DNA of 64,000 nucleotides from an uncultured Vampirovibrio sp. Its GTDB lineage: Bacteria; Cyanobacteriota; Vampirovibrionia; Gastranaerophilales; Gastranaerophilaceae. Below the pieces are notes generated by a model, which saw nothing but the letters and a program-made list of their open reading frames with translations, had not been told where the DNA came from and did no database searches. Position numbers and translations under genes: made by a program. The DNA is taken from positions 30,010 through 94,009 of the forward strand of contig CAJTWU010000003.1 of assembly GCA_910579975.1 (NCBI GenBank). The letters are read 5' to 3'. Positions 1 to 64,000 of the stretch are shown here, one piece after another; position 1 is the first letter of the stretch; each line of letters opens with the position of its first letter.

Positions 1-677
1 CACATAATTCTGTTTGTGTAATCACCTTTAGAAGTATTTTTCAGTCTTTCAATAAAATATAAAGTGTCATCTAATGTTTCACTCAATTGTGTAAACGACG
101 AATCAATCCATGAAACATCAGCATACAATGTCGCTGTTTCCTTTTCAATAGACTCTATTATTATATCAATTGCTCTTATATGAGATTCACGAGGTCCTGT
201 TGAAAGATGTCCTAAAATAATCGGTACATCAGGAAATTCTTGAGCTTTTTTATAAATTAATTCAGGGGAAGAAAATCTTGATTTAATGTGCCCTGAATGA
301 TACAAACAAGGTTTTTTAAATTCTTGAGCAAGTCTTAAATATTTATTATATTTTTCACTATCAGCTGCTAGTTTCATACATTCAGGATGGAGTTTTAGCC
401 CGATAAATTCAGGATAATTTTCCAAAAAGAAACGTATTACACTTTCATCCTCAGCAAGATGCGGTTCACAAACTGCAAGAGCCTTGAGTTTTGGATACTT
501 TCTCGTAACTTCAAGCATATCCATATTGCAATCATATTCATTTTTAGAATACAAGCCCTCTAAATTTGAACAAATTGCTATATTAACATCCTCCCCCATT
601 ATATCTAACAAATATTCAGGAGAAAAATCACCCCACGGAGAATTTTTACCATAATGTACATGTGAGTCAATTATCAT
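1..677 (-). CDS. amidohydrolase-family metal-dependent hydrolase (C-terminus beyond window edge)
   Basis: Own translation from ATG 677-675 gives MIIDSHVHYGKNSPWGDF...GLKLHPECM...ILGHLS. It has the N-terminal DxHxH motif. ATGA overlap with the radA stop. Absent from the ORF track because it runs off the window. Confidence 0.6.
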   Translation of the reverse strand, partial: MIIDSHVHYGKNSPWGDFSPEYLLDIMGEDVNIAICSNLEGLYSKNEYDCNMDMLEVTRKYPKLKALAVCEPHLAEDESVIRFFLENYPEFIGLKLHPECMKLAADSEKYNKYLRLAQEFKKPCLYHSGHIKSRFSSPELIYKKAQEFPDVPIILGHLSTGPRESHIRAIDIIIESIEKETATLYADVSWIDSSFTQLSETLDDTLYFIERLKNTSKGDYTNRIM

Positions 678-2038
678 TTACTTACAGACCTTGTAATAGC
701 TTCAATAATGCGTTTTACACGAATAACTTCTATTCCCTCAATTTTATCCTGAACCTCATTAGCCTCAGGAATAATAATTCTCTTAAATCCTAGCTTTTGA
801 GCTTCATTGATACGTTTTTCAATATGATTAACAGCTCTTATCTCACCGGATAAGCCAATTTCACCAACAATTGCAGTATGAGAATCAAATACAACATCAC
901 GAACACAAGTAATAATAGCCAATGCAATCCCTAAATCAGCTGCAGGCTCTGAAACATCAATACCCCCTATAACATTTACATAAACATCTTGTTTAGAAAG
1001 ATTTAAACCAATTCTTTTTTCCAATACAGCTAAAATTTGAAGCACTCTGCTTGTATCCACGCCATTAGCAATTCTTCTTGGAGCCGGATACGGTGTAGTT
1101 CCTACAAGAGCCTGTATTTCGACAAGTAACGGACGTGTACCTTCACTTGTGACAATAATCGTACTTCCCGGAGTTTGTGTTTGATTGTATTCTTTTAAAA
1201 ATAATTCTGAAGGATTAACAACCTCTTTTAATCCTTTGCCGCTCATCTCAAAAATCCCAACTTCAGAAGTATTCCCAAAACGGTTTTTAATTGAGCGTAA
1301 AATTCTATAGGTTTTATACTTGTCTCCTTCAAATTGAATAACTGTATCAACCATGTGTTCAAGAACTTTAGGTCCGGCAATATTCCCCTCTTTTGTAACA
1401 TGCCCTATTACAACTATAGAAATATTATTTGTTTTAGCAATTCCCATTAGAGCATTACAGCATTCTCTGATTTGTGAAACACTACCGGCAGAACTTTGAA
1501 TAGTAGAAGTATAAATAGCCTGAATACTATCAACAATAACTAAATCAGGCTGCATTTCTTCTATATGTTTTTTGATTAACTCAAAATTAGTTTGGGGATA
1601 AATATAAAGGTTATTTGATTTAATCCCAAGTCTTTCAGCACGTAATTTTATTTGACTTGCAGACTCCTCTGCAGAAATATACAAAACATTTTTATCATTT
1701 TTACAAAGTTCACCGCTTGTTTGCAGAAGAATTGTCGATTTACCAATTCCAGGATCACCTGCTATCAAAATTAAAGAACCTTTTACAATCCCGCCGCCAA
1801 GAACTCGGTCAAATTCAGAAATTCCCGTTGTTGTACGGATTTCCTTATTCATTTCTATTTCTGATAATCTGATTGGCGGATTAGTATCAGGTAATAACAC
1901 CGATGTTTCTAACTTGTTTCCACTCAGTACTTCTTCAACAAAAGAAGCCCAAGAGCCACATTCAGGACATTTTCCTAAATAACCGGCTGTTTCATACCCG
2001 CAACTTTGACATACATATTTTGATTTTACTTTTGCCAT
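674..2038 (-). CDS. radA: DNA repair protein RadA/Sms
   Basis: N-terminal CxxC..CxxC zinc finger, Walker A GDPGIGKST, KNRFG motif and Lon-like C-terminal domain. 454 aa. Confidence 0.95.
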   Translation of the reverse strand: MAKVKSKYVCQSCGYETAGYLGKCPECGSWASFVEEVLSGNKLETSVLLPDTNPPIRLSEIEMNKEIRTTTGISEFDRVLGGGIVKGSLILIAGDPGIGKSTILLQTSGELCKNDKNVLYISAEESASQIKLRAERLGIKSNNLYIYPQTNFELIKKHIEEMQPDLVIVDSIQAIYTSTIQSSAGSVSQIRECCNALMGIAKTNNISIVVIGHVTKEGNIAGPKVLEHMVDTVIQFEGDKYKTYRILRSIKNRFGNTSEVGIFEMSGKGLKEVVNPSELFLKEYNQTQTPGSTIIVTSEGTRPLLVEIQALVGTTPYPAPRRIANGVDTSRVLQILAVLEKRIGLNLSKQDVYVNVIGGIDVSEPAADLGIALAIITCVRDVVFDSHTAIVGEIGLSGEIRAVNHIEKRINEAQKLGFKRIIIPEANEVQDKIEGIEVIRVKRIIEAITRSVSK

Positions 2039-2039
2039 A

Positions 2040-2594
2040 CTAATTCATCGGTATAATTAATTTTTGACCAATTGATAAAGCATTAGGATTAGCCATTTTA
2101 TTAGCTTCAGCAATCGCATTTACTTTTGTCATATCAAAAGTGCCGTAAAACCTTATAATAACACTTTCCAGAGTATCACCTTCTTTAACAACATACTCTT
2201 CATCAGAAAGAGCTGTTGAAACAGGCTTAGTAGCAGCACTATCAGCAGGTACAAAAGAGAACTTTCCTGATGAAACAGCAGATTTTTTAACCGGAGCTGG
2301 CATTATATCATCTTTTGGAGTAGAAAGACTTATCAAAAGACTAACAAGAGTAGTTACTGCTAATGTGATTATTACTCCAACAACAACTCCGGCAACAAAA
2401 TAAACTTGCGGAGTTTTTTCATTTTTTTGAGGTTTTAAGCCAAAAGACTGCCAAAGAACATCAAGTTCTTTAGTTTTACTCTGGTTTCTATAAAAATCTT
2501 CATCTTGATGTTGTCTGTTATAACGAGATAACGCCTCCATCATAGCAACTTTTTCTCTTGTGATATTTGATCTTCTAAGTGTTGTGCTTTTCAT
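2040..2594 (-). CDS. LysM domain-containing membrane protein
   Basis: One TM segment plus a C-terminal LysM domain (YVVKEGDTLESV...GQKLIIP). I start it at the internal ATG 2594, which follows AAGAGG. The ORF extends to 2633. Confidence 0.6.
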   Translation of the reverse strand: MKSTTLRRSNITREKVAMMEALSRYNRQHQDEDFYRNQSKTKELDVLWQSFGLKPQKNEKTPQVYFVAGVVVGVIITLAVTTLVSLLISLSTPKDDIMPAPVKKSAVSSGKFSFVPADSAATKPVSTALSDEEYVVKEGDTLESVIIRFYGTFDMTKVNAIAEANKMANPNALSIGQKLIIPMN

Positions 2595-2801
2595 ATAACC
2601 TCTTAAATTGACGGTAAAATTAACCCTATACATGAAAACTTAACACAAAAAGTATATATGCGCAAATTTGTTACATATAATGTTACATAATATTAAGCAC
2701 AAAGTTTGCAATACAAATTTCACAAATAAAAAGCCTTGCTTTTCAACAAGGCGCTAAGATAAGTAAGTTTGGGGAAATAAATTATAAGTAAGATAAGATG
2801 G

Positions 2802-2975
2802 TTAAACTTTACTTCTGGATATAAATGTAACTCTTGATTTCATATCCATTGCGAATAATCGCATTTCGTCAACTAAAATATATGACTTATCCTCTACAGG
2901 ATTTTCGTTTATATAAAATTCTCTTGAAATCTGTGTTGCCATAGCATTGATGTTATAACTTTCCAATAAAGCCAT
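2802..2975 (-). CDS. small hypothetical protein (57 aa)
   Basis: Own translation gives MALLESYNINAMATQISREFYINENPVEDKSYILVDEMRLFAMDMKSRVTFISRSKV. AGAGAGG RBS 5 nt upstream of the ATG. Below the ORF-track length cutoff. Confidence 0.35.
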   Translation of the reverse strand: MALLESYNINAMATQISREFYINENPVEDKSYILVDEMRLFAMDMKSRVTFISRSKV

Positions 2976-3262
2976 CTTATACCTCTCTTATTTAACTTAA
3001 AGACAATATTAACTAAGCCCTTGCGAAGTTTTGCAAGTTCTTTCAACTCAATTAAGCATGCTCTTTTTGTAACATTTTGATTTACTGCTTATTTTGTTTT
3101 GAACTATCTTATTTAATTTCGTCTTACTCTTATATAAAGTTTATATAAAACCTCAAATTTCAGAGAACACTTTCTTTGTTACAAAACTTAACACAGTATT
3201 TGAGCAGTACATTCTTTTATATCACCCTGAAATACTGTTATATCAACACCATTCAGAACAAT

Positions 3263-3279
3263 TGTAACAAATTGTAAAT
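3263..3279 (+). promoter_or_regulatory. upstream direct-repeat module TGTAACA-AAT-TGTAAAT, 16 nt before the sigma-28 -35
   Basis: 7+3+7 module with 10-bp period. The same module at the same 16-nt offset occurs at 23079-23095(-), 44779-44795(-) and 11667-11683(+). Confidence 0.5.
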
Positions 3280-3295
3280 CTTAATCCAAATTCAT

Positions 3296-3322
3296 TAAAG
3301 TTTTTAGAAAATGTGCCGATAT
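3296..3322 (+). promoter_or_regulatory. sigma-28 (FliA/SigD)-type promoter TAAAGTTT-N11-GCCGATAT
   Basis: -35 at 3296-3303 and -10 at 3315-3322, with an exact 11-nt spacer. About 28 nt upstream of ATG 3351, which has an AAGAGGTG RBS. Confidence 0.75.
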
Positions 3323-3350
3323 ACATTATATATCATATAAGAGGTGTGTC

Positions 3351-3821
3351 ATGTCGAATTTCACGGTCAATGGTGTTTATAGTTATACCAGTGCAAATAT
3401 CTATTCTTATCTTGGCAGAGTTCCATCAAGTTCTACCAAGCTTGAACAGGCATTTGACGAGTTTAATATTACACCTACAGGTAAAACTGATGATTTGAAA
3501 AAGCTTGACAGAGCTATGTATGCCGAATATTCAGAACAGGTTCAAAATCAAATCGCTAATCAAAACAGCGAAAAGGTTATACCTTGGGCCGGATTATGTG
3601 CTCAAATCGGTGTACAGGCAACGGGTGATTATGAAAAAGACTATGCGGCTTTTAACAATGCAATCAAGTTATTGTCACAAAGTGCTCTTGATGGTCAAGC
3701 AATGACATATTTTGCAGGACTTAGAAGTGAAGCATCGAGAGTATTTGGACAAGCCAATACGCCCGGAGACGCACAAGCTCCTATCTCATTTGAAGTCTAT
3801 CAGGCTCAATTCTTGAGATAA
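3351..3821 (+). CDS. hypothetical protein (156 aa), sigma-28 promoter-driven
   Basis: ORF with good RBS, a dedicated promoter and a terminator. No recognisable domain. Confidence 0.7.
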   Translation: MSNFTVNGVYSYTSANIYSYLGRVPSSSTKLEQAFDEFNITPTGKTDDLKKLDRAMYAEYSEQVQNQIANQNSEKVIPWAGLCAQIGVQATGDYEKDYAAFNNAIKLLSQSALDGQAMTYFAGLRSEASRVFGQANTPGDAQAPISFEVYQAQFLR

Positions 3822-3829
3822 AAATTTTT

Positions 3830-3858
3830 ACGCCGGACAAATTGTCCGGCGTTTTCGT
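3830..3858 (+). terminator. rho-independent terminator
   Basis: 10-bp GC-rich stem ACGCCGGACA/TGTCCGGCGT followed by TTTT. Confidence 0.8.
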
Positions 3859-3872
3859 GTTAAACTATAGGT

Positions 3873-4568
3873 ATGAATATCTTAGTTACAGGAGCAACGA
3901 AAGGGATTGGAAAAGCTATCGCAAAATCTTTAGATGGCACTGTTTTTGCTGCTTCAAGAAATGTAGAACTTCTAAAAGAATATAAAAACTACTGTATTTG
4001 TGACCTGGCAACAATTGAAGGAATGCTAAAACTTGGGAATTATATTCAGGATAACAAAATTGATATCCTCATTAATAATGCCGGAGAATATATTTATTCA
4101 CCAATTGAGAATGTTGAGTTAAATGATATCGAGCATATAAACAGATTAAACCTAGAAGCTCCTTTATATTTAATTTCGAAAGCTGTTCCATATATGAAAT
4201 CAAACGGTTTTGGAAGAATTATTAATATCGGCTCGATTAGCGGAGTTATGGGAGAAGCTAATGCAAGCTTATATTCTGCTGCAAAATCCGGTTTAATCGG
4301 AGCAACTAAAGCTTTAGCACTTGAACTTGCTGAATGTGGAATAACAGTAAACACAATAAATCCTGGATGGGTAAATACAGATTTAGGCAACTCTTCAGCT
4401 GATGATGGAGAGTTTACAAAAGAAGAAATAATTGAATGTATACCTCAAAGACGTTTTGTTGAACCAATTGAGATTGCAAACATGGTAAAATATTTAATTT
4501 CAAATGAAGCAAAAGGCGTTACGGGACAATCAATAAATTTATGCGCAGGACTTACTTGCGGCTGCTAA
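3873..4568 (+). CDS. SDR-family oxidoreductase (FabG-like)
   Basis: TGATKGIG cofactor motif, NNAG, and YxxxK (YSAAK). 231 aa. Confidence 0.85.
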   Translation: MNILVTGATKGIGKAIAKSLDGTVFAASRNVELLKEYKNYCICDLATIEGMLKLGNYIQDNKIDILINNAGEYIYSPIENVELNDIEHINRLNLEAPLYLISKAVPYMKSNGFGRIINIGSISGVMGEANASLYSAAKSGLIGATKALALELAECGITVNTINPGWVNTDLGNSSADDGEFTKEEIIECIPQRRFVEPIEIANMVKYLISNEAKGVTGQSINLCAGLTCGC

Positions 4569-4580
4569 GAAAGGAAAAAC

Positions 4581-5510
4581 ATGTACACAAAAACTGAATT
4601 ATTAAATTTATATAATATGAATTTAGACTCACTTCTAAATGAGTCAAAAAAATATTTAAAAGATGAAGTTGAATTCTGTTCAATCATAAATGCACGTAAC
4701 GGGAAATGCTCGCAAAATTGCCGCTATTGTGCACAGAGTTCACACTACAACACCGAAATTGAATCATACCCTTTAATGGAAGTAAATGAGGTTATGGCAG
4801 CTGCTCATGATAGTGTAAAGAATGGTGCTGATAGAGTTGCAATTGTAACCTCAGGCAAAACTCCTGATGAAAGCGATTTTGACAGAATGCTTGATATGAT
4901 TAAGGCTTTAAATACTGATGGGATTAAAAGTTGTGCAAGCATTGGTATTTTAAATGAAGAACAGGCTAAAAAACTTGCAGAAGCCGGTTTAGTAAGATTT
5001 CACCATAATATTAACACTTGTAAATCATATCATCCTCAAATTTGTACAACTCATACATATGAAGATAGAATTAATACAACAAAGCTCGTTCAAAAATATG
5101 GTATTGAGCTTTGCTGCGGCGTAATTATCGGCATGGGAGAAACCGTTGAACAAAGGATAGAAATGGCTCTTGAGCTAGCAGAGATTAATCCGGAGAGTAT
5201 TCCTGTAAACATACTTACACCAATACCAAATACGCCTTTTGAAAGTTATATAGACAAAATAAATGAAGAACATATTTTAAGAACATTAGCAATTTTTAAA
5301 ATTGCTTGTCCGAATGCTTCTATAAGATTAGCCGGCGGTAAGAAAGCAAGAATGTCATCTGAAACTATAGAAAAAGCATTTACATATTGCGTTGACTCAA
5401 CTATTGTAGGCAATTATCTTACAACTACCGGATTTACACCTGATGAAGATGAAAAATTAATCAATCAGATTGGAAGGAAATTGAAGTGTCACTCTTTAAG
5501 CTGTTCTTAA
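4581..5510 (+). CDS. bioB: biotin synthase
   Basis: Radical-SAM CSQNCRYC motif with BioB-like length and layout. Confidence 0.85.
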   Translation: MYTKTELLNLYNMNLDSLLNESKKYLKDEVEFCSIINARNGKCSQNCRYCAQSSHYNTEIESYPLMEVNEVMAAAHDSVKNGADRVAIVTSGKTPDESDFDRMLDMIKALNTDGIKSCASIGILNEEQAKKLAEAGLVRFHHNINTCKSYHPQICTTHTYEDRINTTKLVQKYGIELCCGVIIGMGETVEQRIEMALELAEINPESIPVNILTPIPNTPFESYIDKINEEHILRTLAIFKIACPNASIRLAGGKKARMSSETIEKAFTYCVDSTIVGNYLTTTGFTPDEDEKLINQIGRKLKCHSLSCS

Positions 5511-6037
5511 TTTTCGTCAAAATCGGCGCAATCTTGCTTGGAGGAGGATATGTAATACTTCCTATTATGACAAGTGAGTTTGTTGAAAAGAAAAATCTCA
5601 TTACACATGACGATATGATTGATTATTTTGCATTATCACAATCTTTACCGGGAATAATTGCAGCCAATATTTCAATGTTTATAGGTTACAAGCTCCGTGG
5701 TAAATGGGGTGCAATTACAGCCATGATTGGAATAACATTTGTTCCATTCTGGTGCATAGTTCTTTTAGCTTCTGTTTTAGGCTCTTTAGTTAATAATTCT
5801 TACGTTCAAGGTGCTTTATGGGGAGTTGGCGTTGCTGTTATTGCACTTATTATGCTTACTGTTCGTGAAATGTGGCAGAAATCTAATAAAAACATGTATT
5901 TTTATACAATTTTTGTTTTGACTTTAGGAACTTTATTGATTTTCAAACTCTCGCCAATTCAGACAATTTTATTGTTTACTTTACTTGGAGTCGGATATAA
6001 AAGACTAGACGAGGGGGTAAATGGAGGAAGAAGATGA
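5486..6037 (+). CDS. chromate transporter (CHR) family protein, short-chain partner 1
   Basis: Polytopic membrane protein with the FLKIG..FGGGY signature. GTG start after GGAAGGA. Confidence 0.8.
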   Translation: MSLFKLFLIFVKIGAILLGGGYVILPIMTSEFVEKKNLITHDDMIDYFALSQSLPGIIAANISMFIGYKLRGKWGAITAMIGITFVPFWCIVLLASVLGSLVNNSYVQGALWGVGVAVIALIMLTVREMWQKSNKNMYFYTIFVLTLGTLLIFKLSPIQTILLFTLLGVGYKRLDEGVNGGRR

Positions 6038-6558
6038 TTTACCTTCAACTTGTGTTAGAATTCTTTAAAATCGGTCTTTTCTCATTTGGCGGCGGTTACG
6101 CCACAATCCCGTTTTTATACCATATATCAGAAGTTTATAAATGGTATTCATTAGATGAATTGACCCAGATGGTTGCAGTAGCATCGATTACACCAGGACC
6201 TGTAGGTATAAATGTTGCAACTTATGCAGGGCTAAAAAGTGCTGGTATATTGGGTTCGCTACTAGCAACAACGTCAGAAATGTTACCGTCTTTATTCTTG
6301 GTAATTATTGTTTCTAAATTATTAAGAAAATTTAGTGACAATTTTTATGTTAAATCAATCATTGAAACATTAAAACCAATAAGTTGCGCGCTTTTAACAG
6401 CAGTTGCAATCGGGCTTTTAAAACCTTCATTAGGCGATATTAAAGCAATGATTTTACTTACTGTTTTATTAATTATCAGCTGGAAATCTAAAAAAGATCC
6501 GTTGTTTTATATTTTATTCTCTGCTCTAATTGGAGTTATTATTAGAACATTAATCTAA
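6034..6558 (+). CDS. chromate transporter (CHR) family protein, short-chain partner 2
   Basis: Paralogous to the preceding ORF (FFKIGLFSFGGGYA). 4-nt overlap. Confidence 0.8.
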   Translation: MIYLQLVLEFFKIGLFSFGGGYATIPFLYHISEVYKWYSLDELTQMVAVASITPGPVGINVATYAGLKSAGILGSLLATTSEMLPSLFLVIIVSKLLRKFSDNFYVKSIIETLKPISCALLTAVAIGLLKPSLGDIKAMILLTVLLIISWKSKKDPLFYILFSALIGVIIRTLI

Positions 6559-7894
6559 ATAATAAGAATCTCTTATTCAATTTTTCAGAGAACTTCTTAA
6601 GATTTTCCACTGTTTCAGATGTATCATTAACAATCTGTTTCAAGTTATCTTTATCACCTTTACCGTTAACGGTTTCAAGTGCTTTGGTAACTTCACACAT
6701 TGTGATATTCAAATTATCAACAGAATCATTAAGTTTTTTCTTCAAATCTTCGTCTTTAGTCATAGTATTAACAGAAGCTGAAATTTCGTTGATATTTTTC
6801 ATTGCGCCATTTAAGTCTTCTGCAAACGCTTTTGCATCAACTGAACCAATAATCGGAGCAAGAGTTTTTGATAATTTATTAATTGACTCTGCTGTATCAT
6901 ACAATGCCGGTTTGAACTTTTCATCTGCAACAATTCCATTCAAATTAGTTGCAAGTCTGTTGAAGTTATTTGTTGCATCGGTCATCATCCAAATCATTGC
7001 ATCTAAATCATTTTTAGATGTATCAATAAGTTTTTCTGCTTTTTCTAAAGTTGTTGTAGCTTGAGCGGTAAGTTCTTTGAAGTTTGATACAGATTTAGTC
7101 AAATCTGCAATCATCTTGTCATTTAACAGCTCATTAACAACCCTGTTAGTTTCGGTTAGAGACTCTGCAGCTTTGTATTGTAAATCCATAAAATCAGCTA
7201 TTCTCATAGGTTCAATAACTGTATATGGAGATGTCTGATTAGGGTATGGTAACGGAGTATTATCAAGAGGTTCAATTCTTAATTTTTTAACCCCGTTTGT
7301 TGTAACAATTCTACCCTTCATAAACTCAGGTAAAATAAGTCCAGGAAGATTTACAAAATACTTAACTTCATATGCATAGTTTGTTTTAATTGTATCTTTC
7401 AAAGCATCAGGAACAAGTTTTGAAGTCATAATTTGTGATTTTTTAACTTTTCCCACATCATAATATTTTTCATCTAATTTAATCTCAACATTAGTATCAG
7501 CCGGTAAAAGTTCCTGATTAACAACAGGGATATACACAGAGCGTAATCTTGGCGGAGTTATTTCAAGGAACTGTTCGCCAATCAAGCCTGATTGCTGAAT
7601 TGATAACATAGAAGCCTTTGGAATTATTATATCAGGTTCAGTAATAACAAACTTCATTTTAACATAACTGTTTTCATCCTCTACAACAGGAATAATTTCC
7701 TCAACTTGCCCAACACGAAGCCCCATCATCTGAACTCCTGAACCGGGTCTCATACCATTAACATCTTTAAACTGAACTTCAATTCTTTCAGCAGAAGAGA
7801 ATGAACGTCCTTTTACCCACAAAACAGTAAATAGAAATATGGCTAATGCTATTATTGTTAATATTCCAACTTTAAAAGATGATGAAAGTTTCAT
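6542..7894 (-). CDS. mlaD: MlaD/MCE-domain protein with long coiled-coil C-terminal extension
   Basis: N-terminal TM segment plus MCE domain (VQFKDVNGMRPGSGVQMMGLRVGQV). Sits in an operon with mlaF and mlaE. Confidence 0.8.
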   Translation of the reverse strand: MKLSSSFKVGILTIIALAIFLFTVLWVKGRSFSSAERIEVQFKDVNGMRPGSGVQMMGLRVGQVEEIIPVVEDENSYVKMKFVITEPDIIIPKASMLSIQQSGLIGEQFLEITPPRLRSVYIPVVNQELLPADTNVEIKLDEKYYDVGKVKKSQIMTSKLVPDALKDTIKTNYAYEVKYFVNLPGLILPEFMKGRIVTTNGVKKLRIEPLDNTPLPYPNQTSPYTVIEPMRIADFMDLQYKAAESLTETNRVVNELLNDKMIADLTKSVSNFKELTAQATTTLEKAEKLIDTSKNDLDAMIWMMTDATNNFNRLATNLNGIVADEKFKPALYDTAESINKLSKTLAPIIGSVDAKAFAEDLNGAMKNINEISASVNTMTKDEDLKKKLNDSVDNLNITMCEVTKALETVNGKGDKDNLKQIVNDTSETVENLKKFSEKLNKRFLLFRLMF

Positions 7895-7907
7895 TTTATA
7901 ATAACCT

Positions 7908-8624
7908 CTAATTCATTTTCATAGGTCCGTCAATTGCTGCATTAACGAATTGACGGGTATATTCAGTGCTTTCTTGACATAATTCTTCAGGAGTTCCTTC
8001 AAACACTGCTTTACCATTATACAACATCAATACAGAATCTGATGTCCTCCTAATCGTTGACATTTGGTGAGTAACAACAATTGAAGCAGCATTTGTTTCA
8101 TTTTTTAATCTTACAATATAGTCTTCAATTAAAGTAGACGAAATAGGATCAAGTCCGGCGGTCGGCTCATCATAAAGAATAATTTTGGGCTCGGTAACAA
8201 TGGCACGGGCAAAACTTACACGTTTTTGCATACCGCCTGAAAGTTCCGAAGGAAACTTATTTTCTATACCGGAAAGTCCAACCATTTCAAGTTTTTCTGC
8301 AACAACCTTTTCAAGTTCAGCTCTTGTATATTTATTTCTAAGTTCTTTTCGTTCTTGAAGAGCAAAAGAAATATTATCAAAAACATTTAAAGAGTCAAAA
8401 AGTGCTGAATACTGAAACACCATAGCAATATCACCGCCGGTTGTATTAATCTCACCGCCATCCTTTTCAATCAATCCGCTTATAAGTTTTAATACCGTAC
8501 TTTTCCCTGAACCGCTAAAACCTACTATCGAAAGAATTTTCCCGTCATCAACTTTAAAAGACAAATCATCAATAATAGTTTTTTTATCAAATACTTTTGT
8601 AAGATTTTTTACTTCAATACTCAT
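7908..8624 (-). CDS. mlaF: ABC transporter ATP-binding protein MlaF
   Basis: Walker A GFSGSGKST, signature LSGGMQKR and Walker B ILYDEP. Confidence 0.9.
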   Translation of the reverse strand: MSIEVKNLTKVFDKKTIIDDLSFKVDDGKILSIVGFSGSGKSTVLKLISGLIEKDGGEINTTGGDIAMVFQYSALFDSLNVFDNISFALQERKELRNKYTRAELEKVVAEKLEMVGLSGIENKFPSELSGGMQKRVSFARAIVTEPKIILYDEPTAGLDPISSTLIEDYIVRLKNETNAASIVVTHQMSTIRRTSDSVLMLYNGKAVFEGTPEELCQESTEYTRQFVNAAIDGPMKMN

Positions 8625-8633
8625 TATTTACCT

Positions 8634-9443
8634 CTAATAAAAATAAACTGCTGCAAATAATAAATCAAGAATTACAATAGCAACAAATGACCAGACTACT
8701 GCTCTTGTTGTCGCAATACCAACACCTTTTGCACCATCTTTTGCGCCCATACCGCAAGAACAGCTGATGAGTGCAATTGTAAACCCGAAACTCAAGGCTT
8801 TTAGAATACAAACATTCAAATCATGCATATTTAAACCAAACCAAACAGAGTCAAAATAGGCTTTATAAGATAGTTCAGAAGTAATATTAGCAGCAACAGC
8901 TCCTCCGATAATCCCAAATAAAGATGAAACAATTACAACAAGAGGCATCATTAAAGTTCCTGCAATAATTCTTGGTGTAAATAAGTATTGTACCGGATTA
9001 ACTTTCAAAACCTTAATTGCATCAATCTGTTCTGTAACTTTCATTGTCGCAATTTCTGAAGCTAATGAAGAACCTATCATAGAAATTATTGCAAAACCAG
9101 CCATAATAGCACCTTCTTCTCTTACAGTTAGAATAGCAATGAGCATGCCTACAAAATTACCGCCACCCTGCTTAACCATTTCTCCGGCAACTTGCATTGA
9201 AATAATAATAGAAGTCATCCCTACAATTGAAAGAGTAATTGGAAGAGATGAAACACCAAAACGGGAACATTGTTCAATAATTTCTTTATACGAGGTATTG
9301 AAATGTGCTAATCCTTTTAAGAATTCCCAGCAATAAGCCATAATCTCGCCAAGCGTAGATACAAACTCATGAATCTGCGCCCATAAAAGCCTTAAAAGCT
9401 TGTAAGTATAGGTTGCTTTATAATATACCTTCATCTTTTGCAT
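8634..9443 (-). CDS. mlaE: ABC transporter permease MlaE
   Basis: MlaE/YrbE-like polytopic permease upstream of mlaF and mlaD. Confidence 0.85.
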   Translation of the reverse strand: MQKMKVYYKATYTYKLLRLLWAQIHEFVSTLGEIMAYCWEFLKGLAHFNTSYKEIIEQCSRFGVSSLPITLSIVGMTSIIISMQVAGEMVKQGGGNFVGMLIAILTVREEGAIMAGFAIISMIGSSLASEIATMKVTEQIDAIKVLKVNPVQYLFTPRIIAGTLMMPLVVIVSSLFGIIGGAVAANITSELSYKAYFDSVWFGLNMHDLNVCILKALSFGFTIALISCSCGMGAKDGAKGVGIATTRAVVWSFVAIVILDLLFAAVYFY

Positions 9444-9449
9444 TATAGC

Positions 9450-9485
9450 AAAAAAAAGGGAGTTGGTGAACCCGACTCCCTTTTT
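9450..9485 (-). terminator. bidirectional rho-independent terminator
   Basis: Stem GGGAGT..GACTCCC flanked by A8 and T5. Lies downstream of 9490-10056 on the minus strand. Confidence 0.75.
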
Positions 9486-9489
9486 GAAT

Positions 9490-10056
9490 TTATTTTGTAG
9501 TCTGTATAAACAAACTTATCAAATCATTCAGTGCTGAATATTGTTTCTGATAGCTTTGAGATTGCTTTTCAAGAGTAAGAATTTGTTTTTTGTATTCTTG
9601 AATAGAACCTTGACATTCTCTAGCAGAAACTTTTAAGCTTTCCTGAACTTGTTGAGCATCTTGCAAAACACTCTTCATTGAAATACCAAGAGCTTCCATT
9701 GTTTGCTTAATAATTTGAGCACCGGTGTGTCTAGAAACACCACTTGGTAATTGAGAAATAAGTTTTTTCAAAACTGCAATATTTGCAGGCATTTCAAATG
9801 CTTCAGCTGGTGTTTCCATCATTGGAGAAGATACAGGTGCTTCTGCAAAAATTGGAGTTTCTTCAACAACATCATCAAAAAAGTTAGTTTTTGCCGGTTT
9901 AGATGGTTCAGCAAAAAAATCTTCTTTCATTTCAAAGCTCTCATTATTTATCGGTTCATCAAAAAGTGAAGAGTTATTTTCTTCAGAAATATCTATACTT
10001 TCAGCTTGCTTTTTCAAAGCTTCAACAATTTTTTTACCAACACTTTCGTTACTCAT
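9490..10056 (-). CDS. hypothetical acidic protein with C-terminal coiled coil (188 aa)
   Basis: ORF with GAGGGAG RBS and its own sigma-70-like promoter. No recognisable domain. Confidence 0.6.
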   Translation of the reverse strand: MSNESVGKKIVEALKKQAESIDISEENNSSLFDEPINNESFEMKEDFFAEPSKPAKTNFFDDVVEETPIFAEAPVSSPMMETPAEAFEMPANIAVLKKLISQLPSGVSRHTGAQIIKQTMEALGISMKSVLQDAQQVQESLKVSARECQGSIQEYKKQILTLEKQSQSYQKQYSALNDLISLFIQTTK

Positions 10057-10093
10057 GGTTTTACTCCCTCGTAAATTTCTATTTTTTAACCCT

Positions 10094-10122
10094 ATTATAT
10101 GTTAAACATTTTTTAAATCCAA
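10094..10122 (-). promoter_or_regulatory. sigma-70-type promoter TTGGAT-N17-TATAAT
   Basis: -35 at 10117-10122 and -10 at 10094-10099 on the minus strand. About 38 nt upstream of ATG 10056. Confidence 0.5.
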
Positions 10123-10176
10123 CGAAAAACATGAATATTGTTATCTTTCGTAATATAATAATATGTGGAGGGATTT

Positions 10177-11202
10177 ATGGAAAAAGATATTGATTGGTCT
10201 AATTTAGGATTTGGTTATTTAAAAACTGATTACCGTTATGTTTCAAACTTTAAAGACGGTAAGTGGGATGATGGAGTTTTATCAACGGATGAAACTGTAA
10301 CACTTCATGAAAGTGCCGGAGTTTTACAATACGCTCAAACTTGTTTTGAAGGTATGAAAGCATATAGAACAGCAGATGGAAAAGTTGTTTGTTTTCGTCC
10401 TGATATGAATGCAAAAAGAATGGCAGATACTTGCCGTCGTCTTGAAATGCCGGTTTTTGATGAAGATAGATTTGTTGAAGCTGTAATTAAAGTTATAAAA
10501 GCTAATATAAACGCCGTTCCTCCTTATGGAAGCGGAGCTACATTATATTTAAGACCTTATATGTTTGCTTCAAACGCAGTTATTGGTGTAAAACCGGCAA
10601 CTGAATACCAATTCAGAATTTTTGCAACTCCTGTTGGACCTTATTTCAAAGGAGGAGTAAAACCAATTACACTAAGAGTTCCTGATTTTGACCGAGCAGC
10701 TCCCCGCGGTACTGGTCACGTTAAAGCCGGCTTAAATTACGCAATGAGTCTTCACGCTATAGTAGATGCACATAATCAAGGATTCAATGAAAACATGTAC
10801 CTTGACTCCGAAACAAGAACAAAAGTTGAAGAAACAGGCGGTGCTAATATAATTTTTGTTACAAAAGAAAACACTGTAGTGACTCCAAAATCAAGCACAA
10901 TTTTGCCTTCAATTACTCGTCGTTCTTTAATGTATGTTGCAGAACATTATTTAGGACTAAAAGCAGAAGAACGCGAAGTATATATGTCTGAAGTTAAAGA
11001 CTTTAAAGAATGTGCTTTATGCGGCACAGCAGCAGTACTTTCTCCTGTTGGAAAAATCGTTGACCATGGAAAAGAAATTGCACTGCCTTCAGGAATGAAC
11101 GATATGGGTGAAATTACCAAAAAGCTTTATGATACTTTAACCGGTATTCAAATGGGAAGAATTGAAGCTCCTGAAGGATGGATAAAGGTAATCAATGAGT
11201 AA
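10177..11202 (+). CDS. ilvE: branched-chain amino acid aminotransferase (class IV)
   Basis: Class IV aminotransferase layout. ATG 10177 follows GGAGGG. The track ORF starts at GTG 10165. Confidence 0.9.
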   Translation: MEKDIDWSNLGFGYLKTDYRYVSNFKDGKWDDGVLSTDETVTLHESAGVLQYAQTCFEGMKAYRTADGKVVCFRPDMNAKRMADTCRRLEMPVFDEDRFVEAVIKVIKANINAVPPYGSGATLYLRPYMFASNAVIGVKPATEYQFRIFATPVGPYFKGGVKPITLRVPDFDRAAPRGTGHVKAGLNYAMSLHAIVDAHNQGFNENMYLDSETRTKVEETGGANIIFVTKENTVVTPKSSTILPSITRRSLMYVAEHYLGLKAEEREVYMSEVKDFKECALCGTAAVLSPVGKIVDHGKEIALPSGMNDMGEITKKLYDTLTGIQMGRIEAPEGWIKVINE

Positions 11203-11671
11203 ATGCAAAAGCTTTGCACCTGCAATTAATGAAAATTCTAAGATATTAATCCTTGGCTCAATGCCGGGGATTAAATCTTTAGAAGAAACACACTACTACG
11301 CTCATCCTCAAAACAGATTTTGGAAAGTTATGAGCGTTTTATGCAATACTGATATGGTTTCAATGGATTATCAAACCCGCATTCAGACACTTCTTGATAA
11401 TAACTTTGCACTCTGGGATGTTATAAAATCATGCAAACGAGAGGGAAGTCTTGATTCTGCTATCGAAAATGAAAAACCAAATAATATAAAAGCTCTTTTA
11501 AAAAAATACCCTAATATTGAAACTATATACCTTAACGGTAATAAAGCTTATTCTGCATTCAAAAAACATTTTCCCGACTATTTACCTCTTTGTAGAAAAA
11601 TGCCTTCTACAAGCCCCGCAAATGCACGTTTCCAGTTGGAAAGCCTTTTAAAAGAATGGAACATTTTGTAA
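11195..11671 (+). CDS. DNA-deoxyinosine (hypoxanthine) glycosylase, UDG superfamily
   Basis: ILILGSMPG...HPQNRFW...LWDV motifs of the small UDG-family glycosylases. 158 aa. Confidence 0.7.
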   Translation: MSKCKSFAPAINENSKILILGSMPGIKSLEETHYYAHPQNRFWKVMSVLCNTDMVSMDYQTRIQTLLDNNFALWDVIKSCKREGSLDSAIENEKPNNIKALLKKYPNIETIYLNGNKAYSAFKKHFPDYLPLCRKMPSTSPANARFQLESLLKEWNIL

Positions 11672-11683
11672 CAAATTGTAAAC
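11667..11683 (+). promoter_or_regulatory. upstream direct-repeat module TGTAACA-AAT-TGTAAAC
   Basis: Shares the 17-mer TTGTAACAAATTGTAAA (11666-11682) with 3262-3278. Followed after 15-16 nt by TTTAGA-N16-TATAAG (11699-11726). Confidence 0.35.
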
Positions 11684-11772
11684 AATAAGTCAATTTAATT
11701 TAGACAAATAACTTTATAAATATAAGGTTAAATTAGGTTACATTTTAAGGTTAATTGGAAAGGCAGGTTATC

Positions 11773-12894
11773 ATGTCAGGTTCTTATGCTATTGATACAA
11801 TTGGAGCAAATCCGTATTTAATGAATACATGGAATTATCCAAATCCATATTACATTCAGACTCCTGATACTACTTCAACAACCGAGACAAGTACAGACAC
11901 ACCCGTTGTTCAAAGAAAAAAAGCAGATAAAAAAGATAATTCAACCGCAAAACTAGTTATTGGAACTGCTATTACATTAGGTGCAGCATATCTCTGCAGA
12001 AAAGCATATTGTACAGGCACCGGAAGCGGAGTATTTGAAAAAATTGGAAACGGCTTCAAACAATGGGGACAAAATATTACCAGCTGGGGTAAAGGAGTAA
12101 AGGACAAAGTTATTCCATCTGAAAAATTCAGCGTATCACAAATAGGCGATGAAACAGTTTGTACTATACCGGGAAAGAAAAATTACATTAAGGGAACCAC
12201 AACAAATATCTCGTCCCAAGCTGAAAAGTTAGGCATTTCAACAGAATTAGCTGAATTGACAAGCAAGAACTCTAATATTCTTTCATATACTATTAAAGAT
12301 GCCGGAAATATAATTAATGTTCGTGGTGGTAATATTGTAGGATTTAAAAATTCAGCCGGAGAAACTATCGATATCAAAAAATTAACAGCACCAATGACAG
12401 AAAGCGATATTGCATACAGTAAGTCAATAAAAGAACTTATTGAAAAAGTTGGGAAACGTGATGCAAATGTATTAAATCAGCTTGAAAATGTTTACTATAC
12501 ACAAACAGCAAACGGTACAACACGCCGATTTGTAGCAAATGCTGCAAACCCTGATAAAAATGGTCTTCGCGGAGTCATAACTAACAGATTTGGAATTGGA
12601 ACGGATACTGTTAAACAATACAGACAACATAATGAAAGTGTAAGCAAAGCACTTGATGCATTAAAAGAAGGTAAAACAGAGGCACTTAAAATTGCTGAAG
12701 CACAATGTGAAGTAACAGGACTTGGTAAATTCAAAATTGTAAATGGTGAAGTTGTAGGAATTACAGTTGGCGATACTTATTATGCAAAAGGTAGTGAAAG
12801 ATTTGATGCTTTGCTATTTGACCACAAAGAAGCCTTCGAAAATGTACTAAAAAACAAAGAACAATATACAGATATAGTTTATCATATGGCATAA
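11773..12894 (+). CDS. hypothetical membrane-anchored protein (373 aa)
   Basis: ATG 11773 after GGAAAGGCAGG. The track starts at TTG 11755. Aromatic/N-rich N-terminus, one TM segment (LVIGTAITLGAAYLC) and a large C-terminal domain. Confidence 0.65.
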   Translation: MSGSYAIDTIGANPYLMNTWNYPNPYYIQTPDTTSTTETSTDTPVVQRKKADKKDNSTAKLVIGTAITLGAAYLCRKAYCTGTGSGVFEKIGNGFKQWGQNITSWGKGVKDKVIPSEKFSVSQIGDETVCTIPGKKNYIKGTTTNISSQAEKLGISTELAELTSKNSNILSYTIKDAGNIINVRGGNIVGFKNSAGETIDIKKLTAPMTESDIAYSKSIKELIEKVGKRDANVLNQLENVYYTQTANGTTRRFVANAANPDKNGLRGVITNRFGIGTDTVKQYRQHNESVSKALDALKEGKTEALKIAEAQCEVTGLGKFKIVNGEVVGITVGDTYYAKGSERFDALLFDHKEAFENVLKNKEQYTDIVYHMA

Positions 12895-12907
12895 ATATCA
12901 ACCAAAC

Positions 12908-12958
12908 GAGGGGAAATACCCTCTCGCATATGAGAGGGCGGCTCAGTAGAGCCGCCCT
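12908..12958. terminator. convergent terminator region (nested GC-rich hairpins)
   Basis: AGGGCGGCTC-AGTA-GAGCCGCCCT plus the overlapping CCCTCTC/GAGAGGG hairpin, between convergent genes. Confidence 0.7.
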
Positions 12959-12972
12959 TATATTATTTATAC

Positions 12973-13548
12973 CTAAAATTCAACTTTTGGTGCTGCTTTT
13001 TCAGCCTCACTTATTTCAAAATACTCTCTTTGCTTAATCCCTGTTATGCCTGCTACAAGAGATGTTGGAAAAGTTCTAATCATAGCATTTATTGATTTTA
13101 CACTTTCATTATAATCTCTTCTTGCAACTGTTAAACGATTTTCGGTTCCTGCAAGTTCATCTTGTAAACCAATAAATGATTTATCAGCCTTCAAATTAGG
13201 ATAATTTTCTACGACAACAAGCAATCTTCCCAATGCACTATTCAATTCATTATTACTACGCTGAACAGCTTTAACATCATTAGCACCCATTGCTCCAGAA
13301 AGTTTAGCTCTCGCCTCTGCTATATTTGTAAAAATTTCATTTTCATGTGCAGCATAACCTTTAACAGTATTAACAAGGTTAGGTATCAAATCATTTCTAC
13401 GTTTAAGTTGATTTTCCACCTGTGCCCAATTAGCAGAAACAGCTTCATCCATAACTTGTAAACGGTTATACGTTCCCACAAAAAAGCTTGCAATTCCTAG
13501 TATTATAAGAATTACTATCCCTAAAATTACAAATCCAAATTTTCCCAT
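12973..13548 (-). CDS. lemA: LemA family protein
   Basis: N-terminal TM segment and a LemA-like sequence (NRLQ...QVENQLKRRNDLIPNLV). Confidence 0.9.
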   Translation of the reverse strand: MGKFGFVILGIVILIILGIASFFVGTYNRLQVMDEAVSANWAQVENQLKRRNDLIPNLVNTVKGYAAHENEIFTNIAEARAKLSGAMGANDVKAVQRSNNELNSALGRLLVVVENYPNLKADKSFIGLQDELAGTENRLTVARRDYNESVKSINAMIRTFPTSLVAGITGIKQREYFEISEAEKAAPKVEF

Positions 13549-13576
13549 AAATTACTCCTTTATTTAACTTTTAACT

Positions 13577-14227
13577 TTACCATCTTCTGCCGGCTCCGCC
13601 TCCTCCGAAGCCGCCGCCACCGCCAAAACCGCCAAAATAGGTTCCACCGCCTCTGCCGCCGAAAAACCCGCCAAATAAAAACCATAACAAAAGAATTAAA
13701 AATATATAACTTATATCCGGTTCTTGATAAATTGGTCTTTCAGCTCCTATTTTTACTCCGTATGAGTCCGCTACATCAAGTGCTAATGCTGTTGTACCGG
13801 CATAAATTCCTTTTTCGTATTCATTTTCTTTGAAATAAGGTATCATATAATCATCCAAAATGCGTCCGGCATGAGCATCAGTTATAGCACCCTCCAAGCC
13901 ATAACCAATTTCAATACGGGCTTCTTTGTCCTTAGGAACTACAAGAACTAAAGCTCCATTATTGAGGTTTTTATCACCTAATTTATATTCCCGAGCGATA
14001 TTTAAAGCTACTTCATCAATCGGACGATTATTCAAAGATTTTAAAGTTACAACTGCAATATCAGCCTTTGTTTTCTGCTGCAAATCGTACAAATAAGAGT
14101 TTATAACAGCTTCTGTATTTGAAGATAATACATCGGCTTCATCTGCTACAAATCCATTGAAATTAAGTGCAAACGCAGAAAGAGAAGCAGTAAAATAAAT
14201 TATTAACAACAGAAAATTTCTGAACAT
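13577..14227 (-). CDS. TPM-domain protein (YgcG-like) with Gly-rich tail
   Basis: Signal peptide, TPM phosphatase-like domain, TM segment and a GGFGGGGG tail. This is the usual partner of LemA. Confidence 0.85.
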   Translation of the reverse strand: MFRNFLLLIIYFTASLSAFALNFNGFVADEADVLSSNTEAVINSYLYDLQQKTKADIAVVTLKSLNNRPIDEVALNIAREYKLGDKNLNNGALVLVVPKDKEARIEIGYGLEGAITDAHAGRILDDYMIPYFKENEYEKGIYAGTTALALDVADSYGVKIGAERPIYQEPDISYIFLILLLWFLFGGFFGGRGGGTYFGGFGGGGGFGGGGAGRRW

Positions 14228-14275
14228 AATGATTATTATGTTCTGAATAGTAATTTTAGTATATTAATAAGTTGA

Positions 14276-15277
14276 CTATATCCAGGCTCCGCCAAGCAAA
14301 TGCCCGTCATTAATATCATATAAAACACATGCCTGACCTTTGGTTACAGCAGAAACAGGTTCTTCAAAGGTTATTTTTCCACCATTAATTTTCGCCTTAA
14401 CAGCCTTCATATTATATCTTATTTTCACAAGAGCTTCAAAATCCTCATCAGCCCAATTAAAATCACTTAAATTAATTTCTTTAGTAAACAGTTCTTCTTT
14501 TGAACCAACATAAACAGTATTTGATTGAGGCTCAATGCCAATAACATACAAAGGTTCAGGAGCGGCAATTCCAATTCCTTTCCTCTGTCCGATTGTATAT
14601 TGCCAAAATCCGTTATGTTTACCTAAAACTTTACCCGTGTTTTTTTCCACAAACACACCTTCTTTATCACCAAAAGTATTATTCAAATATTTTTTTGTAG
14701 TCATTGGAGCTTTAATAAAACAAATATCTTGACTTTCTTTTGATGATTTTGGAGGTAAATCAAATTTCTCTGCTAAAGCACGAACTTCATCTTTTTTGTA
14801 TTTTGATAGCGGGAATAATGTCTTTTCCAATTTATCACTATCAAGCATAAACAGAAAATATAACTGATCTTTATGCTCGTCCGAAGCCGGATATAACTTC
14901 CCGTTTTTAATATTTGCATAATGTCCTGTCGCAATATAATCCGCACCAAGCACATTTATTGCATAATCAAACAAACATCCCCATTTAATATACTTATTAC
15001 ACATTATACATGGATTTGGGGTTTCTCCGTTTGCGTATGAATTTTCAAAATACTTAATAACTTTTTCGTCAAATTCTTTAGTTGCATCATAGGCATAGTG
15101 TTGAATACCAAGTTTATCAGCTACGTTTTTAGCATTTTTTAAAACAGTCGCAAAATCATCAGAACAGGTCATTTTCCCAGTAATTCCAATAACTTCATAA
15201 CCTTCATCAAGCAAAAGCTTGGCGGTGACTGCACTGTCAACACCACCGGAAAGAGCAACCGCAACTTTTTTATTCAT
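14276..15277 (-). CDS. mnmA: tRNA 2-thiouridine(34) synthase
   Basis: PP-loop motif VALSGGVDS with MnmA layout. I use ATG 15277 (MNKKVAV). The ORF extends to 15295. Confidence 0.9.
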   Translation of the reverse strand: MNKKVAVALSGGVDSAVTAKLLLDEGYEVIGITGKMTCSDDFATVLKNAKNVADKLGIQHYAYDATKEFDEKVIKYFENSYANGETPNPCIMCNKYIKWGCLFDYAINVLGADYIATGHYANIKNGKLYPASDEHKDQLYFLFMLDSDKLEKTLFPLSKYKKDEVRALAEKFDLPPKSSKESQDICFIKAPMTTKKYLNNTFGDKEGVFVEKNTGKVLGKHNGFWQYTIGQRKGIGIAAPEPLYVIGIEPQSNTVYVGSKEELFTKEINLSDFNWADEDFEALVKIRYNMKAVKAKINGGKITFEEPVSAVTKGQACVLYDINDGHLLGGAWI

Positions 15278-15989
15278 CCAAGAGCACCTTTTCACCGTAA
15301 GCAGTTAGTCTGTATTCACTAGCGCCTATCAACCCGGTCAAATCAGGAAGACATTCAATATAATCTCTATTAATAGCTTCTTGCAAAACACTATGGTCAA
15401 TAATTACTGCAATATTCTGCATTAGCTTAGCATTAAGCTGTTTAAGAGTAAATCTTGGTTTCTGCTCATACTGTGTAAAATAATATGCAGTTAAGAGCAA
15501 ATAATCAATTTTTCTTTCAATTTTTCTTGCGCTTATATAATTTAAGAATGCATTATCTTTTTTAATTGAAGGGCTTGTCTTAAACGACAACTCTGTTTGA
15601 GGATTATTCAAAGTATTTTCTAGAATATTATCAAAAACTCCGCCCTGTTCAGCTTTTTGTGCAACAGTTTCAACCGGAGGTGCATAAAAAATATCCAAAT
15701 CATTTTTAGGAACTTCGGCAACAGGTTTTGGAATTTCTTCTTGAACAACCGGTTCCTGTATTTCACGTTTGCGCGCAAGCTGTGCTTCAATATTTTTTTT
15801 AGTAATTTCCTCTTCTGCTTTAATTTGAGTATTTACAATATTTTTGCACTCTTTAGCTTTACGTGAACGAGCGTATTCGCCCGCTTGTTTTACCCATAAC
15901 TCAAACTGTTCAACAACAAGTTCTCTATCTGTAGTTGACAAATCAAGCTGATATTTACCTTTTTTAATTCTAAATGAATAAGTCGCCAT
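15270..15989 (-). CDS. hypothetical protein (239 aa)
   Basis: ORF overlaps the mnmA start by 8 nt. Its N-terminal ~35 aa resemble the upstream 40-aa ORF. Confidence 0.6.
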   Translation of the reverse strand: MATYSFRIKKGKYQLDLSTTDRELVVEQFELWVKQAGEYARSRKAKECKNIVNTQIKAEEEITKKNIEAQLARKREIQEPVVQEEIPKPVAEVPKNDLDIFYAPPVETVAQKAEQGGVFDNILENTLNNPQTELSFKTSPSIKKDNAFLNYISARKIERKIDYLLLTAYYFTQYEQKPRFTLKQLNAKLMQNIAVIIDHSVLQEAINRDYIECLPDLTGLIGASEYRLTAYGEKVLLDE

Positions 15990-15992
15990 ACA

Positions 15993-16115
15993 CTAATCCT
16001 GTTGGAGAAGTTCTTCTCTCCATTTATTAAGCTGTTCTTCTACAAATTCTAAATCATCGGATTTGAGTTCAATTTCAATATCGCCTTTTTTCATTTTAAA
16101 AACGTATTCGTGCAT
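15993..16115 (-). CDS. small hypothetical protein (40 aa)
   Basis: Own translation gives MHEYVFKMKKGDIEIELKSDDLEFVEEQLNKWREELLQQD. AAGGAGGA RBS. Below the ORF-track cutoff. Confidence 0.45.
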   Translation of the reverse strand: MHEYVFKMKKGDIEIELKSDDLEFVEEQLNKWREELLQQD

Positions 16116-16161
16116 AAATCCTCCTTAATAAATTGAGTTTACCATAAAAGGGAGTTTCTTA

Positions 16162-17394
16162 TCAAGTCTGTAAATATTTTTTACCAATCAGCTCATCAGG
16201 AAGGAATTGCTGATAAACATCAGGCGCCTCATGAGAATAAATATATCCTTCTCCAAACCCATATTTTTTAGCATCCTTATAATGTGCATCCCTCAAATGC
16301 ATAGGAGGAGGAAAATCCTTACCGGACTCAATATCCGCCAAAGCCATGTCAATCGCCATACAAACTTTATTTGATTTTGGAGCCCGCGCTACATATACTA
16401 CTGCATTTGCAAGCGGTATTCTCCCCTCTGGAAGTCCTATTATTTCAACAGCACGATATGCATCAACTGCAATTCTCATTGCTTCAGGATCAGCAAGTCC
16501 AACATCTTCTGCTGCACAGACGATTAGCCTTCTTGCAATAAATCTCGGATCCTCACCGGCTTCAATCATTTTTGCTAAATAATAAATTGCAGCATCAGGG
16601 TCTGAACCTCTTAAACTCTTCTGAAATGCCGAAGCACAATCATAATGTTCCTGTATAGAATATCTTGTATTCCTTTTTTGTGTAATACTTTCTAAGATTT
16701 CAATTGTCAATAACCTTGTATCTTTAGAAAAATTACTAGCAAAATAAGAATTTTCAACCATATTCAACGCTGTACGAGCATCACCACGAGCATTATTGAC
16801 AATAAACTTAACGACTTCTTCTTCATACTGAACAGGTTGATAATTTTTTTCCAGATACTCAAATCCTTTATTAACAATTTTTGCCATACTAATATCATTT
16901 ATCGGATTAAGCCTGATAACCTGAACACGCGAAATCAAAGCCGGTACAACCTGAAATGAAGGATTTTCGGTAGTAGAACCTATTAAAAATAAAGTGCCGT
17001 TTTCAAGATGAGGAAGCAAGGCATCTTGCTGGGTTCTAGAATAACGATGGATTTCATCAATAAACAAAATCGTTTTTTGTCCGGCTCTAAGCGCCTCACG
17101 AGCTTTTTCAACAGTTTCTTTAATCTCTTTTATGCCGGAGGATACAGCTGAAAGTTCAATAAATTGAGCTTCAACTTTAGTTGCTATAAGCCTTGCCAAT
17201 GTAGTTTTACCGCATCCGGGAGTTCCCCATAAAATAAGAGAAAACAGTCTTTGGGTTTTTAATAAATTTAAAAGCGGAGAATTTGGTGCTACAACATTGG
17301 ATTGACCTAAAAAATCATCCAGAGTTTTAGGACGCATAGTCTCTGCTAAAGGTTTTTGTTTATTTGCTTCTTCCAGTTGTGAAAATAAATCCAT
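16162..17394 (-). CDS. rarA: replication-associated recombination protein A (MgsA/RarA AAA+ ATPase)
   Basis: Walker A GTPGCGKTT, Walker B FIDEIH and an MgsA C-terminal domain. Confidence 0.95.
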   Translation of the reverse strand: MDLFSQLEEANKQKPLAETMRPKTLDDFLGQSNVVAPNSPLLNLLKTQRLFSLILWGTPGCGKTTLARLIATKVEAQFIELSAVSSGIKEIKETVEKAREALRAGQKTILFIDEIHRYSRTQQDALLPHLENGTLFLIGSTTENPSFQVVPALISRVQVIRLNPINDISMAKIVNKGFEYLEKNYQPVQYEEEVVKFIVNNARGDARTALNMVENSYFASNFSKDTRLLTIEILESITQKRNTRYSIQEHYDCASAFQKSLRGSDPDAAIYYLAKMIEAGEDPRFIARRLIVCAAEDVGLADPEAMRIAVDAYRAVEIIGLPEGRIPLANAVVYVARAPKSNKVCMAIDMALADIESGKDFPPPMHLRDAHYKDAKKYGFGEGYIYSHEAPDVYQQFLPDELIGKKYLQT

Positions 17395-17396
17395 AG

Positions 17397-18527
17397 TTAA
17401 TTTTGATAGTCTCTTAAAGGCGGACGATTTACATCATAATCGCCGTATAAATTATTCTTTCTAGTTCGTTTTATTTCAATAGGTTCAATTTGCGGTTCTT
17501 TTTTTATAAAAATTGCCTCTTTAATATTATTAGCACCGTTTTGAACTTTATTTTTAATCTCATTTATACCAACAGGCTTTGCTTCAACCTCCAGCGTTGC
17601 TTGATTTTTACGTTCTTTTCTTTCTTGCTGTGCCTGTTTAAATTGTTCTTTTTTCTTATCTATTTTAACTTTTGTATCTTCTTTAAAGACTTCATAATCA
17701 GCCTTTTTCTTAACATAAATTTTGTCATATTCTTTGCCTAAGTGCCTGTATTTTTTTGTAAATACATTATCAATATTACCCATATCATAATAAATCTGCT
17801 TAGACTCTTTTGCTAAAACATCTTCAGGAAGGATATTTGCTTGAACATTTTGTGCAATTTGAGGACAAATATATTTTGAGTAATCCTTAATTTTACTCAA
17901 TTGCTCTGTTTGAGGAGATGTTCCACGGGTAATAATACGGTTCTCACAAACACTAATTGTTTTGTAATAAGTATCTGACCATAGTTTTTGATTAGTGCTT
18001 GTGTCAACTAAAACAGCGTAAGTTGAAACTTTATATGCCGGATCAACTACTGTAGCACCGGGTATATTCAAAAAATCCCACGGTGTTCTTCTAAGAATAT
18101 AGTTTTCTGCATCAATATAAGATGTCATCAAGAGTACGTACCTTGAGTTGGTTTTATTTGCAAGTTTTTTTAATGCAACATAATCCAAATTATATGAAGT
18201 TCTAAATCTTGAAGTCATATTTTTAGCTGTAAGCATGCTTGAAGCATCTTTTTTTAAAAGACTGCGGGTTTCGCTAACAGAAGGAGCCTTAATAAAATCG
18301 GTAGTATTTAGAAGTGTTGCAACTTCATCCGCAAAAAATTCAGCAGAGGCATCATAAATATATGAATCTAATGCTGCATTTTCAGTTACAATATTGTCTG
18401 GAATAACCAAAACCCTATAATTCTCTGCAAATACTTGAGGTGCAAAGAAAACAAATATCCCAACTATCAATAATTTTACTAAATCTCTCACATCAGGATT
18501 ATAGCATAAATGCATGTTGTTATGCAA
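17397..18527 (-). CDS. hypothetical exported/membrane protein with Lys-rich C-terminal region (376 aa)
   Basis: N-terminal hydrophobic segment (LLIVGIFVFFAPQVFA). No recognisable domain. Confidence 0.6.
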   Translation of the reverse strand: MHNNMHLCYNPDVRDLVKLLIVGIFVFFAPQVFAENYRVLVIPDNIVTENAALDSYIYDASAEFFADEVATLLNTTDFIKAPSVSETRSLLKKDASSMLTAKNMTSRFRTSYNLDYVALKKLANKTNSRYVLLMTSYIDAENYILRRTPWDFLNIPGATVVDPAYKVSTYAVLVDTSTNQKLWSDTYYKTISVCENRIITRGTSPQTEQLSKIKDYSKYICPQIAQNVQANILPEDVLAKESKQIYYDMGNIDNVFTKKYRHLGKEYDKIYVKKKADYEVFKEDTKVKIDKKKEQFKQAQQERKERKNQATLEVEAKPVGINEIKNKVQNGANNIKEAIFIKKEPQIEPIEIKRTRKNNLYGDYDVNRPPLRDYQN

Positions 18528-18570
18528 TTTTATTTTTGATATTATGTATTGAAATTAGAGGAAAATATAC

Positions 18571-20307
18571 ATGAATACAGCCGAATATTTAGTAAAAAAA
18601 CTTGAAGAACTCGGGATAAACGACTTTTTTGGGCTTCCCGGTGATTATAATTTCAATATACTATATGCTATAGAAAATAACCCTAATACAAATTGGATTG
18701 GCTGTACAAATGAACTTAATGCCGGTTACGCAGCAGACGGTTACGCCCGTCAACGCGGTTACGGTGCAATTGTTACAACTTACGGAGTTGGTGAATTAAG
18801 TGCAATGAATGCAATAGCAGGAAGCTACGCTGAAAATGTTCCTGTTATAACTATCGTTGGCGTACCAGCAACAAAATGTTTAGAAGAAAAAACTCTTGTG
18901 CATCATAATTTTTGGAATATAAATACAAGAGCATTTGAAAATGCTCATAAATCAATTGTTGAGACAACAGCTTTTTTAAATAGAGATAATGCAAAAATCG
19001 AAATTGACCGTGTACTAAAAATCTTTGTTAAAGAAAAAAGACCTGTATATATTGCAATTCCTATTGACATTGCAAAAATGGAACTCTCATACCGCAACAC
19101 CGACTATGAATGGATAAGTGATAAAAATACATTAGAAACTGTTATTGCTAAAATTACACGTAAAATTAATAATTCAATAAATCCTGTTATATTAGGCGAC
19201 ACGCTTATAAAAAGATATGAGGCGCGACTTGAATATAAAGAGTTTGTTGAGAAAACCGGCATACCGGCAACAAACTTTTTAATGGGAACCGGGCTTATTA
19301 ATTCTGATTATCCAAATTATTTAGGAACTTATTTTGGCAAATACAGAAATGTAAGAGCACAAGAAAGACTTGAAAACACCGACTGTTTAATTGCTGTTGG
19401 TGCAATTTACAGTGACTTAAATTCTTTTGGATTTAATTTACCATATAAAATTAACTCACACATAGCAATTTATGGTACATATACTTATGTTGAAGGAGAA
19501 AAATTCGATAACATAAAGATGACTGATGTTCTTGAAGGACTAACAGAAACTCTGGGAACACGAGAATTCAATATTGAAAAGCCTCTGATAGGATATGAAA
19601 AATCAAAAATCATATCAGATGAACTGACATCAGAATATATTTATCCACGTTTACAAGAATTTATTAAAGAAAACGACATTGTTATAGCAGAAACCGGAAT
19701 TGTGACCAATGGTGTTGTACAAATAAAATTCCCAAACAATACAGAATTGCATACCCAAACGCTCTGGGGTTCAATAGGCTGGGCGACTCCCGCTGCTTTT
19801 GGAGCTTGTATTGCAAATCCAAACACTAGAGTTATCCTTATAACAGGAGAAGGCTCTCATCAGCTTACTGCAATGGAAATTGGAAATATGCTAAGGCATA
19901 ATGTAAAACCTGTAATTATAGTGCTTAATAATAACGGATATACAATTGAAAGATTACTATCAGATAGCCCTGAAGATAATTTCAATAATATTATGCAAAT
20001 GAACTATTCAAAATTTGCACGTGTATTTGAAGGAGATGTATGGTCAACAAAAGTTTCTACTGCAGATGATTTTGACAAAGCTCTGAAAGTAACACAAATT
20101 ATGAACAAGCTTTGTTATATAGAAATCTGCACTGCACAAAATGACATGCCTGAATTAAGCAAAGAAGTTGTGACAAATTTAAAAAACAATTCCACCTCCA
20201 TTCCTGAAGCTTATTGTAAAAGAGCTGATGAAGTAAAATTAACTAAGCATGAAGATATGAATTTTGGAACAACAATCCATGAAAGTTTAAGAAAAGAGGA
20301 AGAATAA
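18571..20307 (+). CDS. thiamine-diphosphate-dependent alpha-keto-acid decarboxylase (indolepyruvate/phenylpyruvate decarboxylase family)
   Basis: ThDP motif GEGSHQLT...NNNGYTIE. N-terminal PYR domain resembles IpdC/PDC/KdcA. Confidence 0.8.
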   Translation: MNTAEYLVKKLEELGINDFFGLPGDYNFNILYAIENNPNTNWIGCTNELNAGYAADGYARQRGYGAIVTTYGVGELSAMNAIAGSYAENVPVITIVGVPATKCLEEKTLVHHNFWNINTRAFENAHKSIVETTAFLNRDNAKIEIDRVLKIFVKEKRPVYIAIPIDIAKMELSYRNTDYEWISDKNTLETVIAKITRKINNSINPVILGDTLIKRYEARLEYKEFVEKTGIPATNFLMGTGLINSDYPNYLGTYFGKYRNVRAQERLENTDCLIAVGAIYSDLNSFGFNLPYKINSHIAIYGTYTYVEGEKFDNIKMTDVLEGLTETLGTREFNIEKPLIGYEKSKIISDELTSEYIYPRLQEFIKENDIVIAETGIVTNGVVQIKFPNNTELHTQTLWGSIGWATPAAFGACIANPNTRVILITGEGSHQLTAMEIGNMLRHNVKPVIIVLNNNGYTIERLLSDSPEDNFNNIMQMNYSKFARVFEGDVWSTKVSTADDFDKALKVTQIMNKLCYIEICTAQNDMPELSKEVVTNLKNNSTSIPEAYCKRADEVKLTKHEDMNFGTTIHESLRKEEE

Positions 20308-20853
20308 ATGGGAAAATTATTTGTTATCTCCGGTTCATCAGGAGTCGGCAAAGGCACTGTAATTAAAGAATTTCTAAAAAAACATCCTGAATTTAAACTT
20401 TCAGTATCTTGTACTACCCGTTCCCCGCGAGAAGGTGAGATACATGGGATTAATTATTTCTTCTTATCAAAGGATGAGTTCAAAACATGCATTGAACAAA
20501 ATGAATTTTTAGAATATGCAGAGTTTTCAGGAAACATGTACGGCACACAAAAAGCTTATGTAGAAGCAAAACTTGCAGAAGGTAAAAATTTAATATTGGA
20601 AATTGACACTCAAGGTGCATTAAATGTAAAAAGAATTATGCCTAATGCACAATTAATATTTATCCTTCCTCCGTCATTACAAGAATTGGAAGCACGACTT
20701 CGCGGCCGTCATACAGAAACAGAAGAGGCAATTCAAAAAAGGCTTCAAACAGTAAAATCCGAGATGGAAAACTCAAAGCATTTTGATTACCAAATAGTTA
20801 ACGACAGCATAGATAATGCCGTCGCTAAACTTGAGGAATTATTAATATTATAA
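20308..20853 (+). CDS. gmk: guanylate kinase
   Basis: P-loop GSSGVGKGT and TTRSPREGE motifs. Confidence 0.95.
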   Translation: MGKLFVISGSSGVGKGTVIKEFLKKHPEFKLSVSCTTRSPREGEIHGINYFFLSKDEFKTCIEQNEFLEYAEFSGNMYGTQKAYVEAKLAEGKNLILEIDTQGALNVKRIMPNAQLIFILPPSLQELEARLRGRHTETEEAIQKRLQTVKSEMENSKHFDYQIVNDSIDNAVAKLEELLIL

Positions 20854-20854
20854 A

Positions 20855-22999
20855 CTAATATTTTTTAAGAATTGCATCAACAAATTTTGGGAAACTAATC
20901 ATACCTATCGCTTGATTATTACCTTTTCCATCACGTCGGATTGTTAACTTTGCCGGATTTGCATCAGCCATTATATTATAAGCACTACCGCCTAACTTGC
21001 GTTCTTCAGAGGTATTACATCCTTTGTTTGCAATTTCTGCATAATCATCAACATCATCTTTATCATTATTAATGCCTGTTAACCATTCAGTGATAACAGC
21101 ATTAGCTGCTGTTTGTAACTTATCTTTTTTCAAACCTGTTTCAGCAAGAGCTTTGACCACAGTTTTACCTAGTGTTGTCAATTTATCTTTCGCAATAACA
21201 TTTATTTGATCACTTTCAAATGCACCACGTTTTTTTGCTGTAAATATTTCTATACAATAATTCCCATTATATAGATCTTTAAATGAAGTTTGAGCAGTCA
21301 ATACCTGATCATTCAGCTTTTTATCGCCACCCCAAATCCTAAATCCGGGAAACTGGTCATTTTCATATGGAGTTAAGCTTACAATATTCTCTTCACCCCA
21401 GGAAGCATTTTCAATAGCTTTACCTAATAATAAATCTTTTTCTGGTACAAAACTTTGAACATCAGTTTTAATATCATCTAATTTTGCATCAACATTCGGA
21501 GTTTGAGAACCTTTTTCACATCTGAAACCTTTAGCTTCATCTAACCAGACACCTTGCCATTCTTTCAAACTACCATCTGAGTCAACAATAAATAATCGTT
21601 TATAATTCCTATCGCCTGTAGTTACTTTTTCCTGAAAAACTCTTGTTCCATCAGATTTTGCTTGAACTTCTACTAACGTATCAGTTGCAGCTTTAACTGC
21701 AGCAAGAGTTGCTGCTTGTTGTTGGATTTGCTCAGGAGAAATAGACTCACCGGCTTTGACTTCTCCGCCAACCTTTTGAATTTTTCTATCTTTCAACCCA
21801 ACTCCGCTAACATATTTCATATTACCATCTTTATCAACATATCTGATTATTTGATAATTATACCGGCTATTTTTATCCACCCATGCAGTCTTAATACCTT
21901 TTGGGACTCCAGTTATACCATTTAAGGTTGTTAATTGTTCCTTGGTTAATGCAGTAACATACCCGTCATCTACAAGTTTTTTCATATTCTGTTCACCTGT
22001 TTGTCCTGAAAAATCAGTTACAGCGGTTTGTTTTTTGATGTTTTCAACATCAACTCCCTCTGTTTTCAATGCAGCAGTAGTTGAGTCAACACCATTAGCC
22101 TTACCTAATAAAGGATCATCAGGAAAATCTTCATGAAGACTTGCATATTTGCTATCGGCAATTTCTGCTTTAGCCATACGTATCCAGTAATACAACTGAT
22201 CAACATTTTCAGGTGCAGCATTTGTATCGGCAATTTCCAAAAGTTTAGCTATAGAGGCTCTTGTTTCTTCAGAAACTGCATTATCTTTTTTTAGTTCCAG
22301 TGCTGTTTTTGTTAAATTTTCATAAACAGCTTCCAAAACTTTCTTCATTTCAGCTTTTTTATCACTATCAGCGTTTGTTAACTTCTCTGCATATAACGTT
22401 TTAAAACTTTTCTTTTTTGTAGTTTGCAATGAATACAAAAATTCCAGCGCATCAACACCATCTTTTAATTGAGTTGTTGTATTATTATCTTCACCAACTT
22501 TTAAAATAGTTTTGAAATCAGTATTAGTTTTTGCAAAATCTGTAGCAGCAGTTTTTGATTCATTTGAAGCTTCTATTCTGCTTCCATTATTAAACTTTTT
22601 CTGAATTTTTGTTTTATTTTCTTCATATAATGCTTGAAGTGCATCATAGTTTTCCTGTTTTACAGATTTATACCTGTTTAAAGTTACTTCTATAGTATCT
22701 CTTTCAGTACCTTCCGGCAAGGATTTTGCATAATCCTCCAGTAATTTATAAAGAGTATTTTGTTTTCTTGTTAATTGACGTTTTTCGACTTCATCTTCTA
22801 CAGTACTAGAACTACTACCATTAGTTGTCGAACTAAAACTATCGCCCCACATAGGCATCTGAAAACCGCCGCCCCAGCAGCTGTTCATAAAACCACCGTT
22901 GAAACCAGTAAAACCATTCATGTTTCCTAAACGACAATCCCACATAGTTTTATTCATTAAGCCCCAGAAAACCTGAGACAAATCAAATGGAAAAGGCAT
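20855..22999 (-). CDS. large hypothetical protein (714 aa), sigma-28-like promoter-driven
   Basis: GGAG RBS. G/F/M/W/N-rich N-terminus followed by Ser-rich and helical regions. No recognisable domain. Confidence 0.7.
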   Translation of the reverse strand: MPFPFDLSQVFWGLMNKTMWDCRLGNMNGFTGFNGGFMNSCWGGGFQMPMWGDSFSSTTNGSSSSTVEDEVEKRQLTRKQNTLYKLLEDYAKSLPEGTERDTIEVTLNRYKSVKQENYDALQALYEENKTKIQKKFNNGSRIEASNESKTAATDFAKTNTDFKTILKVGEDNNTTTQLKDGVDALEFLYSLQTTKKKSFKTLYAEKLTNADSDKKAEMKKVLEAVYENLTKTALELKKDNAVSEETRASIAKLLEIADTNAAPENVDQLYYWIRMAKAEIADSKYASLHEDFPDDPLLGKANGVDSTTAALKTEGVDVENIKKQTAVTDFSGQTGEQNMKKLVDDGYVTALTKEQLTTLNGITGVPKGIKTAWVDKNSRYNYQIIRYVDKDGNMKYVSGVGLKDRKIQKVGGEVKAGESISPEQIQQQAATLAAVKAATDTLVEVQAKSDGTRVFQEKVTTGDRNYKRLFIVDSDGSLKEWQGVWLDEAKGFRCEKGSQTPNVDAKLDDIKTDVQSFVPEKDLLLGKAIENASWGEENIVSLTPYENDQFPGFRIWGGDKKLNDQVLTAQTSFKDLYNGNYCIEIFTAKKRGAFESDQINVIAKDKLTTLGKTVVKALAETGLKKDKLQTAANAVITEWLTGINNDKDDVDDYAEIANKGCNTSEERKLGGSAYNIMADANPAKLTIRRDGKGNNQAIGMISFPKFVDAILKKY

Positions 23000-23035
23000 A
23001 TTCCCGTACTCCTTTTTTTACTTATCTGTTAATCT

Positions 23036-23062
23036 ATACGGCATTTTTAGACAAAACTTTAG
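23036..23062 (-). promoter_or_regulatory. sigma-28-like promoter TAAAGTTT-N11-GCCGTATA
   Basis: On the minus strand, -35 at 23055-23062 and -10 at 23036-23043. About 36 nt upstream of ATG 22999. Confidence 0.6.
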
Positions 23063-23078
23063 AATTTGAAATAAAATT

Positions 23079-23095
23079 GTTACATTATTTTACAT
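23079..23095 (-). promoter_or_regulatory. upstream direct-repeat module TGTAAAA-TAA-TGTAACA, 16 nt before the -35
   Basis: Same 7+3+7 module and the same 16-nt offset as at 3263-3279 and 44779-44795. Confidence 0.5.
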
Positions 23096-23169
23096 TTGTA
23101 CTTTATTTTTAATCTTGTTTCAGATATGATAAGAACACTAGCCCATTATTATAAAAGGAGACAAAAGAA

Positions 23170-23670
23170 ATGCAAGTAATATTGAAAAAAGATGTTCAAA
23201 ATATTGGTGAAGCCGGTGATTTAGTTAGCGTTAAAGACGGTTATGCTAGAAACTTCCTAATTCCTAAGAATTTTGCTGAATTAGCTACTGAAGGAGCTTT
23301 AAAAAACAGAGAACAAAATATCGCAAGAATTAGAGCTAAACAAGAAAAATTACATCAAGAAGCATTAGCTAAAGCTGCTGAAATCGAAAAACTAGGTCAA
23401 ATTGAATTGTCAGCAAAAGCTGGTGAAAGCGGCAAATTATTCGGTACAATCACTACTAAAAAATTATGTGAAGAACTTAAAGAAAAATCAAATATCGATG
23501 TTGATAGAAAGACTGTTTCACTTAACGCTCCTATCAATAAAATCGGTGAATATACTATGTTAATCAAATTAACTTCAAAAGTTAAAACTGAACTTAAGAT
23601 TGTTGTTACAGCCTCTGAAGTTGTAAAAGAATCAGTAGAAGAAACTGTTGAAGAAGCTGTTGAGGCATAG
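23170..23670 (+). CDS. rplI: 50S ribosomal protein L9
   Basis: MQVILKKDVQNIGEAGDLVSVKDGYARNFLIP is a canonical L9 N-terminus. Confidence 0.95.
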   Translation: MQVILKKDVQNIGEAGDLVSVKDGYARNFLIPKNFAELATEGALKNREQNIARIRAKQEKLHQEALAKAAEIEKLGQIELSAKAGESGKLFGTITTKKLCEELKEKSNIDVDRKTVSLNAPINKIGEYTMLIKLTSKVKTELKIVVTASEVVKESVEETVEEAVEA

Positions 23671-23684
23671 ATTTTAATATTATA

Positions 23685-23721
23685 AAAAATGTGCCGTCCT
23701 ATTTTAGTACGGCACATTTTT
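23685..23721 (+). terminator. rho-independent terminator
   Basis: Stem GTGCCGT/ACGGCAC extended by A/T pairs, then TTTTT. Confidence 0.75.
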
Positions 23722-23742
23722 ATTATATAGGAAGAAGAGAAC

Positions 23743-24795
23743 ATGAAACTAAACTCAAGATGCTTTCCCTCCGGAGCATTGGCATACAGTGACTTAGATC
23801 CTACTGTAAGAATGGTCGCAAAACTGTTTGAAAAAACGCCATACTTGCCATTTCTACCCAATATTGCACCGGAAGATACCATACTTAAAAGAACATTAGG
23901 AAATATTCCCGGTGTAGCTTTAAATGGAAAAAAGGTTATTTTTCAACTTGGTTCTGATAAATATAAACAAGCATTAGCAGATCTTGAAAAAGCTTGTAAT
24001 AATCCTACAACAGAACTTCTGGAACCTTATGCAATAGAGTCCGTTTTTATGGAAAAATTTGAGTGTCTTATACGCAAATTTAAATCAACAGAAGCTTGTG
24101 TAAACATTCTCGGACCGTTTACACTATCTCAAATACTTATGGCTGCTGCCGATGAACAAATGCCGGCTGATAAAAGTTTCAAAAAACTATTTATACAAGC
24201 AGTATGTGTCAAAGCATTATGGGCAATTAACAAAATAAAAGAAATCTCAAAATCAACTATTCCTATTATTGTTTTAGAAGAGCCAATGCTTGCAAAACTA
24301 GGTAATATAAAACGTGTCAATGAAGATATTACTGTTGATTATGTAACAGGCATGCTTGCAAAAGTTGTAGAAAAAATCCAACCAACCGGAGCGTTGCTTG
24401 CCGTTCAATGTTTTGATAAATGCGATTGGAAGATTCCTATCAACGCTGGAATAGATATTATTTCATTTGATGCATACAATAATCCAAATAATTTATGTAT
24501 AATCCCTGAACATATTACTAACTTCTTAGAAAGAGGCGGGAAAATTAATTGGGGAATTGTTCCTACAAAAAATGAGTCTATTGTAAAAAATATAAATTTA
24601 GATTTAATTGAGAAAAGATTTTTAAATACTTTAGAAGGGCTTGTTCTTGCCGGAGTTCCCAGACCGCTTGTTTATAACTCTGCGCTTGTTTCTTTGCAAG
24701 GTGATGTCGATAAGCTGCCTATAATATTTGCTGAAAAAGCACTTATACTTGCCACCCAACTTTCTAAAAAAATACCATCAGTAAAAAAGAAATAG
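23743..24795 (+). CDS. hypothetical protein, possibly URO-D/MetE-like TIM-barrel fold (weak)
   Basis: 350-aa ORF. I see only a loose resemblance to the cobalamin-independent methionine synthase-like family (GPFTL..., ...DIISFDAY). Confidence 0.3.
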   Translation: MKLNSRCFPSGALAYSDLDPTVRMVAKLFEKTPYLPFLPNIAPEDTILKRTLGNIPGVALNGKKVIFQLGSDKYKQALADLEKACNNPTTELLEPYAIESVFMEKFECLIRKFKSTEACVNILGPFTLSQILMAAADEQMPADKSFKKLFIQAVCVKALWAINKIKEISKSTIPIIVLEEPMLAKLGNIKRVNEDITVDYVTGMLAKVVEKIQPTGALLAVQCFDKCDWKIPINAGIDIISFDAYNNPNNLCIIPEHITNFLERGGKINWGIVPTKNESIVKNINLDLIEKRFLNTLEGLVLAGVPRPLVYNSALVSLQGDVDKLPIIFAEKALILATQLSKKIPSVKKK

Positions 24796-24797
24796 AA

Positions 24798-25868
24798 TTA
24801 TAATAATGCATTACTGTCAATAATAATTGTATTTCTTATAAAAGAATGAGCCATTAAAAGCAAATAAGGATTCATTTCGTTCGCAGCAGAAAGGTTTACT
24901 TTTGTTTCCCGAACTTCGTTAAGTTCTGTATTTTTTGGTTTAACTTCTTCTATATCAATATTAGTATTCATTGCATGAGAACTGCTTTCATCCATTAAAC
25001 TTTTTTGCAAAATGGATTTTGGGAAATTTTCAGCACAAATAATGTAAACATCAACAGAATTAGAAGTTGTAAGAGTGAATACACCTTTAATATTGCCAAA
25101 ATTTTTTGTTTGAATTAGAACAGTCAACTTAGAGTCATTTAACTCTGTTTCGCCATCAGGAGGAGTGATTTCCAAATCAAATCCAACACCTTCATTCAAT
25201 GGAAGCCAAGGAAGATACAACATCATTAAACTTTTTAAGGTTTGAGTTGGATTGTCTTTTTCAGCCATCGCAATACAAGAATTAATTATAGAAAGAGTTT
25301 CACGGATTTGATCATTACTCATTCCTTGCTTAGAAGCCGATGCCATAGAAATTATAAGTTCTGCAACCGCTTGTTTGCTATTTTGTAGAATAAGCTTTGA
25401 AATATTAGACATGCTAATCATACCGCTAAAAAACAGTATTGTTGCTTCTTGCTGTGCAGGTAGATTAGCTGCTGGAGCCGCTTCACCAAATAATGCAGCA
25501 AGAGTTTTTTGATTTTGCAGCAAATCCTGATTGAGATTTCCTATTCCTAATGTACCACCGTTAATTGGATTACTCGGATTCTGCGCATTGAATAAAATTT
25601 GTGACAAATTAGGCGGTAAGCCTAATAAATTTTTTATAAAAATAGAACGGTCAATATTTGCAATACAGTTCATTTGCAGCAATTGAGCAATACTATTTAT
25701 CGCCTGAATATTTTGCATTACCGGATTTGGCTGTGGTTTTGCATTTGATAAAGAACCTCCTAATTCAGGTGAAAAACCGGTAATCTTACCGTCATTTTTA
25801 AGTTTTTTCAAATACAATTCAGGGTTTTGAAGTCCTAAAATAATTTTACTTATGCTAAATCCATCCAT
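24798..25868 (-). CDS. hypothetical protein (356 aa), weak FliK-like C-terminal pattern
   Basis: Sits in an operon behind 25892-26248. Q/N/P-rich centre. The C-terminal segment LTVLIQTKNFGNIKGVFTLTTSNSVDVYIICAEN..SILQKSL loosely matches the hook-length-control pattern. Confidence 0.55.
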   Translation of the reverse strand: MDGFSISKIILGLQNPELYLKKLKNDGKITGFSPELGGSLSNAKPQPNPVMQNIQAINSIAQLLQMNCIANIDRSIFIKNLLGLPPNLSQILFNAQNPSNPINGGTLGIGNLNQDLLQNQKTLAALFGEAAPAANLPAQQEATILFFSGMISMSNISKLILQNSKQAVAELIISMASASKQGMSNDQIRETLSIINSCIAMAEKDNPTQTLKSLMMLYLPWLPLNEGVGFDLEITPPDGETELNDSKLTVLIQTKNFGNIKGVFTLTTSNSVDVYIICAENFPKSILQKSLMDESSSHAMNTNIDIEEVKPKNTELNEVRETKVNLSAANEMNPYLLLMAHSFIRNTIIIDSNALL

Positions 25869-25891
25869 AAGATAATTATAACAATATTATA

Positions 25892-26248
25892 CTACTTGTC
25901 CAACTCGTCTTCTTCATCATCCCTGAAAACTTCTTCTAAAGATTTAATTTCCTCATCATCTTCATCTAATATCGATAGCTTCTTTTTGTGCTTTTTGGAA
26001 TTTAAAACAGAGGCAACATTGGTCATAGCTAATGAATTAAGCGTTGCTCGAAGCAAAGCACTTCTGTCAACAAAAGCCTGATTAGCAAATTCATTACCCT
26101 CTTCCTCACCCTCAACAGGTGGAAGGTACATAGCTTCAGAGCCGTATTTCTCCTGACTCATTTTAGCAGCAGTGCCTGAAGGATCGCCGCTTTTAAAATT
26201 AAAAGCACCGCCGATTCCGTAAAAACCTGCTGACCTATTATCTACCAC
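25892..26248 (-). CDS. hypothetical protein (118 aa) with highly acidic C-terminus
   Basis: GTG start after GAGG. No recognisable domain. Confidence 0.5.
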   Translation of the reverse strand: MVDNRSAGFYGIGGAFNFKSGDPSGTAAKMSQEKYGSEAMYLPPVEGEEEGNEFANQAFVDRSALLRATLNSLAMTNVASVLNSKKHKKKLSILDEDDEEIKSLEEVFRDDEEDELDK

Positions 26249-26392
26249 TTTTTAGACCTCATGTTAAGGATATCAATTAACCAAATTATAAATATCCTCA
26301 TAGCATAATATAACCTCTAAATATATTATTTTGCTAGTTTATTACAAAACTTTACAAAAGTTTACTTTAAAAGGATTAGCCATAACGGGTCA

Positions 26393-26421
26393 TTGTAAAG
26401 GCTTTAAATTCTTCGTATAAA
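26393..26421 (+). promoter_or_regulatory. sigma-70-type promoter TTGTAA-N17-TATAAA
   Basis: Lies upstream of the skp-like gene, which has an AAAGGAGAG RBS. Confidence 0.4.
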
Positions 26422-26442
26422 AATTAAAAAAGGAGAGTAATA

Positions 26443-26874
26443 ATGAAAAAAAGTTTATTATTAATTGCATTGGCATTTAGTACAATTACAGCTTTTGCAG
26501 ATGAAAAAATTGCAGTAGTTGATTTGCAGCAAATCGTATCTAATTCATCTCAAGTTAAAGCTTTAAAACAAGAACATAACAAAAAAGTAAGCGACTTAGA
26601 TAAAATTCTTGTAAATGCGCGTGGTGAAATTGCAAATGAAACAGATCAAGCAAAAATATTAATGCTTGAAGACAAATACATGAAAGAATTTGCCTCTAAA
26701 AAAGAAGCATTGGAACGCGATTATAATACAAGACTGTCATCAATCGAAAAAAACATTAAGAGTGAAATTACAAGAAAAGCGCAAAAAGACGGTTATGATT
26801 ATGTATTTGCTAAGAGTGTAGTACTATTTGGCGGCAAAGATATTACCGGTGAATTACTTAACAATATTAAGTAG
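26443..26874 (+). CDS. skp: OmpH/Skp-family periplasmic chaperone
   Basis: Signal peptide, then KIAVVDLQQIV and a coiled-coil body typical of OmpH. Confidence 0.8.
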   Translation: MKKSLLLIALAFSTITAFADEKIAVVDLQQIVSNSSQVKALKQEHNKKVSDLDKILVNARGEIANETDQAKILMLEDKYMKEFASKKEALERDYNTRLSSIEKNIKSEITRKAQKDGYDYVFAKSVVLFGGKDITGELLNNIK

Positions 26875-26936
26875 GCAAATATTTTTTTGACGAGTTTTAT
26901 ATTATAATAAATATATAGAGCATTAAGGAGGCACTT

Positions 26937-27305
26937 ATGTCAAAAAAATATTTTTTAATTGCAGCATTTGTACTATCAATAGGCATTGCTAATGCAGATG
27001 TTTATTCAACTAATCGTGAAATGAATATGCAAGGCGCTCAAGCTGCAGCCGTAAATGATGCAGTTAATGAACTTTCAAAAGAACCTGAAATGGATATCAT
27101 GGATGTCATTAAAGAAAAGCCGGTTGTTTCTGCCGGTTCACATAAATCCACTTATTCTTTTGAAAAAGGAAAAATGGATGCAAGTTCTTTCAATGGTCAA
27201 GGAGGAACAAATATTCCTTCTGGAGTAAATGACTCAAAAACTATTTACAGAGATGATTTAGGAAGACTTCATTTCTTTGGTAAAGGAAATATAATTAAAG
27301 AATAA
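26937..27305 (+). CDS. hypothetical secreted protein (122 aa)
   Basis: Signal peptide MSKKYFLIAAFVLSIGIANA with an AAGGAGG RBS. Confidence 0.65.
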   Translation: MSKKYFLIAAFVLSIGIANADVYSTNREMNMQGAQAAAVNDAVNELSKEPEMDIMDVIKEKPVVSAGSHKSTYSFEKGKMDASSFNGQGGTNIPSGVNDSKTIYRDDLGRLHFFGKGNIIKE

Positions 27306-27336
27306 AAAAAAGCGGGTTTAAAACCCGCTTTTTTTA
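27304..27336. terminator. bidirectional rho-independent terminator
   Basis: A8-GCGGGTTT/AAACCCGC-T7 between convergent genes. Confidence 0.85.
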
Positions 27337-35918: not shown

Positions 35919-37220
35919 CTAATCTAGTATTCCGAACTTTGCTTTTTCACGTTTTGTTTCAACAGCCTTGAAACCTTCGCCAATTTCATCAGCTCTCAAG
36001 CCAAACCATTCAGGGTGTTTGAGTGAACCTGTGCCAAACACTAAATGCATAAAGTTCTTGGTAACTGTAATAGCTGTAAACATTGAAACAATAACACCAA
36101 TTGCAAGAGTTAAAGCAAATCCTTTAACAATACTTGTTCCCCATGTATAAAGAATTACACATGTAATAATAGTTGTCATATTTGAGTCAAAGATACTTGT
36201 AAATGCTCGGTCAAAACCTGAATTAATTGCTGTAAATAATGTTCTGCCGGCTTTTAATTCCTCTTTTGTTCTTTCAAAAATCAAAATATTAGCATCAACA
36301 GCCATACCGACAGAAAGAATAAAACCTGCAATACCAGCTAATGTTAAAGTTACAGGAATAGCCTTGAATAAAGCAAACAATATTAAGCCGTATATTATCA
36401 AAGCAATATCAGCAATAATACCAGGAGCTCTGTAATAAGCTATCATAAATAACATAACAAATCCAAGACCAATTGCACCCGCAATTTTTGATTTTGCAAT
36501 ACTATCTGCACCAAGAGTTGGTCCAACGGTATTTTCTTCAATAATTTTAGCCGGAACAGGCAAAGCACCTGCATTCAACAAGTCAACCATTTTCTTAGCT
36601 TCATCATAGCTAAAACCATTGTCACCACCTGTTATTACAGCACTACCGCCAGTAATAGGCTCATTTACTCTAGGCGCTGATTGAAGTTCACCGTTAAAGA
36701 AAATTGCCATTGGCTTTCCAACCAATTCTTTAGTTAAATCAGCAAATTTTTTAGCACCTTCATTATTAAATTCCAATCCGACAACCCATTGTCCGTTTTG
36801 CGAATTTGTTGTTAAATTAGCTTTTGCCAAGTCCTTACCTGTTAAACCTGAAGCTTCCCAATACTCAACATCAGAAGCTTGAACCGGTCTTTTAAATTCC
36901 AATTCAGCAGTTTCGCCTAAATATGCTTTTGCCTGTTCCAAGTCTGAAACATCAGGAATTTCTACAACAAGTCTTTTTTCGCCTGATCTCTGCACAACAG
37001 TCTCTGAAACACCTAGTTTGTTTACACGATTTTCAATTGCAAACTGCAAACTTGACATCATATCAGGTGTAACAATACCATTTGTCGGAGCTGCTTCAAG
37101 AACTAATCTTGAACCTCCTACCAAATCAAGACCAAGTTTTGTCGGCTTAACACATATTGTTACGATAGACGCGATAACAATAAGCACAATCGCCCAAAAC
37201 ATTATCAGTTTGTTTTTCAT
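35919..37220 (-). CDS. secD: protein translocase subunit SecD
   Basis: SecD layout (LGLDLVGGSRLVLEA, VDANILIFERTKEE). Confidence 0.95.
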   Translation of the reverse strand: MKNKLIMFWAIVLIVIASIVTICVKPTKLGLDLVGGSRLVLEAAPTNGIVTPDMMSSLQFAIENRVNKLGVSETVVQRSGEKRLVVEIPDVSDLEQAKAYLGETAELEFKRPVQASDVEYWEASGLTGKDLAKANLTTNSQNGQWVVGLEFNNEGAKKFADLTKELVGKPMAIFFNGELQSAPRVNEPITGGSAVITGGDNGFSYDEAKKMVDLLNAGALPVPAKIIEENTVGPTLGADSIAKSKIAGAIGLGFVMLFMIAYYRAPGIIADIALIIYGLILFALFKAIPVTLTLAGIAGFILSVGMAVDANILIFERTKEELKAGRTLFTAINSGFDRAFTSIFDSNMTTIITCVILYTWGTSIVKGFALTLAIGVIVSMFTAITVTKNFMHLVFGTGSLKHPEWFGLRADEIGEGFKAVETKREKAKFGILD

Positions 37221-37280
37221 CTATATACTCCTTTTATAAAATTATATTTTAAATATTATTTATTATTCTTAGTCAAGTTA

Positions 37281-38159
37281 CTAGATAGAATCTAACGTAA
37301 AGAATAATTCTGTTTTTTCAGCCTTAGTCAACTCGACTAATGGACGACGAACATAATCCTCAATAATTCCTCTATAAGCTAGTGCAGCTTTTACAGGAAC
37401 AGGGTTTGGTGCCATAAATAGTTTTTTGAAAATAGGATACAATTTCATGTGCATATTTTTCGCAGTCATAGCATCACCTGTTTTAAAGTTTCTAATCATT
37501 GACTTAATCTCTTTGCCAAACAAGTGTGAAGCTACAGAAATTACACCATGAGCACCCAAAGAAAGCATTGGTAATGTTAAGCTGTCATCTCCTGAATATA
37601 CAGCAAAGTCATTTGGACAAGAAGATTTTAATTCAGTAACCGCGTCCATATCACCGAAACTTTGTTTTACAGCAACAATGTTTTCATATTTTCTAGCCAA
37701 TGTTTTAACCGTTTCCACCGTCATATTAATACCTGTTCTTGAAGGTATGTTATAAAGAATTACCGGTATATCAACCGCTTCAGCAACAGCCGAAAAATGT
37801 TCAATCAAACCGCTTTGTGAAGGTTTATTATAATAAGGAACCACTGATAAAATAGCATCAGCTCCTTCTTTTTGAGCAGCTTTTGATACCTTAACAGCAG
37901 TTTCTGTTGAATTAGAACCGGCACCCATAATCACTTTTGCCTGATTTCTTACAGCTCTTTTTGCACTTGCTAAAATCTCAATTTCTTCTTCGAAAGTTAA
38001 TGTAGGAGATTCACCTGTTGTTCCTGTAACAAGAACAGCATCAGAGCCGGTGTTCACAAGTTGATGTGCTAATGCTTCCACTTTTTCATAATCAACTTCT
38101 CTTTTTTCGTTAAAAGGTGTAACCATTGCAGTTATAACTTCACCAGCATCATATCTCAT
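37281..38159 (-). CDS. dapA: 4-hydroxy-tetrahydrodipicolinate synthase
   Basis: DapA motifs (VTPF, GTTGES, YNIPSRTG). ATG 38159 after GGAGGAG. The ORF extends to 38198. Confidence 0.93.
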   Translation of the reverse strand: MRYDAGEVITAMVTPFNEKREVDYEKVEALAHQLVNTGSDAVLVTGTTGESPTLTFEEEIEILASAKRAVRNQAKVIMGAGSNSTETAVKVSKAAQKEGADAILSVVPYYNKPSQSGLIEHFSAVAEAVDIPVILYNIPSRTGINMTVETVKTLARKYENIVAVKQSFGDMDAVTELKSSCPNDFAVYSGDDSLTLPMLSLGAHGVISVASHLFGKEIKSMIRNFKTGDAMTAKNMHMKLYPIFKKLFMAPNPVPVKAALAYRGIIEDYVRRPLVELTKAEKTELFFTLDSI

Positions 38160-38204
38160 ATTATATCTCCTCCGTTGTCTGTTTTTATAATACTTCAAAC
38201 ATAA

Positions 38205-39056
38205 TTAAATTACGATAAACTCATGTGCTTCAACTGTATCATTGCCTTTCTGAAACATTCCAAGCTGTGAAGTTCCATATTTGTGTGATTTATTGAATTT
38301 ATATCTGAATGCTGTATCAGACATCATACTTATCTTATTCTCAAATTTTAAATCAATTAAAGACTTGAGCTGTTCTTTTTCTTCAATCAAATTACCTGTA
38401 CATATCTGTACACAAATAATATAATCCAGCGGTGCACTGGAATTCAGCAGTTTGAAAAACACATCCAAAACATTGTCTATCGAATTAAAATCACTAAATG
38501 AATACAGATATCCATTCTCATATTGAGTTGGAGCAATGCTTAATTTTTCCATTAAAAATTTATTCATTAGTTTATTTTGTTCTTCGTGATTTACATTGCA
38601 TTCTAGATGAGCAAATTTTTTCTTAACAGAAGTAGATACAAATATTCTGTATTTTTTGATTGCAGTTTGTTCATCAGTTTGCTCTTTTTGCAAAGAATCA
38701 TTAAATTTTCTTTCTTCAATTCTTTTTATAAGTTTATGTCCTTCATGAAAAGCTTCTTCCATAGCTTCTGTAGCAATATAAAGAAAATGAACTATATAAT
38801 ATAATGCAATCATTATAACAAGCGCCCACATATACTTATATTCAAATACAGCTTCAAAAAGCTTTAAAGAACCGTTTGAAATCATACTTCCAATACCAAT
38901 AAAACAATCCAAAACCGGAGAAATAAATCCCATCCAGCCCCAATCAAGATTAGCAAGATTTTTTGTCCAATATAACAGGAGCATTAGCATACAAAAAACT
39001 AACACTATTTTCAAAAATTGTAATATATTTTTTAGAAAGCCAAAAATACTTGACAT
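38205..39056 (-). CDS. hypothetical membrane protein (283 aa)
   Basis: About three N-terminal TM segments plus a soluble C-terminal domain. Lies between panC and dapA. Confidence 0.6.
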   Translation of the reverse strand: MSSIFGFLKNILQFLKIVLVFCMLMLLLYWTKNLANLDWGWMGFISPVLDCFIGIGSMISNGSLKLFEAVFEYKYMWALVIMIALYYIVHFLYIATEAMEEAFHEGHKLIKRIEERKFNDSLQKEQTDEQTAIKKYRIFVSTSVKKKFAHLECNVNHEEQNKLMNKFLMEKLSIAPTQYENGYLYSFSDFNSIDNVLDVFFKLLNSSAPLDYIICVQICTGNLIEEKEQLKSLIDLKFENKISMMSDTAFRYKFNKSHKYGTSQLGMFQKGNDTVEAHEFIVI

Positions 39057-39057
39057 C

Positions 39058-39915
39058 TTACTCTCCCAAATATAAATTATCTATTAACCTTACGCCTTCT
39101 ACTCTGCAAGCAATAAGAGCAATCGAATCATTATTAGCCTTTTTTTCTTCTTCCAATGTATCACGATTAAGAATTTCAATATATTCTAACTCATGTTTAT
39201 CACTCAAGATTGAATAAACCGTTTCTTTCAAAGCTGAAACATCTGTAATCCCTTTATTATAACAAGATTTAATGTTATTAAGAATTTTGCTTAAAACAAG
39301 CGCCTCAATTTTACCTTGCTCCGTAAGATATTTGTTTCTTGAACTTAAAGCAAGCCCGGACTCTTCTCTAACAATCGGACATTGAATAACCTCAACAGGA
39401 ATATTTAAATCCTTAACCATTTTCTTGATTACAATAACCTGTTGTGCATCTTTTTGTCCGAAGAATGCATAATCAGGCTGAACAATATTAAACAATTTCA
39501 TTACAACGGTACAAACCCCGTCGAAATGACCAACACGTGATTTACCGCATAATTTATTTACATAGAAAAACGGAGGACATACATAAGTTAAAGTATCATT
39601 TGATAAACGAACACCTTCACCATACATTTCTTTTGGTGTTGGAGCAAAAACTATATCTACACCTTCACTATCACAAAGTTTTGTATCAGCTTCCAATGTA
39701 CGCGGATATTTATCAAAGTCTTCTGATGGTCCAAATTGAATAGGGTTAACAAAAACTGAAACCACAATTTTATCACAAGTTTCTTTTGCTTTTTTAATAA
39801 GACTTAAATGTCCTTCATGCAAAGCTCCCATCGTTGGAACAAGACCAACTTTTAATCCCTGTTTTTTCCAGTCATTAACTTGAGTTCTAACATCTTCTAT
39901 TTTATTTATTAACAT
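39058..39915 (-). CDS. panC: pantoate--beta-alanine ligase
   Basis: PTMGALHEGH motif. ATG 39915 (MLINKIED) overlaps the panB stop. The ORF extends to 39978. Confidence 0.93.
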   Translation of the reverse strand: MLINKIEDVRTQVNDWKKQGLKVGLVPTMGALHEGHLSLIKKAKETCDKIVVSVFVNPIQFGPSEDFDKYPRTLEADTKLCDSEGVDIVFAPTPKEMYGEGVRLSNDTLTYVCPPFFYVNKLCGKSRVGHFDGVCTVVMKLFNIVQPDYAFFGQKDAQQVIVIKKMVKDLNIPVEVIQCPIVREESGLALSSRNKYLTEQGKIEALVLSKILNNIKSCYNKGITDVSALKETVYSILSDKHELEYIEILNRDTLEEEKKANNDSIALIACRVEGVRLIDNLYLGE

Positions 39916-40726
39916 ATAATTTCTCTTTTTCTCCCTCGCCCAATTCAAAAGATTCTCTTTTTGATGGAAACTCACCATCTTTAACTTCTTTAGAATATCT
40001 TCTTACACTTTCAAGGACTGTATCATGAATATTTGCAAATCTTTTTACAAACTTTGGTGCAAAATCAGTAAACTTACCCATAATATCGTCTGTTACAACT
40101 ATTTGCCCATCACAACCAGCTCCGGCACCAATTCCAATAGTAGGAATATCAAGCTTATTGGTAATATATTCTGCACTCTCCGCAGTCAATAGTTCCAACA
40201 CAACTGCAAAAGCACCGGCTTCTTGAAGCTTTTTAGCAGATTCTAAAATTAGTTCTGTTGTTTCAGCTGTTTTAGCTTGAATTTTATATCCGCCAATAGT
40301 ATTTAACAACTGAGGTGTTAAGCCTAAGTGCGCAAGAACAGGAATACCACACTCCACACAACGACGGGTTAATTCTAAAATATGCTCACTGCAACCTTCA
40401 AGTTTAACAGCATTAGCACCGGCCTTTATCATCTCTGAAGCATTTTTTAAACCTTGTTCTACAGACAAGTTATAACTCATAAAAGGCATATCACCAACGA
40501 TAAAAGTCTTCTTAGCTCCTTTTGAAACTGCTCTAACAAAAATAAGCATCTCTTCAAGAGTAATATTATAAGTATTTTCATGTCCTAAAGCGACCATCGC
40601 AAGAGAATCACCCACCAAAATAGCATCAATTCCCGCCTCTTCTAATGTTTGAGCCGTGGAATAATCATACGCAGTTAACATTGCTATTTTTTCGTTTGAT
40701 TTTTTAAATACATTTATTGATTTCAT
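39902..40726 (-). CDS. panB: 3-methyl-2-oxobutanoate hydroxymethyltransferase
   Basis: KetoPantoate hydroxymethyltransferase motifs (MLTAYDY, VGDSLAMV, VKLEG). Confidence 0.95.
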   Translation of the reverse strand: MKSINVFKKSNEKIAMLTAYDYSTAQTLEEAGIDAILVGDSLAMVALGHENTYNITLEEMLIFVRAVSKGAKKTFIVGDMPFMSYNLSVEQGLKNASEMIKAGANAVKLEGCSEHILELTRRCVECGIPVLAHLGLTPQLLNTIGGYKIQAKTAETTELILESAKKLQEAGAFAVVLELLTAESAEYITNKLDIPTIGIGAGAGCDGQIVVTDDIMGKFTDFAPKFVKRFANIHDTVLESVRRYSKEVKDGEFPSKRESFELGEGEKEKLYVNK

Positions 40727-42030
40727 TTTTTCAGTGACTTTCTATACCAATAATAAACGGCTCTTGCAACCCTATGAGAAGAATGTCTTACCAATCCTTC
40801 TTTATTTTCCTGAATAAGTTTTTGTGAAACAACTGTAACTCCTGTTGAAGCAAGGTTTTCCATATCCAGTCTAACAGGAATAGAACCACTCTTTGCATAA
40901 CCTTCTGAAATATTATCAGGCAAAGAATCATTAACTAAAACCGCATCGATAATTTTTCTACCTTTAGCGTGATTTAGTAACGCATTTACATGGCTTGCAA
41001 CTGAATAATTATCTGTTTCACCGGGCTGGGTCATAATATTACAAACATAAATTTTCTTTGCAGTAGAGGTCATAATGGCTTCCACAATACCTGAAACTAA
41101 AAGATTTGGAATAACGCTTGTATATAAACTTCCCGGTCCCAAAATAATTAAATCAGCATCTGCTATAGCTGTTAAAACTTCAGGCAAAGCTCTGCAAACT
41201 TCAGGTTCAGTGAATAATCGTTTAATATTTTTATGAGCTTCTGGGATATTAGATTCACCTTTAACAATTGTACCGTCTTCAAATTCTGCAGCAAGCTTCA
41301 TATCATCCAATGTTGCAGGAAGCACCACTCCTCTGATATTCAAAACATTAGATGATTCTTTCACAGCCTTAACCATATTTCCTGTAATAGCACAAAGAGC
41401 TGTTAAAAAAAGGTTTCCAAAACTATGACCTTCTAAGCCTTCGCCATTTTTAAAACGATATTGAAAAAGTTCTGTTATCAAGTTTTCATCATCAGCTAAA
41501 GCCGCAATACAGTTTCTAATATCACCTGGAGGAAGAATACCCATTTCTTCACGAAGTCTTCCTGAGCTTCCTCCATCATCACCAACAGTTACAACCGCTG
41601 TAATGTTATTTGTATATTTTTTTATACCTTTAAGAAGCATAGACAGTCCTGTGCCACCGCCGATAGCCACAACTTTTGCTCCTTTATTAAGTTTACTTCT
41701 ACGATAAAGTCGTTCTAAGAGAGAATTATTACCGCGTGAAGAATCCATATCCATCATAGAAAGAGTTGTTTTCTTCCAGCCTTTAAAGAATATTGTTGCA
41801 CCTATCAAAATAAATACTGCTGCAAGAATGTTTGTAGGTAAAATAAATGCGGCCTTTTTAATGGCACCCATTATTTTATAAATCATATGAGTATCAGCAA
41901 TCAATAAAAAGCCTAAAACTATTAAAACAGAGCCTACAAATATTAAAAACAACCATCTTTTAACATTTAGCCCTGGTATTAACCAACCTACATCTTTTGA
42001 CACTTTAACATTATTCTTTATATCAAACAT
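40723..42030 (-). CDS. YvcK/CofD-family gluconeogenesis-factor-like protein with N-terminal TM extension
   Basis: VVAIGGGTGLSMLLKGIK and GPGSLYTS motifs. Three N-terminal hydrophobic segments. Confidence 0.8.
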   Translation of the reverse strand: MFDIKNNVKVSKDVGWLIPGLNVKRWLFLIFVGSVLIVLGFLLIADTHMIYKIMGAIKKAAFILPTNILAAVFILIGATIFFKGWKKTTLSMMDMDSSRGNNSLLERLYRRSKLNKGAKVVAIGGGTGLSMLLKGIKKYTNNITAVVTVGDDGGSSGRLREEMGILPPGDIRNCIAALADDENLITELFQYRFKNGEGLEGHSFGNLFLTALCAITGNMVKAVKESSNVLNIRGVVLPATLDDMKLAAEFEDGTIVKGESNIPEAHKNIKRLFTEPEVCRALPEVLTAIADADLIILGPGSLYTSVIPNLLVSGIVEAIMTSTAKKIYVCNIMTQPGETDNYSVASHVNALLNHAKGRKIIDAVLVNDSLPDNISEGYAKSGSIPVRLDMENLASTGVTVVSQKLIQENKEGLVRHSSHRVARAVYYWYRKSLKK

Positions 42031-42032
42031 AA

Positions 42033-42827
42033 TTAATCCACCCAGCCGGAAACTTTCGCATTATTATAATTTACAGGAGTTGGTGAAATCACACCTCTAG
42101 CCTGTTTAATAAGATCTAATGAATTTTTATACTTATTAGAAAAATGAATTGTATCGACATCAGCAAAACTCATACCGCTTAAGTTATTACGGATTTGTGA
42201 AGTATGGATAAAATGCTGAAGTCTTTTAATTAATCCATAATTATCAGTATTGTCTTCTTTTGAATAATCAACAGTTAAATCAGGATTATACGTTTTTTCC
42301 AAAGATAATTCTTGTGCAACCTGAATACCTGTATAATCAGCAACTTTTGCTGTTATATCACCAACAGGAGCATAGTATACAAGCCACTCAGAACATTTTT
42401 TAATCGCTTTTGCAATCGCACAAGAAAAAGTAAAATTTTCTCCGGCAATCTTATACATAGCACCATGAGGTCTAACGTGCTCAATACTTAGTCCGTAAGC
42501 TTTTGCATAAGACATTAAAGCACCTACCTGATAAACAACAATAGCCTCAATTTCGTCTTCTTTAAGTTCAACCGGCCTATATCCAAATCCTTGAATATCA
42601 TTAAACCCAATATGAGCTCCAATAGAAACATTCTTTTCTTTAGCTTTTAAAAGAGCTTCTTTGATAGTCAATGGGTCGCCGGCATGAAACCCGCATGAAA
42701 TATTAACAGAACTTACATAATCCAAAAGTTCAAACTCGTTATTGTTCTTATATACTCCGTAGGATTGCGCTAAATCGCAATTAAAATCAATATTTTTAAT
42801 TGATTTTTTTTCTAAAACTTCTTGCAT
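42033..42827 (-). CDS. pxpA: 5-oxoprolinase subunit A (LamB/YcsF family)
   Basis: DFNCDLAQSYG...ISCGFHAGDP motifs of the LamB/YcsF family. Confidence 0.85.
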   Translation of the reverse strand: MQEVLEKKSIKNIDFNCDLAQSYGVYKNNNEFELLDYVSSVNISCGFHAGDPLTIKEALLKAKEKNVSIGAHIGFNDIQGFGYRPVELKEDEIEAIVVYQVGALMSYAKAYGLSIEHVRPHGAMYKIAGENFTFSCAIAKAIKKCSEWLVYYAPVGDITAKVADYTGIQVAQELSLEKTYNPDLTVDYSKEDNTDNYGLIKRLQHFIHTSQIRNNLSGMSFADVDTIHFSNKYKNSLDLIKQARGVISPTPVNYNNAKVSGWVD

Positions 42828-42905
42828 TATTATCTCCCATTTGTAATAAAATTATACTACAAAAAAGTAATAACAAATTATTTATTTAGAAGTTTTACAA
42901 TCTAT

Positions 42906-44039
42906 ATGAAACTTAATTTTTCTAAGCCAAAAATTATAAATACAATTCAAGATTTCAACAAAGGCGGCAATCGTATTATTATGAGAAAACCCGCTGGTTT
43001 TTCATCATCAGAAGCACCTTTTGGAACAAAAAGAGCAGAAGTGCTTTTGATTGAACACAATTTTGGAAACAACAAAACAAATGTTAACCTATACTATGAC
43101 TCGAATAACAGATTAATCGGACAAAAACGTGAAAATTATCAAGGAAATACTCTTATAGACTATATAGAATCTCGTTATACTGTGAGAAAAAAGTCTAATT
43201 GGGATAAATACATAATTTCTTTAAGCGATGTTCAATCAATAACTTATAATCCAGATAAAACAATTAAATCAGCAGAAAGACACAAAGTTGATATAGTTCA
43301 AGAAAATGGAATTAAAAATCCTTATATAAATATAATGAAATATAATGCCTCAAGAACCCCTGAGAACAATTTTACCGAACAATTTTCAATAACAAATGAA
43401 TATAATTCAATACGCACCAAATCCACCCGCAGCGAAAACGGAGACTTGCTTGAAATTATAACAAAGGCAAGTGAAAACATTCCAAAAGAAGTAGCTAACG
43501 ATGAATATATGGTTTTACGCGGAATGCCTGATGAAATTGCAATCAAATCATTATTTAGATTATTCGGGAAAAAAGAAAGATTAGAAAACCTTGATGACAT
43601 AAGACTTTTTTACATAAAGGGAGATAACATTAATTATGCACAAGGAGTCGCTCTTGATAATAAAATTGGAATAGGAACTTTACCCACCCTGGGTGAAAAC
43701 ATTAACACAACATCGCATGAATTAAGGCATTTCAGACAGCGAGAACTCAAAAACAAACTCAAAACCCAGCTTAGGAATAAATTTTTTAACAAAAAAGAAT
43801 TTAATCCAAGAGAATTTAAGCTTGCGCTTCATTTTCTCAAATGCAAGCTGCAGAAATGTCCATTTCCTGTTACAAGAATTACAAGACGCTGGTATATGGC
43901 CTCCGGTCTGGAAAAAGATGCATTTCGTATTGGAGAACGCTTTGAAACAGATTTTCAACGTAGAACAAAAAAATTAAAAGAATTTTTCCCAATGGTAACA
44001 AGGCATAATATGGGATTAGAGCCTACGTTGCCCAATTAA
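42906..44039 (+). CDS. hypothetical protein with HExxH motif (putative metallopeptidase-like)
   Basis: SHELRH is present in the C-terminal third. The start is uncertain: ATG 42906 lacks a clear RBS, and the track starts at 42822. The 3' end overlaps ung convergently by 17 nt. Confidence 0.5.
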   Translation: MKLNFSKPKIINTIQDFNKGGNRIIMRKPAGFSSSEAPFGTKRAEVLLIEHNFGNNKTNVNLYYDSNNRLIGQKRENYQGNTLIDYIESRYTVRKKSNWDKYIISLSDVQSITYNPDKTIKSAERHKVDIVQENGIKNPYINIMKYNASRTPENNFTEQFSITNEYNSIRTKSTRSENGDLLEIITKASENIPKEVANDEYMVLRGMPDEIAIKSLFRLFGKKERLENLDDIRLFYIKGDNINYAQGVALDNKIGIGTLPTLGENINTTSHELRHFRQRELKNKLKTQLRNKFFNKKEFNPREFKLALHFLKCKLQKCPFPVTRITRRWYMASGLEKDAFRIGERFETDFQRRTKKLKEFFPMVTRHNMGLEPTLPN

Positions 44040-44679
44040 TAGCTTTTTCTTTTAAAATCTCATTGCACCTTACAAAATGGTCACATTCCATAAATCCGCG
44101 ATGCGCCGACAAAGGAGAAGGATGAGTTGTATCCATTACAGTTATACTATCTATGCCCTCAAAGCAAGCACCGACTTTTTGTGCATAAGAACCCCAGCGC
44201 ATTACAATTAAGTTCCCGCGTTTTGCAAGAATAGAAAAAATATTCTCAACAACCGGCGCCCATAATTTTGTATGCTCTTTCAATAGTTTTGTGTCTTTAC
44301 CCTCAAAAGTTAGAGCAGTGTTGAGCAAAAGCACGCCCTGTTTTTCCCAGTCAAGCAAAAGATTTGTAGAATGTTTGCAATCAGGAAAATCATTCTCTAG
44401 TTTTTTAAAGATATTTTTTAAAGATGCCGGCGTTTTTTTAGAAAGACTTGAAAACGCCAATCCATGAGCGTGTTCAGCACTTGGATATGGATCTTGCCCA
44501 ATTATTAAAACTTTAACATTATCTAAAGATGTCAACTTAATCGCGTTCAAGACATTTTCTTGAGATGGTAATATTTCACGGTCTTTACGTTTTTCTTCTA
44601 TAACCGCCATAATATCTTTGATTAAATCAATATCTAAACCAGCCTCAATCCAGCTATTATCAATTCCAAATTTTTCCAT
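44023..44679 (-). CDS. ung: uracil-DNA glycosylase (family 1)
   Basis: GQDPYP, HGLAFS and HPSPLSA motifs. Confidence 0.95.
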   Translation of the reverse strand: MEKFGIDNSWIEAGLDIDLIKDIMAVIEEKRKDREILPSQENVLNAIKLTSLDNVKVLIIGQDPYPSAEHAHGLAFSSLSKKTPASLKNIFKKLENDFPDCKHSTNLLLDWEKQGVLLLNTALTFEGKDTKLLKEHTKLWAPVVENIFSILAKRGNLIVMRWGSYAQKVGACFEGIDSITVMDTTHPSPLSAHRGFMECDHFVRCNEILKEKAINWAT

Positions 44680-44701
44680 AAATTTATTTAATCACAAAAA
44701 A

Positions 44702-44730
44702 GCAACATAATATACATTGTGTTGCTTTTT
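44702..44730. repeat. left 29-bp inverted repeat (IRL) of candidate invertible element
   Basis: GCAACATAATATACATTGTGTTGCTTTTT is the exact reverse complement of 44914-44942. Confidence 0.97.
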
Positions 44731-44734
44731 ATTG

Positions 44735-44762
44735 TATACGGTTAGAATGGAGCAAAACTTTA
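44735..44762 (-). promoter_or_regulatory. sigma-28-like promoter TAAAGTTT-N12-ACCGTATA inside the invertible core, currently facing ung
   Basis: On the minus strand, -35 at 44755-44762 and -10 at 44735-44742. The -10 matches GCCGTATA of the 23036 promoter at 7 of 8 positions, with a spacer 1 nt longer. Confidence 0.5.
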
Positions 44763-44778
44763 GGATTAAAACAAAAAA

Positions 44779-44795
44779 TGTTACATTTATTTACA
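44779..44795 (-). promoter_or_regulatory. upstream direct-repeat module TGTAAAT-AAA-TGTAACA, 16 nt before the -35
   Basis: Same module and same offset as at 23079-23095 and 3263-3279. Confidence 0.5.
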
Positions 44796-44913
44796 AAATA
44801 CACATTTACTCTATTTCAACCAATTTGAACCAATGAGTAATCTGTTCAAAAGGCGGATTTGTAGATGTACTAAAAACTAGTAGTATTAAGAAATATCCGC
44901 CGTCCCTTGTTGA

Positions 44914-44942
44914 AAAAAGCAACACAATGTATATTATGTTGC
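44914..44942. repeat. right 29-bp inverted repeat (IRR) of candidate invertible element
   Basis: AAAAAGCAACACAATGTATATTATGTTGC matches the reverse complement of IRL at 29/29 positions. Confidence 0.97.
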
Positions 44943-44963
44943 GAAATAGAAAGGAATATTATT

Positions 44964-45233
44964 ATGATTAGAAACATTAATTCACAATTTAATTATCCGC
45001 AAACATCTTTAAACAAGAAGATGCCAACCCAAGCAAAAACACAAGTAAATAATGTCGGAAATGAACCCATTCGTGATAACGAAGCAGATGCAAGTTTCGG
45101 TCGCTACATTGATAAACACACTAAATTATCAGGCGGCCTAGAAAGAATACAACTAAATCCTAACTGTGAAGGACAATGCGCAGGTATAGTCATCGTAGCC
45201 TTTTTTGACTGGGCATTTCATGGATTTGATTAA
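44964..45233 (+). CDS. hypothetical small protein (89 aa) with hydrophobic C-terminus
   Basis: ATG 44964 after AAAGGAA. The track starts at TTG 44907, inside IRR. N-terminus MIRNINSQFNYP. C-terminus CAGIVIVAFFDWAF. Confidence 0.6.
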   Translation: MIRNINSQFNYPQTSLNKKMPTQAKTQVNNVGNEPIRDNEADASFGRYIDKHTKLSGGLERIQLNPNCEGQCAGIVIVAFFDWAFHGFD

Positions 45234-45275
45234 AAAACATACAAAAATTAACAAGTCAAATTAAAGGAGATTACT

Positions 45276-45605
45276 ATGTTATCAAATGAAGATTTTAAAC
45301 TATATCAGGAAATATTTGCAAATCATACAAAACAACAGAATAACAATCCTGAAATCGAAAATTATATAAAGAAACAACTTGAATTTTTCTTATATTCTGA
45401 ATTAAAAAAATACATTCAAGAAATCAATTACTCATGCTCTATTGAGCTTAGTGAAGGAACAACAGCCAAAGTTTCAACAGCAAATGGAATAATTAATATT
45501 GTAGTAAAGAAACAAAACGGCGAAGTTTTCAATGGAGTTTGGAGCAATTTACCATATAATAAAATTCTTGAAATGGCACCAATGATAGTTAACAATCAAA
45601 AATAG
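45276..45605 (+). CDS. hypothetical small protein (109 aa)
   Basis: AAAGGAGA RBS. Second gene of the cassette and followed by a strong terminator. Confidence 0.6.
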   Translation: MLSNEDFKLYQEIFANHTKQQNNNPEIENYIKKQLEFFLYSELKKYIQEINYSCSIELSEGTTAKVSTANGIINIVVKKQNGEVFNGVWSNLPYNKILEMAPMIVNNQK

Positions 45606-45633
45606 CTCTTATAAGAGAGCTAAGCCCCCTAAC

Positions 45634-45681
45634 AAAACTTTCGGCATTACCTGTAGAATAAACGGTAATGCCGAAAGTTTT
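45634..45681. terminator. long hairpin terminator between convergent genes
   Basis: 18-bp stem AAAACTTTCGGCATTACC/GGTAATGCCGAAAGTTTT. Confidence 0.75.
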
Positions 45682-45698
45682 GACTAAAAGCTAAAAAA

Positions 45699-48182
45699 TT
45701 AAGCTCTTACAAGCGCTCTATTAAACTGTTGTTTATAATAATCCATATTGATATTCAAATCTTCACCAATCTGGAAGAGCATTGTAACCAGCTCTCTATC
45801 AGCAGCACACGACATACTCTGAATTAACTCTTCAATATTTGCAATAACCTTAGTGAAGAAATAATTTTGAGCTTCGGCTATATCAATTTTTAGTTCAAGT
45901 TTTCCAATGCAATCCAGTATTTCCAGTGTTGCATCAACCTGCTGAATATCAAGAGCATAAGCTAATCTGCTGATATTTTGTGCAATCTTTTTGCTGAAAA
46001 TTTTAGCAGTCGGAGCCTTATCTATATCAATACCAATACGTTTTGCTTCAAACAGAATATCAGATGCTTGCTGTAAGATATCTGAATTAAAGAACCCTTT
46101 GCCTGCAAACAATTCATTAAACTGTTTTGTTAAAACATACTGAGCTGAAATCTTAAACTCGCGAGGTATTTCCAAACCAAGAGTCTGCATTTGATAAATT
46201 GAACCTTTGCCTTCGTTGTACATAGACTCATATGTATTAGCAAAGTTCTGCAATTTACCCTTAAGCATAGTTTCAAGTATCTTACGTCTTTCTTCAATAA
46301 ATATATCTTTAAGCGTAAAGTATTCTGTTCCAAAATAATTATCAATTGTTCTGATTATCTCTGTTAAAGGTGATACAAGATAAGTTCTTATAAGCTCTTT
46401 TCTAGTCTCCATAAAGTTATCAGAATATTCTTTAATAGCACAATGGAAATCTCCGCCGGAGAATTGAAGCAGAGCAAATACCATATTTGATTTTTCCAAA
46501 GTTACTTTAGAAGTTACTTCAATGTGTCCGATAACTAACTGGGAGTTTCCCTTAACAACTCTTTTATAAGACTGTTTTTTTATTTTGTAGCAGTAAACAC
46601 TTTCTTCATCTTCAATTTCTGTATATAAAGATGAAATAGCCCATAAACTTACAATCTGTTTAGATGTTACTACAGATGGTTTAACGAAACGCTCATAAAC
46701 ATCTTTTCCTGTGCCAAATTCTGGTAAATTACTTTTTGCTTCAGCCAAGATTTCCAAAAATTTCTGTTCGTAATCTTTTTTAACAAAGTTTTTAGCAAGC
46801 TGCATAACTCTAGCCGCGTATTTCATAATCTGAACGGTTTCAATACCGGAAATTTCGGAGAAAAACCAACCGCAGCTTGTATACATTAGCATAGCTTGCC
46901 TTTGAATTTCTAAAAGTTCCATTGCACAAACTTTTTGATTATCATCTAAGCCTTCAACTAAATGCTCATCTTGAAAAGTTTTTACATTGGAGTCACTTCT
47001 ATCAAGAATTACCGAAATATAGCCATTTCTTGCCTCTTCTGGATTTAAGAAATACTTCTTTCCAAATTTTTTATACAAAGCACACATTTCATCTCTAAGA
47101 TAATCAAGTGCTTCTCTTAAAGGCTTTCTCCATTTCTGGTTCCAGCCCGGATGTCCTCCTGTAGAGCAGCCGCAATCATCACTCCATCTTCCAACACCGT
47201 GGAAACAGCTCCATGATGAAACAGGTTTTATATCAACCTCCCAATTACTTCTATATTTCTCCAAATATTCTGCATAGTTAGTAATAATAAAACCGGCATC
47301 TTTGACTTTTAGTTTCAAAGCGTAAGCTAAAGCCATATCACCAAATTTAGTATGATGACCGTAACTTTCGCCATCAGTCGCAATATGAACTAATTGAGGG
47401 TAATTCCTTTGAGCAGAAATACCATCTTTCAATCTGTTTACAAATTTATTACCATCTTTAAGCAGTTCTTCAAACGCAACAGCACGAGAAATTGCACCGT
47501 CATAGAAGAACAAATCAATATACTTTCCAGGTGCAGATTTAATATAATATCTATAAGAGCGGGCAGGATCGATATTACCCCAGCTTACATCTTGCCAGTT
47601 TTCTTCTCCTTCTTTTCTGATACCATATGCTTGGAACGGAGAAAGAACAGTAAACTTAATACCATTTTCTACAAGAACACGAAGAGTATCATCATCTACT
47701 GCAGTTTCTGCAAGCCATATACCTTCTGGCTCTCTACCAAAACGGTATTCAAAATCTTTGATACCCCATTTTACTTGTGTTTGTTTATCTCTTTCATTAG
47801 CTAAAGGCATAATCATGTGATTATAAACTTGAGCCATTGCGTTTCCATGCCCGCCATGCATTTTTCTGCTTGCAATATCTGCTTTAATAATACGTTCATA
47901 AGCCATTGGAGCAAATTCTTCCATCCAGCTTAATAAAGTCGGACCAAAGTTATAGCTCATATACTCATAGTTATTAACCATATCCAATATCTGGTTTTTA
48001 GAATCGACTATTTTGGATATTGAATTTGGATTATAACATTCACTATTAATTCTTTCATTCCAATCATGGAAAGGCAGCGCGCTATCTTGCTGCTCTATAG
48101 CTTCCAGCCATGGATTTTCTCTTGGTGGTTGATAAAAATGACCATGGACAGTTAAAAACACTTTATTTTCAGTTGTTTCCAT
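45699..48182 (-). CDS. glycoside hydrolase family 57 protein (alpha-glucan-active) with C-terminal DUF3536-like region
   Basis: N-terminal HGHFYQPPRENPW, then ...WLAETAV... and ATDGESYGHH, which are typical of GH57. 827 aa. Confidence 0.85.
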   Translation of the reverse strand: METTENKVFLTVHGHFYQPPRENPWLEAIEQQDSALPFHDWNERINSECYNPNSISKIVDSKNQILDMVNNYEYMSYNFGPTLLSWMEEFAPMAYERIIKADIASRKMHGGHGNAMAQVYNHMIMPLANERDKQTQVKWGIKDFEYRFGREPEGIWLAETAVDDDTLRVLVENGIKFTVLSPFQAYGIRKEGEENWQDVSWGNIDPARSYRYYIKSAPGKYIDLFFYDGAISRAVAFEELLKDGNKFVNRLKDGISAQRNYPQLVHIATDGESYGHHTKFGDMALAYALKLKVKDAGFIITNYAEYLEKYRSNWEVDIKPVSSWSCFHGVGRWSDDCGCSTGGHPGWNQKWRKPLREALDYLRDEMCALYKKFGKKYFLNPEEARNGYISVILDRSDSNVKTFQDEHLVEGLDDNQKVCAMELLEIQRQAMLMYTSCGWFFSEISGIETVQIMKYAARVMQLAKNFVKKDYEQKFLEILAEAKSNLPEFGTGKDVYERFVKPSVVTSKQIVSLWAISSLYTEIEDEESVYCYKIKKQSYKRVVKGNSQLVIGHIEVTSKVTLEKSNMVFALLQFSGGDFHCAIKEYSDNFMETRKELIRTYLVSPLTEIIRTIDNYFGTEYFTLKDIFIEERRKILETMLKGKLQNFANTYESMYNEGKGSIYQMQTLGLEIPREFKISAQYVLTKQFNELFAGKGFFNSDILQQASDILFEAKRIGIDIDKAPTAKIFSKKIAQNISRLAYALDIQQVDATLEILDCIGKLELKIDIAEAQNYFFTKVIANIEELIQSMSCAADRELVTMLFQIGEDLNINMDYYKQQFNRALVRA

Positions 48183-48186
48183 CTAA

Positions 48187-48666
48187 TTACTTAACTCCGT
48201 CTTTTTCAGGTGCCTTTTTCAATAAAACAAGTTTACTAACATCAACCCAGGCATCTCCTAATGCATCAGAAAAAACTTTACCTGTAATTGATATTTCATC
48301 ATTAGTTTTTAAGTCAATAAATTTTTCAGCTTCTTCACGCTTTATAAACAATTTCATCTCTGATAATGGAACATCATACATTGTATCATCTCTTTTGACA
48401 AGAAAAGAAATATAATCATCAGAAGACTTGAATGCCGGTTTATAATCCAAACCTAAAGTTGAAAACTTGTCAAACTTGGCATTCATCACAACTGTTTGAT
48501 TTAGATATGCTTTTGGATTATTCACAATCGCAAGCGGTGAAGCTGATTGACATTGTTCAACGGTAGCTGCAACAGGCGCAGCCTGTACTTGTTCTATATA
48601 AACATTACTGGTTGTAAGCGCTAAAGTACAAAATGCTAATAAAAATATATATCTTACTCTTTTCAT
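48187..48666 (-). CDS. hypothetical secreted protein (159 aa)
   Basis: ATG 48666 after GAAGAGG. Signal peptide MKRVRYIFLLAFCTLALTTS. The ORF extends to 48723. Confidence 0.6.
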   Translation of the reverse strand: MKRVRYIFLLAFCTLALTTSNVYIEQVQAAPVAATVEQCQSASPLAIVNNPKAYLNQTVVMNAKFDKFSTLGLDYKPAFKSSDDYISFLVKRDDTMYDVPLSEMKLFIKREEAEKFIDLKTNDEISITGKVFSDALGDAWVDVSKLVLLKKAPEKDGVK

Positions 48667-48712
48667 AATATAACCTCTTCTATATTTACCATTGTAACAT
48701 GAATTTATCAAT

Positions 48713-48741
48713 TTGATAATCATTTAGGTTTCTGATATATT
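48713..48741 (+). promoter_or_regulatory. sigma-70-type promoter TTGATA-N17-TATATT, predicted leaderless transcript
   Basis: The -10 ends 7 nt before ATG 48749. I see no Shine-Dalgarno sequence upstream of that ATG. Confidence 0.4.
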
Positions 48742-48748
48742 ATAAAAT

Positions 48749-49387
48749 ATGAAAGACATTGAGACAATAAACAAGGAGAGGGAAGGTCGGATTAATCTTT
48801 CCCGATATAAAGATTTAATCGAAACTATATCCAAAGTTGAGTACAAAAAGTTCTCAAACCTTGGCTTGATTGACCTTTCTGAAGTTATAAATCTTGCTAC
48901 ATATACAGTCTATTACCTTGTTAACAACACCAAAAATGAAGAAGTTTATAATGAAGCATATATAGTTAAAGCTATTAAATGGGCAATAAGAAATGAAATG
49001 CGCCGTCGTTATAAATGGTACACAATGAAAAACAGTGACAATGTCGACCAAGAAAAAGTGAAAGATGCTGTTTATAAAACAATTCTTTCTATTGACGAAA
49101 TGGCTGATGCCGAAAACCCTACATTAATCAAAGATAATGACAGAACTCCGGAGGAAAAAGCAGAGCTTCTTGAATTAAAAAACCGAATTAAAGAAGTTAT
49201 GAAAAAACTCCCTCAACGAGAACAGGATTTGATTGAAGCTAAATATTTTTATGATAAAAAACTCAAAGAAATAGCAGAAGAATTTAATATTTCACAATCA
49301 AGAATATCAAGAATTATACAAAACGGCTTAGAAAAAATTAAAAAAGAACTATTGAAACAGGAAGATTTGAATGAAAACAATATTTGA
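48749..49387 (+). CDS. group-3 sigma-70-family sigma factor (FliA/SigD/WhiG-like)
   Basis: Region 2 is [20 protein letters not shown] (compare FliA ...LDELRSRDW). Region 4 HTH is [30 protein letters not shown]. 212 aa with no region 1. Confidence 0.75.
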
Positions 49388-50792
49388 GAAAACATCAGGT
49401 GTTGAAGGTGTTAGTTTTGGGGAGTGTAAGTTAGGGGATTTTTTGCCAAAAGAACTATTGAGAAAAGAACCGATTGGGCTTCCTCAACTTAGTGAATTAG
49501 ATGTTCTTAGACATTACAAAGAATTGTCTGATAGAAACTTTTGTATAGAAAAAGGATTTTATCCTTTAGGTTCTTGTACAATGAAATATAACCCTAAAGT
49601 TAACGAACTTTTAGCTTCATTAGAAGGCTTTGCAAATCTTCATCCTATGCAGTCTGATGAAGACTCTCAAGGCGCATTGGAATTAATGTACAATCTTCAA
49701 GAAAAACTCAAATATATAACAGGCATGGATGCTGTTTCTCTTCAACCGGCTGCGGGTGCTCATGGGGAACTAACAGGCATGATGGTTATTAAAAAGTATT
49801 TTGAAGTCAAAGGCGAAACCAATCGTACAAAAGTTATTATTCCTGACTCTGCTCATGGCACAAACCCGGCAAGTGCTAAGATGTGCGGATTTGAGATTGT
49901 AGAAGTTAAATCAAACGAAAAAGGTCAGGTTGATATTGAAGCACTAAAATCATTACTTGATGAAAATGTTGCAGCAATTATGATGACCAACCCTAATACT
50001 CTGGGTATTTTTGAAGAAAAAGTTTTGGAAATCTCAAAATTAATGCACGATAACGGCTCACTTCTTTATTATGACGGAGCTAACTTTAACGCAATAATGG
50101 GTTGGACAAATCCTAAATTAATGGGATTTGATGTTGTACATTTGAACTTACATAAAACATTTGCAACCCCTCACGGAGGCGGAGGTCCCGGAGCGGGTCC
50201 TATCGGAGTTGTTGAACAACTAAAAGATTATTTACCGACACCTGTTATTGTAAAAGACGGGGATAAATATAAAAGAGAATATAATATTCCTCATTCAATA
50301 GGTAAAGTTAGAAGTTTTTACGGCAACTTTGGAGTTTTAGTAAGAGCTTATGCTTATATTTTGATGATGGGCTCAAACTTAAAATTAGCAAGCGCTGACG
50401 CTGTTTTAAATGCTAATTATATTAAAGAAAAGCTAAAGGGTGCTTATGATTTACCTTATGATGAACCGTGCATGCATGAGTTTGTTTTATCAGGTGAAAA
50501 ACAACACCACCAAGGAGTTTCAACTCTTGGAATAGCAAAAAGATTAATGGACTCAAATTGCCATCCGCCAACGGTTTATTTCCCGCTCATTGTGCATGAA
50601 GCAATTATGATTGAACCTACAGAAACAGAATCTAAGGTTGTTTTGGATGAATTTATTGAGACTATGTTAAAAATAGCACGTGAGATTGAAGAAAATCCTG
50701 AAGAAGTTCTTAAATCACCACAAAAAACGCCTATTAAAAAGGTGGACGAAACTCTTGCTGCAAGACAGCCAAATTTGACATATAAGGGATAA
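49371..50792 (+). CDS. gcvPB: glycine dehydrogenase (aminomethyl-transferring) subunit 2
   Basis: GcvPB motifs ([15 protein letters not shown] with the PLP lysine). Confidence 0.93.
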
Positions 50793-50796
50793 AATA

Positions 50797-52119
50797 ATGA
50801 AAAAAGTTTATATAGAAACACTCGGATGTCAGATGAACAAATCCGATGCTGAAAGAATGTTTGGTATGCTTGAACATCTTGGCTATACTGAAACAACAGA
50901 ACCAAAAGAAGCTGATATGCTTATTATTAATACTTGCTCAATCAGACAATTATCAGAAGATAAAGCATATAGCGCAATCGGGGTTTGGGGAAAATGGAAG
51001 AAAACAAATCCTGATTTAAAAATAGTTTTTGCAGGCTGTGTTGCACAACAAGCGGGAAAAACTCTATTCCAGCGTGCACCTTATGTGGATTTGGTTTTAG
51101 GTACTCAAAGATTATATGAACTTCCAAACCTTGTTAAAAGAATTGAAGCCGGTGAAAGAGTTGTTTCTGTTGAAGAAACTCCTTATGAAGAATCCGATAT
51201 TAAAATCAACCGCGTAAAAAGTATCAACGCCTGGGTACCCATTATGGAAGGCTGTAACAACTTCTGTACATATTGTATCGTTCCTTATACCCGTGGTCGC
51301 GAACGTTCCAGAAAACCTGAATTAATTTTATCAGAAATCAAAAAAGCTCTTGCAGAAGGTTTTAAAGAAATTACTCTTTTAGGACAAAATGTTGACTCAT
51401 ACGGTAAAGACCTTGATGGTTGGAACCTTTCAAGATTACTAAGAGAAGTTAATGCGCTTGAAGGTAATTTCAGAATTAGATTTGTTACAAACTACCCGAC
51501 TGATATTACAGAAGAGTTGATTGACACAGTTATTGAACTTGATAAGGTTTGTGAGTATTTCCATATTCCAATGCAATCGGGAGATGATTACACACTTAAA
51601 AAAATGAACCGCAGATACGATTTTGCAACTTATAAAAAGATTTGCGATAACTTAAGAAACCGTATCTCGGATGTAACAATAACAAGCGACTTTATTGCCG
51701 GTTTCCCGGGTGAAACAGAAGAACAATTCCAAAATACTCTTAATGCAATGACCGAGCTGGAATTAGACTACTCAAATACTGCAGCATACTCACCTCGTGA
51801 AAGAACCGTTGCAGCAAAATGGGTAGACAAATATATTGATGAAGATGTTAAAACAGAACGACTTGCACGTTTAAATGAACACAACAGAGAATGTTGTTTA
51901 CATTCAAACAAAAAATATATTGGACGTGAAATGGAAGTTTTAATTGAAAAATTTGAAGGGGTAAATGAAGGAGCTCGCAAAGGTAAAAATGTTATTACAG
52001 GAAGAACCCGTAATAATAAAATCGTTCATATCCCTTATGACCAAGATATTACAGGCGAGTTTGTCAACGTAAAAATTACAAATGCACGCACCTGGTATCT
52101 GGATGGAGAAATGGTTTAA
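50797..52119 (+). CDS. miaB: tRNA-2-methylthio-N6-dimethylallyladenosine synthase
   Basis: UPF0004 domain (YIETLGCQMN), radical-SAM CNNFCTYC motif and a TRAM domain. Confidence 0.93.
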   Translation: MKKVYIETLGCQMNKSDAERMFGMLEHLGYTETTEPKEADMLIINTCSIRQLSEDKAYSAIGVWGKWKKTNPDLKIVFAGCVAQQAGKTLFQRAPYVDLVLGTQRLYELPNLVKRIEAGERVVSVEETPYEESDIKINRVKSINAWVPIMEGCNNFCTYCIVPYTRGRERSRKPELILSEIKKALAEGFKEITLLGQNVDSYGKDLDGWNLSRLLREVNALEGNFRIRFVTNYPTDITEELIDTVIELDKVCEYFHIPMQSGDDYTLKKMNRRYDFATYKKICDNLRNRISDVTITSDFIAGFPGETEEQFQNTLNAMTELELDYSNTAAYSPRERTVAAKWVDKYIDEDVKTERLARLNEHNRECCLHSNKKYIGREMEVLIEKFEGVNEGARKGKNVITGRTRNNKIVHIPYDQDITGEFVNVKITNARTWYLDGEMV

Positions 52120-53291
52120 TGACAATGAAGCGTTTCAGATTTTTAACATCAGGAGAAAGCCACGGTAAATGCCTAACAGCAATTATAGAAGGTGTCCCCG
52201 CAGGATTTCGTATCAAACCGGATATAATAAACAAAGACCTTGCAAGACGCCAAATAGGTTATGGCCGCGGCAACAGAATGAAAATTGAAACAGATACCGT
52301 GGAAATCAAATCAGGAATACGTTTTGGAAAAACAACAGGCGCCCCTATTTGTCTTGAAATTAAAAACAAAGACTATGAAAATTGGCAAGAGGCAATGGAT
52401 ACAAATGCTTATGACTATCCAACAGAAGAAATGCTAAAAAAAATCGAAGAAAAGTCTTTCACAAAAGCACGTCCAGGACACGCTGATTACGCGGGTTCTA
52501 TTAAATACAATTTATCAGACCTTCGTGATGTACTTGAACGCTCAAGTGCAAGAAAAACAGCAATCGAAGTCGCTATTGGTTCAATTGCAAAACAAATTTT
52601 AAGAGAGTTTGGTATAATGAGTTTTGCTCATGTTATCCAAATAGGAGATGTTAAGCTTGATTTTTACCCTAAAACATACACACTTATTAAAGAAAAAGCA
52701 GAAAAATCAAATATAATGTGTGCTGATGATTTGACCGCCGATAGAATGCGTACCGCAATTGATAAAGCAGCAGAAGAAGGTGATACCTTAGGCGGTAAAT
52801 TTGAAGTTATTTTTGGAAACCTTCCAATCGGACTGGGTTCTTACAATCACTGGGATAATATGCTTGATGGGCGTTTAGCGCAAGCTGTTATGAGTATTCC
52901 GGCTGTAAAAGCAGTTGAAATAGGAGCCGGCGTTGAAGCTGCACACCTAAAAGGCTCTCAAATGCACGACGAGATATTTATTGACAAATCAAAAACCGTT
53001 TATAGACAAACCAATAATGCAGGCGGCATAGAAGGTGGTATGACAAACGGCGAAGCTGTTGTTATTAAAGGAACAATGAAGCCAATTCCAACTATGCGCA
53101 AATCTCTTGCAACAATTGATTTAAAAAATATGACTCCGACAAATGCGCATTTTGAACGCTCCGACACTTGTGCCGTACCGGCTTGTGCTGTAGTTGCTGA
53201 AGCACGTGTTGCTATAATCTTAGTTGATGAACTTCTTACCAAAATCGGTGGTGACAGTTTAGTAGAAATGAAGGCTCATTATGGAGTCTAA
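52119..53291 (+). CDS. aroC: chorismate synthase
   Basis: FRFLTSGESHG and RPGHADY motifs. Confidence 0.95.
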   Translation: MTMKRFRFLTSGESHGKCLTAIIEGVPAGFRIKPDIINKDLARRQIGYGRGNRMKIETDTVEIKSGIRFGKTTGAPICLEIKNKDYENWQEAMDTNAYDYPTEEMLKKIEEKSFTKARPGHADYAGSIKYNLSDLRDVLERSSARKTAIEVAIGSIAKQILREFGIMSFAHVIQIGDVKLDFYPKTYTLIKEKAEKSNIMCADDLTADRMRTAIDKAAEEGDTLGGKFEVIFGNLPIGLGSYNHWDNMLDGRLAQAVMSIPAVKAVEIGAGVEAAHLKGSQMHDEIFIDKSKTVYRQTNNAGGIEGGMTNGEAVVIKGTMKPIPTMRKSLATIDLKNMTPTNAHFERSDTCAVPACAVVAEARVAIILVDELLTKIGGDSLVEMKAHYGV

Positions 53292-53805
53292 CATAGTACT
53301 TATAGGCATGCCTTCATGCGGTAAATCTACTATTGGTAAACTCTTAGCCGAAAAGCTTCCCAATTACACTCTTATTGACAGCGACTCTGTTATCGAAAAA
53401 ACTCAAGGGATGAAAATTGCTGAAATCTTTGAAAAATATTCAGAAGATTATTTTCGCAAACTTGAATATGACACAATAAAACTTATATGTTCCGGTAAAA
53501 ATAAAATTATTTCAGTTGGCGGCGGCTCCTTTGAAAATCCTGACTCAAGAGGTACACTCCTTAGATTTGGAAAGGTTATTTATTTGAAATCTGACCTTGA
53601 TGTATTATATTATAGAATATCAAGTGACACCTCACGTCCGCTTTTAAACAGCGAAAACCCGAGAAAAACACTGGAAAAACTCCTAAAAAAACGGGAAGAA
53701 AACTACAAAAAAGCTCATTTTACAATAGATACAACAGATAAAGACGAGAATGAGATTTTGAATTTAATCTTAGGAAGTATTGATGAAACAAGTTCTCAAT
53801 GTTGA
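53281..53805 (+). CDS. aroK: shikimate kinase
   Basis: P-loop GMPSCGKST and the GGG motif. 174 aa. Confidence 0.9.
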   Translation: MESNIVLIGMPSCGKSTIGKLLAEKLPNYTLIDSDSVIEKTQGMKIAEIFEKYSEDYFRKLEYDTIKLICSGKNKIISVGGGSFENPDSRGTLLRFGKVIYLKSDLDVLYYRISSDTSRPLLNSENPRKTLEKLLKKREENYKKAHFTIDTTDKDENEILNLILGSIDETSSQC

Positions 53806-54844
53806 GATAAAAAACTATAATATAACTATTACAGATGATGATTTCTCAAAAACAATGGAGGAATTAAATCTTCTCACAGCTTCACAAAAGCGCCTTTTTA
53901 TTGTATCAAATAAAGTTTTTAAGCTTTACTTTGACAAGCTTGGATTGAATAAAGAAGAAGTTCTTGTTCTCCCTGATGGAGAGAAAAATAAAAACTTTAA
54001 AAACTATATAAAAATTCTTGAAACAGCAGCACAAAAAGGTTTAACCAGAGAAGATGCAATTATTGCTATTGGAGGCGGAGTAATCGGTGATATCGCTGGG
54101 TTTGCAGCTTCTACATATATGCGGGGAATAGATTATATTCAAATCCCGACGACACTCTTATCTATGGTGGACTCTTCTGTTGGTGGTAAAACAGCTATTG
54201 ATATGAAGAATGCTAAAAATATTGTAGGAACATTCTATCAGCCAAAAGCAGTTTTAATTAATATTAATTTCTTAAAAACACTTAACAAACGTCAATTTAA
54301 ATCTGGTCTGGGTGAAATATTAAAATATGCTTTCATAGAAGAAAACTGTAATTACAAACAGCCGCTTTACTTGTTTGAATATTTAACTTTATGCTGTGAA
54401 AAACTTTTCTCTCAAGAGCCAATGACCATAATGAGAGTTATTGAATATTGCTTAAACCTTAAAATTGCAGTCGTCAATGAAGACGAAAAAGAAAGCGGAT
54501 TAAGAAAAATTCTCAATTTTGGACACACTTTAGGACACGCTCTTGAAGTAAGAGGTAAATACAGAATGTTCACTCATGGAGAAGCCATTGTACAAGGAAT
54601 GTTTTTTGTACTGAACTGGGCTAAAAAAGTTGAATTGATTTCATATTCCTACCATAGACTCGCAATTGAATTATTGAACAAATACGGCTTCAAAGAACAA
54701 AAATTTAAGATTTCTGAACTTATTGAAATTATGAAAAAGGATAAGAAAGCAATATCAGATAAAATAGTATTTCTTATTCCTTGTGATAAAAAGAAAGTAA
54801 AAGAAGTTAAATTCAGACCGGAAGAAATCTTAGAAATGTTTTAG
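53780..54844 (+). CDS. aroB: 3-dehydroquinate synthase
   Basis: GGGVIGDIAGFAASTYMRGI and HTLGHALE motifs. Confidence 0.93.
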   Translation: MMKQVLNVEIKNYNITITDDDFSKTMEELNLLTASQKRLFIVSNKVFKLYFDKLGLNKEEVLVLPDGEKNKNFKNYIKILETAAQKGLTREDAIIAIGGGVIGDIAGFAASTYMRGIDYIQIPTTLLSMVDSSVGGKTAIDMKNAKNIVGTFYQPKAVLININFLKTLNKRQFKSGLGEILKYAFIEENCNYKQPLYLFEYLTLCCEKLFSQEPMTIMRVIEYCLNLKIAVVNEDEKESGLRKILNFGHTLGHALEVRGKYRMFTHGEAIVQGMFFVLNWAKKVELISYSYHRLAIELLNKYGFKEQKFKISELIEIMKKDKKAISDKIVFLIPCDKKKVKEVKFRPEEILEMF

Positions 54845-55782
54845 TGGTAAATCTTTTCGCCCGCTTGAATTTCACGTTCTATAAAATCTCTTGTAAACGG
54901 CTTATCCCATTTTGAATAAAGCTTCAAGTTTGACATCTTTAAAATTTTGCCATCTCCGCATACAACTGCTATAGTTCTTGTTTTAGGACAAGTTTCAACT
55001 ACAGTACAAGGCTCTGTATAATAAGATTTATTCTCCTCTATGAAAGTTTTATGTACATCAGGTACAATAGGTATGGATTTATGATAAAACCAGGATTTAC
55101 CCCAGGGGTAAATCGCCCTAATTACAGCATGATTTTCTTCTGATGATTTATTAAAATCCAACTCCAACCCTTCAGGATGTGAATAGTAACTCGCTTTATC
55201 TTCTCTTTGCTGCAGCGGGATAATAATATCTTCAGATAAATCTTTCAACAATTCACAAGCAACTCCTCGAGCAGTCAAAACTGTTCTTTGTTTCAAACTT
55301 TTGCCTGTATCAGAAGGATAAATTTTAACTTCTTCTTGAGCAAGAATAGCGCCCGTATCATACCCGTCCGTCATAAGATGAAATGTTACTCCGCTCACAT
55401 CTTCCCGATTTTTTATATTCCAGAAATAAGGATTTGGACCTCTGTATTTTGGAAGCAGTGAAGGATGGGCATTAATTGTTGCGATTTTAGGGATATCATA
55501 TGTTGCTTTTTCAAACTTCTCACCCCAGGAACCCACAAGCATAATATCAGGATTTAATTTTAAAAGCTGTTTTCGAAACTCAGGAGTATTTACTCCTTTT
55601 GCTTTTATTTCGTGTAAATTATAGCTTTTAATATAATTATATTCTAAAGAAGGATTAAAAATATCTTTTAAAAAATGCCTGCCCTTTCTCAGCACACCTA
55701 CAATTTCACAATTTGCATCAAGCGTTGCTGCAATAAGATTTAAAAACATTTCACCATATCCAACAATTACAACTTTAAGCAT
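54841..55782 (-). CDS. formyltransferase-family protein (Fmt/ArnA N-domain-like)
   Basis: INAHPSLLPKYRGPNP motif and a catalytic Asp context. 313 aa. Confidence 0.75.
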   Translation of the reverse strand: MLKVVIVGYGEMFLNLIAATLDANCEIVGVLRKGRHFLKDIFNPSLEYNYIKSYNLHEIKAKGVNTPEFRKQLLKLNPDIMLVGSWGEKFEKATYDIPKIATINAHPSLLPKYRGPNPYFWNIKNREDVSGVTFHLMTDGYDTGAILAQEEVKIYPSDTGKSLKQRTVLTARGVACELLKDLSEDIIIPLQQREDKASYYSHPEGLELDFNKSSEENHAVIRAIYPWGKSWFYHKSIPIVPDVHKTFIEENKSYYTEPCTVVETCPKTRTIAVVCGDGKILKMSNLKLYSKWDKPFTRDFIEREIQAGEKIYH

Positions 55783-56618
55783 TCTTCTACATCCTTCTGT
55801 ATCTGATACTTTAATTCATCAATATTTTCAAACTTTTTTTCATCGCGAATTTTTTTTATAAATTCAACTTCAAGTGATAAATCATATAAATTGGCTTCAA
55901 AATGAGGTATATGAACCTCTAAAGACTCCGTTTCACCATTTACAGTTGGCTTAATCCCCCAGTTTAAAACAGCCGGCTTATTGAGAACTTTTACCGAGTA
56001 AACTCCATAAGGTAATCTTACAATTTTTTTCGGATAAATCATATTAGCGGTAGGAAATCCCAACTCTCTTCCAAGTTTTTTCCCCTCAACAACAGTTGAT
56101 TTAATAGAAAATCCGTCGCCCAGAAAATTATTTGCCTTTTCAATATCACCTGATATCAATAATTCACGGATATTAGATGAGCTAACTATTTCACTATCAA
56201 TGCTGCATGCCGGAGAACAAAAATATTCATAATTATATTTTAGTTGGTTTTGAAACAAAAATTCAGCATTACCCTTTCGCTCTGCTCCAAATGTGTGGTT
56301 AAAACCCGTTGATATAGCGCTTGGCGAGTATTTCTTTATAAGATAATCTAAATAATCTTGCGCACTAATTTTTGCAATCTCTGAAAAATCATGTTCAACT
56401 ATTTCATCAACACCAAATGATTTGATTAAATCATAGCTCTTTTCTCTGGGATAAATATATTCAACCCTTTTACCAAAATATTCTGCTGGAGAAGTCTTAA
56501 AAGTTATTAAAATTGTTTTTCCATGACCTAAAGCGGTTTTTATAACCTCTCTATGTCCCTTATGAACTCCGTCAAAAAAACCCAAAATTAGTGAACAATT
56601 TTCCATAGGATTATGCAA
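55767..56618 (-). CDS. ribF: bifunctional riboflavin kinase/FAD synthetase
   Basis: GFFDGVHKGH, then GRELGFPTAN and the riboflavin kinase C-terminal domain. Confidence 0.92.
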   Translation of the reverse strand: MHNPMENCSLILGFFDGVHKGHREVIKTALGHGKTILITFKTSPAEYFGKRVEYIYPREKSYDLIKSFGVDEIVEHDFSEIAKISAQDYLDYLIKKYSPSAISTGFNHTFGAERKGNAEFLFQNQLKYNYEYFCSPACSIDSEIVSSSNIRELLISGDIEKANNFLGDGFSIKSTVVEGKKLGRELGFPTANMIYPKKIVRLPYGVYSVKVLNKPAVLNWGIKPTVNGETESLEVHIPHFEANLYDLSLEVEFIKKIRDEKKFENIDELKYQIQKDVEECLKL

Positions 56619-56820
56619 TAATGTTTAGCTTGCCGCCCGCAATTCTATCATGACAAAAAGCTTTCCATTCATTTATTGATTTATAAACCTCTTTGTCATC
56701 ATTTTTATGATTAAGCACAGGAGCATCTGCATTATTCTCTCCGCCTCGACTATTAACAAAACCATAATTAACTGGTCTTATTACTTGATTATGAGTTGCG
56801 GATATTGCAGAAACTAGCAT
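56611..56820 (-). CDS. hypothetical small protein (69 aa)
   Basis: ORF with GGGGG RBS and a TTGCAA-N17-TAAAAT promoter-like element upstream. Overlaps the ribF start. Confidence 0.45.
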   Translation of the reverse strand: MLVSAISATHNQVIRPVNYGFVNSRGGENNADAPVLNHKNDDKEVYKSINEWKAFCHDRIAGGKLNIIA

Positions 56821-56893
56821 GTATTATTACCCCCTGTGGAGAAAATTTTATCATAACCACCATTTTTTTGCAATAACTACAACCAGGTAATTT

Positions 56894-57430
56894 TTATAAA
56901 ACAGCCTTAATACCAAGGAGTATTAACACTACTCCGGACAATACCTCCAAAGCAGTAGTAGGTAAATGTTTGAGTTTTCCTCCTAATTTAAATCCAAGGC
57001 AAGAATTAAAAAATGTTATTAATCCAATCAATAATACAGGCTTAAATATCTTATTTCCATATAAAGCAAGCGAAATTCCCGCAGAAAATGCATCTATACT
57101 TGTTGCAATTCCTATTAAGAACAAGCATGCCAGCGAAATACATTGCGGCATTTCTTTCTTTTGAAAAGCCTCTTTAATGAATTTCACTCCCAAAAAAATA
57201 AAAATGACACATACAATTAATGAGGCAAAAGGAGCAATATATGATTTTACACAAGAAGTTAAATAATATCCGATTACAGGCATGACTGCTTGAAAAAAAC
57301 CAGTAAATACTGCTAGCAATAATGCATTTTTAACTCGGTTTTCTCTAAAAGATAATCCGTATGAAAAAGATACCGCCATCGCATCAATTGATAAAGCAAT
57401 TGCAAGAAAAATTATTTCTAAATATGACAT
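56894..57430 (-). CDS. mntP: manganese efflux pump MntP
   Basis: DUF204 duplication (LSIDAMAV / TSIDAFSAG). Six TM segments. Confidence 0.85.
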   Translation of the reverse strand: MSYLEIIFLAIALSIDAMAVSFSYGLSFRENRVKNALLLAVFTGFFQAVMPVIGYYLTSCVKSYIAPFASLIVCVIFIFLGVKFIKEAFQKKEMPQCISLACLFLIGIATSIDAFSAGISLALYGNKIFKPVLLIGLITFFNSCLGFKLGGKLKHLPTTALEVLSGVVLILLGIKAVL

Positions 57431-57493
57431 TTAACCTCTCAATCAATTTGAACCCGTTATAAGCTTGTTCAAATGGGTAAATTTTCACCCTTA

Positions 57494-58885
57494 TTAAAAA
57501 ACATCAGTCTTAATTGGATTTTTAAATTTAGTAATATTTCCTTGGAATAGAAGCTTAACAGTACCAACTGGACCGTTTCTGTGTTTTGCAATAATAATTT
57601 CGGCTTCACCTTTATTTGCCGCTTTTTCAGAAACTTCTTCTTCATCATTAGCATTTTTATAATATTCATCACGATAAATAAACATTACAATATCAGCATC
57701 TTGCTCAATTGATCCTGATTCTCTTAAATCTGACAACATCGGGCGCTTATCAGTTCTGCTTTCTACCGCACGAGATAATTGAGAAAGAGAAATAATAGGA
57801 ACATTCAATTCCTTAGCAAGGATTTTTAAACCTCTGGAAATACTTGAAATCTGCTGCATACGATCTTCTCTGCCCGAACCCTCAATCAACTGTAAATAGT
57901 CGATTACAATTAAACCAAGATTCTTTTCTGCCATAGCTAAACGACGGCATTTTGCTCTCAAATCAGTAATTGTACAACCGGCTGTATCATCGATATAAAT
58001 AGGAGCTTGAGATAAGCTATCCATTGCAACTGCAAGTTTCTCCCAGTCTTTTGCCTGCATATTTCCGGTCTTTAATCTTTGTGTATCAACTTCTGCTTCA
58101 GAACATAACAACCTTTGCACGAGCTGATCCTTAGACATTTCCAGAGAAAATATAGCAACAGGTACATTTGCTTTCAGCGCAACATTTTGAGCAATATTCA
58201 ATGCAAACGAAGTTTTACCCATTGCCGGACGTGCTGCAAGAATTATCAAATCAGATTTTTGAAGCCCATTGGTCATTGTATCTAAATCATAAAATGCTGT
58301 AGGTGTACCGGTTAGCTGCCCTTTATTATTATAACGCTCTTCAATCATTGCATAACTGTCATAAACCAAATCCTTGATAGGAAGAAGTGATTTAGAAGCC
58401 TTTTGTGATGCAATGTCAAAAATCAATTTTTCTGCAGTTTCTAAAGATTCTTCAATGGGATTTAAATCATAACCTGAATTAATAATTTCAGAACCGGCAT
58501 TAATTAGAGAGCGCTTAATCGCTTTTTCCTGTACAATTCGGGCATAATATTCTACGTTGGTAGTTGTAATGGTTTTATAACTCAAATCATTGATAAATGC
58601 ACGACCGCCAACCAGTTCCAGCTTCTGGTTAATATTTAAAACATCAGAAACAGAAACAATATCAATCTTATCTTCCCCGTTGTATAGTTGAAGCATAGCT
58701 TCGTAAACATACCTGTGAGCCGGTTTATAAAATGATTCCGGACGTAAATGTTCAACAATTCTGTTCATACAAGACGGACTTACCAGAATTGCACCTAAAA
58801 TAGCTTCTTCTGCATCAATATTTTGAGGCATAAGCTCTGATAAATCGTTTTGTTTATTTTTTTTAGAAGAATATGAAGTTGCCAT
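57494..58885 (-). CDS. dnaB: replicative DNA helicase
   Basis: DnaB N-domain (EEAILGAIL), Walker A ARPAMGKTS and Walker B VIDYLQL. I start it at ATG 58885. The ORF extends to 58921. Confidence 0.95.
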   Translation of the reverse strand: MATSYSSKKNKQNDLSELMPQNIDAEEAILGAILVSPSCMNRIVEHLRPESFYKPAHRYVYEAMLQLYNGEDKIDIVSVSDVLNINQKLELVGGRAFINDLSYKTITTTNVEYYARIVQEKAIKRSLINAGSEIINSGYDLNPIEESLETAEKLIFDIASQKASKSLLPIKDLVYDSYAMIEERYNNKGQLTGTPTAFYDLDTMTNGLQKSDLIILAARPAMGKTSFALNIAQNVALKANVPVAIFSLEMSKDQLVQRLLCSEAEVDTQRLKTGNMQAKDWEKLAVAMDSLSQAPIYIDDTAGCTITDLRAKCRRLAMAEKNLGLIVIDYLQLIEGSGREDRMQQISSISRGLKILAKELNVPIISLSQLSRAVESRTDKRPMLSDLRESGSIEQDADIVMFIYRDEYYKNANDEEEVSEKAANKGEAEIIIAKHRNGPVGTVKLLFQGNITKFKNPIKTDVF

Positions 58886-59191
58886 TAAGAATATTGTGAC
58901 AGCAAAATAAAGTTGAAGCAAGAGGTTGTTAAATATTTTTAAGATTGTTTTTTAAAATATAAGAATGTATAAGTAGCATATTTCAATTTTGTAAACCATT
59001 AAATCGCGACTTTTTGACATGAAATTTGCAAACAGAGTTTAAAACCTATATTTATAAAAACAATCTTTAATAAAACTTTACAAATTCAGCCCAAATGTAA
59101 TAAAACTGCTTGCAAACAGAAATTTAGCAAATATTATTAATTAAGATGCCTTATAATGGCATAAAATTGATAGCCGAAAATAGAGGAAAAC

Positions 59192-59407
59192 ATGGCAAAA
59201 GACGTAATTGAAATTGAAGGTACTATATTGGAGTCAATGCCGAATGCAATGTTCAGAGTTAAGCTCGAAAACGGACACGAAATTCTGGCTCACATCTCCG
59301 GTAAAATTAGAAAGAATTTCATTAGAATTCTTCCAGGTGACAAAGTAAAAGTCGAAATGACTCCATATGATTTAACAAAAGGAAGAATTACATTCAGACT
59401 TAAATAG
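59192..59407 (+). CDS. infA: translation initiation factor IF-1
   Basis: [40 protein letters not shown] is canonical IF-1. Confidence 0.97.
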
Positions 59408-59437
59408 AAAGAAATATAAAAAGAAAAGGAAAAAACA

Positions 59438-59551
59438 ATGAAAACAAGATCATCAGTAAAACCTATGTGCGACAAATGCAAAGTTATCAGAAGAAAAGGC
59501 AGAGTTGCAGTAATTTGTGAAAACCCTAAACACAAACAAAGACAAGGTTAA
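59438..59551 (+). CDS. rpmJ: 50S ribosomal protein L36
   Basis: Own translation gives [37 protein letters not shown]. Below the ORF-track cutoff. Confidence 0.95.
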
Positions 59552-59599
59552 TCACTAAAAAAGAAGTAAAGTACATTTAATTAATAAAGGAAAGAAAAT

Positions 59600-59968
59600 A
59601 TGGCAAGATTAGTAGGGGTAGACTTACCTCGTAACAAAAGACTAGAAGTAGCTCTTACATACATTTATGGTATCGGACCGGCTAGAGCTGCAAAAATCCT
59701 TGAAACAACTGGTATTTCTCCAGATTTAAGAACAGATGATTTAACAGAAGATGATATTCGTTTATTGCGTAATGCATTATCAGAATACCACATTGAAGGT
59801 GACTTAAGACGTGAAGTTGCAATGAACATTAAACGTCTTCAAGAAATCAACTCATACAGAGGCATGAGACATAAGAGAGGTCTTCCTTGCAGAGGTCAAA
59901 GAACAAAAACTAACGCAAGAACAAGACGTGGTAAGAAAACCGGACCTATCGCTGGTAAGAAAAAATAG
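59600..59968 (+). CDS. rpsM: 30S ribosomal protein S13
   Basis: [26 protein letters not shown] is canonical S13. Confidence 0.97.
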
Positions 59969-60120
59969 TTGAATTTTCCTTAGTGTGACGGATCTCATAA
60001 GCGAGACTAACACAAAGAACCGCGGAGCGAAGTATAAAATGAACAACAGCGGAGCGTAGAGGAATAATTCAAAACCAAATATTTAAAAGAAAATAAATAG
60101 TAAAATAAAGGATAAAGAAA

Positions 60121-60507
60121 ATGGCAAGACCAAAAACTACAAAGAAAAAAGAAAAGAAAAATGTATTGCAAGGTATTGTACACATACAATCAACTTTCAA
60201 CAATACAATTGTAACTTCTACTGATACACAAGGTAATGCTATTGCTTGGGCTACAGCTGGTGCTTCAGGATTTAAGGGTGCTAGAAAAGGTACTCCGTTT
60301 GCAGCACAATCTGCAGCTGAACAAGTAGCTAAAAAATCAATTGACCAAGGTATGAAAAAAGTTGAAGTTTATATCAAAGGGCCTGGTTCAGGACGTGAAA
60401 CAGCTATCAGAGCTATTCAAGCAGCTGGACTTGAAATCACTTTGATTAAAGACGTAACACCTATTCCTCACAACGGATGCAGACCTCCTAAAAAGAGACG
60501 TGTATAA
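60121..60507 (+). CDS. rpsK: 30S ribosomal protein S11
   Basis: [18 protein letters not shown]...[14 protein letters not shown] is canonical S11. Confidence 0.97.
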
Positions 60508-60601
60508 TCCAGAGGAAAAACAGTAAATACTAAATAGCGGGGGCTTACTTCAAGCCAAAAAAGTAAACCATAGATGCCCCGCAAAAGAAAAGGAGAAAAA
60601 A

Positions 60602-61204
60602 ATGGCAAGATACACAGGACCAACTAATAAATTATTTAGAAATAAGAAAGTTAAAGATTTGTCAAACAGAAAATTAACTTCTTCTATGAGACAAACAGCT
60701 TCAGGACAGCATGGTGCTGTTAGAAAGAAACTTTCTGAATATGCATTACACTTAGCAGAAAAACAAAAAATTAGATTCACATACTTAGTAAGTGAAAAAC
60801 AATTTGCTAAATATTATAACGAAGCAGCAAGAAGAAAAGGTGTTACAGGTACTATCTTGTTACAACTTCTTGAATCAAGACTTGACAACATTCTATTCAG
60901 AGCAGGTTTTGGTGTAACTCGTAAACAATCAAGACAAATCGTTAACCACGGTCATGTTCTAGTTAACGGTAAAAAAGTAGATATTCCATCATATTTAGTA
61001 AAACCTGAAGATGTAATTACAATCAAAGTTAAGAGCAGCGACTACTTAAAAGCTGTTATGAGCACTATTGATTTATCATGTGCTCCGGCTTGGGTAACTG
61101 TTGACAAAGAAGCTTTGAAAGTTACATTCGACAGAGTTCCAGAAAGAGAAGAACTCGATCCGGAAATCAAAGAACAACTAGTTATAGAGTACTATTCAAA
61201 ATAG
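60602..61204 (+). CDS. rpsD: 30S ribosomal protein S4
   Basis: MARYTGP... N-terminus and an S4 RNA-binding domain (LESRLDNILFRAGF). Confidence 0.97.
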   Translation: MARYTGPTNKLFRNKKVKDLSNRKLTSSMRQTASGQHGAVRKKLSEYALHLAEKQKIRFTYLVSEKQFAKYYNEAARRKGVTGTILLQLLESRLDNILFRAGFGVTRKQSRQIVNHGHVLVNGKKVDIPSYLVKPEDVITIKVKSSDYLKAVMSTIDLSCAPAWVTVDKEALKVTFDRVPEREELDPEIKEQLVIEYYSK

Positions 61205-61222
61205 TCGATAGGAGAGAATAAT

Positions 61223-62224
61223 ATGGAATTAAAAATTAAAACTGTTAATACTATGGCCGGTTCTGACGGTTCACAATACGGTAAATTTACCATTGAACCA
61301 TTAGAAAGAGGTTTTGGTACAACTATCGGTAACGCTCTTAGAAGAGTTTTGCTTTCAAGTCTTGAAGGTACTGCTGTAACTTCTTGCAGAATTGAAGGTA
61401 TCACTCATGAATACACTGCTATTCCAGGTGTATTGGAAGATGTTATTGATGTTATGTTAAACCTTAAAGGTTTAGCAGTTAAAACTGATTCTAAAGAACC
61501 TCAACATTTGAGAATTGATGTTGATAGAGCAGGCGCTGTATTAGCTAGTGATATACAATTACCAGCAGGTGTTAAAGTTGTTAATCCGGACTGGTTAATC
61601 TGTACAATTGCAGAAGGCGGATCATTCCATGCTGATATTATTGTTGAAACAGGCAAAGGCTATGTAGCTAATGATGTTCCAAGAAACGCAAAAGCAGGAG
61701 CTTCTATCGATATGCTTCCAATTGATGCAACATTCATGCCAATCAAGAGAGTAAGCTACGAAGTAGAAAATACTCGTGTTGGCGACAGCATTGATTTTGA
61801 CAAATTAACTCTAGAAATTTGGTCAAACGGTACTGTAGATGTAACATCAGCTCTTTCATATGCCTCAGAACTTCTTATTGAACATTTTGTTCAAATTGCA
61901 GGCATATCAGGTAAAACAATTCAAAGAGAAGTTGAAGAAGTTGCAGTTGCTAAAGATGAAACAGTTGAATCAACAGAGGCTGAACCATCAATTACTATTG
62001 ATGAATTAGAATTATCTGTAAGAGCTTACAACTGCTTAAAAAGAGCAAGCATCAACTCTATGGCTGAACTTTTAAAGAAATCAGAACATGATTTGTTAAA
62101 TATTAAAAACTTCGGTAAAAAATCATCTGATGAAGTAATCGAAAGATTACACCATTTTGGTTTAGACTTAGCTCCAAACCCAGAATTGGATGAAGATGGT
62201 ATGGTTATCGAAACAGCTGAGTAA
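61223..62224 (+). CDS. rpoA: DNA-directed RNA polymerase subunit alpha
   Basis: GFGTTIGNALRRVLLSSLEG, plus a C-terminal domain with ELSVRAYNCLKRA. Confidence 0.97.
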   Translation: MELKIKTVNTMAGSDGSQYGKFTIEPLERGFGTTIGNALRRVLLSSLEGTAVTSCRIEGITHEYTAIPGVLEDVIDVMLNLKGLAVKTDSKEPQHLRIDVDRAGAVLASDIQLPAGVKVVNPDWLICTIAEGGSFHADIIVETGKGYVANDVPRNAKAGASIDMLPIDATFMPIKRVSYEVENTRVGDSIDFDKLTLEIWSNGTVDVTSALSYASELLIEHFVQIAGISGKTIQREVEEVAVAKDETVESTEAEPSITIDELELSVRAYNCLKRASINSMAELLKKSEHDLLNIKNFGKKSSDEVIERLHHFGLDLAPNPELDEDGMVIETAE

Positions 62225-62256
62225 TAAATAGTAAATTATAATAAAGGGAAAAAACA

Positions 62257-62685
62257 ATGAGACACCAAACAAAAAAACATACGCTTGGTAAAGCACAAGA
62301 CCAGAGAAAGGCTTTGTTGCGTTCATTGGCTACCGAACTTTTTACTCACGGTGAAATCAAAACAACTATGGCTAGAGCAAAAGCTTTACAACCATATGCT
62401 GAAAATGTTATCACTATGGCTAAAAAAGGTGACTTGAACTCAAGAAGACTTGCGGGCAAATATATCTACGACAAAGAAATCGGACAATTAATTGATACAA
62501 CAACCGGTGAAGTATTTGATGCTCCACAAGAAGGCAAAAAATTAGCTAAACAAACTGTTTTAAGAAAATTATTTAGCATTATTGGTGTTAAATATTCTTC
62601 AAGAAATGGTGGCTATACAAGAATTTTCAGACTTCCACCACGTAGAGGTGATGCTTCTGAAATGGCATTAATTCAATTGGTATAA
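62257..62685 (+). CDS. rplQ: 50S ribosomal protein L17
   Basis: MRHQTKKHTLGK...RKALLRSLA...GGYTRI is canonical L17, with an internal insertion. Confidence 0.95.
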   Translation: MRHQTKKHTLGKAQDQRKALLRSLATELFTHGEIKTTMARAKALQPYAENVITMAKKGDLNSRRLAGKYIYDKEIGQLIDTTTGEVFDAPQEGKKLAKQTVLRKLFSIIGVKYSSRNGGYTRIFRLPPRRGDASEMALIQLV

Positions 62686-62688
62686 TTA

Positions 62689-63453
62689 ATGCGCTACGCT
62701 CTTGACGTCCAGTACCGTGGTAAAAATTATGACGGAAGCCAAATTCAATTTGAAAGCGGCAAAGAAATAGGAAAAACCATACAGGGCGAATTAGAGAAAG
62801 TAATTTGTACATTGTTAGAGTCTAAGACTCAAATAAATAACAGACCGATTAAAACAATCTTCTCCGGAAGAACTGATAAAGGTGTAAACTCATTAGGACA
62901 AGTCGTTCATTTTGATTATGAGAAAACAATTGTTGCTTCAAAGTTTATCTATCAAATGAACGAAATCTTGCCTGATGATATATCAGTTAATAACTTGAGA
63001 ATTGTAGACCAATCGTTTCATGCTCAAAAATCTGCAAAGAGTAGATATTACAAATATGAAATAATCAATCGTAAGTATAAACAGGCGTTTGATAGTGATA
63101 TCTTAAGAGTAAAATACGATTTAGATGTGAAGCGTATGCAATGCGCTTTGGACTTCTTAAAGGGAGAACATGATTTTTCAAGTTTTAAAAGTTCTGGAAC
63201 GCTTAACCCGAGCAAAGTTTGTTTAATTACCAGAGCCGAAGTTGAAAAACAAGGTGATAGGGTTCTTATTCATATAGAAGGAAACAGATTTCTTTATAAT
63301 ATGGTAAGAACAATAGTCGGTACTCTTCTGGAAATGGAAGGACATAATTTGCCTCCAGAGCACATGAAAATGGTTTTAGAGGCACGTGACCGCCGCAAGG
63401 CGGGAAGAACAGTTAGTCCGTATGGATTAACATTAATGAAAGTAGAATACTAA
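62689..63453 (+). CDS. truA: tRNA pseudouridine(38-40) synthase
   Basis: [16 protein letters not shown] catalytic Asp motif and FLYNMVR. Confidence 0.93.
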
Positions 63454-63470
63454 AGAAGGACAATATAGAT

Positions 63471-63911
63471 ATGATGAAAACATATTCAGCAAAACCTCTT
63501 GAAGTTGAAAGAAAATGGTATGTAATCGATGCTGAAGGCGAAGTACTTGGTCGTTTAGCAGTTCGTGTTGCAAACATTTTAAGAGGAAAAAACAAACCTG
63601 AATATACACCTAACGTAGATACAGGCGATTTCGTAATCGTTATCAACGCAGAAAAGGTTGTTGTTACAGGTAATAAAGAAACTGATAAAATTTATTATCA
63701 CCACACTGGATTCCCAGGTGGGCTTAAATCTGCTTCTGTTAAAGAAGTTAGAGAAAAAGACGCAACTAAATTGATTGAAAAAGCTGTTAAAGGTATGTTA
63801 CAACACAATACTTTAGGCGCAGAACAATTCAACAAACTTAAAGTTTACTGTGGTTCAGAACATCCGCATGCAGCTCAAAAACCAATCGTTCTTGGAAAGG
63901 AGTCTAAATAA
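63471..63911 (+). CDS. rplM: 50S ribosomal protein L13
   Basis: [16 protein letters not shown]...GKNKPEYTP is canonical L13. Confidence 0.97.
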
Positions 63912-64000
63912 TGGCAGATAATAAAGAAATCATTATGGCTACCGGACGTAGAAAATGTGCTGTTGCTGTTGTTAAATTAGTAAAAGGCAAAGGCAGAATT
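63911..64000 (+). CDS. rpsI: 30S ribosomal protein S9 (N-terminal part, runs off window)
   Basis: Own translation gives [34 protein letters not shown]-type junction with the rplM stop. Confidence 0.9.
   Translation, partial: MADNKEIIMATGRRKCAVAVVKLVKGKGRI

Follow-up and report, generated by a model that had tools for sequence, protein, structure and literature searches.

Candidatus Gastranaerophilales (Melainabacteria) are non-photosynthetic relatives of cyanobacteria that are known almost only from metagenome-assembled genomes, and we know of no report of surface variation in this group. In the 64,000-nt stretch of DNA analyzed here (hereafter the window), a perfect inverted repeat encloses a short intergenic segment between ung and two genes encoding small orphan proteins, an arrangement that a first-pass annotation had proposed to be an invertible promoter switch. 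Is the segment turned around in nature, by what kind of recombination, and which genes would it control? The recovery of both orientations in assemblies, a family of sites associated with recombinases, the class of the promoter, and a homologous switch in front of a related cassette (L087) all support the proposal, and we consider it likely that the element is a phase-variable promoter inversion switch (inverton) in a Gastranaerophilales chromosome. Gene calls and Pfam reproduce the annotated setting, with ung on the minus strand and, on the plus strand, genes for proteins of 89 aa (start 44964) and 109 aa (start 45276):

44023..44679, minus strand, ung, uracil-DNA glycosylase (Pfam UDG); faced by the promoter in the assembled orientation
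44702..44730, left recombination site (IRL), GCAACATAA-TATACA-TTGTGTTGC, a 24-bp quasi-palindrome ("form A", 44702-44725) followed by TTTTT
44731..44913, invertible core, 183 bp, lacking ORFs and Rfam matches
44914..44942, right recombination site (IRR), AAAAA followed by GCAACACAA-TGTATA-TTATGTTGC ("form B"), reverse-complementary to IRL at every position
44964..45233, plus strand, 89-aa orphan gene, first of the cassette (gene call); ribosome-binding site AAAGGAA, C-terminal motif CAGIVIVAFFDWAFHGFD
45276..45605, plus strand, 109-aa orphan gene, second of the cassette (gene call)

The inverted repeats resemble dif recombination sites

Rechecking the sequence confirmed that 44702-44730 (GCAACATAATATACATTGTGTTGCTTTTT) is the exact reverse complement of 44914-44942 at 29/29 positions, with 183 nt between the arms. 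The 24-mer of the arm is found at only two places within the 64-kb window, even at three mismatches, and never in 100 shuffled sequences (0 such matches expected by chance), in line with the claim that the repeat is beyond chance. Each arm is itself near-palindromic (15-nt arms, 93% in a repeat scan), and the two arms are also 87% identical when compared as direct repeats. Four asymmetric positions nevertheless fix their inverted orientation, so the arms form a genuine inverted pair, as had been argued, and do not represent one palindrome read twice.

The quasi-palindromic consensus of each arm, CAACAYAA-TGTATA-TTRTGTTG, has the layout of Xer/dif-type sites, in which two inverted binding arms flank a central region of ~6 bp (PMC3025954, PMC6449649), and its sequence is dif-like as well. 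Read on the minus strand and compared with positions 7-24 of Escherichia coli dif (sequence from PMC3025954), IRL agrees at 17 of the 18 central positions, the complete TGTATA center among them. The chromosomal dif, or terminus, was considered and rejected: the locus is absent in related lineages, GC skew has no turning point there, and this locus has two sites, and relatives have several per genome, in place of a single terminus site for dimer resolution.

The first-pass annotation had viewed IRL as a hairpin terminator. The TTTTTT 3' of IRL on the minus strand is indeed present, and RNA folding gives hairpins of -11 to -16 kcal/mol for the arms, with A- and T-runs. The minus-strand hairpin of IRL, however, is a mismatched stem with only three G-C pairs and U6 (-13 kcal/mol including the A/U extension), and of the two arms a terminator scan listed only IRR, in its minus-strand reading, as terminator-like; the plus-strand sequence 3' of IRR is GAAATAG. 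Complete dif-like recombination sites, each made up of two binding arms and a 6-bp center, describe the arms better than terminators do, and termination would at most be an effect subordinate to recombination.

The core carries a putative sigma-28-like promoter

The minus-strand promoter-like string described for the core is present, at 44785-44779, 44762-44755, and 44742-44735, giving the layout TGTAACA-N16-TAAAGTTT-N12-ACCGTATA:

44779..44795, minus strand, upstream element TGTAAAT-AAA-TGTAACA, with TGTAACA at 44785-44779, 16 nt upstream of the -35 box
44735..44762, minus strand, sigma-28-type promoter core, TAAAGTTT at 44762-44755, 12-nt spacer, ACCGTATA at 44742-44735; reads toward IRL and ung as assembled

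Promoters of the form TAAAGTTT-N11-GCCG(A/T)ATA precede genes at three further places in the window, where 0 would be expected. The architecture and spacing of the core promoter had been equated with those of the promoter of a 714-aa gene (23035-23094). The common architecture stands (blastn, 43 nt at 81%). Against the proposal, the core spacer is 1 nt longer than in the three other window promoters. Two of the window promoters, at 23035-23094 and about 3250-3322, have the motif (T)TGTAAC(A/G) 16-19 nt upstream of TAAAGTTT, and the motif is likewise present upstream of TAAAGTTT at four loci elsewhere (L026, L029, L037, and L087). Elements of this promoter class abut a site in L013, L026, L029, L037, L042, and L087, and in these other switches the promoters keep a fixed distance from the site. 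In the core, 4 nt separate the end of the -10 box from the 29-bp repeat, and 9 nt separate it from the hairpin. From these sequence features we infer that the core carries an active sigma-28-like promoter. A sigma factor is encoded in the window at 48749-49387.

A small-RNA gene between two terminators was also considered. It was rejected because Rfam at gathering thresholds yielded zero families across the window and, at E<=1, no match in the core, with only chance hairpin matches at 45601-45694. No tRNA is present.

Both orientations occur in assemblies

Nearly all assemblies show one orientation of the core. The native orientation is found in 14 assemblies drawn from different samples (the window, L001, L003, L045, L047, L048, L055-L057, and L063, together with L059-L062 at the left junction). 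The opposite orientation is found in contig L058 (Logan SRR36117788), whose 2208 nt of ung-side flank share 99.46% identity with the window. Beyond ung, this contig crosses the left site and enters the reversed core, where it ends, so that it captures the left-hand junction of the flipped state; its last 256 nt match the in silico flip at 255 of 256 positions. Compared with native contigs of the same ung allele, orientation is its only difference. Logan contigs are assembled from 31-mers seen at least twice (PMC12424806), and since the repeat measures 29 bp, a junction across it cannot come from graph mis-joining.

Two other contigs are broken at the inner edge of IRR, L002 beginning at 44913 and L049 at 44914. 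By our own derivation, these are the two breaks expected from a k=31 graph when both orientations coexist in a sample. A short segment between inverted repeats is thus found in both orientations in the same genomic context, in different samples and not within one clone.

A family of sites is associated with Xer-like recombinases

A pattern scan for the 22-mer site across 185,579 genomes identified 38 loci with the same site family. Almost every site has a partner 97-261 bp away whose center points the opposite way; of the 20 pairs, 18 are inverted, 1 is direct, and 1 is ambiguous. The roughly 20 paired loci lie in Gastranaerophilales and Clostridia, and their cores bear outward promoters adjoining one site. 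The pairs have their sites in common and their cores are unrelated; the 22-bp site, including its asymmetric center, is conserved across the two phyla. Targets across the family include pilins, glycosyltransferases, and giant surface proteins.

At seven loci, a Xer-like tyrosine recombinase is encoded between the sites or within about 20-85 nt of them (180-196 aa in five, ~280 aa in two). The 187-aa ORF of L009 (Pfam Phage_integrase, 2e-26) ends 16 nt from its site, and an 83% identical homolog lies equally close to the site in L036. Homologs adjoin the sites in L012 and L020 and lie between two sites in the clostridial loci L027, L039, and L043, where the recombinase gene is inside the invertible segment and next to flagellin genes. 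The best family models for these proteins are XerA, XerD, XerC, and XerS, with scores below curated cut-offs, and the best PDB matches are a XerC-like protein, XerA, and XerH; they also score on FimB/FimE-type "tyrosine-type DNA invertase" models (1.5e-13 and 1.6e-08). Further members of the recombinase family precede glycosyltransferase clusters and adjoin sites that have these arms, and at one such locus a segment is inverted between assemblies L077 and L080. The abundant members P0099, P0073, and P0016 are from other species and are associated with different central regions.

As had been claimed, neither the core nor the window encodes a recombinase: the core has no ORF, tblastn of the window with a recombinase of the cognate family returned nothing at E<=10, and Pfam detected no recombinase family among the cassette genes, a neighboring 377-aa ORF, and 20 ORFs that could not be named by eye. 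The translations of the remaining window ORFs look, by eye, like housekeeping genes.

The cassette is accessory and linked to the switch

The ung product belongs to a protein cluster labeled uracil-DNA glycosylase of Candidatus Gastranaerophilales. The two proteins encoded on the other side of the core have no Pfam or NCBIfam family. A word-based homology search returned a sole close relative of the 89-aa protein, within the same species group. For the 109-aa protein, whose AlphaFold model has a pLDDT of 47, a HMMER search of 1.84 billion representatives detected six weak relatives, of which five are 107-118 aa long and the best is 40% identical. The best of these sits in the L087 operon behind a homologous switch, and the 199-aa product of the first gene of that operon is 51% identical to the C-terminal 49 aa of the 89-aa protein. 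Both L087 and L089 encode homologs of the two cassette proteins behind an inverted site pair, and in both the promoter, TGTAACA-N16-TAAAGTTT-N11-GCCGTAAA, faces these genes. Judged by sequence, a distant homolog (L087) with its own switch of the same type supports a conserved link between switch and cassette.

The cassette and the switch are contained in a larger variable block:

45603..45682, two hairpins closing the cassette before a convergent GH57 gene; 45603-45622 followed by a minus-strand T-run, and a 19-bp perfect stem at 45633-45682
44680..45698, accessory block, 1019 bp, comprising the site(s), core, both cassette genes, and hairpins

The block is missing from L053, L054, and L064-L066. 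The GH57 gene call stops 2 nt before the ung ATG in L053 and L054, and the GH57 and ung calls abut in L064-L066. The whole ~1-kb block, including the cassette, is therefore accessory. In the window lineage, ung has been cut off from its former upstream operon, and so the assembled orientation of the promoter may serve ung. The assembled state had been called OFF; with the promoter pointing at a gene parted from its former operon, that assignment is not established.

The promoter module is also gained and lost

In a sister lineage, L041 and L046 have a single site without the core, whereas L050, the sole full-length flipped copy, has the core between directly repeated form-A sites. The flanks of L050 are 100% identical to those of L046 (168/168 and 758/758), and thus otherwise identical backgrounds can also gain or lose a 212-bp module comprising the core and one site. 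Across lineages with ung flanks of about 81-92% identity, the core is conserved at 98% identity; the RF-adjacent arm differs by one base. Because its sites are direct repeats, L050 is not a simple flip of the window configuration and fits integration of the module as well as inversion. No single inversion, deletion, or central-region integration that we considered reproduces its A...A sites from the A...B sites of the window. A miniature inverted-repeat transposable element was rejected: the core is single-copy in the DNA fetched, where it is found nowhere but the ung locus, and the empty sites of L041 and L046 keep one complete terminal repeat with no target-site duplication.

Weighing inversion against other explanations

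Gain and loss of the module raise the alternative that a mobile promoter module, resembling a dif module or IMEX, enters a single site either way around and can be excised, with no flipping in situ, so that the two orientations represent independent insertions. The empty sites of L041 and L046 are as this predicts; L050 has the flanks of L046 with the core between two form-A direct sites, as from integration of a circle, L028 is a further direct pair, and the core is better conserved than the ung flanks. Yet the A...B sites of the window lineage can neither come from one integration nor be excised, and they can invert. L058 differs from native contigs of its ung allele in orientation alone, the family pairs are predominantly inverted, and in the DNA fetched the core is confined to one locus. 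We consider it unlikely that insertion and excision account for the two orientations. Mobility and switching are not mutually exclusive, however, and we regard mobility as real and additional.

Two other readings concern the nature of the sites. The arms might be two bidirectional intrinsic terminators around an ordinary intergenic promoter, the repeat having no role in recombination. Their folding energies and A- and T-runs, the scan hit on IRR, and similar hairpins with A7/T7 flanks in Clostridia (L010 and L015) would suit such a pair, but terminators lack the sequence conservation seen over two phyla for the 22-bp site and its asymmetric center, which are moreover linked to tyrosine recombinase genes, and the core is inverted (L058 and L050) or absent in near-identical backgrounds. 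This makes the terminator reading extremely improbable, although the hairpins may attenuate transcription as a side effect. Alternatively, the host's chromosomal XerC/XerD dimer-resolution machinery, and not a dedicated small recombinase, could act on the sites. The match to dif favors this, as do the absence of a dedicated recombinase from the window and the finding that XerC/D recombine inverted pdif pairs, with reversible inversions (PMC9947245). Set against these points are the Xer-like recombinases beside or between sites at seven independent loci, the near identity of the arms, which suggests one protein species over a XerC/XerD heterodimer, and a locus that is not the chromosomal dif, being missing in related lineages and lacking a GC-skew turn. 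We view sole action by the host machinery as very unlikely.

A model for the switch

We propose that the promoter inversion switch operates as follows. Each site would comprise ~9-bp inverted binding arms, GCAACAYAA / TTRTGTTGC, around an asymmetric 6-bp center, TATACA / TGTATA. A tyrosine recombinase encoded elsewhere in the genome, most likely of the ~180-aa, catalytic-domain-only, Xer-like family, would exchange strands in the central regions and thereby flip the 183-bp core with its one outward-reading sigma-28-type promoter. In the assembled state, transcription is predicted to begin within or beside IRL; the RNA would fold into the IRL hairpin (-13 kcal/mol), run into U6, and continue toward ung. 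In the flipped state, the same 5' end would be followed by GAAAUAG with no U-run, the hairpin would reach only -6.9 kcal/mol without forming a terminator, and the transcript would run on into the 89-aa gene, whose ribosome-binding site and ATG come about 54 nt after the -10 box, and then into the 109-aa gene. This agrees with the earlier estimate that a flip would place the -10 box ~55 nt upstream of the ATG at 44964, with IRR followed by GAAA.

Relationship to known inversion systems

The switch belongs to a known kind, the invertons; its site family is previously undescribed. The archetype, fimS of E. coli, is a 314-bp promoter segment between 9-bp inverted repeats with flanking half-sites, flipped by the ~200-aa tyrosine recombinases FimB and FimE. 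Both systems place a short promoter-bearing segment between inverted repeats, and we propose that here too a small tyrosine recombinase flips the segment and orientation sets expression. Unlike the fimS repeats, however, the sites here are dif-like; the FimB and FimE genes adjoin fimS, whereas no recombinase is encoded in the 64-kb window; the recombinase family here is best matched to Xer proteins and not to FimB/E; and the promoter here is of sigma-28 type. Gut Bacteroides have many invertible promoters per genome that share one repeat consensus and are served by a recombinase in trans. The gut symbiont host, surface-structure targets, and common repeat consensus recur here, but phylum, repeat sequence, and promoter type differ, and the family here is tyrosine Xer-like, unlike Mpi, the serine recombinase that acts as master invertase in Bacteroides.

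The H segment of Salmonella likewise combines an invertible segment, a promoter for a sigma-28-class gene, and quasi-palindromic sites. Its invertase, Hin, belongs to the serine recombinases and depends on an enhancer and on Fis, and its quasi-palindromic hix sites bind a recombinase dimer; the family recombinases here are, by contrast, tyrosine enzymes, and the window core has no recombinase gene. It is the clostridial relatives (L027, L039, and L043), with a recombinase inside the segment and adjacent flagellin genes, that resemble the H segment in layout. Xer-family tyrosine recombinases also invert surface-antigen loci at short inverted repeats in Mollicutes (Mycoplasma and Ureaplasma). 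The use of Xer-family enzymes for phase or antigenic variation would be common to both; repeats and lineage differ, and the Mollicutes recombinases are full-length.

A further parallel is with the pdif modules of Acinetobacter, which are bounded by inverted dif-like sites and present or absent depending on context (PMC6449649, PMC9947245), and for which reversible inversion between oppositely oriented sites with identical central regions has been demonstrated experimentally (PMC9947245). Here too, a discrete module with inverted dif-like sites adds one site to a pre-existing one. pdif modules, however, are plasmid-borne, carry whole genes (resistance, toxin-antitoxin), and depend on host XerC/XerD acting at asymmetric C/D arms, whereas the module described here is chromosomal, consists of a gene-less 183-bp promoter segment, and has near-identical arms, with a dedicated mini-recombinase associated in other genomes. 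The element works like a dif module, yet it is not a member of the Acinetobacter type.

Implications

Our literature search returned no paper linking Gastranaerophilales to promoter inversion and no paper containing the 22-bp site sequence. The defined site provides a search key for phase-variable loci across Gastranaerophilales genomes, and the associated enzymes supply a candidate recombinase family for work on invertons. Inversion also offers a cause for the frequent contig breaks in Gastranaerophilales assemblies. The dif-like site, together with presence or absence of the module in identical backgrounds, ties promoter inversion to Xer-type module mobility, the mechanism of which is, to our knowledge, unresolved even in Acinetobacter.

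We tentatively raise the possibility that these loci form one undescribed cross-phylum system, in which promoter cassettes with dif-like sites are moved by mini-Xer enzymes (~180 aa) that flip them, insert and excise them, and exchange gene clusters. Under this conjecture, flipping would underlie phase variation of pilins, glycosyltransferases, giant surface proteins, and flagellins; the promoter module would be inserted and excised at single "landing" sites (L046 versus L050); and downstream gene clusters would be exchanged, as at the P0099 and P0073 loci. Such a system would represent a chromosomal counterpart of Acinetobacter dif modules, acting on regulatory DNA in uncultured Melainabacteria and in Lachnospiraceae. 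Related flagellin-linked elements occur in Roseburia and Agathobacter, which are abundant in the human gut and have immunologically relevant flagellins.

A scan of JGI metagenomes added one informative locus (L006), and L004 and L005 have a single site in an unrelated context, with weak recombinase similarity nearby.

A probable invertible promoter between ung and an orphan gene cassette

The intergenic element upstream of ung is likely an invertible promoter switch. Its 29-bp arms (44702-44730 and 44914-44942) are exact reverse complements (29/29) spaced 183 nt apart, as the first-pass annotation had described. Each arm is itself quasi-palindromic (GCAACAtAAT-ATAC-ATTgTGTTGC), so that the two also align in direct orientation at 87% identity; four asymmetric positions set their relative orientation as inverted and settle that this is a true inverted pair rather than one palindrome seen twice. 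The 24-mer hairpin part has no further copy in the 64-kb window at up to 3 mismatches and did not occur in shuffled sequence, and the core holds no open reading frame (ORF), tRNA or Rfam family. The flanking genes likewise agree with the earlier description, and the source organism belongs to Candidatus Gastranaerophilales (Melainabacteria; G+C, 33.6%).

Features of the switch locus
44023-44679, minus strand: ung (Pfam UDG)
44680-45698: accessory block, 1019 bp, with site(s), core, 89-aa and 109-aa genes, and two hairpins
from 44964, plus strand: 89-aa gene (gene call)
from 45276, plus strand: 109-aa gene (gene call)

Downstream of the cassette genes lie two hairpins and then a convergent GH57 gene. 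Between cassette and GH57 gene, perfect 19-bp inverted repeats enclose a 12-nt loop (45633-45682); for this hairpin Rfam returned only chance matches to microRNA models. A second UDG-superfamily gene occurs at 11195-11671 on the plus strand (Pfam UDG, 5.6e-13); ung is thus not the sole uracil-DNA glycosylase-like gene nearby.

The arms resemble dif and belong to a family of paired sites

Judged from its sequence, each arm looks like an entire site for a tyrosine recombinase, GCAACACAA-TGTATA-TTATGTTGC, with two inverted arms of ~9 bp around an asymmetric 6-bp centre. The Escherichia coli dif site is GGTGCGCATAA-TGTATA-TTATGTTAAAT (PMC3025954). Over dif positions 7-24, which take in the inner XerD arm and all of the central region, the two are identical at 17 of 18 positions, and some related sites match at all 18. 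Scanning one genome per species (185,579 species) with the pattern CAACAYAATRTAYATTRTGTTG returned 38 loci, against roughly 0.5 matches estimated by chance under uniform base composition. Most are from Gastranaerophilales or Melainabacteria assemblies, and the remainder from Clostridia (Roseburia, Agathobacter, Mediterraneibacter and Lachnospiraceae). Many sites lie at contig ends in short-read assemblies. With a few mismatches allowed, nearly every site is paired 97-261 bp away with one of opposite central orientation (18 pairs inverted, 1 direct and 1 ambiguous), and the bases flanking the 22-mer are common to all sites within one genome. At L029:2970-3015 and L037:2880-2925 (L-numbers denote loci from other assemblies), the right-hand end of the switch consists of two tandem site copies 24 nt apart. 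A literature search found no paper with the site sequence, nor one linking invertible promoters with Melainabacteria or Gastranaerophilales, and the switch looks like the first sighting of a sizeable undescribed family.

Independent assemblies capture both core orientations

Exact-protein look-ups of ung and a cassette protein retrieved independent assemblies of the locus, which show four states plus contig breaks. Five contigs (L053, L054 and L064-L066) have neither site nor cassette; they carry ung alleles P0125 and P0126 and flanks ~80-85% identical to the window. The GH57 gene call stops 2 nt short of the ung ATG in L053 and L054 and abuts the ung call in L064-L066. The whole 1019-bp block is missing from these assemblies and is therefore accessory; neither a repeat nor a second site marks its right-hand boundary. 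In L041 and L046 the cassette is present with a single site of the left-arm form (form A, TATACA centre) and no core; L041, the GTDB representative of a sister species, has the same gene order and flanks 81-88% identical. A third state, with form A, core and form B (the reverse complement, TGTATA centre) and the promoter facing ung, is found in the window, L001, L003, L045, L047, L048, L055-L057 and L063, and its left junction also in L059-L062.

The core is flipped in two Logan contigs. Over 2208 nt of the ung flank, L058 (SRR36117788) and the window are 99.46% identical, and L058 shares ung allele P0127 with nine native contigs; beyond the left site it enters the core in reverse orientation, and its final 256 nt match the in-silico flipped window at 255 of 256 positions. 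L050 (SRR35890630) carries a complete flipped core (98% identical) in a sister-lineage background, with flanks 100% identical to those of the empty L046 (168/168 and 758/758).

Logan contigs are assembled from 31-mers seen at least 2 times (PMC12424806). Because the 29-bp repeat is shorter than the 30-nt graph overlap, we reason that graph mis-joining cannot make the flipped junctions. Native molecules contain the 29-mer R in just two contexts, A-R-G and T-R-T; flipped molecules add A-R-T and T-R-G, so that by our derivation the graph would branch exactly at 44913/44914. A mixture with the empty-site allele would instead be expected to branch ~24 nt further right. The starts of Logan contigs L002 (44913) and L049 (44914) fall at the inner boundary of the right arm.

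The P0127-allele contigs that enter the core (L058 and L059-L062) end at one 30-mer, core positions 36-65 (window 44766-44795). At least 11 contigs from different samples stop there, from either side and in either orientation, which implies a second graph branch point within the core in this lineage. No repeat in the window sequence accounts for these stops.

The L050 sites are direct repeats (A...A). Derivation from the A...B pair of the window by one central crossover was rejected, as no single crossover yields it, and the arm adjacent to the right flank differs by one base between the two lineages. From their sequences, L050 and the empty L046 together look as if a 212-bp circle had been integrated or excised. 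Direct-orientation pairs around a promoter-bearing core occur at L028:990-1267 and L050:146-384, and should be excisable, not invertible.

The core carries a putative sigma-28-type promoter

On its minus strand the core has TGTAAAT-AAA-TGTAACA (44795-44779), 16 nt, TAAAGTTT (44762-44755), 12 nt and ACCGTATA (44742-44735), the last box lying 4 nt from the 29-bp repeat. The enteric sigma-28 consensus is TAAAGTTT-N11-GCCGATAA. Three further copies of TAAAGTTT-N11/12-CCGWWWW occur in the window against 0 expected, each correctly oriented before an orphan gene.

Further sigma-28-type promoters in the window
3296-3322, plus strand: TAAAGTTT-N11-GCCGATAT
23035-23061, minus strand: TAAAGTTT-N11-GCCGTATA, promoter of the 714-aa gene
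30399-30425, plus strand: TAAAGTTT-N11-GCCGATAA

Two of the three have (T)TGTAACA 16-19 nt upstream, and together they look, from sequence, like a regulon of possibly secreted Asn/Gln-rich proteins. The core promoter had been credited with the same architecture and spacing as that of the 714-aa gene; the two share a 43-nt stretch at 81% identity, and the core spacer is 1 nt longer than in all three. A 212-aa sigma-70-family protein encoded 3.8 kb from the switch (48749-49387, plus strand) best matches the FliA/WhiG and SigB/F/G subfamilies, all below curated cut-offs, and is a candidate reader of TAAAGTTT...CCGATA promoters. Directly upstream of the -35 box at 30399, ~5 copies of a pentanucleotide tandem repeat (GTATA/TATAG; ~30350-30385, plus strand) form a possible site of slipped-strand variation.

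The same -35 and -10 boxes abut the recombination site in other switches: GCCGAT(A/T)T-GTA runs directly into CAACA in L026, L029, L037 and L042, as does TACCGATATAAA in L013, and GCCGTAAA lies 19 nt from the site in L087. Others have extended -10 promoters (TGCTATAAT in L006 and L035; TGTTATAAT in L014), and the Clostridia switches TTGACA-type promoters. Adjacent genes include divergent prepilin genes (L006), a gene for a prepilin-YadA-like protein (L035), divergent GT8 glycosyltransferase genes (L024 and L009) and genes of 1,400 to >2,000 codons (L026, L028, L029 and L037).

A Xer-like recombinase family accompanies the sites

In the HiFi genome OZ006972.1, the left site of switch L009 lies 16 nt from the end of a 187-aa ORF. 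This ORF encodes a tyrosine recombinase consisting of the catalytic domain only (Pfam Phage_integrase, 2e-26), with the catalytic residues visible in its translation (R in GLRISD, H-x-x-R in HTLRKTF and Y in LRYIG). By tblastn, homologues adjoin the site in L036 (83% identity), lie between both sites in L027, L039 and L043 (34-40% identity), and stand beside site pairs in L012 and L020 as full-length proteins with a SAM-like N-domain. By tblastn no recombinase lies near L024, the second switch of OZ006972.1, which suggests action in trans. The family, with >7,700 relatives at E<=1e-10, best matches XerA, XerD, XerC and XerS models, all below curated cut-offs, and scores more weakly against FimB/FimE-type invertase models; its best PDB matches are an XerC-like protein, XerA and XerH. 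The window itself lacks a recombinase, as previously proposed: tblastn found no homologue, Pfam assigned no recombinase family to the cassette genes, the neighbouring 377-aa ORF or 20 ORFs unnameable by eye, and the other ORFs read as housekeeping in translation.

Abundant members of the family (P0099, P0073 and P0016) are encoded upstream of 260-430-nt gaps that precede glycosyltransferase clusters and contain sites with the same arms (TTCAACA...TGTTGAA) and other centres. At the P0073 locus, L077 and L080 carry the segment bounded by two such sites in opposite orientations; the gap is also where contigs L085 and L086 end. Multi-site regions follow P0073 (L077-L082:2540-2990) and P0099 (L067-L076:3040-3345). 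L078 is rearranged, and two alternative gene clusters downstream of P0099 part exactly at a site, which points to shufflon-like or cassette-exchange behaviour. In Agathobacter/Roseburia, both sites enclose the recombinase gene (0.75-1.3 kb; L027:646-1938, L039:3756-4786 and L043:5486-6260) next to flagellin genes (csrA and flagellin in L043, by Pfam). This layout is like that of Hin, but the enzyme is a tyrosine recombinase; the arrangement suggests that flagellin is phase-variable in Lachnospiraceae abundant in the human gut.

Proposed working of the switch

A mini-Xer-family tyrosine recombinase acting in trans would synapse both inverted sites, and strand exchange within their identical central regions would flip the core; since one arm is the perfect inverse of the other, both sites would be regenerated unchanged. 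Transcription would start in or next to the adjacent site in both states. As assembled, the predicted RNA hairpin, A-U-extended to -13 kcal/mol, would meet U6 22 nt before the ung ATG. When flipped, the same 5' end would be followed by GAAAUAG, leaving a hairpin of -6.9 kcal/mol and no U-run; the -10 box would lie ~54 nt from the ribosome-binding site and start codon of the 89-aa gene. This difference makes the proposal that the assembled state is OFF and the flipped state ON plausible, but the assembled state may serve ung. Where the block is absent, ung comes immediately after GH57; in the window it is separated from the GH57 operon by antisense genes and hairpins spanning 1 kb, so the assembled orientation may supply the ung promoter, through an attenuating hairpin. 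That role could explain why this orientation dominates in assemblies.

In architecture and logic the switch is an inverton of the fimS and Bacteroides kind, in keeping with the first-pass annotation. Its sites and the associated family of enzymes are closest to Xer/dif, and in modular gain and loss it resembles pdif modules, in which Xer enzymes have been shown to invert DNA reversibly between sites of opposite orientation (PMC9947245); inverted dif-like sites likewise bound the dif modules of Acinetobacter (PMC6449649). We rejected identification of the switch as the chromosomal dif or, on the DNA retrieved, as a MITE, and of its arms as a mere pair of terminators.

The switch-cassette association recurs in distant relatives. 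A search of 1.84 billion representatives returned six weak relatives of the 109-aa protein, the best of which (P0158, 40% identity) is encoded in an operon of 199-aa, 108-aa and 186-aa genes (L087). The C-termini of the 199-aa protein and the window 89-aa protein are 51% identical (blastp 1e-15; ...CAG[IV]VIVAFFDW.FHGF). Upstream of this operon is an inverted site pair in which the arms are unchanged but the centre differs (CAACATAA-TACTTA-TTATGTTG); the 368-bp core between the two sites carries TGTAACA-N16-TAAAGTTT-N11-GCCGTAAA directed toward the operon. L089 is arranged likewise, and contig L088 begins at the site. The L087 and L089 switches stand beside cassette homologues; such a switch has thus been kept with the cassette across deep divergence, a retention that argues for function.
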